NCBI GenBank assembly: GCA_946127115.1
Contig: CAMGYI010000001.1
Location: 662,857 to 726,856, forward strand
Source: an uncultured Chlamydia sp.
Lineage (GTDB): Bacteria; Chlamydiota; Chlamydiia; Chlamydiales; Simkaniaceae
Length of the DNA stretch: 64,000 bases
Reading direction: 5' to 3'
The notes below the pieces were generated by a model, which searched no databases, was not told the DNA's origin, and was given only the letters and a program-made list of their open reading frames with translations. Numbering within the stretch: position 1 is the stretch's first letter; each line of letters opens with the position of its first letter. The position numbers and the translations under genes were made by a program. Positions 1 through 64,000 of the stretch are shown here, in pieces.

Positions 1-1
1 A

Positions 2-1873
2 AATCCCGATGGAACCCTCAATGAGAATGGACTAGAGTATGAGGGACTCTCGATGGAAGAAGCTCGTCTCCACATCGTAAGGCGAATGGAAAAGCTCGGC
101 TACCTGGATAAGATCGTTCCTTACACTCATAGAGTTGGTGTCTCGTACCGTTCAAAGGCAATTATTGAACCATTCCTATCAAAACAGTGGTTCATCAAAA
201 TGGACCCATTTAAGGAAAAACTGAGCGATGCTGTAAAATCTGGAAAAGTCAAAATCATTCCCAAAAACTGGGAAAACACCTATTTTCATTGGATTAACAA
301 TCTTCGCGACTGGTGTATTTCAAGGCAGCTTTGGTGGGGACATCGTATTCCTATCTGGTATCACGAGTCTGGAAAAATACTTTGCTATGAGAAGGAAGGA
401 AAGCCCCCTGAAGTTGAAAAAGATCCTAAGGGATGGCACCAAGATCCCGATGTTTTAGATACATGGTTTTCGTCATCTCTTTGGCCCTTTAGCTCTCTTG
501 GCTGGCCCCACAAGACAAATGAGCTGAAAAAATTCTATCCCAACACAACGCTGATTACAGGACATGACATTCTTTTTTTCTGGGTGGCCCGGATGATCAT
601 GATGGGAGAATATGTCACCGGAAAAGTCCCTTTTTCTGAGACCTCTCTACAAGGGCTTATTTTTGGAAAGTCCTTCTGGAAAGAAAACAAAAATGGCGGG
701 ATCACCTACCTTTTGGAAAAAGAGGCCAAAACGGAAAAAAATGTCCTCTCTAAATGGGAAAAGATGTCAAAATCAAAGGGAAATGTGATTGACCCGATTG
801 AGATTATTGACACTTATGGAGCAGATGCAATGCGGATGGCACTTGCTGCAAGCGCCACTCATTCCCCTCAAATCGATCTCGATCGCCGTCGTTTCGAGGA
901 GTTTAAGAATTTCACGAATAAGGTGTGGAATGGTTCGCGCTTTGTCCTAATGAATCTTAACCTTTCTTCTGAAGATTTTGAAAAAGGGTTAGGTCCGCTG
1001 ACATTGGATGATGAATGGATCCTTTCAATTTTAAACCGTACTATTGAAGAAATGAATACCCACCTCAAAGGATACCACTTCGATCGAGCAGCGATGCGAT
1101 CCTATAGCTTCTTCTGGAATGAATTTTGCGCATACTATGTGGAAATGGCCAAGCCAACCCTTTTTGGAAAGGGTGGAGACACCATCAACAAGCAACGGGT
1201 ATTAATAATTGTCCTGCTTGCTTCTATCCGTTTAATGCATCCAATTACCCCCTTTATTACCGAGGAAATCTTTCAAAAATTAAAAGAACATTTTCCTCAT
1301 CTCAAAGAATCAAAAGCTGACCCCTATACAGCGGAGGCAATTAAAGCCTTGAAATCTCCAGCTTGTATCAACGCTCCCTATCCAAAAGTCATTGATAAAA
1401 AGGCGATTAATCCAGAAATTGAAATGTCCTTTGCTTTTCTCAATGAAATTGTCTACGCCATCCGCAATATTCGGGCTGAGATGCAACTCCCTCCATCAGC
1501 TGCAACCGATGTGATCTTAGAAGGAGAAACTCAGGATATCGAACCTCACAGCGCAATTATTTCTTCTTTAGTCCACGTCAGTGCGCTCTCCTTTAATCCG
1601 ATAGAAAGACCTTTAGGATTCGCCTCTTCAGCTCTTGTAAGAGAGATAAAAATCACCATTCCTCTTCCAAGTAAGCTTATTGAAAGAGAAAGGGATCGTC
1701 TCAAAAAAGAGCAAGAAAAACTGAAAAGACAAATTACTTCCCTTGAAAAGCAACTTTCAAACCCCAATTTTGTCGAGAGAGCCCCACCAGAGCTTGTCGA
1801 AAAAATAAAAGCATCTCTTAAAGAAACACACGAAAAATTAAATACTTCAGAGATTAAATTATCAGACCTCTAA
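2..1873 (+). CDS. valS: Valyl-tRNA synthetase, C-terminal ~620 aa (5' end lies upstream of the window)
   Basis: The frame is open from nt 2, with no stop before the ORF-track Met at 53. It has the class-I KMSKS loop 'KMSKSKGN', an anticodon-binding region and the C-terminal coiled-coil tail (RDRLKKEQEKLKRQITSLEKQLSN) typical of ValRS. TAA at 1871-1873. Confidence 0.9.
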   Translation, partial: NPDGTLNENGLEYEGLSMEEARLHIVRRMEKLGYLDKIVPYTHRVGVSYRSKAIIEPFLSKQWFIKMDPFKEKLSDAVKSGKVKIIPKNWENTYFHWINNLRDWCISRQLWWGHRIPIWYHESGKILCYEKEGKPPEVEKDPKGWHQDPDVLDTWFSSSLWPFSSLGWPHKTNELKKFYPNTTLITGHDILFFWVARMIMMGEYVTGKVPFSETSLQGLIFGKSFWKENKNGGITYLLEKEAKTEKNVLSKWEKMSKSKGNVIDPIEIIDTYGADAMRMALAASATHSPQIDLDRRRFEEFKNFTNKVWNGSRFVLMNLNLSSEDFEKGLGPLTLDDEWILSILNRTIEEMNTHLKGYHFDRAAMRSYSFFWNEFCAYYVEMAKPTLFGKGGDTINKQRVLIIVLLASIRLMHPITPFITEEIFQKLKEHFPHLKESKADPYTAEAIKALKSPACINAPYPKVIDKKAINPEIEMSFAFLNEIVYAIRNIRAEMQLPPSAATDVILEGETQDIEPHSAIISSLVHVSALSFNPIERPLGFASSALVREIKITIPLPSKLIERERDRLKKEQEKLKRQITSLEKQLSNPNFVERAPPELVEKIKASLKETHEKLNTSEIKLSDL

Positions 1874-2178
1874 TACATTTTTCTATTGAAAATCAGTAGT
1901 TGATTAGCGCTCTGGCGTCTTATCATGAGCCAAATTATTTAACGCAAATTCGATTTCGAAATATCACATAATTAGACACTCAAATGGAAGTCTCCCGATG
2001 TTAATAGACAGTTTTTTCTCTTGTAAAGAGTAGGCTGTTAGTACATCATGAAAAAGAAATGCAAAAATGACTGTGCGGATTCTTAGAACAAGAAAACCTT
2101 AGACACCTTGGGCTCCCATTAGATAGAGAAGATGATTGCTAAAAAACCCTTAATGCTATTCCTCAATAAGGAGGTGTT

Positions 2179-3066
2179 ATGAAAACACTTTTGAAGTTTC
2201 TAACTATTTGTGTTTACATAGTTTCTTCTAGCACTTATGCCATTAATAAAGAAGAAGTTATGAATTACACCGTTAGTCACAAGTATCAAGCAAAGAGTTG
2301 CGATTACAGAATCAAGTTTTTAGTTCTGCATTACACTGTCGGTGACTTTGAAAGATCGCTAGAAGAATTAACCCGGGGACCCGTTAGCTCGCACTATTTA
2401 GTTCCTCAAACAAAAACCGGCTATGAAAACGTCGCTTTTCAATTGGTTGATGAATCTCTACGAGCTTGGACTGAAGGCGTTAGTTTTTGGGGAAAAAGAA
2501 CCAACATCAATGATACTGCAATTGGAATTGAAATTGTGAATGGCAGTTATAAAGAGGAAAAAGGGGAAAAGCAATTTTTCCCTTACACAGAGGAACAGAT
2601 AGAAATTATTATTGGCCTCTGTAAAGATATTATAGACCGTTACAAAATAGAGCCTACAAAGGTCCTAGGTCATGGCGATGTTGCTCCGGGACGAAAAGTC
2701 GACCCAGGACCTCTATTTCCCTGGGAAAGGTTATACAAAGCAGGCATTGGAGCATGGCCTGATTCTGAAGACATCGAAGCATTTAAAAAAGAATTACCCG
2801 AAGCATTCGATATTCAAGCAGTACAGAAAGACTTAGCAAAATACGGGTATGATGTAAATACAGACGGAGATTTCTCGGATAAAACTCAAAATGTACTAAG
2901 TGCTTTTCAGATGCATTTTCGTCCGTCAAACTACGATGGAATAATTGACAAAGAAACAGTAGCGATCTTAAAATCTCTACTCAAAAAATACTATAATATC
3001 AATTACCCGCTTACGAATACTCATCTAAAGTCCCGCGGGCTAATTCCAAACTCTCTAGCAAAGTGA
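2179..3066 (+). CDS. Secreted N-acetylmuramoyl-L-alanine amidase, Amidase_2 (AmpD/AmiD) type, with a C-terminal peptidoglycan-binding domain
   Basis: AAGGAGG lies 5 nt upstream of the ATG and the N-terminus is a signal peptide. Amidase_2 signatures are 'LVLHYT', 'SSHYLV', 'AIGIEIVN' and 'GHGDVAPGRKVDPGPLFPW'. The tail 'IQAVQKDLAKYGYDVNTDGDFSDKTQNVLSAFQ' looks like PG_binding_1. Confidence 0.85.
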   Translation: MKTLLKFLTICVYIVSSSTYAINKEEVMNYTVSHKYQAKSCDYRIKFLVLHYTVGDFERSLEELTRGPVSSHYLVPQTKTGYENVAFQLVDESLRAWTEGVSFWGKRTNINDTAIGIEIVNGSYKEEKGEKQFFPYTEEQIEIIIGLCKDIIDRYKIEPTKVLGHGDVAPGRKVDPGPLFPWERLYKAGIGAWPDSEDIEAFKKELPEAFDIQAVQKDLAKYGYDVNTDGDFSDKTQNVLSAFQMHFRPSNYDGIIDKETVAILKSLLKKYYNINYPLTNTHLKSRGLIPNSLAK

Positions 3067-3095
3067 CTTTTTTCCTTAATCAAACCAAAGACTAA

Positions 3096-3404
3096 ACAGT
3101 AAGAACTATCACAAAAAAAGAAATCGTTAAAACCATATCTCATAGAAATGGGATGGATTTCAAAGATGTGAAGATAATTATTGAAGAGTTTTTAGCCTAA
3201 GTTAGCTCCAATCTAGAAGTAGGAAACCGCTTCGAGCTTAGAGATTTTGGAATCTTTGAAGTTATCCAGAGAAAAGCCAAGGTCGTTAGGAACCCCAAAT
3301 CTCCTGAAACCACCATCCCTATTCCCTCTAAGAAAGCGGTCAAATTCCCTTTGGATAGGGAAAATGAGGTTATCCGTCTCCGATTAGGAAGCAATCTTTC
3401 TTAG
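3096..3404 (+). pseudogene. IHF/HU-family DNA-binding protein gene (chlamydial himD-like) lacking an ATG and interrupted by an in-frame TAA
   Basis: The + frame reads TVRTITKKEIVKTISHRNGMDFKDVKIIIEEFLA*VSSNLEVGNRFELRDFGIFEVIQRKAKVVRNPKSPETTIPIPSKKAVKF... This matches the HU/IHF beta-arm signature (R-D/G-FG-x-F..R.ar.gRNP.t.e.i.ip....v.F). ATC (3108-3110) sits where the homologous Met is expected. TAA at 3198-3200, terminal TAG at 3402-3404. Confidence 0.7.
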
Positions 3405-3453
3405 TGGAACAAAATACGCCAATAAATTAAAAAGGTGTACGAGGTGCTAACAA

Positions 3454-3702
3454 ATGGAAAGTTACCAAATTGAGATAGGTGAAGAAACAAAAGAAACAAA
3501 GTCAATCAGTGTTATGCTTAACGGACAACCCTTCGCAACAGCAACGTATTATAAGGGCAAGATGAATTCAGAAATCCGAATATCTGAAACAGCAGATAGA
3601 AAAAGCTTCCAACTGGACCATGAATTTGTGAAAATGAACAAAAAACTCAAGAGTCTGCTATTTCGGTTTCATGAAGAAGATCGTAGGAAAACCTTTAGGT
3701 AA
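3454..3702 (+). CDS. Hypothetical small protein (82 aa)
   Basis: ORF with GAGGTG 7 nt upstream of the ATG. No recognisable motif. Confidence 0.4.
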   Translation: MESYQIEIGEETKETKSISVMLNGQPFATATYYKGKMNSEIRISETADRKSFQLDHEFVKMNKKLKSLLFRFHEEDRRKTFR

Positions 3703-3997
3703 AGGTCTTATGTGTAAATACCAAAACTTAATCTGATATTTGTGATAAATTGAACAAAAAATCACAAACCAACAAATTAGGCTTATTAGAGCTAGCCAAG
3801 GCTGTTCCCCCGTTTGGTGAAAAAGTTTGGATGGTAATGAACAAAATCTTTTCCAAATTTCTCATCCAGGAACATCTCAATCAGACCAAATATAACTCTC
3901 TTTCACTAAAGTCCAATAAAATGATTTGCAAGTTTTAGTTCTATTGCTATTTGTTAAGGTAGAGCAAGAACTAGTAGAAAAGAAGGACATGTTCTAA

Positions 3998-4546
3998 CTA
4001 TTTTTGGCAGCGAGTTTCTGCAATTTTTAGATACGAATAGAGAGCAAGATCATACTCTTGATCAGCTAGAGATTCGATCATTACCTTATGGTAATTGAGG
4101 TTTTTTCCTTGTGGAACTCTTTCATCTAACCGGGTTTCCATATGGGAAAGCTCCTTTTCAATATCCCTCTTATGAAGGAGGTAGGAAGTGTCGTACCGAT
4201 AGTGCTCATCATCAACTGAACACTTTACTAATCGACCAAGGGATGAAACAGCATCACCGATTCCTTCCTTGGTCTCACTTCCAATTTTGAAGGAGGCAAT
4301 GAATTTTTTCGCAAGATCAGCAATTTCTGGATTAGGATCCTTTTCATACTGGCGAAGGCGACCGATAAATACACTGTAGGCTCCCGCAATTTTTTCCTCG
4401 TCGATAATGCGAGATTCCTCACTCAAAATTTCAAAGACATCCCCTGTAAAACTGCAAAGATCTTGAGCTCTAGCTCTTTCTTCCATTTCACCTGCAAAGG
4501 CAAGGGCTCCAAGGGCTAAAAAAGCCAATAACCATTTTTTTATCAT
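3998..4546 (-). CDS. Hypothetical secreted protein (182 aa)
   Basis: ORF with a clear N-terminal signal peptide (MIKKWLLAFLALGALAFAGE). No recognised domain. Confidence 0.6.
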   Translation of the reverse strand: MIKKWLLAFLALGALAFAGEMEERARAQDLCSFTGDVFEILSEESRIIDEEKIAGAYSVFIGRLRQYEKDPNPEIADLAKKFIASFKIGSETKEGIGDAVSSLGRLVKCSVDDEHYRYDTSYLLHKRDIEKELSHMETRLDERVPQGKNLNYHKVMIESLADQEYDLALYSYLKIAETRCQK

Positions 4547-4745
4547 TTCTGATCCTTATTTTCTTCCGATTATAACCAATCAGGAATAGTGAATCAAGAG
4601 GGGTGATTGGTGATTAATTTTTTATTTAAATATCATGTCTCTACGAAATTAAGTAAATCATCTCTAGAAGGGATAATCACTTGACTTCTGGTCTCGGTGG
4701 ATATATTCGTGGCTTTTAAGAGTTAGCATGGAAATTAAATAGCGT

Positions 4746-6161
4746 ATGGAAAAGCATTACAATGTCATTGTCATCGGATCGGGAGGAACAACAAAACTCG
4801 TGACTCCCGTTGCCAAACTTGGCAAGAAGGTTGCCATCATCGAGAAAGGTCCCCTTGGTGGAACTTGTCTCAATAGGGGGTGCATTCCCTCAAAAATGCT
4901 TATCCATACTGCTCAGCTCGCTTCGCTGATTAGAGATGCAAAACGATTTGAGATCAACTTCAAGGGGAATTTCGATGTTGACTTTGAGCATTTGGTGAAG
5001 CGAGTCTGCAGTACTATTGATGAAGAATCAAAAACTATTGCTCCCCTTTACGAAAATAATCCGAATATTGATTACTACCCCCATGAGGGACATTTTGTTG
5101 ATAAAATGACAGTTGAAGCGGGGGGGGTTCGGCTTACGAGTGATAAGATTATCCTTGGAGTAGGAGCCCGCGCAGCAATTCCAAAAATTCCAGGTCTCGA
5201 TAAAGTCCCCTACATGACCTACCAAGAGGCTCTCCGCAACACCAAAAAACCAAAAAAATTGATTGTAATTGGAGGAGGATTTATCGCCACAGAGCTTGGA
5301 TATTTCTACTCGGCGCTCGGCGTTGAAACAGAGTTTCTAGTGAGAAGTATTTTACTTCGCTCTGAAGACGATGATGTAAGGGAAACTTTTCAGGAGGCTT
5401 TTTCTAAACAGGTGAAGCTCCGCATAGGGTGCGATTTTCAAGAAGCAATCTATGAGAATGGTCTCATAACAGTGAGCTATAAAGATAATGCAGGAACTCT
5501 TCATAAAGCTGAAGGTGATGCACTTATTGTTGCAACGGGAATTAAGTCTTGGAGCGATTCCCTAAACTTAGAAAAGACCGATATTAAGGTTGATGAAAAG
5601 GGATTTGTGAAGGTCGACAAATACCTTCAAACCACACAGAAAAATGTCTATGCTTTAGGAGACTGTGTGGGGAATTTTCTCTTCCGTCACTCAGCCAATT
5701 TCGAGGGAGAATACTTATTTCAAGCACTTTTTTACGAGAAGACGCCCCAACCGATCACTTATAAGGGAGTTCCTCACGCTGTATTCTCTTCTCCGGAGAT
5801 CGCTGGTGTTGGGAAAACGGAGCGCGAACTCAAAGAAGCAAAAATCCCCTATATCGTTGGAAAAAACACTTATGCCGCGAGCGCACGCGGAATGGCCCTC
5901 CTTCCTGAAACCGGCTTTGTCAAGCTCCTCTTCGAAAAACATACTTTAAAACTCCTTGGGGCTCATATTATTGGTGAGGAGGCTTCCAACATGGTTCACA
6001 TGCTAATTCTAGCAATCCAAATGGATGCCACCCTCCACGATCTACTTGAAATGATTTATATTCATCCAGCTCTTCCCGAGATCGTTAGAAACGCTGCTCG
6101 AAACGCTCACTTAGCGTTTTCCTTAGATTCTGATGAGACTCTCGTGCCCAATTCTCAATAG
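4746..6161 (+). CDS. Class-I pyridine-nucleotide disulfide oxidoreductase (dihydrolipoyl dehydrogenase / glutathione- or mycothione-reductase family)
   Basis: FAD fold 'VIVIGSGG', redox-active disulfide 'GGTCLNRGCIPSK', second Rossmann 'VIGGGFIATE', 'ALGDC', and the C-terminal dimerisation motif 'YIHPALPE'. Confidence 0.85.
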   Translation: MEKHYNVIVIGSGGTTKLVTPVAKLGKKVAIIEKGPLGGTCLNRGCIPSKMLIHTAQLASLIRDAKRFEINFKGNFDVDFEHLVKRVCSTIDEESKTIAPLYENNPNIDYYPHEGHFVDKMTVEAGGVRLTSDKIILGVGARAAIPKIPGLDKVPYMTYQEALRNTKKPKKLIVIGGGFIATELGYFYSALGVETEFLVRSILLRSEDDDVRETFQEAFSKQVKLRIGCDFQEAIYENGLITVSYKDNAGTLHKAEGDALIVATGIKSWSDSLNLEKTDIKVDEKGFVKVDKYLQTTQKNVYALGDCVGNFLFRHSANFEGEYLFQALFYEKTPQPITYKGVPHAVFSSPEIAGVGKTERELKEAKIPYIVGKNTYAASARGMALLPETGFVKLLFEKHTLKLLGAHIIGEEASNMVHMLILAIQMDATLHDLLEMIYIHPALPEIVRNAARNAHLAFSLDSDETLVPNSQ

Positions 6162-6309
6162 CATTATTCCCCGAATAGCGGTTCATGATATCCTTAAAAA
6201 ATTTATTTGCTTTAACGCATGTCTCAGCAATTTCCTTTTTCTCTTCATCTCTCTCTAGGGCAGGGTGATCAAAGCTACTTGAAATCCCACTAGATAATTC
6301 TACATCCAT
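6085..6309 (-). CDS. Hypothetical small protein (~74 aa), convergently overlapping the 3' end of the oxidoreductase gene
   Basis: ATG at 6309 is preceded by GGAG at 7-nt spacing. The ORF runs about 77 nt into the neighbouring gene. No homology recognised. Confidence 0.3.
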   Translation of the reverse strand: MDVELSSGISSSFDHPALERDEEKKEIAETCVKANKFFKDIMNRYSGNNAIENWARESHQNLRKTLSERFEQRF

Positions 6310-6772
6310 CAATCCACTCCTTCAATTATTAAGACCGTAGGGCGGCCTATTGCCTGTCATAATATGACAAAAGCTATTTATTATTAAGATGTAAAAAATA
6401 TTTTAATCAAATGCTTTGTATAGCTTCTTAGCGCATTTACAGAGCCTCTACAGAGGAGATCTGTTTTTTAGAAAATGTAGGCAATTACAACTGAGAATGG
6501 GAATAGCTCATTTGGGCCTGTTGCGAACCGGAGGAGTTTTTAGGAAAGATAAACAAAATAACCCCAAGAAAATGGGAAGGCTTTGTAAACGAGTCGCACT
6601 GATAAAGGCTCCAATTAGGTGTTTGAGTAATCAGGATGGTGACTCATCACTATTAGAATTGTCACCAAATATATAGCAACATATGGACCAAGGACCATCT
6701 CGGATATCAGCCAAAAAGAGGTCACGCCAAAGGTTAGGGGTTTTGCATTCATCTCTCTTAAGAGTTAGCATA

Positions 6773-7966
6773 CTACAGAATTAAGTGGAAGACTTCTAAC
6801 CCAACTACAAAGAACGAATAGGCGATCAAAAGAGAAAGAATTCCTTTATTCTCAAGCCAGGCCAAATCAGCTTTGAGTTTCCAGGTGTATTTCCCTACCC
6901 AAAGAATACCTATTGGAAGAAGACCATTGAGAAAAGCCTCCCCGAATCCTCCCGCTATTCCAAGGGCTGTCGTAAATATTCCTGGGTTCAGAGTGGCTAA
7001 AATAAGGGGAGGAATAAAAGTAAGAAGTGTCAAGAGAATACGTCTCCATCCTTTCCTTCTTACGATATTGAATCCATCTCCTAAAAAATCGACCATCGAA
7101 AAAGCAACTCCTAAAGTGGATGTCACGATCGCAAAAAAAGCAAAAAACCGTCCGATTTGGGAAAACCTCTCTTCTCCGGTTACTGAAGAAAATGCTGCTG
7201 TTATCGGCGTCCCTTCTCCCAATGTTTTTGCTATTCCCTCTTGGGGAATAGCTCCAATGATAAGCCATTGCCACACAATATAAACAACCAAGGGCAAAAA
7301 TGATCCCCAAAATACTGCCATTCGGAGTGCGCGCTTATCGCGTTTCAGATAGGTGCAAAGCGAGGGGATCACGTTGTGAAACCCAAAGGCACTGAAAAGA
7401 ACGGGCATTGCCATCAACATGGCAGGCCATTTCGTATAGATCAAGCGGGGCATTTTAACTTCAGAACTCCCACTCCCAATCAGAGCAAACCAAGCAGCAA
7501 TCATAGCAATGCTCATGATGATATTCACCCTATCAATAGACCTAGGACCAATTGCAACTACCGCGCCAAAAACCAACCCAAAAAGGGTGAACATCTTCCA
7601 GCCGCTTACGACCAAACCAAGCGCTGAAACCGCCTCAGCAAGAAGAGGACTCCCCGCCGCAAAATAGGCAATCATTAAGCAGTAGTAGAGAAAAATGAAC
7701 ATGCCTCCAGAGAATAAACGACCCCCTTTCCCAAAGAAGCGCCCTGCAATCGAGAGAACATTGCTCCCATCAGGCATCCATAGAGTGACCTCCAAAAAAA
7801 GGAGACCGGTGCAGTACATAAAAAACCACACAATAAAGGTTGCTACAATCCCAGGAATAAACCCTGAGACACCTGTGACAAGAGGAATGCCGAGCATTCC
7901 CGCTCCAATCATTGTTCCAGCGATAAGAAAAGTGCCGCTGACCACTCTTAATATATTTGTTTTCAT
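6773..7966 (-). CDS. tyrP: Aromatic amino-acid (Tyr/Trp) permease, HAAAP family
   Basis: Polytopic membrane protein of 397 aa. The N-terminal signature 'GTFLIAGTMIGAGMLGIPLVTG' is typical of TyrP/Mtr/TnaB transporters. Confidence 0.85.
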   Translation of the reverse strand: MKTNILRVVSGTFLIAGTMIGAGMLGIPLVTGVSGFIPGIVATFIVWFFMYCTGLLFLEVTLWMPDGSNVLSIAGRFFGKGGRLFSGGMFIFLYYCLMIAYFAAGSPLLAEAVSALGLVVSGWKMFTLFGLVFGAVVAIGPRSIDRVNIIMSIAMIAAWFALIGSGSSEVKMPRLIYTKWPAMLMAMPVLFSAFGFHNVIPSLCTYLKRDKRALRMAVFWGSFLPLVVYIVWQWLIIGAIPQEGIAKTLGEGTPITAAFSSVTGEERFSQIGRFFAFFAIVTSTLGVAFSMVDFLGDGFNIVRRKGWRRILLTLLTFIPPLILATLNPGIFTTALGIAGGFGEAFLNGLLPIGILWVGKYTWKLKADLAWLENKGILSLLIAYSFFVVGLEVFHLIL

Positions 7967-7976
7967 AGAATCCTTC

Positions 7977-8270
7977 CTAAATTATTGATGAATACAAGAG
8001 ACCGGTTGCCTTTAATGGCAATGATGGAAGGAAGGATGATAAGCTCGGTAAAAGGAATTCATCATGCCACGATATTATAAGAAGTATGAGACAGGTGTCA
8101 AGTTGAAAATACAAATCAAAGTTATTCCTGTATTGGGGAAGAATTTTAATGAGCGGGCCTTTGTCCCGCTCAAGCATGCTTATGAAAAATCCCCTTCCTT
8201 GATTGAGGATTTTGAGACTCAGACCTGATTTTTCTCTGACATTCACTATAAGAATTAAGTCCATTATCAC
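7977..8270 (-). pseudogene. Possible truncated nicotinamidase (pncA-like) remnant
   Basis: The 97-aa ORF lies directly downstream of the pncB remnant. It shows weak similarity to the N-terminus of isochorismatase-family nicotinamidases: 'DLILIVNV' vs 'ALLLVDLQ', 'GLSLKILNQG' vs 'GGALAVPEG', 'SWHDEF' vs 'DWHPANHxSF'. It ends 11 nt from the tyrP start, so it is far too short to be functional. Confidence 0.25.
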
Positions 8271-8287
8271 AGAACAGGATCATCTCA

Positions 8288-8967
8288 TTAAGTAAGTTCT
8301 ATTTTTAAGTTGTAAACCTCTTTTTCCAACCCCATGAAATAACTATGTGGATGAAGAAACCGCCTCACCTAAGGACAGAAAGTCGCAAATTCCGCCTCAG
8401 TATTTAAGCGAACATCAGCCAGCTTCGGCGAACCATATACTTTTTTTCCTTTTGAAAACTAGGACTGAGTAAATCGCGCCCTTTTTTACCTTTTTTAACG
8501 GAGAAACGTCTTGAGGAATTGATTAGGTCGATCAGCTAGCAAACTTCTAGAGCTCCTTTTTCAAAACCGTAAAGCATATCCGCAGTTGTTCTGAAATTTT
8601 CAGCTCATTAACCCGTTTCCCTTTTTTATTTTGAATCGCTCTGAAAACTTATAAACCCCACCAAGAGCAGGTTGATCCTTTGCTGTTCCTAACACCCTCA
8701 GAGGTCAACCCTTGCCCCTTAGAGGGCCCCATCGATTTCTTTGAGCTCGACGAAGATCAAACTCAACCGTTTTTCCCTTCTGCTGCTTCGTAAATTCTTG
8801 AGGCTTTTGCAGTCCTGCAGCAATCGCATAATTACCTTCAAAGGGACGACGACGAAGGAGCAGTAAAAATGAAGCCTGACGCTCCATCATCCCCAGCTTC
8901 CAATACCCATATGCCATTGTGAGTTCGTAAAGGTCTGTGAAAAGAGTAAGGAAGATTTATAAATCAT
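8288..8967 (-). pseudogene. pncB: Nicotinate phosphoribosyltransferase (pncB) pseudogene with an internal deletion, frameshifts and an in-frame stop
   Basis: The minus strand reads '[43 protein letters not shown]', matching the NAPRTase N-terminus (TDLYQ.TMA.GYW..G....A.F.LFFR..PF.G.YA.AAGL). About 85 codons later it jumps to the C-terminal 'PALGGVYKF'. It ends 'SPKLADVRLNTEAEFATFCP*VRRFLHPHSYFMGLEKEVYNLKIELT*', matching the C-terminal ..RRL.NPH.YPV.LS..L..LK..L. ATG 8967 overlaps the upstream TGA (ATGA) but is out of frame with the conserved block. In-frame TAG at 8369-8371. Only ~680 nt remain of a gene that normally needs about 1.4 kb. Confidence 0.65.
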
Positions 8968-9374
8968 GCTCTTGACTCAGATGATTGGTATTTAATCCCT
9001 TGTTGACCTAAAATTTCCTTTTTGCGAATTTCCAATTTGTCAATCTCCTCTTGATACCGTGCAGCAATTTCTCGGCTCGTATCAGCTTCATTCCAGTAGC
9101 GACGTGCGTCGAGCAAGTTATGAGACTGAAACTGGAGGCGATCTCCTTGGTTTTGTGCCCAAGAAGCATTGGAAAGTTCTTTGTTTCTAAGGTCAGTCAA
9201 CTTAACGACCGCTTGATCGATTGTTTCCACTTCTTGTTTCCAATTTTCCGATGGCTGTTCTTTTACAAGAGCTAGTACCTCCTCTATAAGAACAAGGCCC
9301 TTTTTGTTTAACTGAGGAAGAGTCCCATGTGCCATTCCAAACATCGATAACCCCAACACAATCCAAAATTTCAT
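8964..9374 (-). CDS. Hypothetical secreted coiled-coil protein (136 aa)
   Basis: Signal peptide MKFWIVLGLSMFGMAHG. The stop overlaps the ancestral pncB ATG (ATGA). Confidence 0.55.
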   Translation of the reverse strand: MKFWIVLGLSMFGMAHGTLPQLNKKGLVLIEEVLALVKEQPSENWKQEVETIDQAVVKLTDLRNKELSNASWAQNQGDRLQFQSHNLLDARRYWNEADTSREIAARYQEEIDKLEIRKKEILGQQGIKYQSSESRA

Positions 9375-9583
9375 CCCATCTCCATATACGATTCTTTCCC
9401 TCTATATTTACCCGATCCTTTAATTGAAGAAAAGACCTAGTGATTACACCTATCTATCTTTTAAATGGCTAACTTGACGCTGGAGCTCTTGGAATGCTGT
9501 AGCGCCACAACGACCGAGCATCCATGCCACAGTCCTTTAGGACTCTTAGAAGTTTCAGACACAATATTTGACAATATCTCAAA

Positions 9584-10498
9584 TTACTTGGCACTTTCAG
9601 CCAAAGAATTGTAGCAAGTATTCCCCTCGAAGAGAAAATCTTGAATGGTATGAAGTTTTTCGGTGAGATCAGTTTTTTTCTGGAACAATTTTTCAAGACG
9701 CTGCTGAATCATTTCATTTCTTTTTTGGAGATCGCACTGTGGTTTGAGTCTAATGGATTGAGCTTGTTCTTGAAGCTGAATCTCTTCTAGTTCGCAGAGT
9801 TTCTTCCTGTAATCAGGATCAAGCAGTAATTGTGTCTTACCTTCCATATAATACTTACGAGAATTCAGAACAACTCGATAAGAGTCTACGAATAGTGGAA
9901 TTAGATCTTCAATAGAGATCTCTTTGGGATTCAAAAATATTTTATTTACTTCTAATTCGAATTGAAGGGACCTCATTTTATTAAAAATACCAAAAATTTT
10001 CTCATTAAGAACGTCGGCTTTTTGACTTAAAGATCTAACGGCAGCATGGTATGTTTTTAGATCTGCTTGGATTTTATCTGTCATGGAAAAATAAGCTCGA
10101 GTTGAGGATATGACATATTTTTTGCATTTTACAAGAAACGAATCTGTTGGTTTATAAGGACATTCTCCAAGGAGAAGAGGAGAGACTTTGCGGATTGTGA
10201 TTAGTGACTGCTGAGCAATATCTATGAGTGAACCCTCTGGAAATAGACCAACCGCGTAGTCATGTTCTTTGCTATCAAATTCAGAAAATAGTTGGGCTAT
10301 TTCACTAAACTTTGGATCAATTAAAAACTCTGTTTGGGGGCTAATCATTAGCTTTAGATGATTCTCAAACCATATCCTCCTCTTAATAAGCTGTGGATGA
10401 GAATAACATCGATCGAGCTGTTTGTGGAGTTGCTGAAGATTGGTAACAGGTTGCTCTGTATGGAAGAATTGTGGAAAAATTTCTAGAATCTTCTCCAT
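9584..10498 (-). CDS. Hypothetical coiled-coil protein (304 aa), possibly the 3' part of a longer frameshifted gene
   Basis: Long ORF in an AT-rich segment. Its first 115 nt overlap the upstream ORF in another frame. No recognised domain. Confidence 0.5.
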   Translation of the reverse strand: MEKILEIFPQFFHTEQPVTNLQQLHKQLDRCYSHPQLIKRRIWFENHLKLMISPQTEFLIDPKFSEIAQLFSEFDSKEHDYAVGLFPEGSLIDIAQQSLITIRKVSPLLLGECPYKPTDSFLVKCKKYVISSTRAYFSMTDKIQADLKTYHAAVRSLSQKADVLNEKIFGIFNKMRSLQFELEVNKIFLNPKEISIEDLIPLFVDSYRVVLNSRKYYMEGKTQLLLDPDYRKKLCELEEIQLQEQAQSIRLKPQCDLQKRNEMIQQRLEKLFQKKTDLTEKLHTIQDFLFEGNTCYNSLAESAK

Positions 10499-10994
10499 TG
10501 TCCTTTTCCTGTTCTGAGAGAGAAGATAAAAAAACCATTCTTTCCTGAAGGCATACCATTTCAGTGGGGCTTCTTAACAATCGCCCAAGAAAGTAAAAGA
10601 AACTTTTTGCTAGTTTTATGATTCGCCAATCACTCTCTTGATAGCATTTCTCACCAATGAAATTTGGATCAATTTTTCGAAGGCGTGCGATTGTAGATTC
10701 TAGAGTTTCACCTTGGATTGCATTGCAATATGATTCGTAAGTTTCTCTATAGAACTCAAATTTCTCCAAAATATCTGTCTGATTATTAGCTAGTAAGGTT
10801 TTATCATTATTTACTTCATGAATGACAAAAAGAAGTTCGCTTTCAGAAGAGGTGACAAACTTCTCTATTCCATATATATCGTTAACTATTTTTTTTAAAT
10901 TATCGCGCGCTTCTGAAAGCTGATTAAGTGCAATAACTTCGGAACTGAGTTCCGCATGGGAATGGGAATTAAACTTTTTAATTGATTCAATCAT
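10383..10994 (-). CDS. Hypothetical protein (203 aa), possibly the 5' part of the same gene as 9584..10498
   Basis: The ORF starts next to a very AT-rich putative promoter region. The last ~35 codons (STILPYRATCYQSSATPQTARSMLFSSTAY) look non-coding and overlap the better-looking N-terminus of the next ORF. Confidence 0.45.
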   Translation of the reverse strand: MIESIKKFNSHSHAELSSEVIALNQLSEARDNLKKIVNDIYGIEKFVTSSESELLFVIHEVNNDKTLLANNQTDILEKFEFYRETYESYCNAIQGETLESTIARLRKIDPNFIGEKCYQESDWRIIKLAKSFFYFLGRLLRSPTEMVCLQERMVFLSSLSEQEKDNGEDSRNFSTILPYRATCYQSSATPQTARSMLFSSTAY

Positions 10995-11291
10995 AATATT
11001 ATAAAACCAATAATATTTATATTATTATAACATAAACTTAACTATAATATAATGTTATTAATGCATTATTACAAACAGCTGAATATCAGTTCAATAAATG
11101 CATAAATTTAATATACAGGGCTTTTTTTTTGCCACCTTCAGACAAGTTTATTTTTTATCTATTTATTGCACTTCATGGTTGAAAGAGCCATCTTTTAACT
11201 GTCTTTGATTTAAGAAAAAATTCTCATATCTTTTTTCACGCCACCACAAGCAAACTCTTCGCTATCTGTTGCGAATAATTTTCTATTTCAT

Positions 11292-11790
11292 TCAGGATAT
11301 TTGTAATATGGTTGACCTCCCAATTTTCATTTGATGCGCTATTTCTAAAAGCCCTACTCCTTGTTGATGCAGCTCTTTGAGCTTTTTTCGATTTACAACA
11401 AAATGTCTACGTCCAAATTTCATTCCCCTAGATTTAGCTTCAATACGCCCTTCATTCGTTCTTTCCAGTATCCTTTGACGCCCTGCTTAAGCAACTGCTA
11501 AAGGAATTGTTACAATCACTTTTCCCATCGCTTCCTCGGTAGTAATACCATACATCCAGAAAACGAATTTCTAGCCCTTTCATCAAACTCCTTAATGAGG
11601 TGGATCACGGCCAAGTCGATCCAACTTTTTCACCAAGCTCACATCTCTCTTCCTCTATTTTAATTCGCAGAAGATGTAACCCATCTCGATTAGCAGTTAT
11701 TCCACTAGGCTTATCCGTTCGAAATAATCGAATTTAAAAATCAAGCGATTGTTGGTTGAACAAATATAGAAGGCTCAGCAAGAATTATGA
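11292..11790 (-). pseudogene. Serine recombinase (resolvase/invertase) pseudogene
   Basis: Minus-strand fragments in shifting frames include 'YICSTNNRL' (cf. YARVST.DQ.L), 'FRTDKPSGITANRDGL', 'LVKKLDRLGRD' and '[47 protein letters not shown]...'. The C-terminal HTH is '[19 protein letters not shown]' (TGA 11292-11294). No start codon, at least one in-frame stop and several frameshifts. Confidence 0.7.
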
Positions 11791-11839
11791 AATCTTACCA
11801 AACAGTAGCGAGGTTTGGGTTAAAAAGCGATGATTAGCG

Positions 11840-12075
11840 GTATGGTTCACAGTCTTGAACCAGGATGAGAACTTTTGAGACATCCTCTAGCAAGATGAAA
11901 CTACAACCACGCTCCTTATATTTGCATCGCTGCTGATTCCTAACATGGCTATTCTTAAATTAAGTGATTCCCCCTTACATTTTTTACAACAATGCATCTT
12001 AATATCCTCATAGAAAGAATGAGAATCCCATAAAACATCCTTTACGCAAACACTCTATAAAATTTTTCATATGAC
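11840..12075 (-). mobile_element. Possible remnant of a transposase N-terminal zinc-ribbon (IS1595/ISXO2-like)
   Basis: The minus strand gives 'MHCCKKCKGESLNL' and, in a shifted frame, 'NQQRCKYKERGCSFILLEDVSKVL'. This resembles the CxxC...YKCxxC..FS zinc-ribbon of IS1595-type transposases. It is broken by stops and frameshifts. Confidence 0.3.
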
Positions 12076-12122
12076 CATTCAAATAGATCGCCAGTATTGC
12101 CAAAATCAGTTATGATGGCCGT

Positions 12123-13118
12123 ATGAAATATATCCTTTTTTGTTTTGTTTTTGTGGTTCATTCCCACTTTGCCTTTAGTTTTAGCTTAAAAGACAGGTTC
12201 TTAGAAGCTGAAGAAGGAACCTATATTATCACCGAACAAAACCGACTTGTTTCGCTCTTGCACCTTCATACAAAAGGAGAAAAGTGCCTCTTGTTTGAGG
12301 AAATTAGTATTCCCCAACACCAAGTCAAAAAAATGAAGTGGGATGAGTGGGTGAATAGAGGGGCTCCTGGACATACCTCATGGATCCTATATGAAGTTGA
12401 TCTCGAAAGCGAATCTGTTACCGAATGTTACTCAATGACTCGCAGGGCCTGGGTTCCAACCGATGAAATGACAGCCTTCTTAATCCCTTTAATGACTTTG
12501 AAACTTACCTACCTTTCCGAGGAAGAGCGGATGCAAACAGGCCCCACTCCCAAACCTGGAACAATCCAAAACCAGCCTTGGGGACCCCCTCAGGTCATCG
12601 AAGGAAAGAAAATCAAAGGGGCTGAATATGATGTTTATACTGCTAAATGGCCCGTTGATCAAACAGATCTTTCTGGGAAACCAATAGTTCTCTATTTCGA
12701 TAAAGAGCGAAAAAACTTTCCCTTTCCTTACTGGCTGCAGGTTAGAGATGGAATGGTAAAGTTTAGAATCCGTGCCCTCGATTCAGGAAGAGGAATCGTT
12801 TCCCCAGCATGCGATATTCCCCGTCGCAGACCAACCTTCATTTCAGGCATCCACAAAGAAGATGGAGAACTGCAGCTATCGCTTAACTGTCCAACATACT
12901 TTGATACACTGAGGCTCTATGCAATTGATATAACAGAAAACCCTCGCCTCACCCACGTGGTCCCATGCAATGAGAAAAGAAATGGCGAGTCTCTCACTCT
13001 CTCAATCGATCAGAATAAGATCGATGCCCTTTTCACTTCTGGCCACGAATACTTATGGATTGTTTCTTCAGAAATGCCTGAAATGGCTATCGAATCGCCA
13101 CACTCTTATACTCAATAG
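12123..13118 (+). CDS. Hypothetical secreted protein (331 aa)
   Basis: Long ORF with the signal peptide MKYILFCFVFVVHSHFAFS. No recognised domain. Confidence 0.6.
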   Translation: MKYILFCFVFVVHSHFAFSFSLKDRFLEAEEGTYIITEQNRLVSLLHLHTKGEKCLLFEEISIPQHQVKKMKWDEWVNRGAPGHTSWILYEVDLESESVTECYSMTRRAWVPTDEMTAFLIPLMTLKLTYLSEEERMQTGPTPKPGTIQNQPWGPPQVIEGKKIKGAEYDVYTAKWPVDQTDLSGKPIVLYFDKERKNFPFPYWLQVRDGMVKFRIRALDSGRGIVSPACDIPRRRPTFISGIHKEDGELQLSLNCPTYFDTLRLYAIDITENPRLTHVVPCNEKRNGESLTLSIDQNKIDALFTSGHEYLWIVSSEMPEMAIESPHSYTQ

Positions 13119-13560
13119 AGCTGAAGTTCTTTAATAACCTCGAAACTATTAGCCCCCTTTCTTTCTTCAATTGCTTCAATAAAATAGCGCCATCCACTGC
13201 TGGAGTTTTTGTTCGGAGAATAATGTCTTGAAACCAAATTTTCACATCCTCGGATGAAATACCCTCAGGCAATATCTCTGTTACTTTTTCTTGGAATTTT
13301 TTAAATTTTTCTTGAAACACAGGATCTGATTCTGGATGCGCTGATCTATAGGAAGTCCAGGACAACCCACAACGCTTGAGCATATCACAAACACCTTCTA
13401 AGTGCATAATCTGCTTGGTAACGAAACTTTTCTTCTTTTTTAAGTAATAGTTTTTTCTTTTTAGGGTATCGAAAATCCCACTAATGGGTATATTTTCTAT
13501 AGGGTAGGATCGAATTGTACCATACTTTTTTCCTCGAATCCCAAAGAGTAGGTATTAATG
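13087..13560 (-). mobile_element. IS630/Tc1-mariner-family transposase remnant
   Basis: The ORF 13087..13407 reads 'VCDMLKRCGLSWTSYRSAHPESDPVFQEKFKKFQEKV...VKIWFQD'. This matches the IS630 linker region (..LLKRLG.S..K.R..HP..D...Q..FKK......V.IWFQDE). Upstream frames (13410-13560) carry further HTH-like debris. The DDE domain is absent. Confidence 0.6.
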
Positions 13561-13664
13561 GACCTTAAACCGGCTGAGATTTTTGAGAGCAACCAAGGAA
13601 TATCAATTGGAAGCTGGCTACACAGTAGTTCCAAGCAATAGAAAAAATAAAAGATCTACTCTTT

Positions 13665-14033
13665 TCATAACGACCTAATCGCATGGATTTCAGATGCAAC
13701 AAATGCAATCTGTTCGAAATACTCCATAGAACTTTGTTCAGAGTCCTTGGGAGGAGCATCTTTATCCAGATCCATCACATGCTTGTTTGCAAGTCGCACT
13801 GCATCATTGACTAAATCCTCTAGACGATCATGCACATAAGGAGAAACTCCTTGAATATCCTTCATTATGATTTCCACAGTATCGCTCCAATCATAAAGGT
13901 CGATTATAATAGGAGGATCTTTCAACTGCTCTCCAAGTTGGAAAAGGAGCAATTGAAGCTTTTCCTTGGAAGCCTCATCTTCCGGCATTTTATCCACTAT
14001 ATTACCTCTATTATTGGTAAATACTATAAGCAA
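13665..14033 (-). CDS. Hypothetical small acidic protein (107-122 aa)
   Basis: ORF whose more plausible start is the internal Met (MPEDEASKEKL..., 13988). The product is strongly acidic. No recognised motif. Confidence 0.45.
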   Translation of the reverse strand: MLIVFTNNRGNIVDKMPEDEASKEKLQLLLFQLGEQLKDPPIIIDLYDWSDTVEIIMKDIQGVSPYVHDRLEDLVNDAVRLANKHVMDLDKDAPPKDSEQSSMEYFEQIAFVASEIHAIRSL

Positions 14034-14323
14034 TACAATTATTGCACTATCAACCTATCTCTGAAATCGATTTTTATGAACATAAAAATAAGATTCAAAA
14101 ATAATAAAATGAACTTGAGAAAATGAATCCTCTTTCTCTCTATGAATAATTTTATTAACCACTAACAAATAGCATGTTATAAAATATCAATAATTTCTTT
14201 ATGAAAATTTTACTTTACATTTATCGAAAAAATGTGATCCTCGTGCAGAAACAGTTATGAACAAGTTTTCCACATAAACCTATCCCGTATACATTTATGT
14301 TTTGATGCGTTAGACTTTGTTCT

Positions 14324-16174
14324 ATGAAAATGTATCGCTTAAAGAAATCTCTTCATATCTTCCACCATATCTTGAAACTTTACCGACGAAAACGAAAGGT
14401 CCTATCAGAAACTCACCGAGTAGAAATCGTCCTTACCTTGAATGGACTCCAAGAACAAATTCTTGAGAAGGATCGAGCCCAGGCTTCTGAAATGGCCCAC
14501 AAAGCAGAAGAGTTCACCACCCTTCATCTCAAGAAAGGCCCTTGGGAGCGTGTGCGAGACTTTATTGTTGGATTGGGTCTCGCTCTTTTGATTGCAGTAC
14601 TCATTCGAACTATATGGTTTGAACTATATGAGATACCGACCGGATCAATGCGACCAACCCTCAAGGAAGGAGATCGCCTTGTTGTCTCAAAGACTACATA
14701 TGGTATTAATATCCCATTGAAGCGAGGACACTTCCTTTTTGATCCTAACCTAGTGCTCAGGAATGGAACGGTCGTCTTCACTGGAGCTGGAATGGATATC
14801 CATGACGTGGATACCCTTTATTTCTATATCTTTCCCGGAAAAAAACAGTTTGTAAAACGTCTCATAGGAAAACCTGGAGATATCCTCTATTTTTATGGGG
14901 GTAAAATATACGGAGTCGACAAAAATGGAAAGGATATCTCAAAGGATTTAAATCCTGAATTCTTAAGCAAAATCGATCATGTCCCCTATATCTACTTGAA
15001 TGGAAAAACGATTCTTCCTGAAAAAGCAAAGGGCGGGATATATACTCCAATCACTCTGAAACAAATGAACACAGCCATTGCGAGACTCTCATTAGGATCT
15101 ACCAACAAAGTCATTGGGGAAATGCTTCCCCCTTTCAAAGAATCAGTCGAGGATTATTACGAGCTTTGGGGCTTTAGCGATTATGGGGTTGCCCGCCTGC
15201 TAACCGATCGCGAGGTTGAGAAATATACAACCACCCCCTTAAGTCAGTTGGGAAAAGCCGCTCTCTACATGGAAATCATCCATCATCCGACGGTCAAGCA
15301 TCCTAAAATCGAGAAGGATCCCATAGGACGGTTGGTGCCCAGCGTAGGTACAACATCCTCTGTAATTCCTCTAACACAGGACCATCTAAATAGCTTGATA
15401 AGCAACCTCTACACCGCTCGCTTTATCGTAAAGAATGGGTACGCTTATAGATATGGATCAAAGCTAAGCCAAGCAAGCCCCAAACTCCCAGGCATCCCAA
15501 ATGGAACCTATGAGTTTTATTATGGAAAGGGGTATCAGGTTCACTTTGGGGGGATTACAACAGAGCTTTCAAAGGACCACCCTCTCTATCAATTTACACC
15601 AGAGCGGATCCAACTTCTTTATAACTTAGGGATTGAGTGGATGATGTTCTATGCTCCTTATACGAAGGATCAGTATCTTCTCCCATCTCGATATGTTTAC
15701 TACCGAGACGGAAACCTCTTTGCGATGGGAGGCATTATGATTAAGAAGAATGATCCTACCTTATTAAAGTTTATTCAACAAGAATATCTCAGACAAGAAG
15801 CATCCCCTAATTATCGTCCTCACATCCCTTTTGATGACCCTGGGCCTCCCCTTACAAGTGAAGGAGAAATTGATACTGCTCTTATTCAACAAAAAGGCAT
15901 TGTGATTCCCGTAAACCGATATATGGCGCTAGGAGATAACTACGCAATGAGTGCAGACAGCCGCGATTTCGGGTTCGTTCCTCAAGAAAATATTCGAGGA
16001 GCTCCTGATTATATCTTCTGGCCCCCTGGCTCTAGAATTGGAGCAGTCTTACAAGCTGATTATCCTTTCTTTAATTCCCCCCGTTTTGTCGTTTGGGTCC
16101 TTGCTTTTGTCGGCTTTGGCATCTATTATATTGTTCACCGTAATCGGAATAAACTCCCTCAAAAAATCGAATGA
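14324..16174 (+). CDS. lepB: Signal peptidase I, long chlamydial form
   Basis: S26 boxes are 'IPTGSMRPTLKEGDRLVV' (catalytic Ser), 'VKRLIGKPGD' (catalytic Lys) and 'LGDNYAMSADSRDFGFV'. The 616-aa size with a large insertion matches chlamydial LepB. Confidence 0.9.
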   Translation: MKMYRLKKSLHIFHHILKLYRRKRKVLSETHRVEIVLTLNGLQEQILEKDRAQASEMAHKAEEFTTLHLKKGPWERVRDFIVGLGLALLIAVLIRTIWFELYEIPTGSMRPTLKEGDRLVVSKTTYGINIPLKRGHFLFDPNLVLRNGTVVFTGAGMDIHDVDTLYFYIFPGKKQFVKRLIGKPGDILYFYGGKIYGVDKNGKDISKDLNPEFLSKIDHVPYIYLNGKTILPEKAKGGIYTPITLKQMNTAIARLSLGSTNKVIGEMLPPFKESVEDYYELWGFSDYGVARLLTDREVEKYTTTPLSQLGKAALYMEIIHHPTVKHPKIEKDPIGRLVPSVGTTSSVIPLTQDHLNSLISNLYTARFIVKNGYAYRYGSKLSQASPKLPGIPNGTYEFYYGKGYQVHFGGITTELSKDHPLYQFTPERIQLLYNLGIEWMMFYAPYTKDQYLLPSRYVYYRDGNLFAMGGIMIKKNDPTLLKFIQQEYLRQEASPNYRPHIPFDDPGPPLTSEGEIDTALIQQKGIVIPVNRYMALGDNYAMSADSRDFGFVPQENIRGAPDYIFWPPGSRIGAVLQADYPFFNSPRFVVWVLAFVGFGIYYIVHRNRNKLPQKIE

Positions 16175-17433
16175 ATACACCTACAAAAGCAACTAAGTCG
16201 CGCAGCTTTTCAACGCGCTTTGCTTTTATCTGGATGCAAATTGCGACTGAGCCTTTCATCGCTTTTTATACCCTCCTTTTATTTATATTGCGGAAAGATC
16301 TAGGGGCCACCCCTCTCCAGATTTCAGTTTTAGCAACCCTTCGTCCTGTCCTCTCAGTTTTATCCTTTTATTGGAGTTCGAATCTACTAAGAGAGAGGAA
16401 CAAACTTCTCTCTAATTTCATGGGAGCATGGGTTCTCTCATTTATCCCCTTTCTCTGCTTACCCTTTATTAACAATGTCTGGTTTGTCATCTTGTGTGCA
16501 GGGATCTATCAACTATTTTCAAGAGCCTGCATCCCTTCAAAAATAGAAATCCTCAAGCTCAATCTTGAGAAAGAGCCTCGCGAAAAATTTTTTTCCCACT
16601 TGTATATTCTCGGGTTTATAGAAAGTATTGGCTTAGGTCTTTTTGTAGGAAAACTGCTCGATATCTACAAAGGATCTTGGCAACTCCTATTTGCTCTTGC
16701 AGCAATCCTCTCCTTAACTAGTACTTTCATTCAAATGCGCATTCCCCTTCCCCAAAACCTAAAACAAGATGTCAACGTCCTACCTATTTCCTCAAATCGC
16801 CTCTTACAGCCGATAAAAGATTCGATCCATCTTATGCGTTCTCGCCCTGACTTTGCCCGCTTCCAGTGGGGATTTATGCTAGGGGGATTTGCGCTGATGT
16901 TTATGACTCCGGCTATTCATATTTACTATGCCGATACCCTCAATCTTACCCATGATAATTTAGCGATTGCCCGTTATATTTGGATGGGGATTGGGGTTGT
17001 TTCTACCTCATTTTTATGGAGGCATGGAATGAGCCGTATCTCTTTAAATCGCCTTACAGCATTAATTATCCTTGGATTTAGCCTTTTTCCGTTTATCCTC
17101 CTTTTCGCTACAACCAACATCTTTTGGGTGAATATTGCCTTTCTGTTCTATGGAATTGCCCAGGCAGGTAGTAACCTTATTTGGCACCTTTCCGGGACTC
17201 TTTTTGCTGTCAATGAGGACAGCTCAAAATTTTCAAGTGTGAATATTCTTATGGTTGGACTCCGAGGCCTTGTTGCCCCCGTTCTTGGTGGTATCTGCTG
17301 CAGTTTTCTTTCCTCCTTAACGATTCTTGGAATCGGAATCGTTATTGGTTTGATAGGAGTTTTTTATATGCTACGCCCGGCTCCAGAAGTTCTACCTTCC
17401 CGGCATTCCCATCAAGTGCATAGCGACAATTAA
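16171..17433 (+). CDS. MFS-type transporter
   Basis: 420 aa with about 12 predicted TM segments. The ATG overlaps the lepB TGA (ATGA). The substrate cannot be inferred. Confidence 0.7.
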   Translation: MNTPTKATKSRSFSTRFAFIWMQIATEPFIAFYTLLLFILRKDLGATPLQISVLATLRPVLSVLSFYWSSNLLRERNKLLSNFMGAWVLSFIPFLCLPFINNVWFVILCAGIYQLFSRACIPSKIEILKLNLEKEPREKFFSHLYILGFIESIGLGLFVGKLLDIYKGSWQLLFALAAILSLTSTFIQMRIPLPQNLKQDVNVLPISSNRLLQPIKDSIHLMRSRPDFARFQWGFMLGGFALMFMTPAIHIYYADTLNLTHDNLAIARYIWMGIGVVSTSFLWRHGMSRISLNRLTALIILGFSLFPFILLFATTNIFWVNIAFLFYGIAQAGSNLIWHLSGTLFAVNEDSSKFSSVNILMVGLRGLVAPVLGGICCSFLSSLTILGIGIVIGLIGVFYMLRPAPEVLPSRHSHQVHSDN

Positions 17434-18286
17434 GAGGCAAGGTCACTTGATCCCCAATATGTCCTGAAGGAAATCCTAAGATTACGGGGTAGGGGGCATC
17501 ATAAAAATAGTCTCTACAAATCTTTTCAACTGTCCATCCATCTTCCATATCAGGCTCACAATTCTTCCATGATGCTAAAATCAAACCTTCCAGGTTATCT
17601 ACCATCCCCGTTTGCCTTAATTGATTGAGCATACGATCGATGCGATAGACTTTTTCCCCCACATCTTCAAGAATAAGGATTTTCCCTGCTGTGTCAAGCT
17701 GCCACTGTGTCCCAATATGAGCAGAAATAAGTGAAAGATTTCCCCCTACAAGAACCCCTTCTCCCTTTCCCCCTACAATCGTTTTACATGCTAAAGGGTT
17801 TTCATAAATACCAGTTTTTCCTTCACTAATGATGTTCCATATTCCCTGCTCCAAAATCTTTGTCTTTTTTGTTGGATCAAATGTCCACTTTGCGACGGGA
17901 CCTAAAAACGTGATAAGCCCTGCCTTCTGAATCAAAGCCATATGAAGAGCTGTAATATCACTCATCCCAATGAAGATTTTGGGGTGATCCCGAATATAGT
18001 CATAATCTAAAAGATCTAAAATCCGTCCTGATCCATAGCCCCCACGAATACACCAAATTGCTTTAACTTCTGGGGCTTTCCAAGCCTCCATTAAAGCTCG
18101 CGCTCGCTCCTTATCTGTTCCAGCCAAATATCCAAACCTCTCCTCAAAGTTAGAGGGCAGTTTTACTTGAAACCCACGCTTCTTCAAAGCTGTAGATGTC
18201 TCGTCGAAACCGTCGCACTAAGAAGCCGGAGCCACAAGCGCAATGGTATCCCCCATTCCTAAAGGTTCTCCTTGAACTGGAATCAT
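17342..18286 (-). pseudogene. ldcA: LD-carboxypeptidase (muramoyltetrapeptide carboxypeptidase, peptidase S66) with an in-frame TAG at codon 23
   Basis: S66 signatures are 'WCIRGGYGS', the nucleophile 'GMSDITALH', 'ILEDVGE' and 'FPSGHIGDQVTLPLN'. The conserved N-terminus 'MIPVQGEPLGMGDTIALVAPAS' starts at ATG 18286, overlapping the upstream TGA as ATGA. It is in the same frame but cut off by TAG at 18218-18220. The ORF track restarts at TTG 18187. Confidence 0.8.
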
Positions 18287-19422
18287 TTTTTTCCTCCTTT
18301 AAATTCAAAGTCATGATCGAAAAAAGCTAAGATTGCCTCATAATAGGCATTTGCCACATCAATCACTCTTTGGGGACAAGGAATTCCGTCTACCACTTCA
18401 TCATTCCTTGATAAGTTAATGAGCTCCTTTTCATTATTCTGAATAAGCGTCTCTCCATAGCATATGGGGCTTTTAATCAATCGAGTGATGCAAAGGTTTC
18501 TACTAAATACTCCATTAGCTTCCAATAGACTATTATGAACAGGGGATGTGAAAGGAAAAACCTTTAGATGCTTAGAAAACATATCCACAAGCATGTGAGC
18601 AAGCTGCATGGAACCTTCAAGATCTTGGGTACAGATTAAACGCAAAAAATGAAAGCGATCTTCAGAAGAAGCTAGCTCATTATTGCAAAATGCCCCCGGA
18701 ATAAAAATAAGATTGAAATTGCGATCCGTCGGTTCAATCGTTTCTTTACACCCAACTGTATTATAATGAATCGCAATTGTAAGGTCCGGTTGATACTCAT
18801 TGATAAGTCTCGCCCTTTCTCTCAAATCCAAGCGGTTGTAATGGCGCCTAAAAATCGTTGAAAGAGCTACCCCTTTTTCCCAGTACTCAGGACGCTTTTT
18901 GAGCCAATCAAAAAAATTCTCAGGATAAACTCCTTCACCAACCTTTGTTCGAGTTAAAAAAACTGAGGCTCCTTGCCCTTCAAGCATTTTCTTCAGATGC
19001 ATGGCTGTCAAAAAGGATAAGGTCCCTTCATCAAAATTCACAGAGAGCCCTTCATGTTCCACCTCGATATACCGCTCCTCTAGCCTTGCCCACTTTCCAC
19101 CAAAGTGGCCTGGGTCTATGGCAATCCTTGCAGAGCTTATTGGCTTAACAAGATTAAATTGGGGGTTTGGAAGGTTTTTATCTCCGAAATCAAGACGGTA
19201 TTCGATAACTCCTTCTTTTTTATTCTCTAGAGATGAAAAAATAACAAGCGCATCCTCTTGAATTTCAAAGTAATTCTCTATTTCTTTCGAATACTGAAGG
19301 TAGCAGGAAATTTTATGGGTAACATACTCTTTTGATAGTCTTTCTTGAAAGGGATCGAATTCTGCAAAATCATAGCAGAAGCAATTCACTGTAAACAGAA
19401 GCAGAAGCAGCGGCCATTTCAT
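18283..19422 (-). CDS. Secreted N-acetylmuramoyl-L-alanine amidase-like protein (Amidase_3 / AmiA-C type)
   Basis: Signal peptide MKWPLLLLLFTVNCFC. Motifs are 'IAIDPGHFGG' (cf. IVIDPGHGG), 'VFLTRT', 'PDLTIAIHYN' (cf. ADLFISIH.N) and 'RNLCITRLIKSPICYGETLIQNN' (cf. ..VL.....P.VLVE.GF.SN). ATGA overlaps occur at both ends, with ileS and with ldcA. Confidence 0.6.
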   Translation of the reverse strand: MKWPLLLLLFTVNCFCYDFAEFDPFQERLSKEYVTHKISCYLQYSKEIENYFEIQEDALVIFSSLENKKEGVIEYRLDFGDKNLPNPQFNLVKPISSARIAIDPGHFGGKWARLEERYIEVEHEGLSVNFDEGTLSFLTAMHLKKMLEGQGASVFLTRTKVGEGVYPENFFDWLKKRPEYWEKGVALSTIFRRHYNRLDLRERARLINEYQPDLTIAIHYNTVGCKETIEPTDRNFNLIFIPGAFCNNELASSEDRFHFLRLICTQDLEGSMQLAHMLVDMFSKHLKVFPFTSPVHNSLLEANGVFSRNLCITRLIKSPICYGETLIQNNEKELINLSRNDEVVDGIPCPQRVIDVANAYYEAILAFFDHDFEFKGGKK

Positions 19423-22400
19423 TGTTTTTCAAGCGAAATCACAGCCCGCTCTCCATTTAAATCCCACTCTTCCCCTTGCGTTGCTTCAAACTTCACTTCA
19501 GAAGCTAAAATCTCGCCAATAATATAATTGCGGTACTCCTCAAAACACTTTCTTACGTGAGAAGTGGTATCGATCACCATTTTTACACGATCGGTCACCT
19601 CGAACTGCATATTGCGCCTTTGCGTGTTGACTTTGTTCACAATTTCGCGGGCTAAGCCTTCAAGCCTAAGAGCATCGTCCAGAGTCGTATCAAGCGCAAT
19701 TATCATAGCCCCTTCTGTCGCAGCGACAGATCCCTCCTTAACCTTCCGATCAATGATGATATCCTCTGAGGTAATAGAAAATTTTTCCCCATCAAGATCA
19801 AGTTCATAACTCCCCCCATCGAGTGCACTTGGCTCAAGAACAAGAATCGCTGCTTGCACTTTCTTCATTAGATGTCCAGCACGCCGCCCCAGTGTCTTAA
19901 AGTTAGGTTTGATTGAAATCTCAACAAACTTCTTTTCATCGCTGTGATATTCAACAGCTCCTACATTGAGTTCATCCAAAATTAGATTCTCTTGGCCTTT
20001 AAGAAGTTTAATCACCCGAGGGTCACTAGAAATTAAGTGAACCTTTGGCAGAGGTTGACGCACTTTCAATTTGTGCTCTTTTCTCAAAGCGTGCCCCACA
20101 CTAACAGCCGATTGCACTGAAGCCATCTCTTCTTCAAGAACCTCGTTGCGCCATGTTGCATCATAGCTCGGGAAATCGCAAAGATGGACAGAAATCGGGT
20201 CTTCTTTTGTTCGAAGGTTCTGATAAATTGCGTCACTAATAAAGGGAATAAACGGCGCTGCCACTTTTGACAACTGAAACACCACCGTATAAAGAGTCTG
20301 AAATGCTTCCGCTCGGTCATCTGTCTCCTCATTAGACCAGAATCGCCCCCGATTCCTCCGGATATACCAGTTGGTAAGCTCTTCGATAAAATCAACAAAT
20401 GGATCGACAGCCTGACTGAGTGAGTAAACATCCATCCCTTTTTCAACATCCAAAATCAATTTCTGCAACTTTGAAAGGATCCATCTGTCGATATCACACT
20501 TAGGCTTCAATCCATCTGGTTTCCACTTATAGATATTTGCATACGTCGCTAAAAACACATAAGAGTTCCATAGAGGAATCAAAAACTGGCGAAGCACCAA
20601 TTCCACCCCTCTCTCAGCAAAACGAATATCCTCTCCCTGAACTACAGGGCTATGGAGCATATAGAGGCGCGCTGCATCAGCGCCATATTTATTTATCACA
20701 AGCTCTGGATCGGGATAATTCCTCAGCCGCTTCGACATCTTCGCCCCATCCTCGGCTAAGATAATCCCGTTCACAATCACATTTTTAAATGCAGGCTTAT
20801 CAAATAATGCTGTCGATAAGATATTGAGCGTGTAAAACCACGCCCGCGTCTGGTCAAGCCCTTCAGCAATGAAGTCCGAGGGAAAGGCATCGAGAGTCTC
20901 TTTTTCATTCTCGAAGGGATAATGATTCTGTGCATAGGGCATCGATCCTGACTCAAACCAACAATCAAATACTTCGCTTACTCTCGTAAAAACTTTCCCG
21001 TTTTCTTCAAAAGTCAATGTATCGATGTGATGACGATGAAGATCTTTGACCGTTTTACCTGTCCGTTTTTCGAGCTCTTCAACGCTACTGATAATAATGA
21101 TATCTCCATCCTGACTTCTCCATAGAGGAATTGGCGTTCCCCAATAACGATTCCGACTAATCGCCCAGTCCCGAGCATTTTCAAGCCATTTTCCAAAACG
21201 ACCATGTTTCAAGTGCGTTGGAACCCAATGGATATGCTCATTATTCCGCACGATCTTATCTTTGATCTTTTCAACCGCAACAAACCATGTACTTACAGCC
21301 TTATAAATCAGAGGCGTGTCAGAACGCCAACAGAAGGGGTAACTGTGACGGATCGTTCCTTGATGAAAAAGACGTCCCTTCTCTTTGATTTTTTTGATCA
21401 ATCCTTTATCAGCATCTTTCACAAACTTCCCTTCAAATTCAGGAAGTTCAGCAGTAAATTTTCCATTCTGATCAACAGGACAAACAAGACCAATACCTGC
21501 ATTTTTACAGGCAAAAAAGTCAACCTCACCAAACGCTGGTGAAGAGTGAACAATCCCCGTTCCTGCATCTTCAGTGATTGAATCTTCACCAATCACTGAA
21601 AAGCTACTTGAGCCCGCTTCCTTGACAAAGTAATCAAACATCGGCTGATAACGCTTTCCGATAAGAGCCTTCCCTTTGAAAGTATCGATGATTTCATAAC
21701 CATCCTTGAAATAGGTTTCTATGCGCCCTTTCCCCAAGATGTAAAATTTTCCATCCTTTTGAACTTTAACATAATCAAGTTCCCTCCCCACCATAACCGC
21801 TAAATTCGAAGGAAGAGTCCAAGGGGTTGTTGTCCATATCAACAGAGACGTTTCTGGATCATCAATTAATGGAAAGCTAACCGTAATCGATGGATCGTCC
21901 ACGTCCTGATAATTCAAATTTGCTTCGAAATTAGAGAGGGGAGTTCCAAGCTGTGCTGAGAAGGGCATCACTTTATACCCTTCATAAACAAGTCCTTGCT
22001 TCCATAGTTCCCCAAAAACCCACCAAACAGTCTCCATAAACGTAAGATTCATCGTCATATAAGTCTTGTCAAAATCAACCCATCGACCCATCCGGTTGAC
22101 TGTTTTCTTCCATTCTTTTGAATAACGCATCACGATACTGCGACACTCTTCATTGAATTTTGCGATTCCAAATTGTTCAATATCTGCCGCTCCAGAAAGC
22201 TCCAGAGCTTTTTCTATTTCCATTTCAACAGGAAGGCCGTGAGTGTCCCATCCAAAACGACGGGGCACTCGGTATCCTTTCATCGTCTTATAACGGGGAA
22301 CCACATCTTTAATCGTCCCGGCAAGCAGATGTCCATAATGAGGGAGCCCCGTTGCAAACGGAGGACCATCATACATAGAAAACAGAGGAGCATCTTTGCG

Positions 22401-22496
22401 CCTATCTATTGACTTCTTGAAGACTTTTTCCTTATCCCAAAGAGCCTGTATCCGTTCTTCTCTTTCTGGAAAACTTTCCTTGCGATTTTCAAACAT
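19419..22496 (-). CDS. ileS: Isoleucyl-tRNA synthetase, eukaryote-like (type 2) form
   Basis: HIGH motif 'PHYGHLLAG', 'WDTHGLP', KMSKS 'KMSKRLRN', about 1025 aa. The ATG at 22496 is preferred over the TTG at 22502. Confidence 0.95.
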   Translation of the reverse strand: MFENRKESFPEREERIQALWDKEKVFKKSIDRRKDAPLFSMYDGPPFATGLPHYGHLLAGTIKDVVPRYKTMKGYRVPRRFGWDTHGLPVEMEIEKALELSGAADIEQFGIAKFNEECRSIVMRYSKEWKKTVNRMGRWVDFDKTYMTMNLTFMETVWWVFGELWKQGLVYEGYKVMPFSAQLGTPLSNFEANLNYQDVDDPSITVSFPLIDDPETSLLIWTTTPWTLPSNLAVMVGRELDYVKVQKDGKFYILGKGRIETYFKDGYEIIDTFKGKALIGKRYQPMFDYFVKEAGSSSFSVIGEDSITEDAGTGIVHSSPAFGEVDFFACKNAGIGLVCPVDQNGKFTAELPEFEGKFVKDADKGLIKKIKEKGRLFHQGTIRHSYPFCWRSDTPLIYKAVSTWFVAVEKIKDKIVRNNEHIHWVPTHLKHGRFGKWLENARDWAISRNRYWGTPIPLWRSQDGDIIIISSVEELEKRTGKTVKDLHRHHIDTLTFEENGKVFTRVSEVFDCWFESGSMPYAQNHYPFENEKETLDAFPSDFIAEGLDQTRAWFYTLNILSTALFDKPAFKNVIVNGIILAEDGAKMSKRLRNYPDPELVINKYGADAARLYMLHSPVVQGEDIRFAERGVELVLRQFLIPLWNSYVFLATYANIYKWKPDGLKPKCDIDRWILSKLQKLILDVEKGMDVYSLSQAVDPFVDFIEELTNWYIRRNRGRFWSNEETDDRAEAFQTLYTVVFQLSKVAAPFIPFISDAIYQNLRTKEDPISVHLCDFPSYDATWRNEVLEEEMASVQSAVSVGHALRKEHKLKVRQPLPKVHLISSDPRVIKLLKGQENLILDELNVGAVEYHSDEKKFVEISIKPNFKTLGRRAGHLMKKVQAAILVLEPSALDGGSYELDLDGEKFSITSEDIIIDRKVKEGSVAATEGAMIIALDTTLDDALRLEGLAREIVNKVNTQRRNMQFEVTDRVKMVIDTTSHVRKCFEEYRNYIIGEILASEVKFEATQGEEWDLNGERAVISLEKQ

Positions 22497-22620
22497 AATC
22501 AACCTTATCTACAAATAGGGAAGTTTACGATTCCCCTGTATAATAATCAATACTTGTCTCAATACATCCAACCTGTTAACATTGAGGTGCCTTGAACTCA
22601 AATATTTGATGGTCAGGGTG

Positions 22621-22650
22621 TTGCGTCGTAAACCCCATTTGTGTTATAAT
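22621..22650 (+). promoter_or_regulatory. Sigma-70-type promoter for ssrA
   Basis: TTGCGT, then 18 nt, then TATAAT preceded by TGT (extended -10). The -10 ends 6 nt before the mature tmRNA 5' G run. Confidence 0.5.
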
Positions 22651-22656
22651 TCAACT

Positions 22657-23072
22657 GGGGGTGCATTGGTTTCGACTTAGAAGCAAAGTACCGATGGCAT
22701 GCAGAGGATTCGGTTGGCCTCTTAAAAAAGCCGAGACGACATAACTGTCAAAAAATCAAATGTTGTAAGCATTGCTTCTCACGCTGGTTTTACTAGCGAA
22801 GTTGCGACTGCTGCGGCTGCTGCTTAAGACCTAACCCGTCTTTGTAGCCGACCCTCTAAGATTGGACCAGGGATCTTGGAAAGGTCGTCATAGATCTTGG
22901 TATGAGCACTGCCACTTGACTTCCAGAGGTAGTGTTTTCGAGATTAAAGGAAGTGTGCAGGCCTCTAGTGGGGTTCCTTGCAGCAAGGCTTGCACTATAA
23001 ATTAAGGGACTAAGCATGTAGGCATCGTTATAGAGTTTACTAAGGACGAGAGTTCGAATCTCTCCACCTCCA
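22657..23072 (+). ncRNA. ssrA: tmRNA (SsrA)
   Basis: The 5' GGGGGUGCAUUGGUUUCGAC... pairs with the 3' ...CACCUCC-A, including G3:U. T-arm GGACGAGAGUUCGAAUCUCUCC. The 5' module (..UUUCGACUUAGAA..GCAUGC.GAGG..GGCCUC.UAAAAAGCCGA) closely resembles chlamydial tmRNAs as I recall them. The internal tag frame ends ...SHAGFTSEVATAAAAA with TAA at 22825-22827. CCA is not encoded. Confidence 0.9.
23053..23072 (+). repeat. Direct repeat copy 1 (3' end of ssrA, putative attL core)
   Basis: ttcgaatctctccacctcca is identical to 23820..23839. Confidence 0.85.
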
Positions 23073-23819
23073 ATTAACTTTAAGGCTTTACTTTTCGGAG
23101 TGAAGCCTTTTATTTCCTTTCGACAGGAATTTTAGAATCTCCTTGAGATCTTTAATCACCTTCTCTATTTTACCATAGAGAAGGGCGACTCAGTTTATCT
23201 GTCACCCAATACTCTGCCTCAGGAGTCTTTGTTTTGGTGAAAGATATAGGCTCCCTTACACAAGTATTCCATGATGTGGTAGATATCAATGATGGTTACT
23301 AACTACGGTAAATATATTTTGATCAACTCGCGCAATTTATGTTCTCCGTCTACAAGCGCTACACTGGGCTTTTTCTTTTCTGAATCTCTTTTAAGAGCTT
23401 CTTTCTTTAGCCCCAAAAAACCAGCTTCCTTACTCTCTAATATGGCCTGGAGCACTTTTTTGGGAGATGGAGCTGCTTTCCCTCTCGAGCCCCTTTGGAC
23501 AAAAAATCCTCGAGGTTTCTCTTGTTAGGAACACCCTTATATACTCCTACGAAGGTAGACATCCTTTTTCTTCCCAAGTTTTTTGTTTTTTTTAATACCA
23601 TCGGACTTTTTTCTCCGTTCTCGACCTCATGCAGCTGCTGATTTTGATCTTCTCCTTGGATATAGGACAAAACTTGTTCGAATTGCACCCGTGCTTGTGT
23701 TAATAAGTTGGTCCATAATATTTCGTTGTAATATTATTTTTTGCTAAAAAACTTATACTCGGAGTATTTTTTACGATTATGTTATGCGCTTTCATGTGGT
23801 TTAACATGATGACAGAGAA
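23073..23819. mobile_element. Degenerate remnant of an element integrated into the 3' end of ssrA
   Basis: Bounded by the 20-nt direct repeat. Minus-strand frames contain transposase-like debris, for example 'VALVDGEHKLRELIKIYLP*..IIDIYHIMEYLCKGAYIFHQNKDSEAEYWVTDKL'. This resembles the DG..W......P....ILD.YH..E.LWK....F motif of ISKra4-type transposases. No intact ORF of convincing quality. Confidence 0.5.
23082..23120 (+). terminator. Hairpin plus T-rich tract downstream of ssrA
   Basis: aaggctttac (23082-23091) pairs with gtgaagcctt (23100-23109): 10 bp with one G-U and an 8-nt loop, followed by ttatttccttt. Confidence 0.55.
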
Positions 23820-23839
23820 TTCGAATCTCTCCACCTCCA
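23820..23839 (+). repeat. Direct repeat copy 2 (orphan ssrA 3' end, putative attR core)
   Basis: ttcgaatctctccacctcca is 20/20 identical to the genuine tmRNA 3' end. Upstream similarity continues imperfectly (agaG vs agaA). Confidence 0.85.
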
Positions 23840-23843
23840 TAAT

Positions 23844-23870
23844 AAAAACCGGGTTTTATCCGGTTTTTTT
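23844..23870 (+). terminator. Rho-independent terminator following the orphan ssrA 3' end
   Basis: aaaaaccgg, loop gttttat, ccggttttttt. A perfect stem followed by a T run, probably the ancestral ssrA terminator. Confidence 0.6.
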
Positions 23871-23961
23871 ATTCGAAAAAGAGATTTGAATTGAATAAAA
23901 CCCCCTGTTATTTAACAATTTCGCCAAATATTCTTTATTTTCTTGGAAATATGAGGTTTCA

Positions 23962-25098
23962 GTGCGACTATTTGTCCTAGTGCTCTTTCTTTTTATACGC
24001 CCCTTGTTAGCAACCTATGTTGTGGTATTGGGTGAAGAAAGTCTCGACAAAAAGCACAGGCTGCAACTCTTTAACTTGTTACTTCGTGGCGAACCTCCAC
24101 GCGTATATTACGAATCAACTTTAACTAACATCGAGATCGAATGTCAAAGAATTAGCCCTTCTATACACATAGAGTGGATCCCCCCGGCTCTTTGGCAACT
24201 TGCCGCTTTACATTCTTTTTTCCTTGACCATGACATTCAAAAAGGAATTTTGAAGTGTTCAGGAGTTGGGTGGCAACCAATTTCATACGATGAAATGCTT
24301 CATTTGCATTTACCTTTTGCCACTAGCCTCGAAGAAGTCGTTGGGGTTTTTGATAGACAAACCCTTTATATACCAGAGCTTTGTGATCTATTTTTCAAAG
24401 TCAATCAAGCAATAGCTTCTCTTTACAAGCGTTCCGGCGGTTCTAACTTAGAAATGATACGCCAAGCAATATCCGAGCTTCCCCCATTCGGCGAATGGGA
24501 GGCTAGGGGTTTTCCCTTCTGGAAGTCTCCATGGATCTATAACCCTCAATCAGCAGAAATTTTCTATAATGCTTTGACAAATGAAGATTTTTTTTCAAAA
24601 CTCGTGGAGATTGAATGTATTGCAAACAAAAAGGGAGAATGGGTGCTTTATCGAGGATACAGTGGACCCGGCTATCCCAACACCCTTGAGGGAGGAAGAA
24701 CAAATAGCCATGCTCTCTCATTTGGCTCAACTCTTCTTGGCGGCGTTTTTTTCTCTCTAGAAGCCTGTGCTTTAACATATTCAATGCCAGACCCCACCTC
24801 CCCCCATAGCTTCTTAGCCCTAAGGGTCACTCCTCAAGAATTCGATGAAGTATTTCGAGCTGGTCCCCTCCACCCTTTTGTTCAAATGATTGTAGATGGA
24901 GAGATGTTTCATGCACATACGAAACTAGGGACAGACAAATTAAAATCGTTTAATGAGCAACCCACTAATGGTTACTTCATGAAGTGCAACAAAAACTGCG
25001 TTGACCCAGTAGGCTATATCATGTCTCTCAGAAAAACGCCTAGAGATCTACAGGCGATTTTTCATTCTCTTTGTGAAAAGTCAGGCCATATTTTTTAG
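23962..25098 (+). CDS. Hypothetical secreted protein (378 aa)
   Basis: GTG start, hydrophobic leader MRLFVLVLFLFIRPLLA. No confident domain (see the finding on a weak R-S-E-like motif spacing). Confidence 0.55.
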   Translation: MRLFVLVLFLFIRPLLATYVVVLGEESLDKKHRLQLFNLLLRGEPPRVYYESTLTNIEIECQRISPSIHIEWIPPALWQLAALHSFFLDHDIQKGILKCSGVGWQPISYDEMLHLHLPFATSLEEVVGVFDRQTLYIPELCDLFFKVNQAIASLYKRSGGSNLEMIRQAISELPPFGEWEARGFPFWKSPWIYNPQSAEIFYNALTNEDFFSKLVEIECIANKKGEWVLYRGYSGPGYPNTLEGGRTNSHALSFGSTLLGGVFFSLEACALTYSMPDPTSPHSFLALRVTPQEFDEVFRAGPLHPFVQMIVDGEMFHAHTKLGTDKLKSFNEQPTNGYFMKCNKNCVDPVGYIMSLRKTPRDLQAIFHSLCEKSGHIF

Positions 25099-25357
25099 AA
25101 AGGGATGCAAAATTTAAAAAAGACTTTAGGTGTATTTCTTAACAAATTCTGACTCGAGCATTATTTCACCAACTCCCCTACCTTTGGCGTCAATATTGTG
25201 ACCATTTACCTCTTCGACTAAACGAATATTCTTAACTTTAACCCCAATCCTAAGGATTAAAGAAGTTGCTTTTGCATCAGGATACTTTTCTATCTATCTT
25301 CAAATGGGCATCTCTTAAAATTAATCAGACGATAGAAATATTAAAGCACATCCATCC

Positions 25358-26369
25358 CTATTTAACGCCTTTAGGGCTAAAATGATTAGAAACCCAAAGA
25401 CACGTTTGCTTCCAAGCGTTTTGATCTTGTGAGATAAATTCTTGTGTATATTTGATAAGATTATTTATTTGCTTGTAATCATCAAGTGCAATCGATTTTG
25501 GTAAATGAAAGTCTATCTTCTTGTACCTATCCCCAAGTAATTTAGCACAGGCTTGACCGGAAGACTGCTCCTCAACATCCAGAAGCAAATTTAAAAGAGG
25601 TAAAGCACTATTTTGTTGAGAACCCGTTGCTAACCATTTGATATAGCCCCAATCTTCATCCCCTGCTATGAACTTTTCATTATACCCAGTCCCAATCGAA
25701 AGTAAGACAAATTCTCTTAAATCACTTTCTTGAGGATCGTACGCAAACATCACCGCAGCTAAAGAGTCCCATGCCCCCGTCAACATGCCCATCCTTTGAA
25801 GAGAAGTAAATAGGGGCTGCTGTTGTTTCCAAAAGAGCATCAACAACCGAGATATTTCCTCTGCCGGGTTCGAGGTTTTCTTGAAAATCTAATTTCCATC
25901 TATTGGTTTGAGGGTCATCTAAATTAACAGTCGGAATCACGACTTTCTTCGGAAGGTCTCGAACTAAAATATCTTCGCTTAACCTGCATTTTCTAAGTAG
26001 TTTTTTTAAATCGTTTTGGAGTTTTTTTTGGTTATATTTTGGATGAAATAAAGAGATGAAACTTGAACTAGGATCAGAAAAAACATCAGAACTCATTTTT
26101 TCATAGTCTTCCAAGAGCTCATCAATACTGAACCCACATGCGAGAAAAACAGCAATCACAGCTCCTGTTGAAGTGCCCGAATATACATCAATATCTTTAT
26201 GAAATTGGATACCAGTATCTTTCTCTAACTTTCGAAGCAATTCGAGAGAGCAGACTCCTCGAACCCCTCCTCCATCAAATGTTAAAATTCGAGTCTCTTT
26301 TCCATAGGTATAAAATGAAGTCGAGCAAAAAGCTGCAAGCAAAAATGGGTAGATAAGCTTCCGAAACAT
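25358..26369 (-). pseudogene. Patatin-like phospholipase, frameshifted
   Basis: AAGGAG lies 8 nt upstream of ATG 26369 and the leader is MFRKLIYPFLLAAFC. Motifs: oxyanion 'FDGGGVRG', nucleophile 'GTSTGA', catalytic Asp 'HVDGGMG'. Immediately after this the frame is lost at the C5 run 25774-25778 (G5 in the sense strand). The family-like continuation 'AWDSLAAVMFAYDP...LLSIGTG' is in the +1 frame (ORF 25358..25846). Confidence 0.8.
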
Positions 26370-26552
26370 ATAATTTTCTCCTTTATGAAAGAAAGTACGT
26401 TCTAGATAAAACATCTGCAGTTAACCATAAACTTTCTTTAAATGCAAAATTGGGACCACGATAGTTTCAACTAGAAACGGGACAACCTCCAATTTTTAGA
26501 TGGTGTCTTCTTGTATCGACTGCAAAAAATCTGTTAAAAATTTGTAGAGTAC

Positions 26553-28127
26553 TTATCCTAGTTTGTCAGATGCTACGTGATAATCGGGATCTTCTAATAC
26601 ATTGGTCTCGACCATATCCCCTGCTCTACCTAAGAGCTCCTTGCATTCTGGGCTGAGATGACGAAGGTGCAAGTTTTTACCCAGAGCCATATAGCGTTCG
26701 GTAATAAATTGTATGGCTTCAATCGCCGAGTGATCAGTTACCCGCGCATGCATAAAGTCAATAATCACTTCTTTCGGGTCGCCTTTTATCTCAAACAAGG
26801 TTTTGAATTGCGATACAGAGCCAAAAAACAGTGGTCCATGCAGCATATATTCTTTTGCACCCTTGGTATTGATTTTCTTCTCGGCATAAATATTTTTTGC
26901 AGTATCCCACGCGAAAACTAATGCAGCAATAATCACCCCCATGACAACCGCAACGGCCAAATTGGTAAAAACCGTGACCAAAGTCACCAAGGCTATAATA
27001 AAAGCGTCGTGCTTAGGGATTTTACGAATAAATTTAAACGTTGTCCATTCAAAGGTTGCAATCACCACCATAAACATCACACCTACAAGAGCTGCCAAAG
27101 GAATTAGCTTAATGACTGGCCAAAGGAAAATAATAAAAACAAAGAGCGTGATCCCAGCAACAATTCCTGAAAATCTACCACGCCCCCCTGAATTAATATT
27201 AATCATGCTCTGCCCCAGCATTGCGCAACCGCCCATTCCCTTACAGAAACCAGAAACAACATTGCCAAGACCTTGAGCGATACACTCCTTGTTGGCTCGA
27301 CCCCTGGTATAGGTCATTTCATCAATAAGTGACAAAGTCATTAACGACTCAGAAATTCCAATAATACACAGTGTAATGGCATAGGGAATGATGACCGCAA
27401 AAGCATTGAAACTCAGTGGAATCTTTAGCCAAGCAACAGTCGGGAATGCTGCAGAGACTTGCTCTCCTCCCATCATATCATCAACCACACGAGTATCTAA
27501 GTTAAAAAGATGTACCAGTGTTGAAACAAGAACAATTGCAACTAGGGCAGACGGTACTTTCTTGGTAAATTTTGGTAAAAAATGGGTAACCGCCATAGCA
27601 ACAATGATTAGCCCAATCATTAAGTACAAAGGATTCCCTGTTAACCAAACTGTCTCGCCATCTCCGGTGACTTTAAACTGCTCTAACTGCGCCAAGAAAA
27701 TAACAATTGCTAAACCATTCACAAAACCTACCATCACAGGTTTAGGCAAAATACGAATGAGTTTACCAAGACGGAATACACCCACTAATATCTGAAAAAT
27801 ACCTGTTAGCACCACAGTTGCAAATAGATATTCAACTCCATATTGGATGACTAAAGAGACAATAACCACTGCCATCGCACCCGTTGCACCCGAAATCATT
27901 CCGGGCCGACCACCGAATATCGCAGTAATAATGCACATAAAAAATGCTGAAAATAATCCCACCAATGGGTCAAGATGGGCCACCAGTGCAAATGCAATTG
28001 ATTCAGGAATGAGAGCCAAGGCAACGGTAAGCCCGGAGAAAAAATCAATATTCCATTTCCCCTCAAAAGGCATGAGGAATTTCTTAACACTTTGTATCAT
28101 TGGCGTCCAAGCTGAGGGTTTATACAT
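26553..28127 (-). CDS. SulP-family anion (sulfate/bicarbonate) permease with a C-terminal STAS domain
   Basis: 524 aa and polytopic, with SulP-like segments ('GLTVALALIPESIAFA', 'GISESLMT', 'ECIAQGLGNVVSGFCKGMGGCA'). The cytoplasmic STAS-like tail is 'VIIDFMHARVTDHSAIEAI'. Confidence 0.9.
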   Translation of the reverse strand: MYKPSAWTPMIQSVKKFLMPFEGKWNIDFFSGLTVALALIPESIAFALVAHLDPLVGLFSAFFMCIITAIFGGRPGMISGATGAMAVVIVSLVIQYGVEYLFATVVLTGIFQILVGVFRLGKLIRILPKPVMVGFVNGLAIVIFLAQLEQFKVTGDGETVWLTGNPLYLMIGLIIVAMAVTHFLPKFTKKVPSALVAIVLVSTLVHLFNLDTRVVDDMMGGEQVSAAFPTVAWLKIPLSFNAFAVIIPYAITLCIIGISESLMTLSLIDEMTYTRGRANKECIAQGLGNVVSGFCKGMGGCAMLGQSMININSGGRGRFSGIVAGITLFVFIIFLWPVIKLIPLAALVGVMFMVVIATFEWTTFKFIRKIPKHDAFIIALVTLVTVFTNLAVAVVMGVIIAALVFAWDTAKNIYAEKKINTKGAKEYMLHGPLFFGSVSQFKTLFEIKGDPKEVIIDFMHARVTDHSAIEAIQFITERYMALGKNLHLRHLSPECKELLGRAGDMVETNVLEDPDYHVASDKLG

Positions 28128-28606
28128 AAAAATAGGACGGTCATGCTATACAAAATCACAATTCCATGGAAGGGGATAGTTTTGTAAATCATTTATTTTG
28201 AACGATCGAGTTTCTGCCACAACTTGTAAATAGCAAGGGCTTCATCATCTGGATGATGTTTCTACGCGATTTTCGAGAATTTCCAATTTCCTTTATAAGA
28301 AATTTAGAAAAGTCAAGCACTTCCGATTATCCACATAAATACAATCTTCTCTGGACTGCATCAGTCCGTGGCAGCGAGCTGCATCAGGCAAAGATGGACA
28401 AGATTTTCTCTTATGTAAGCGCTCATGCAATGGGAATATCCACGGATTTGATATTTTCCATGGACACTCACATCCTATAGCCCCTCCCTTTTTTCTTTGA
28501 AAACCTTCCAGATTAGATACCAACTGCTTAGTTGTTACTACAAAACCACCTTGACATAAAAGGAAATTCGACTCATGATTTCTCGAAATATTAAACGGGA
28601 TTAATT

Positions 28607-29815
28607 ATGACTGAAAACATTTCAGAATGTTGCTTATCGGGTTTGCCCACTATTTCAGATCAGCTGGAGATACAAGGAGATTACCTTAAAGAAGCCGTAA
28701 AGGCATCAACGTTTAGCTCTCAATATTTTCGGAGTATGGCAAAGTTTTTTCGAGACCGTTTTTATTTACCTTTAAACGTGGGGCCCATAAATTCATTTTT
28801 TTTAGATAGCGGAGCCTACGCATCTCAGTTTGTTGAAATGCTAAAAGGAAACAATTCCAATCTGGATCCTACGTTTCCCAATCTTCCTCAAATGATTGAT
28901 CACTTTATTGTTCGGGATATTCCAGTAAAAGTTAAATTAGAGACCGGAGCATGTACTTTCCAAACGCGAGTGATAGAATCCAAGGAGGAGGTTGAGGGGA
29001 AAAAACTGCGCTTTATCCTATTTGCTTTTTATGATCATCAGGATGAAGAAGGAAACCCTTGGAACCCCCTTACCACGGACGAACTTAGTAGCGCCCCCTT
29101 AGAAGTTCTCAGAGCTTTTGGGCAAAAGGTAACAGTCCACTCCATGATGACATTCTCATTAGGAAGCTTCATTTTGGATGGCCTAAAGAGTGTTGCAGAA
29201 AAAGATGTAGATCTGATTCCTAAAACTCTCATCTTAAACCGAGGATTAGCCTCGATTTGGAAAGCCGCGACCCAGCTCTATCCTTTTCCAATCAGCTACT
29301 TCCTTTACAAAGCTGTGTATTTCTTAGGCCTAAATGCAAACCCTGAACTAGAGACTTTGGGCTTTTTTAAGCGAATGCAATCCCAGAACCCCCAGTCTAT
29401 GGAAGGAAGAAAAGTAGTGGTATTAGAAGCCAAACACGATCGATATTTTTCAGGAAATGGAGCTTTGGATTCCAACTTCCGAGAGAGTCTTGCAACAACA
29501 GGAGTCGAGGCTTATCAGGCCTCCTTTTTTATTCCAATGGTTGATGAACAAGCGCATCATTCGCTTCGAATGGACTTTCTGATCAACAACAAAAGCTCAG
29601 GAACAGTCTCAGCAGATTTTTTGCCTACAAAAGAAAATGAGAGCCTACCATTTAGTTTGGTACAAAATCTCATGTCTAAAACAGATGAAAAGAATTATCA
29701 TACTATTTTCATCACTGGGGGGAACAAAGACTCTCTTGATTCCGTTTCTTATCTTCAAGTAGCCCCCCTAATGTCAGCTTTTATTGATTTGAAATCTCAA
29801 GAGAAGCTCTTCTAG
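28607..29815 (+). CDS. Hypothetical protein (402 aa), possibly alpha/beta-hydrolase-like
   Basis: Long ORF. The only hint is a nucleophile-elbow-like 'TFSLGSF' followed by later Asp/His candidates. Not assignable from sequence alone. Confidence 0.55.
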   Translation: MTENISECCLSGLPTISDQLEIQGDYLKEAVKASTFSSQYFRSMAKFFRDRFYLPLNVGPINSFFLDSGAYASQFVEMLKGNNSNLDPTFPNLPQMIDHFIVRDIPVKVKLETGACTFQTRVIESKEEVEGKKLRFILFAFYDHQDEEGNPWNPLTTDELSSAPLEVLRAFGQKVTVHSMMTFSLGSFILDGLKSVAEKDVDLIPKTLILNRGLASIWKAATQLYPFPISYFLYKAVYFLGLNANPELETLGFFKRMQSQNPQSMEGRKVVVLEAKHDRYFSGNGALDSNFRESLATTGVEAYQASFFIPMVDEQAHHSLRMDFLINNKSSGTVSADFLPTKENESLPFSLVQNLMSKTDEKNYHTIFITGGNKDSLDSVSYLQVAPLMSAFIDLKSQEKLF

Positions 29816-29839
29816 AAAGAAGAAGGAGAAAGATATGTA

Positions 29840-30090
29840 TGGATGCAAACTCCTATAAGAAAATAAGAGTTGGTCCATAGAGGACAACATGCCGTTATTT
29901 ATGTGCAGGTCTTTGGAATTTCCATTTAAGTCAAAGGTGAGTCACAAAAATTGAGGGGGACTAACTGGTTCATCTTTTATTACACAACAAATCTGTTCAA
30001 ATTTTACCCAGGAATCATATATATTGCAGAATAATTTGATCATGTCAGTTATGGTTGACCTCCTTGTAAATTGCTAAATTTTCTTCAAAA
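29840..30090 (-). mobile_element. Possible transposase/recombinase HTH remnant
   Basis: The minus strand reads 'LKKI*QFTRRSTITDMIKLFCNIYDSWVKFEQ', an HTH-like '..VSRSTI..WIK.F' pattern. It shares the 14-mer tatggttgacctcc with the resolvase pseudogene HTH at 11307-11320. No ORF. Confidence 0.3.
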
Positions 30091-30177
30091 AAAACAATTT
30101 ACGAAAAGGGGGCGTTTTTATCCAAGGTTTTTCACTTTAACAACCTGATAGTTTGTGGTTTCAAAATCGAATTCACG

Positions 30178-30807
30178 TTATTCTACTAAAACTGCTCTAG
30201 CAGGAGCGCCATCGGAACCCGCAATCTTTATCGGAAGACAGTAAAGTGTGTAGGTTCCTGGAGGAACCTCTGTGAGATTAGTTCCCTCAAGGATAACCAC
30301 TTCTGCCTTGAGAAGGATTTGATGGGTGGCAACAAGACTGTTAAACGGGGCTACGCTGAGGTAATCCACCCCAATGAGCTTGACTCCTCGTTCCACAAGA
30401 TATTCTGCACCATCGGCGCTGATCGCAATGTAATCCTCGATAAACTCGGTCGCTCCATTTGACCATTGCTCTGAATTTCGGGTTTTGACTAGGAGGCGCT
30501 CTGTATTTGGAGGAATCTGTATTCCTTCCAAGACCTTTTTTGTAATGAGTTCAACATCCAATGCTTCGATAACAACAGCCTTGCCTATCAATACTTCTAA
30601 AGGTAATTTCTCGACTGGGTACCCATCTTTTAGAAAATGACAGGGAGCATCTACATGAGTACCTGCATGAGCACTCATCTTGATTGCTGTAACATTGGCC
30701 ATCTCTCCCTCATTTATCTCAAGAAGTTTTTTGAACTCAGTCTCTCTATCTCCAGGCCATATCGGAATAGCTTCTGATAAAGTCAAAGAAATATCATATA
30801 TCTTCAT
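30178..30807 (-). CDS. Cyclase-family protein / kynurenine (aryl)formamidase-like
   Basis: The PF04199-type metal motif 'SAHAGTHVDAPCHF' (HxGTHxDxPxH), at 209 aa. Confidence 0.8.
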   Translation of the reverse strand: MKIYDISLTLSEAIPIWPGDRETEFKKLLEINEGEMANVTAIKMSAHAGTHVDAPCHFLKDGYPVEKLPLEVLIGKAVVIEALDVELITKKVLEGIQIPPNTERLLVKTRNSEQWSNGATEFIEDYIAISADGAEYLVERGVKLIGVDYLSVAPFNSLVATHQILLKAEVVILEGTNLTEVPPGTYTLYCLPIKIAGSDGAPARAVLVE

Positions 30808-30951
30808 GAGTTTTAAAATAGTGCAGAAGTAAATATTAGTTCAATCATTCCTTTTTTCAAAAACCTTTCAGAAGAAATTAACATTTACATATCTATTAAC
30901 CAGTCAAATATGATAGACTGATAGAAATTTCAAAATTAAGTTGGTTGGAAA

Positions 30952-32379
30952 ATGGTATTCGATAATTTAGATCTTCATCCTAAAATTCTTGAGGCAGTTG
31001 CTGCTGCGGGATATTCTGAACCAACAGAGGTTCAAAAAGCGGTTATCCCTATGGTCAAGAAAGGAGTAGACATCCGAGCTTCAGCACAGACGGGAACGGG
31101 GAAAACAGCTGCCTTTTTGTTGCCTGCTATCAACCACTTGGTTACCTCCCCTTCACAAGGTGGCAAGGGACCTCGAGTTCTGATCCTCGTTCCTACACGA
31201 GAGCTTGCAATGCAAATTGAAACACAAGCCAAAAAATACACCAAGTACCTCCCTCATGTCAAAGCGGTTTCTGTTGTTGGAGGCGTCCCCTACCACAAAC
31301 AAGCGCCAAAACTTAGACGTTCGTTAGACATTCTTATTGCAACGCCTGGAAGATTGATTGACTTCATCCATCAAAAGAAAATTGAATTCCCCCGACTCGA
31401 AATACTCATCCTTGATGAAGCTGACCGAATGCTCGATATGGGTTTTGTAAAACCTGTAGAGGATATCGCTTCGAAAACCCCATCTGATCGCCAAACTCTA
31501 ATGTTTTCTGCGACAATGCAAGGAAGTATCATCAAGCTATCGAAAAAACTCTTGACTGACCCTAAAGAAATCACAATTACTTCTCAGCATGAGAAACATG
31601 AAAATATTGAGCAAAAAGTGCATTTTGTGGATGACTTGCACCACAAAAATCGCATTCTTGATCACATTCTAAGTCAGGATGAAGTAAAAAATGCTATCGT
31701 CTTTACTTCAACAAAACGCCACGCTGGCCAGCTTGTTGATGATTTGCGCGATAAAGGATTTCCTACAGGTGCTCTTCATGGTGATATGAATCAGAGACAA
31801 CGAACACGAACCATCGCACAGCTTCGGAACGGATCGATTTGTATCCTCGTTGCAACTGACGTCGCCTCTCGAGGAATCGATGTCCAAGCAATCTCCCACG
31901 TTATTAACTTCGATATTCCTGAGAATGCAGAAGATTACGTCCACCGCATCGGACGCACAGGACGCGCCGGAGCTAAGGGAACAGCGCTGACTCTAGTCGC
32001 TGGACGCGATGCATACATGATGAAACAGATCGAAAAATTCACCGGGCAACAGATTGATAGTGAAGTAATCCCAGGCTTAGAGCCCGATCCAACAAAAATT
32101 TCTTCAAACGCCCCACCACGAAGATCTCGCAATAACAGATCTAAGCACAAGACACATTCATTTCGTGGCTCTGGAAAACCTATTTCTACTCGAAGTGATA
32201 AGAAAACCAATTCATCTTGGGGTGACAAAAAACCTGGTTCTTCCCGTAGCAGCAAAAAGCCTGGCTCTTCCTGGAACGACAGGAAGTCCCGAAGCAAAGT
32301 TCGTCCTTCTAGAAATGACAACCAAGGCTTCAAATCTAAAAGGACTACCCAAAAAAAGAGCCGCCCTCAGGGTAGATAA
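30952..32379 (+). CDS. DEAD-box ATP-dependent RNA helicase with a basic Ser/Lys/Arg-rich C-terminal tail
   Basis: Q-motif region, 'AQTGTGKT', 'PTRELA', 'DEAD', 'SAT' and 'HRIGRTGRAG'. The tail contains repeated KKPGSS units. Confidence 0.9.
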   Translation: MVFDNLDLHPKILEAVAAAGYSEPTEVQKAVIPMVKKGVDIRASAQTGTGKTAAFLLPAINHLVTSPSQGGKGPRVLILVPTRELAMQIETQAKKYTKYLPHVKAVSVVGGVPYHKQAPKLRRSLDILIATPGRLIDFIHQKKIEFPRLEILILDEADRMLDMGFVKPVEDIASKTPSDRQTLMFSATMQGSIIKLSKKLLTDPKEITITSQHEKHENIEQKVHFVDDLHHKNRILDHILSQDEVKNAIVFTSTKRHAGQLVDDLRDKGFPTGALHGDMNQRQRTRTIAQLRNGSICILVATDVASRGIDVQAISHVINFDIPENAEDYVHRIGRTGRAGAKGTALTLVAGRDAYMMKQIEKFTGQQIDSEVIPGLEPDPTKISSNAPPRRSRNNRSKHKTHSFRGSGKPISTRSDKKTNSSWGDKKPGSSRSSKKPGSSWNDRKSRSKVRPSRNDNQGFKSKRTTQKKSRPQGR

Positions 32380-32403
32380 CAACTTCTTTTAGAGGGTTTG
32401 GTG

Positions 32404-33042
32404 CTAGTGGAGTTTCAGGGTGCGGTAGGCATCGTCGATCTGATCGAGAGAGGCGATGCAACAACTGAGGTCTTTAAGAAGACCTGTAGAGATATCGTAA
32501 ACCCACCCGTGAATTGTGAGTGATCTTCCTTTAGCCCAGGCATTTTGAACAATGGTGGTGTGGCAAACATTCATCACCTGTGTCAAAACATTAAACTCAA
32601 CAAGGCGCCCATATCTTTTCTCTTTATCTTGAATTTGATCAAGGACTTCTTTCTCACGGAAATAGACATCTCGAATATTGCGAAGCCAATTATCAACAAG
32701 CCCGAACTGAGCATTTTCCATAGAAGCAGCAACCCCTCCACATCCATAGTGGCCACAGACAATGACATGCTCAATTCCAAGATTTTCAACGCCATATTCT
32801 AAAACAGAAAGACAATTGATATCAGTGTGTGGAAAAACATTTGCTACATTGCGATGAACAAAGACTTCTCCAGGTTCTAACTCAATCATTTCGTTAGCTG
32901 GGATGCGGCTGTCTGAACACCCAATCCAGAAATACTTTGGAGTTTGTCCATTCACGTGTCTTTTAAAAACATTGGGGTCCTCTTTCCTCTTCCTCTCGGA
33001 CCATATACGATTATTCTCAAATAATTGGTGCAGCTCTCTCAT
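32404..33042 (-). CDS. can: Beta-class carbonic anhydrase (cytoplasmic)
   Basis: Zinc ligand motifs 'GCSDSR' and 'CGHYGCGG', at 212 aa. Confidence 0.9.
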   Translation of the reverse strand: MRELHQLFENNRIWSERKRKEDPNVFKRHVNGQTPKYFWIGCSDSRIPANEMIELEPGEVFVHRNVANVFPHTDINCLSVLEYGVENLGIEHVIVCGHYGCGGVAASMENAQFGLVDNWLRNIRDVYFREKEVLDQIQDKEKRYGRLVEFNVLTQVMNVCHTTIVQNAWAKGRSLTIHGWVYDISTGLLKDLSCCIASLDQIDDAYRTLKLH

Positions 33043-33392
33043 AGGCCCATTGTAGAGGCTCAGCTTGATTTATTTCTATAACGTTAATCCAAACAAAGCT
33101 TGTTAAACTGTAGGCCAGAGAATGGAGCAATATTTTTCTTGGATTTTTAAGAGCCTATATTATACTCCTTTGAAGAGAGGGGTTTGCGTGTCATCGACCC
33201 CATTAATCCACCCTAAGTTTCAGAAGGCTCGCTGCTATTGGAACACTTGCAGCTAGGTTGTCAATTTAGCAATTAGAACTATCTTACTAGTAATCACTAC
33301 TTACCACATATTCTGGCCACTTTAAATGGTTTTCCTTAGAGAAAAACCAAATGACAAACTAAAAGCCGTCTATAGAATCAAGTCTATAAGTT

Positions 33393-34271
33393 CTAAGAAA
33401 CAGTCGTAAAAGGAAGAGCTACGGAGAGAATCATCACAACAATAAGAGAAAAGATAAACATCTTTCGGGCCCAGCGCGCATCATTTTTTGCAGAAAAGCC
33501 CTTGAGAGCAAGAATGAGCCAACAAATCCCTAAGAAAGCCATAATGATCATGAAGGTAATCGTGGTGTAGCCACAAAGAGTCATAAGAGCTGTAGCCATG
33601 ATGAATGCGAGAAGGTACGCGATCATATGAATTTTTGTCTTTTGAACCCCCTTGACGCAAGGAAAAACGGGAATTGAGGCTTTAGTATAATCACTGAGAC
33701 GATAAATGGCGATGGCAAAAAAGTGAGGCATTTGCCACATGGCGATAATGGCAAAGAGAATGAATGCTCCGAGGTCGAGAGTATGAGTCACGGTGGTATA
33801 ACCAACAACTGGTGGAATGGCTCCCGCAATACTTCCGATGAGGATACCATAGGTCGTTTGATACTTTGATAATGAGTAAACAATCACGTAGAAGAAAAAC
33901 CCCGTTAGGGCAACATAGGTTGTCAATGGATTGGTCCCTACGGCAAGGATGAATGTGCCTAGAAAGCCGAGAGAGACACCAAAAAGAAGCGCTTTTCGAT
34001 GAGGAATAACCCCACGAGCTAAGGCTCGGTACTTGGTACGGCTCATCTTTGCATCGTGATTGCGATCAATATAGTTATTGAAGACACAAGCAGATGCAAT
34101 GATAAGCGCAAGCCCTTGCATCATAGATAAAAAAATCCCTAAATCGAATTGTCCTCTTGCTGCTAAAGCATACCCTCCAGCTGTAGTCAGTAAATTTCCC
34201 AGGATGATCCCAGGTTTCGTTAGCAAAAGATAGTGTTTTAACGTCAGAGGCTTTCTTAATGTTTTTTCCAT
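33393..34271 (-). CDS. cyoE: Protoheme IX farnesyltransferase (heme O synthase)
   Basis: UbiA-family polytopic protein with 'NNYIDRNHDAKMSRTKYRALARG'. Last gene of the cyo cluster. Confidence 0.9.
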   Translation of the reverse strand: MEKTLRKPLTLKHYLLLTKPGIILGNLLTTAGGYALAARGQFDLGIFLSMMQGLALIIASACVFNNYIDRNHDAKMSRTKYRALARGVIPHRKALLFGVSLGFLGTFILAVGTNPLTTYVALTGFFFYVIVYSLSKYQTTYGILIGSIAGAIPPVVGYTTVTHTLDLGAFILFAIIAMWQMPHFFAIAIYRLSDYTKASIPVFPCVKGVQKTKIHMIAYLLAFIMATALMTLCGYTTITFMIIMAFLGICWLILALKGFSAKNDARWARKMFIFSLIVVMILSVALPFTTVS

Positions 34272-34346
34272 TTTACCCTAAGTTCATGTTTTTTTGCTCA
34301 TCATGTCTGCGGCTGCGTAAGCCAACTGGCTCCTGTGGATACAACG

Positions 34347-34676
34347 TTAATGCCCCATGCTGGGCATAGCATTGTAGTTTAAATTGCTCATAATCCATAG
34401 CGTTCCTCCAATGAGGATAAACATTAGCACGACCCCAAAAATAAACATTATTAGATTCCAGCGCGGCCTTTCCTCAAGACCAAGGTGGAGGAAAAAAACC
34501 AACTGAATTAATGCTAAAGCGCATCCAATCACAACTATGGATATCACTAGAAGTTCATGCTTTAAATGGTACTGTGCCACAATCCTATAGGCAGCAAACA
34601 CCAATACAAGAGATATAATAAACCCAATCCATAGGGGTTTAAAACTTAGATTCCATCCATGATGCTCATCAATCAT
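34347..34676 (-). CDS. cyoD: Cytochrome o ubiquinol oxidase subunit IV
   Basis: 109-aa product with 3 TM segments. ATG 34676 overlaps the cyoC TGA (ATGA). The ORF-track start at 34739 would overlap cyoC by 67 nt and is rejected. Confidence 0.75.
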   Translation of the reverse strand: MIDEHHGWNLSFKPLWIGFIISLVLVFAAYRIVAQYHLKHELLVISIVVIGCALALIQLVFFLHLGLEERPRWNLIMFIFGVVLMFILIGGTLWIMSNLNYNAMPSMGH

Positions 34677-35266
34677 ACGATTCCCATTAAGTAAACAATT
34701 GTATAAATAAACAGCCAAATGATGTTGAGAAATTGCCAAAACATCTTAAGGCAAGTGAGGCGCAACACAGAGCGTGCTGTAATTCCAAAGCGGAAGACTG
34801 GAATGAGAAGAACAATCACCCACAGAAGAGCAAAAACCAGATGGAGAACAAAGATTCCCACAAGAGAGAAAAACACCGATGCAAAAGCATTCTTCTCCCA
34901 CCCACTCCCCGCAGCAATAAATTGGGAGAATTCGTGAAGTTCCATCCACAAAAAGACAATTCCTAACACAAAAGAAATGAGGAAAAAAGTGATTGATCCA
35001 CCTTTCTTCCTTCTGTGGGTATAGACTCCAGCAATCCCAATTGCAAAAGTGCTGATCAAGAAAATAAAGGTTTGAATTGTCGTATAGTCTAAGTTAAATA
35101 ACTGCTTCTGAGTTGGCCCTCCAAAATGATTCCCTCCTAAAACGGCATAAGCTGCAAAGATAGTGGCAAACAGCATGAAATCCGTTAATAAGTAGAGCCA
35201 AAACCCAAAGACTGTTTTGGAGTAGTTGTCATTGTGAGTGTCCGGACTCACCTCGTGCAAATTCAT
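34673..35266 (-). CDS. cyoC: Cytochrome o ubiquinol oxidase subunit III
   Basis: 197 aa with 5 TM segments. Position and size fit CyoC. 4-nt overlap with cyoB. Confidence 0.85.
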   Translation of the reverse strand: MNLHEVSPDTHNDNYSKTVFGFWLYLLTDFMLFATIFAAYAVLGGNHFGGPTQKQLFNLDYTTIQTFIFLISTFAIGIAGVYTHRRKKGGSITFFLISFVLGIVFLWMELHEFSQFIAAGSGWEKNAFASVFFSLVGIFVLHLVFALLWVIVLLIPVFRFGITARSVLRLTCLKMFWQFLNIIWLFIYTIVYLMGIV

Positions 35267-55313: not shown

Positions 55314-56147
55314 ATGAAACAATTTTATCTTTTACCTAATATTATTACTGCATTCGGCTTGTCGTGCGGTCTATTTGTCATTTTTAAGACAAACATGACA
55401 GAGCCAGGAGTTGGGACTTACGAGTTAATTTATTCATCAGCTCTTCTTCTCTTGCTCGCTGCGTTTGCAGATCTATTAGATGGTGCGGTGGCTCGAATCA
55501 TCCGTGCAGAAAGTGAATTTGGTTCGATGTTTGATTCTTTAGCTGACGCCATTTCCTTCGGGGTTGCGCCATCGGTCCTATTCCTAAAAAGCCTCTCACT
55601 TGAGCCGGCAACAAGTCTCTCCTTTTTTGCAGTTGTAGGAGCGATGCTCTATACGATTTGTGGAGTTCTCCGCCTCGTCCGCTTTAATGTAAAAACACAT
55701 GAGCTTAAGACGGACAAAGAGGCTAGTAACGCTTATAAAAAGAATTTTACTGGACTTCCCATTCCCGGCTCTGCAGCAGGGGCGATTTCGGTGAATCTTT
55801 TCCTCCATTCTACATTTGCAAAAGAGTGGTTTAATATGTCCTATGCTGTGCGAGCGGTTTCCTTAATATGCGTCATGGTTCTTCTTGGATACCTCATGGT
55901 GAGTAAATGGAAGTTCCCTAGCCTTAAAAGCCTTCACTTTCGGGTTCCCTCCTTCCATCTCATTCTTTTTACCGTCCTGATTGCTATTTTTATCTTCTTT
56001 GGAATCTTCTACTTCCTGCCCGTTGTACTAGTCGTGTGTTCCATAGGTTATATCCTTATCGGATGTGTGCTCACTCTGATTCGTCTTATCGCCGGAAAAA
56101 AGGCAAAAAAACTCGTCGATTTCGAGATTGACGATGACAAGGATTAG
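55314..56147 (+). CDS. pssA: CDP-diacylglycerol--serine O-phosphatidyltransferase
   Basis: CDP-alcohol phosphatidyltransferase motif 'DLLDGAVARIIRAESEFGSMFDSLADAISFGVAP'. The DSLAD..SFGVAP variant is typical of PssA rather than PgsA. Confidence 0.85.
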   Translation: MKQFYLLPNIITAFGLSCGLFVIFKTNMTEPGVGTYELIYSSALLLLLAAFADLLDGAVARIIRAESEFGSMFDSLADAISFGVAPSVLFLKSLSLEPATSLSFFAVVGAMLYTICGVLRLVRFNVKTHELKTDKEASNAYKKNFTGLPIPGSAAGAISVNLFLHSTFAKEWFNMSYAVRAVSLICVMVLLGYLMVSKWKFPSLKSLHFRVPSFHLILFTVLIAIFIFFGIFYFLPVVLVVCSIGYILIGCVLTLIRLIAGKKAKKLVDFEIDDDKD

Positions 56148-56226
56148 ACTTGTCCAAAAAACAGGGGAACGTTATTGTTCCTGAAATTTCCAAAAATTTG
56201 AAAACAATAATGCGAGAAAATCAGTT

Positions 56227-57447
56227 ATGATCATGCTTTATTTATATCAACCGTTAATTTTGTTTATTTTTTTAACTTCGAGTGTGCTGGGAGAATTAAT
56301 TTCAACTTTTTACGGTGAAGTAAATATTGAGGAACCTGTGCTCATAGACTTATTTAATTCTAATGCTTTCCAAAGGCTAAAATCCATTCATCAATACGGA
56401 GTTTCTTACTACACGACGCACAAGGAAGAATACACACGCTTTGATCACTCTCTTGGAGTTTGGCATATCCTTAGGGAAAAGGGCTCCTCTCTTGAAGAAC
56501 AAATAGCCGGAGCTTTGCATGATATATCACATACTGCGTTTTCTCATGTTGGAGATTGGGTTTTCCCCCAAGAAAGTTACGACGAATCTTATCAAGATGT
56601 AATTTTTGAAAAGTATCTAGAAATATCTGGAATTGAAAAAATATTGAATAAATATGGTTATACTAAAGAACAAATCAACCCACGTACAAATGGTTTTAAC
56701 ATGCTGGAGCAAGCTTTACCTAATTTGTGTGCTGATCGAATTGATTATAATATTCAAGGTGCATATTTTCAGAAATTCTTAACAAAAAAGGAAGCTATAG
56801 ATTTATTCAAAGATTTGATTTTTATAGATGGAAAATGGGTAATTAGAAAAAAAGAATTAGCTACTAAATTAATGCTCTTTTCTATTTTTATGACAAAGGA
56901 TTGCTGGGGAAACCCTGGAAATTACTTTGCTTCTCTTTTTCTTTCAGAAGCAATTAAACGTGGAGTTGAAACAGACCTTATCTCTTGGAATGAATTTCAC
57001 CTTGGGATTGATGACGATATCTGGTATAAGCTGCAGAACTCAAAAGACTCTTTAGTTAAGGAGAAGCTGCCCATGATTTACCAACCAAACCAGTATTTTT
57101 ACCTAACAAACTCATCTGATGCAGAATTTTTTGTTCCTTTTAAATGTAGAGCCATAAATCCCTATATTCTAGAAAGTGATGGTGTTGTTGTCCTTCTAAC
57201 TTCAATTAGTCCAACTATTGAGAAACTTTATCAAAGTATATGCGAACAGGCACGTGTTGGATGGCCTATAAGGTTTCTACAACATTCCGCGTCTTTTTTA
57301 CTTAAAGGAAGCGGACAAAAAAGTATCAAAACACCCCTTCAAAATTTTGTTGAGGTTGAACATTTGGCTCAGGAGAAGATAGAAATCAATCCTGAGGAAA
57401 TAATATCTAAAAAAGTGACACCTTCTAAATTTAAAGGTGTCAGATAA
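56227..57447 (+). CDS. HD-domain phosphohydrolase of the SAMHD1/COG1078 (dNTP triphosphohydrolase-like) type with a hydrophobic N-terminal leader
   Basis: 'FQRLKSIHQYG...TRFDHSLGVWHIL' and 'ALHDISHTAFSHVGD' match the FQRL..I.QLG...H.RFEHSLGV / HD.GH.PFSH signature. The leader is MIMLYLYQPLILFIFLTSSVLG. Confidence 0.7.
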   Translation: MIMLYLYQPLILFIFLTSSVLGELISTFYGEVNIEEPVLIDLFNSNAFQRLKSIHQYGVSYYTTHKEEYTRFDHSLGVWHILREKGSSLEEQIAGALHDISHTAFSHVGDWVFPQESYDESYQDVIFEKYLEISGIEKILNKYGYTKEQINPRTNGFNMLEQALPNLCADRIDYNIQGAYFQKFLTKKEAIDLFKDLIFIDGKWVIRKKELATKLMLFSIFMTKDCWGNPGNYFASLFLSEAIKRGVETDLISWNEFHLGIDDDIWYKLQNSKDSLVKEKLPMIYQPNQYFYLTNSSDAEFFVPFKCRAINPYILESDGVVVLLTSISPTIEKLYQSICEQARVGWPIRFLQHSASFLLKGSGQKSIKTPLQNFVEVEHLAQEKIEINPEEIISKKVTPSKFKGVR

Positions 57448-57450
57448 AAA

Positions 57451-57640
57451 GTGCCTGTCAGGTCAAGTCTTGGCTATTACACTTCTACAGCAAGAGAAGT
57501 TGTGGAATACGTAAAACACCAATTTGATATTGCGTACTCAGAGTCTGCGGTGATATTGCTTCTGCACTAGGTTAGGATTTGTCTATAAAAAACCAAAGCT
57601 CGTTCCCGGGAAAGCTGTGCTCAAGAAATTTTGAAGCAAA
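57451..57640 (+). mobile_element. IS630-family transposase N-terminal fragment
   Basis: 'TAREVVEYVKHQFDIAYSESAVILLLH*' is followed, after a 1-nt shift, by 'RLGFVYKKPKLVPGKA'. This matches the IS630 pattern W....V...I...F.I.YS.S.V..LL..LGFSY.KP. No DDE domain follows. Confidence 0.6.
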
Positions 57641-57651
57641 TATAATGCGTT

Positions 57652-60552
57652 TTGAGTATGATGGTGGGAATGGAAAACACAGCATCAAAAAAAGTTGGCA
57701 ATCAACACCGCGATTATGTTTACACTAAAGTTCTTCCTCTAGAAGAACTTCAAATGGTACTCTATGAGCTGAAGCATGAGCCTACCGGTGCAAGGGTGGT
57801 TCATTTAGAGGCTAACGACCCAGAAAATCTTTTTTGTTTATCACTCCAAACGCTTCCGCATGACTCAACCGGCGTTGCCCATATTTTAGAACACACAGTG
57901 TTATGTGGTTCAAAGAAATTCCCCGTAAAAGATCCATTTTTCTCCATGGTCCGCCGTAGCCTGAATACCTTTATGAATGCAATGACAGGAGCCGATTTTA
58001 CCTGCTATCCCGCTGCTTCTCAGGTAGAGAAAGACTTCTACAACCTTCTTGAAGTTTATCTTGATGCCGTCTTTTATCCCGAGCTTAAGGAGATGAGTTT
58101 TTTACAAGAAGGACACAGACTCGAGCTCGATCCCAATCTCGTTTACAAAGGAGTGGTCTACAATGAAATGAAAGGAAGCCTCTCCAACCCTGAAACAAGA
58201 CTCTGGCATGAGCTGACAAAATATTTAACTCCTGATTTGACCTACGCGTTTAATTCAGGCGGAAACCCAGAAGAGATTCCTAATTTGACTTGGAAACAGC
58301 TCAAAGAATTCCATGCGACTTATTACCACCCTAGCCGCTGCATCTTCTTCTTCTATGGTAACCTTTCCCTTGAAAATCACTTGGATTTTGTTGAAAAAAA
58401 CGCTCTTAAGGGGGTAAAAAAACTTCCCCTTCTTAAAAAAATACCCAAGCAAAAGCGGTTCAAGAAACCTGAAACCCGAGAGGGGAAATACCCCGGAGAA
58501 AGTGGACAGCAGTTCGTATCATTTTCCTGGCTCACCTGCCCGATAGACAATCAGGAAGACGCACTCGCACTCGCACTCATTGACTCAATCTTAATGGAAA
58601 CCGACGCCTCTCCTCTAAAATATGAGCTTCTAAAATCTAAGCTCTGCACCCAAGCCGATGGATACCTCGATACCGACATGAGCGAAATCCCCTACATCAT
58701 TATTTGTCGTGGTTGCGATGAAGGAAACGCAGAAAATCTTAAACAAATCCTTCTTGGTACACTAAAAAACCTGAAGATCAAACCAGAGCAAATTGAAGCA
58801 GCAATTCATCAGCTAGAATTTTCTCGATTAGAGATCACGGGAGACCACGGCCCCTTTGGACTGACTCTCTTTATGCGCTCCATTCTTGCAATGCAACATG
58901 GATGCCCTGCTGAAAATGCTTTAACGGTTTATAGTCAATTTAAAAAACTGCGTCTTCTAGTGAAAGATCCAAACTTCCTTTCAGGGATTATCCAGAAATA
59001 TTTCCTCGATAACCCCCACTTTTTAACCCATATTTTCTCTCCCGACAACACCTTGGAAAAGTGTGAAGAAAAAGAAGAGAAAACCCGTCTCAAAACAATC
59101 GAAAAAAGGCTCACCAAAAAAGACCGAGATGCAATCAAAAAGCAGACCAAAGCTCTAGAGAAATACCAAGAAAAAATAGAATCACAATCTCTCGATTGCC
59201 TTCCTAAAATCGATATGAAAGACATCCCTAAAGATGTCACAGACTTCCATCTCGAACATGAGCAAATCGAGCAACTTACTGTCTTCCACCATGAGTGCTT
59301 TACCAACCATATTGTTTATGCACGGATTCTTTTTGATCTTCCCCAGATCTCATATGAGGACCTCCCCTACCTTCAACTATTAATCTCCATTCTTCCCGAA
59401 CTTGGAGCAGGGGGAAGAAGCTACCATGCTAACCTCGACTATATCAACTTATACCTGGGAGACTTCGGAGCATCTTTAAGTCTCTATCCACAGATCAACG
59501 ATCCAAATCACCTAAGACCTGCCTTCGGATTTAAGGGAAAGGTCCTCAATCGAAATTTATCGAAGTTGTTTTCACTCTTCTCAGATGTCTGCATGACCTC
59601 CGATTTGAAAGATAAAGGCCGGATCAAAGACCTGATTCTCCAGATTCACACTTCCTTAGAGAATCATCTTACTAGAAATGCCATGACTTATGCCATTCAA
59701 CGCTCAGGCAGAATATTCTCTTTAACACCCTTTATCAATGATTCACTAAGTGGCCTTACCTATTTTCGATTTATTAGAAAAATTGCTAAAAACCTCGATA
59801 AGAATCTCCCCCATCTTATTGAGAAGTTTTTGCAACTAAAGGCAAGTTTATTTCACTTTATGACCCCTCACCTAGTCCTTAGTTGTGATAAAGATCAGTA
59901 CAGAATGTTATCCAAAGAAAAATTTTTCAATCTCTCGAGTCTCCCTTCAAAACCCTTTACCACTTGGGAAGGGTATTCGCTCCCCAGCTCCGGAGCATCC
60001 GAGGCTCACACCATCTCATCACCCGTAGCATTTTCTTCTTTAGGTGTGGGAACAATCACCCACTCCCCAGTCTTGTCGGTATCTACCAACCTTATGGAAA
60101 ACACCTTTCTCCATAAAAAACTACGGGAACAAGGAGGAGCCTATGGAGGTGGTGCGAATTATAATCCCCTAACAGGAAGCTACTACCTCTATTCATACCG
60201 TGACCCTCACATCTCCTCAACATTTGAGACCTTTCTCGAAGGGATGACCCAAATTACCAAGGGGAAATTCACTCAGCGAGATCTTAATGAAGCAAAGCTC
60301 GGAATTCTTCAGGATGCTGACGCTCCCGTCTCCCCCGGTAGCCGAGCGAGTGTTGCCTATTCTTACTTCCGTGAAGGACAAACCAAGCAAACCCGAAAAG
60401 AGTTTCGCGATCATCTCTTAAGCGTCACTAGAGAAGATGTGAAAGAAACTGTCAATGAAAGGCTCGATCCTTCAAGTGGTATCAAGGCCACGTTTGCAGG
60501 TGTTACCCTTTTACAAAATGAAAATCCCGGCCTAAAAATCGAACCTATTTAG
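57652..60552 (+). CDS. M16-family zinc metalloprotease, presequence-protease (PreP)-like
   Basis: Inverted zinc motif 'HILEHTVLCGS' (HxxEH) and 'YNEMKG'. The ~966 aa four-domain size is typical of PreP-like pitrilysins. The exact start is uncertain (TTG 57652 or nearby ATGs). Confidence 0.9.
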   Translation: MSMMVGMENTASKKVGNQHRDYVYTKVLPLEELQMVLYELKHEPTGARVVHLEANDPENLFCLSLQTLPHDSTGVAHILEHTVLCGSKKFPVKDPFFSMVRRSLNTFMNAMTGADFTCYPAASQVEKDFYNLLEVYLDAVFYPELKEMSFLQEGHRLELDPNLVYKGVVYNEMKGSLSNPETRLWHELTKYLTPDLTYAFNSGGNPEEIPNLTWKQLKEFHATYYHPSRCIFFFYGNLSLENHLDFVEKNALKGVKKLPLLKKIPKQKRFKKPETREGKYPGESGQQFVSFSWLTCPIDNQEDALALALIDSILMETDASPLKYELLKSKLCTQADGYLDTDMSEIPYIIICRGCDEGNAENLKQILLGTLKNLKIKPEQIEAAIHQLEFSRLEITGDHGPFGLTLFMRSILAMQHGCPAENALTVYSQFKKLRLLVKDPNFLSGIIQKYFLDNPHFLTHIFSPDNTLEKCEEKEEKTRLKTIEKRLTKKDRDAIKKQTKALEKYQEKIESQSLDCLPKIDMKDIPKDVTDFHLEHEQIEQLTVFHHECFTNHIVYARILFDLPQISYEDLPYLQLLISILPELGAGGRSYHANLDYINLYLGDFGASLSLYPQINDPNHLRPAFGFKGKVLNRNLSKLFSLFSDVCMTSDLKDKGRIKDLILQIHTSLENHLTRNAMTYAIQRSGRIFSLTPFINDSLSGLTYFRFIRKIAKNLDKNLPHLIEKFLQLKASLFHFMTPHLVLSCDKDQYRMLSKEKFFNLSSLPSKPFTTWEGYSLPSSGASEAHTISSPVAFSSLGVGTITHSPVLSVSTNLMENTFLHKKLREQGGAYGGGANYNPLTGSYYLYSYRDPHISSTFETFLEGMTQITKGKFTQRDLNEAKLGILQDADAPVSPGSRASVAYSYFREGQTKQTRKEFRDHLLSVTREDVKETVNERLDPSSGIKATFAGVTLLQNENPGLKIEPI

Positions 60553-60608
60553 GGTTTTCTAAAAAACACCCTTTGAGGTAAGCTTGGGTATTAATTAGGA
60601 GTACAGGA

Positions 60609-62054
60609 ATGCGTCGTTTTTTATCTGGGATTGTTTTTATTATTTGTTTGCTTGCTACACAAGTTGAAGGAAAAGAAGCGGGAGCAAGCGACTCCATAGC
60701 TTACGGTAAGCGTTATACAGGTTATAAAAATACCCCAGGAAAAACCTTTTCGCAGCCTTTTATTGATGTCGCCAAAGAGTGTACTCCTTCCGTAGTCTTT
60801 ATCAGGGCAGAAGGTGGAATGGATAGCAGTTCTAACCAGATGTTCAATGATGACTTCTTCAATCACTTTTTTGGTGGTCCTCCAAGACGCCCTCAGAAAC
60901 CTCAGATAAACCAAGGATCGGGATTCATCATCTCAAAAGATGGGCATATCATGACCAACCTCCATGTTGTGAGAGGAGCCAAGAAGCTAACTGTAACCCT
61001 TCAAGATGGCACAAACCGTCAAGTATCAGCAACTTACATCGGTGGAGATAACCATACCGACATTGCGGTCATTAAGATTGACAACGAATATGGAAATAAT
61101 TACCCCTTTTTGGAATTGGGAAACTCGGACAACTTAGAAGTTGGCGAATGGGTTGTTGCCATTGGAAACCCCTTCTCTTTAGAGGCGAGTGTTTCTGCTG
61201 GGATCATCAGCGCAAAAGGACGCCAAGGACTTCAAATTACCGACTACGAAGATTTTATTCAGACCGATGCGGCCATTAATCCAGGAAACTCTGGGGGACC
61301 CTTAATTGACCTTGATAAAAAAGTTGTGGGGATGAACACCGCAATTGTTTCCCAGTCGGGAGGTTATATGGGAATTGGTTTTGCAATCCCGAGTAACATT
61401 TTAATGAATATCAAAGAACAGCTTGTTGAAAATGGTATAGTCACTCGCGGGTTCCTAGGAGTCTCACTGCAACCCATTGACAGCGACCTTGCTGAAGCTT
61501 TTGGAACAAGCACCACTCAAGGAGCACTCGTTGTCGATGTTGTTGAAGGATCTCCTGCTGAAAAGGCAGGTCTCAAACAGGGAGACATCATCACAAAAAT
61601 GAATGGAATGTCTGTGAAAGGGCCAGGACAATTACGCAACGATGTCGTTCTCCTTCCTCCAGGAACAAAGGTTACCCTTACCATCAATCGCGATGGAAAA
61701 ACAATGAGTCTGCCAGCAACGTTGGGAACCTTCGGAGCGAATACCTTAGTGTCTAGTACAACCGCTTCACAGCATCTTGGATTCTCTGTTGATAACCTCA
61801 CCAATCAAAACATTCAACAGTACAAATTCAACCAAGAAGACAAAGGAGTTATTGTTGTTACGGTTGAGGCAGGAACACCTGCCGATCGTGCAGGAATCAA
61901 ACCAGGATTCCTCGTGATAGCTGTGAACCATCAGAAGATCACCACTGTCACTGAGTTTAACGAATCTCTCCAGAACGTGAAATCGGGAGAGAGAATTCTT
62001 CTTCTTGTCCGTCAAGGGCAAGTCATGAAATTCTACACCCTTAAGGCGCAGTAG
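60609..62054 (+). CDS. htrA: Periplasmic serine protease HtrA/DegP with two PDZ domains
   Basis: Signal peptide, catalytic 'TNLHVV', 'DIAVIKI' and 'GNSGGPL', then two PDZ-like segments. Confidence 0.95.
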   Translation: MRRFLSGIVFIICLLATQVEGKEAGASDSIAYGKRYTGYKNTPGKTFSQPFIDVAKECTPSVVFIRAEGGMDSSSNQMFNDDFFNHFFGGPPRRPQKPQINQGSGFIISKDGHIMTNLHVVRGAKKLTVTLQDGTNRQVSATYIGGDNHTDIAVIKIDNEYGNNYPFLELGNSDNLEVGEWVVAIGNPFSLEASVSAGIISAKGRQGLQITDYEDFIQTDAAINPGNSGGPLIDLDKKVVGMNTAIVSQSGGYMGIGFAIPSNILMNIKEQLVENGIVTRGFLGVSLQPIDSDLAEAFGTSTTQGALVVDVVEGSPAEKAGLKQGDIITKMNGMSVKGPGQLRNDVVLLPPGTKVTLTINRDGKTMSLPATLGTFGANTLVSSTTASQHLGFSVDNLTNQNIQQYKFNQEDKGVIVVTVEAGTPADRAGIKPGFLVIAVNHQKITTVTEFNESLQNVKSGERILLLVRQGQVMKFYTLKAQ

Positions 62055-62763
62055 TCGTTTGTATAAGGAAAATCGTGAGACCCTGAAGGAGCTGCGCAAA
62101 ACGCTGCTGCGAAAGAGGGTCTCCATTGAAATCAAGCCAAGTTGAATTAATCTCCAGTTGAAAAGCTTCAACCTTATGGTGATAAGCCCATTTTGTAATG
62201 GTTAGATTTCTCGATGCCGAAAATGCGTTTGAAGAAAAGTTCGTGAGTCCTTCCTCGCGGAGGCAAGCTGTAATCTTATTGAGTGTACGTCTTTGGCAGG
62301 AAAGACCATGGAGTGTCCCATAATCAATATCAAAAGGACGAGACTGGTGAGCACGGTGCAAATCAATAATGAGTTTTGGTCTTATTTCATTAATAAGAGT
62401 GCTTAAAGCTCTTTTATAAGCATTCTGATCGTCATTATTCGGATCGCAGGGAGGTTCTCCCGATGTATAGATCACCGTAGCATCTGTCAAACGATGAAGA
62501 AGAACGGCGAGCTCCCCTGTTCCCTGATCGGCATATTTCCCATTCTTCCTAGAGACAGGAAATGCATGGGGAGCCGATAGAACCACCAGTCTCTTTCCCC
62601 TAAGAACCGTTACCCAACCATCACCCTTTAACTTAAGACCCTGAGCCTCCATAATGTGTCGAGGCTTTACCAAAGTCTCTTTATGAAGAGTCTCTTTGGA
62701 ACAGGTCGTCATGATTAGTAATGATGCAACAACAAACAAGCGCATGCCAGGACATCTTGACAT
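62041..62763 (-). CDS. Secreted protein, N-formylglutamate amidohydrolase (FGase)-like fold
   Basis: Leader plus 'SAPHAFP', 'CDPNNDD', 'LIIDLHRAH' and 'FQLEIN', resembling the H..P / D.NR / .DLHS / .E. blocks of PF05013. A weak, memory-based match. Confidence 0.4.
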   Translation of the reverse strand: MSRCPGMRLFVVASLLIMTTCSKETLHKETLVKPRHIMEAQGLKLKGDGWVTVLRGKRLVVLSAPHAFPVSRKNGKYADQGTGELAVLLHRLTDATVIYTSGEPPCDPNNDDQNAYKRALSTLINEIRPKLIIDLHRAHQSRPFDIDYGTLHGLSCQRRTLNKITACLREEGLTNFSSNAFSASRNLTITKWAYHHKVEAFQLEINSTWLDFNGDPLSQQRFAQLLQGLTIFLIQTTTAP

Positions 62764-62788
62764 AACCGCCTGATAGAGTTCAAGAAAC

Positions 62789-63691
62789 TTAGAAAGCGTA
62801 TTTCATGTTCAACTCTCCACTCCAAAAGATGTAGGTGTTCTCTGGAAGGCCCAAAGATGTTCCTGAAGACGTTCTTGCTATTGACCGACCGTCTTGCCAA
62901 ATCTCGAAATGAGGAACCAGTGTAATACTTAAGTTCTTCACGTAAGCATCTAAATGAAAAATCAAGGGAAGTTCAGCAACAAAGTTTTTAAACTGCCGAC
63001 GAATCTTCCATCGAGCGTTATCAGGTGGTGAAATCGTGACTGTTGGAAAAACCTGGGCCATCCAAATAACGTTAAGACCCAAAGAAGAATAGGAGGTTAG
63101 TTTAAACTCCTTGAGAACTCCTACTGGGATGTAGAAGTGATTGTAGTAGAGAGTAATCGAACTAAGACCATTTAAACCTATGCTATGCTGCAAGCGGCGA
63201 TATCCAAACCCAGAAAAAAATGTCACTAGTACATTAGATCTATAGACTTGAAGGGTATACCCAAGCCTTTCTTGAACATTGAAATCCTGCAACTTTCTCT
63301 TTCCATTCGAAGCGTGAAGGTGTCCATATCTCCAGTCAAATGTAAATCCTCCGTAAAAGAAATCTGGACGCTGGTATTCATATGCTGCCTGAGCTCCACC
63401 CATATTTCCTGAAAATGCGGGGTTAGCATTTGGTTTCAAATAAGCTCGAGTGTATTCCCCACCCAAAGTGAAGTGATGGGGCGAAGATCCACATTTATCC
63501 CTTTGTGAATACAATCGAGAATCCGAAGTTTCGGTTTTCTCCATGTCTCCCTGGGAGGACGGGTTCGAGTTGTGCGTATTGTAAAGGTGTTTGGGGCTTC
63601 CCACAGCAATGCGCTCTGAAACTACAGTGCTATGACCGAAAACGGTCACCGTTAATAGGGAAGCCATGAGGGTAAAGATATGCTTCTTCAT
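62789..63691 (-). CDS. Outer-membrane beta-barrel protein
   Basis: Signal peptide MKKHIFTLMASLLTVTVFGHS, alternating hydrophobic beta-strand pattern, aromatic-rich, C-terminal '...NMKYAF'. Confidence 0.55.
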   Translation of the reverse strand: MKKHIFTLMASLLTVTVFGHSTVVSERIAVGSPKHLYNTHNSNPSSQGDMEKTETSDSRLYSQRDKCGSSPHHFTLGGEYTRAYLKPNANPAFSGNMGGAQAAYEYQRPDFFYGGFTFDWRYGHLHASNGKRKLQDFNVQERLGYTLQVYRSNVLVTFFSGFGYRRLQHSIGLNGLSSITLYYNHFYIPVGVLKEFKLTSYSSLGLNVIWMAQVFPTVTISPPDNARWKIRRQFKNFVAELPLIFHLDAYVKNLSITLVPHFEIWQDGRSIARTSSGTSLGLPENTYIFWSGELNMKYAF

Positions 63692-63780
63692 AAACCGCGC
63701 CTTCTTAAAATTTTCCTAGTACTTTAATCTTGCTTTAAGCTATGCATATATCTCAACAAATTTTTTGAAGGAGTCGCTTT

Positions 63781-64000
63781 GTGAAACGTTTTGTTGTAGT
63801 CACCGGTTTGTTCTGCTTGGGATTTTCATTTCTACCGGCGAATAATGACACATTTTCTAAGACACGATTGAATGATTTCTCGGATGAGTTTACCCTCGAA
63901 CAAAAAAACACACTGAATCAAGCTGGATTAACGTCCTCTGCTAACGAAAATTCCTCGACAATAACCCCGACTTCTTCTCCTATTCCTCCCGCACCTATTG
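63781..64000 (+). CDS. Hypothetical secreted protein, 5' part only (continues beyond the window)
   Basis: GTG preceded by GGAG at 7 nt. Leader VKRFVVVTGLFCLGFSFLPA. The frame is open to the window end and Ser/Thr/Pro-rich after the leader. Confidence 0.5.
   Translation, partial: MKRFVVVTGLFCLGFSFLPANNDTFSKTRLNDFSDEFTLEQKNTLNQAGLTSSANENSSTITPTSSPIPPAPI

Follow-up and report, generated by a model that had tools for sequence, protein, structure and literature searches.

Duplication of the 3' end of the tmRNA gene in an environmental chlamydia as a probable scar of site-specific integration

CP4-57 of E. coli K-12 is the classic example of an element residing at ssrA, the gene encoding tmRNA, with its integrase gene intA located just downstream of ssrA. 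In the islands described by Islander, the attP of the element holds a fragment of the target gene, and integration splits the gene, which the fragment brought in by the element makes whole again. One end of the island is then marked by the regenerated gene and the other by the displaced fragment, and the tmRNA gene is the most enriched of all island targets, with the T-stem region being a common sublocation (Hudson, Lau and Williams, 2015; PMC4383910). The nearest published parallel to the locus in this study is the set of ssrA islands of Dehalococcoides, which carry 20-bp direct repeats of the ssrA 3' end with an insertion point in the T-loop, a short conserved non-ssrA motif directly upstream of each repeat, tandem arrays, and units without an integrase (McMurdie et al., 2011; PMC3146451). 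Remnants that are flanked by att sites and lack recombination genes are known as CIMEs, a concept cited in the same work (PMC3146451).

The locus described here lies in a 64-kb stretch of DNA, the whole of which was analysed and is referred to as the window, from a Neptunochlamydia-like member of the Simkaniaceae. Similar to the islands found by Islander, the window possesses an intact target gene and a displaced, directly oriented 3' fragment that runs from the T-stem region to the end of the gene, and the element would likewise have restored the gene and supplied the sequence that follows it. Unlike those islands, the scar is only 742 bp long and has no integrase, thereby failing the integrase filter and presumably the length filter, and its host is an environmental chlamydia. 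As in CIMEs, two direct att cores flank integrase-free DNA. In kind, this is the classical "tDNA plus displaced fragment" scar of an island, here at a tmRNA gene, and scars of this kind are already known.

One tmRNA gene is present in the window, as agreed by ARAGORN and Rfam, and it is full length, with a score of 148 bits against RF00023 (gathering score 47) and a predicted tag peptide of VKKSNVVSIASHAGFTSEVATAAAAA (ARAGORN). It thus provides the intact target gene at one end that belongs to the Islander signature. The gene ends in TTCGAATCTCTCCACCTCCA, and a count across the window confirmed the earlier observation that these last 20 nt recur exactly, since the 20-mer has exactly two copies in the 64 kb, at 23053-23072 and 23820-23839, both on the plus strand. 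With BLAST, the match extends 5 bases further leftward at 24/25 identity (23048-23072 vs 23815-23839), and the distal 25-base copy, which is found 767 bases beyond the true 3' end of ssrA, supplies the other part of the Islander signature, a fragment in direct orientation that reaches up to the 3' end. Placed on the Rfam alignment, the 25-nt block takes in the whole T-arm, with GAGAG as the 5' stem strand and TTCGAAT as the T-loop, and continues through the 3' acceptor strand to the discriminator base, with the sole mismatch falling on the last base of the 5' T-stem strand. Beyond the 25 nt no similarity was detected, as Smith-Waterman alignments of the 100 nt on either side of both copies scored no better than shuffles, and the repeat is sharply bounded for this reason. 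There is no extended homology around the copies, which rules out a longer duplication that has since decayed. An exact start at the T-stem and an exact stop at the final base of ssrA, together with the lack of outside similarity, argue for an att identity block and not a decayed gene duplication. The two copies are very probably the attL and attR cores left behind by site-specific integration into the 3' end of ssrA. This was also the reading of the initial annotation, and it is supported by the boundaries of the repeat and, as set out below, by islands in other chlamydiae that use the same core, an integrase pseudogene in one relative (L038) and the terminator that follows ssrA in another (L053). 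The features of the locus are listed in Table 1.

Table 1. Features at and around the ssrA scar, in window coordinates.
Feature	Position	Strand	Basis or remark
ileS (isoleucyl-tRNA synthetase)	19419..22502	-	1027-aa ORF; conserved left neighbour of ssrA
Intact tmRNA gene (ssrA)	22657-23072	+	ARAGORN and Rfam RF00023; with the arm on its right, putative attL
Proximal copy of the 25-nt att identity block	23048..23072	+	BLAST; placement from Rfam alignment
Type A intrinsic terminator	23073..23122	+	Stem 23082-23109, T-rich tract to ~23122; terminator scan and fold
ISKra4-family transposase pseudogene fragment, middle part only	23170..23700	-	Three reading frames, internal stops
AT-rich non-coding stretch; possible distal-arm remnant	23701..23814	.	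Without recognisable homology
Distal copy of the att block (24/25, last 20 nt exact)	23815..23839	+	Putative attR, the displaced native ssrA 3' end
Type B intrinsic terminator after the distal copy	23844..23875	+	Fold; probable original ssrA terminator
First gene right of the scar, conserved chlamydial hypothetical protein	23962..25098	+	378 aa; not part of the relic

The 742 bp between the repeats contain one terminator and one IS fragment, which agrees with a previous description of this interval as transposase-like debris without an integrase. The HMM search that had been suggested for transposase and integrase families returned one of the two. Once spliced, the frames of the pseudogene match NCBIfam NF033572 (E = 1.4e-9, covering profile positions 200–307 of 422), with weak matches to MULE and ISL3 DDE domains in Pfam. 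Frameshifts and stops interrupt the fragment, its score is 37.6 bits vs a cut-off of 205 for a full-length ISKra4 transposase, and both IS ends are missing. Judged by its sequence, the region is a fragment of an ISKra4-family member and not a functional member. No second copy of it was found in the window. Pfam detected no integrase in the ORF pieces of the interval, and the integrases of chlamydial ssrA islands, used as tblastn queries, had no match anywhere in the 64 kb. The remaining two parts of the Islander signature, an integrase within the interval and an interval of island size with foreign genes, are therefore both lacking, the latter amounting to only 742 bp, and on these grounds the locus is considered a relic and not an island. 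The variant junction AGAGAATTCGAATCTCTCCACC had no match in IMG/VR. Immediately to the right of the scar, the 378-aa protein has 52 homologues at ~43–57% identity and no Pfam domain.

Relatives were collected through an exact-match scan for the 20-mer, taking one genome per species, which gave 45 loci. Most of these are tmRNA genes of Chlamydiota (Simkaniaceae, Rhabdochlamydiaceae and Parachlamydiales), with some from Bacteroidales, and the ileS-ssrA arrangement is kept in nearly all of the Chlamydiota loci retrieved. By tmRNA identity to the window, the nearest are Simkaniaceae bacterium M30B2 (L044, CP073762.1; 96.2%) and a Ca. Neptunochlamydia sp. (L038, OZ247587.1; 95.4%), with L053 serving as an outgroup at 87.3%. 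Four metagenome contigs (L055–L058) are 79–87% identical over ileS and the tmRNA gene. In L044 and L038, both of them complete genomes, the core has no second exact copy. To the left of ssrA, ileS is conserved, and to the right the flank differs in every relative examined. It holds a putative aminoglycoside-phosphotransferase-like gene (read from the sequence), another small gene and IS5-like genes in L044, an integrase pseudogene in L038, an IS630-like fragment and other genes in L053, and DabA/DabB-like genes or a cold-shock gene in L055–L058. The pseudogene in L038 lies 417 nt past the tmRNA gene and retains the first 237 codons of an integrase, with 76% identity to that of L054 (described below) and one in-frame stop before it is cut off. 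These data support the suggestion that ssrA is an integration hotspot in this lineage, as shown both by the L038 pseudogene and by a right flank that varies beside a constant ileS flank, and site-specific integration into ssrA would explain why the right flank differs in every relative.

The initial annotation had also recommended aligning the locus with the ssrA loci of relatives, in search of either an empty site or a site occupied by a full island. A full island was found (L066), as was a type-B-like terminator following the tmRNA gene of L053, which is the order that an empty site would be predicted to show. No strict empty site was found, however, as none of the relatives has the right flank of the window directly after its tmRNA gene, and the homologue of the 378-aa protein in L059 is not beside ssrA. 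At permissive thresholds, Rfam returned nothing over the conserved sequence that follows the terminator in relatives.

Several intact elements in other chlamydiae use the same core. The island of L066 is complete within a single locus, is 13.2 kb long and has both ends present. Its tmRNA gene (6380-6789) is followed on the island side by a type-A-like hairpin, the repeat spans 6766-6800 vs 20000-20034 (34/35 identical) and, like that of the window, begins in the T-stem (AGAGTTCG...). The integrase gene (10001-11098) runs in the direction of the tmRNA gene, with a DUF927 primase-helicase and other genes 3' of it. In a Parachlamydiales contig, the tmRNA gene lies in locus L046 and a copy of the 20-mer without a tmRNA gene in L054, where the shared core amounts to 21 nt if the preceding G is counted. 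A PF00589 tyrosine integrase (E = 2.6e-27) is encoded ~2 kb inside this copy. A homologous element occurs in a second MAG (L050 and L047), its integrase being 74% identical to that of L054. The att core that the duplicated 3' end was predicted to define for related intact elements is thus the one that bounds L066, L054 with L046, and L047 with L050, all with PF00589 integrases. A search with the L054 integrase gave >2000 homologues at E < 1e-30. For four of these the genomic context was inspected; each is within 10 kb of ileS, and a tmRNA gene was confirmed beside three of them, the fourth (P0077) falling outside the tmRNA check.

The chlamydial ssrA islands can be divided into type 1 (L066, L062 and the remnant in L038) and type 2 (L054 with L046, L047 with L050, and L064/L065). 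A type-A-like hairpin and the motif TTACGCA-N4-TTACGCA lie between the tmRNA gene and the integrase in L038 and L062. Among 66 loci, this motif occurs only in 11, all of which have the integrase family or remnants of it, and it always lies either 60–120 nt inward from an att end or, at a distance of ~130 nt, upstream of the integrase gene, which suggests that it may represent arm-type binding sites. In the window, the motif has no match at up to 2 mismatches and there is no PF00589 integrase of the L054/L066 family, these being the two marks of a type 1 element that are absent. The third mark, a type-A-like hairpin directly after the regenerated tmRNA gene, is present (23082-23109). Other relics are also known from this set, with lengths of ~250 nt (L030), 2.9 kb (L017) and 6.4 kb (L025), the last carrying an AbiE-type toxin-antitoxin pair without an integrase. 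In L054, a third, degenerate copy of the core ~1 kb beyond the second forms a tandem array. The heptamer ATCCCTG precedes the tmRNA-end copy in L054, L047 and L025, and is a junction common to one element family, comparable with the motif found upstream of the repeats in Dehalococcoides.

Two terminators of different kinds are associated with the two copies in the window. Type A, following the functional gene, is a 12-bp hairpin (23082-23109; -15.2 kcal/mol, z = -4.7) and a T-rich tract. Type B was correctly placed by the initial annotation immediately 3' of the second copy, and consists of a shorter hairpin (23844-23868; -11.8 kcal/mol) followed by 7 T, a cleaner T-run than that of type A. 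The accompanying claim that the functional gene has the weaker hairpin does not hold, as the proximal one is the stronger of the two (-15.2 vs -11.8 kcal/mol). The 43 nt 3' of the tmRNA gene in the window are 84–86% identical to the corresponding stretches of L044 and L038, and 70–74% identical to the tmRNA-proximal arms of the intact islands L062 and L066. The window loses its homology with L044 and L038 at 23115, just past the T-tract of the hairpin, while these two remain homologous to each other for ~130 nt more, a stretch that contains TTACGCA-N4-TTACGCA. Because the window breaks off where its relatives continue into the arm motif, the preferred interpretation of type A is that it represents the initial 43 nt of the element's tmRNA-proximal arm, the rest of which would have been deleted.

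The identity of the native terminator is less straightforward. In the outgroup L053, the tmRNA gene is immediately followed by a type-B-like terminator that is identical to the distal flank of the window at 31 of 42 positions, although this likeness is short and could have arisen by convergence between simple terminators. Type B also lies 3' of the distal copies in L025 and L054, and type A 3' of those in L047 and L017, so terminator type alone cannot identify the native one. In L055–L058 the hairpin is of a third kind. Under an integration model, the original flank of the host would be the one that lies 3' of the distal copy. Type B is probably the native ssrA terminator, given the terminator of L053, the occurrence of type B behind the distal copies of L025 and L054, and the position of the hairpin on the element side in L066.

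The opposite assignment, in which type A is native to the clade and the distal copy with type B is either the proximal end of a second, lost element (tandem accretion) or recombined foreign chlamydial DNA, is unlikely. It would accommodate the finding that type A follows ssrA in both of the closest relatives as well as in three further families, its occurrence behind the distal copy in L047 and L017, and the existence of tandem arrays such as the three copies in L054. Nevertheless, L066, in which both ends are present, has the type-A-like hairpin and the arm motif on the tmRNA-proximal side of the element, the hairpin and motif are likewise situated between the tmRNA gene and the integrase in L038 and L062, and the 64-kb window contains no third copy at up to 3 mismatches. 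The finding of type A behind the distal copy in L047 and L017 could instead be explained by an earlier element displaced by a later one.

Taking the two copies as attL and attR, the following course of events may be proposed. An element with a tyrosine integrase would have carried in its attP the segment of the tmRNA gene that begins with the T-stem and ends with the final base, and behind this segment a type A terminator of its own. Strand exchange in the region of the T-loop would then have joined the tmRNA body of the host to the 3'-end copy of the element, so that the gene stayed intact, now being terminated by the hairpin of the element, and the original 3' end of the host with its type B terminator would have been pushed to the far side of the element. 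A type 1 element may have integrated in a common ancestor of the window, L044 and L038, or separately in each of these lineages. An ISKra4-type IS would later have inserted into the element, after which at least two deletions would have taken away the two IS ends along with the integrase, the arm motifs and the entire cargo, leaving 742 bp. The window retains neither integrase nor arm motif nor cargo, and the element is not directly identifiable for that reason. It may nevertheless have been of the type represented by L066, L062 and L038; the window shares with the type 1 islands the same att core, the likeness of the 43-nt arm, and an identity block that starts from the T-stem as in L066. Unlike the chlamydial ssrA islands, it has no integrase, arm motif or primase/helicase cargo, and its distal arm is dissimilar, with positions 23660-23814 showing no significant similarity to the distal arms of L066, L054, L047, L025 or L017.

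That the second copy is the decayed product of a local tandem duplication within ssrA, affecting its 3' part and involving no mobile element, is very improbable. A longer duplication is seen in L017, where it covers ~133 nt of the 3' part of the tmRNA gene. In the window, however, similarity is lost sharply on both sides, at the T-stem and at the final base of ssrA, the flanks of the two copies are unrelated, the interval holds IS debris, and islands that bear an integrase have the same boundaries. It had been recognised from the outset that membership of the second copy in another structured RNA gene would speak against integration, for instance in a functional small RNA or regulatory element such as a tRNA-like structure with its own terminator. 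Hardly any probability attaches to this. The terminator behind the copy is clean and the T-arm can still fold locally within a 101-nt fold, yet that fold is only marginally better than shuffles (z = -2.2), neither ARAGORN nor Rfam (E up to 1) identified a tRNA, tmRNA or any Rfam family over 23815-23839, and the copy is absent from the nearest relatives. A chance match or an artefact of assembly is refuted for practical purposes, as TTCGAATCTCTCCACCTCCA at up to 3 mismatches has a chance expectation of 0.02 matches in the window, two or more matches occurred in 0 of 100 shuffles, and the second copy and its terminator are also carried by an independent assembly (L061, Logan SRR12599209) that is 99.3% identical over 23534-28293.

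With integration into ssrA as the preferred reading, the chlamydial loci resemble CP4-57 in that the integrase lies downstream of ssrA and in the same direction in L038, L062 and L066. The Dehalococcoides islands differ in the enzyme involved, which is the serine recombinase DsiB, whereas the chlamydial elements have a tyrosine integrase (PF00589). The relic cannot move by itself. Recombination of its att pair in trans is argued against by the absence of the arm motifs, even though the cores are intact at 20 of 20 positions. Loss of the 767 bp through recombination between the repeats would join the tmRNA body directly to TAATAAAAACCGGG.

No function is evident for the scar, which is of modest interest. 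It does suggest that integration at ssrA has shaped the genome of this Neptunochlamydia-like member of the Simkaniaceae, as it has those of many environmental chlamydiae, and it allows the att core to be pinned to the part of the tmRNA gene that begins with the T-stem and reaches the 3' end, with intact, integrase-bearing users of that core identified. A native integrase with a defined chromosomal target could serve the genetics of obligate intracellular bacteria, which are hard to manipulate. In the literature searched, no description of ssrA-integrated elements in Chlamydiae or chlamydia-related genera was found, an absence that is no proof in itself, but which suggests that the host lineage and the element family may be new, the kind of scar not being so.

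The more interesting lead lies outside of the window, in the element family and its two mirror architectures. It is possible, and is proposed here only tentatively as something less than an even prospect, that the scar is a decayed member of a widespread family of ~9–13-kb integrative elements that target ssrA in environmental Chlamydiota. If this family is real, its members would lend themselves naturally to carrying genes into bacteria with an obligate intracellular life, and would be candidate tools for genetic work on chlamydiae. The cargo proposed for the family comprises the tyrosine integrase, followed by a conserved protein of 370–420 aa without known domains and a primase-helicase of either the DUF927 or the Toprim/AAA_25 kind, and the tandem heptamer TTACGCA-N4-TTACGCA would be found near both ends as well as upstream of the integrase gene. 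The two architectures are mirror images of each other, with the tmRNA core inverted relative to the arms and the integrase, an inversion that may perhaps be enabled by the nearly palindromic T-arm target, GAGAG-TTCGAAT-CTCTC.

The tyrosine integrases (PF00589) of the chlamydial ssrA islands belong to one family, with approximately 75% identity, that was found in two mirror-image layouts. In type 1 islands (L066, L062) the integrase gene is close to the tmRNA gene and directed away from it, whereas in type 2 islands (L054 with L046, L047 with L050, and L064/L065) it lies at the far end of the island and is directed towards the tmRNA gene. The arm motifs hold a constant orientation relative to the integrase across both types, and it is therefore the tmRNA core, from the T-stem to the 3' end of the gene, that has been turned around with respect to the arms. 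Such an inversion may have been made possible by the near-palindromic sequence of the T-arm target, GAGAG-TTCGAAT-CTCTC.

The tandem heptamer TTACGCA-N4-TTACGCA was restricted, among the 66 loci scanned, to those with this integrase family or its remnants. It occupies three fixed sites, one close to each att end and one, inverted, upstream of the integrase gene at a distance of around 130 nt. The sites probably serve the integrase as arm-type binding sites, together with an operator.

Occurrences of TTACGCA-N4-TTACGCA in the coordinates of each locus
Locus	Identity	Position(s)
L038	Ca. Neptunochlamydia sp. (OZ247587.1)	2815
L044	Simkaniaceae bacterium M30B2 (CP073762.1)	543
L046	Type 2 island, with L054	5034
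L047	Type 2 island, with L050	1989, 4248
L050	Type 2 island, with L047	75
L054	Type 2 island, with L046	3211, 5070
L062	Type 1 island	8571, 9850, 21010
L064	Type 2 island	2038, 9244
L066	Type 1 island	6887, 9844, 19866

The first ~120 nt past the ssrA terminator also contain a conserved sequence, AAATTC...AAATTC..CTGCGTAAAGCTCA...TTACGCA..., in L018, L041, L044, L038 and L062, which spans members of three chlamydial families regardless of the type of terminator. The preferred reading is that this sequence belongs to the element, as its proximal arm. It may instead be a native conserved sequence or a small RNA, although Rfam returned zero matches.

Other copies of the tmRNA 3' end were observed near ssrA. 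In the comparison locus L030, a degenerate copy (4286–4340; GGACGAGAGTTCGAATCTCGAACGCCTCCA) with a second terminator of its own lies only ~250 nt past the tmRNA gene, a mini-relic built like the scar in the window. L054 carries a third copy at 2130–2179 (-), longer and degenerate (27/30 by BLAST, ~45/50 by eye), which sits ~1 kb beyond the second with one ORF separating them, and is evidence of successive integrations at one gene. Two different chlamydial MAGs (L016 1780–1935 and L026 3638–3790) share a conserved structure just past the ssrA terminator, comprising a copy of the tmRNA end that is both inverted and split (TGGAGGTG...GAGAGATTCGA) and a direct copy of 13–15 nt (TCTCTCCACCTCCA) located 163 nt downstream of the gene.

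To the right of the scar, the window contains a patatin-like phospholipase gene at 25358–26414 (-) that is broken into two overlapping ORFs (25358–25846 and 25722–26414); in L061, an independent contig of 99.3% identity, the gene is intact (340 aa). The split is due to a frameshift of recent date or to an error in sequencing. Between this gene and the 378-aa gene, 25127–25256 (-) shares 85% identity with positions 1–130 of the outgroup L053, the sole match between the right flanks of the two. The stretch looks like the part of a gene encoding a C-terminus, its start codon being absent in the window, and is thus another gene fragment.

The last 29 nt of the tmRNA are common to Bacteroidales and Chlamydiae. 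The IMG/VR viral contigs L001 and L003–L009, plus L036, carry ~60 nt resembling the Bacteroidales tmRNA 3' end, in which the 20-nt core is unaltered and after which comes CTAA. The stretch is probably the attP of phages integrating into Bacteroidales ssrA.
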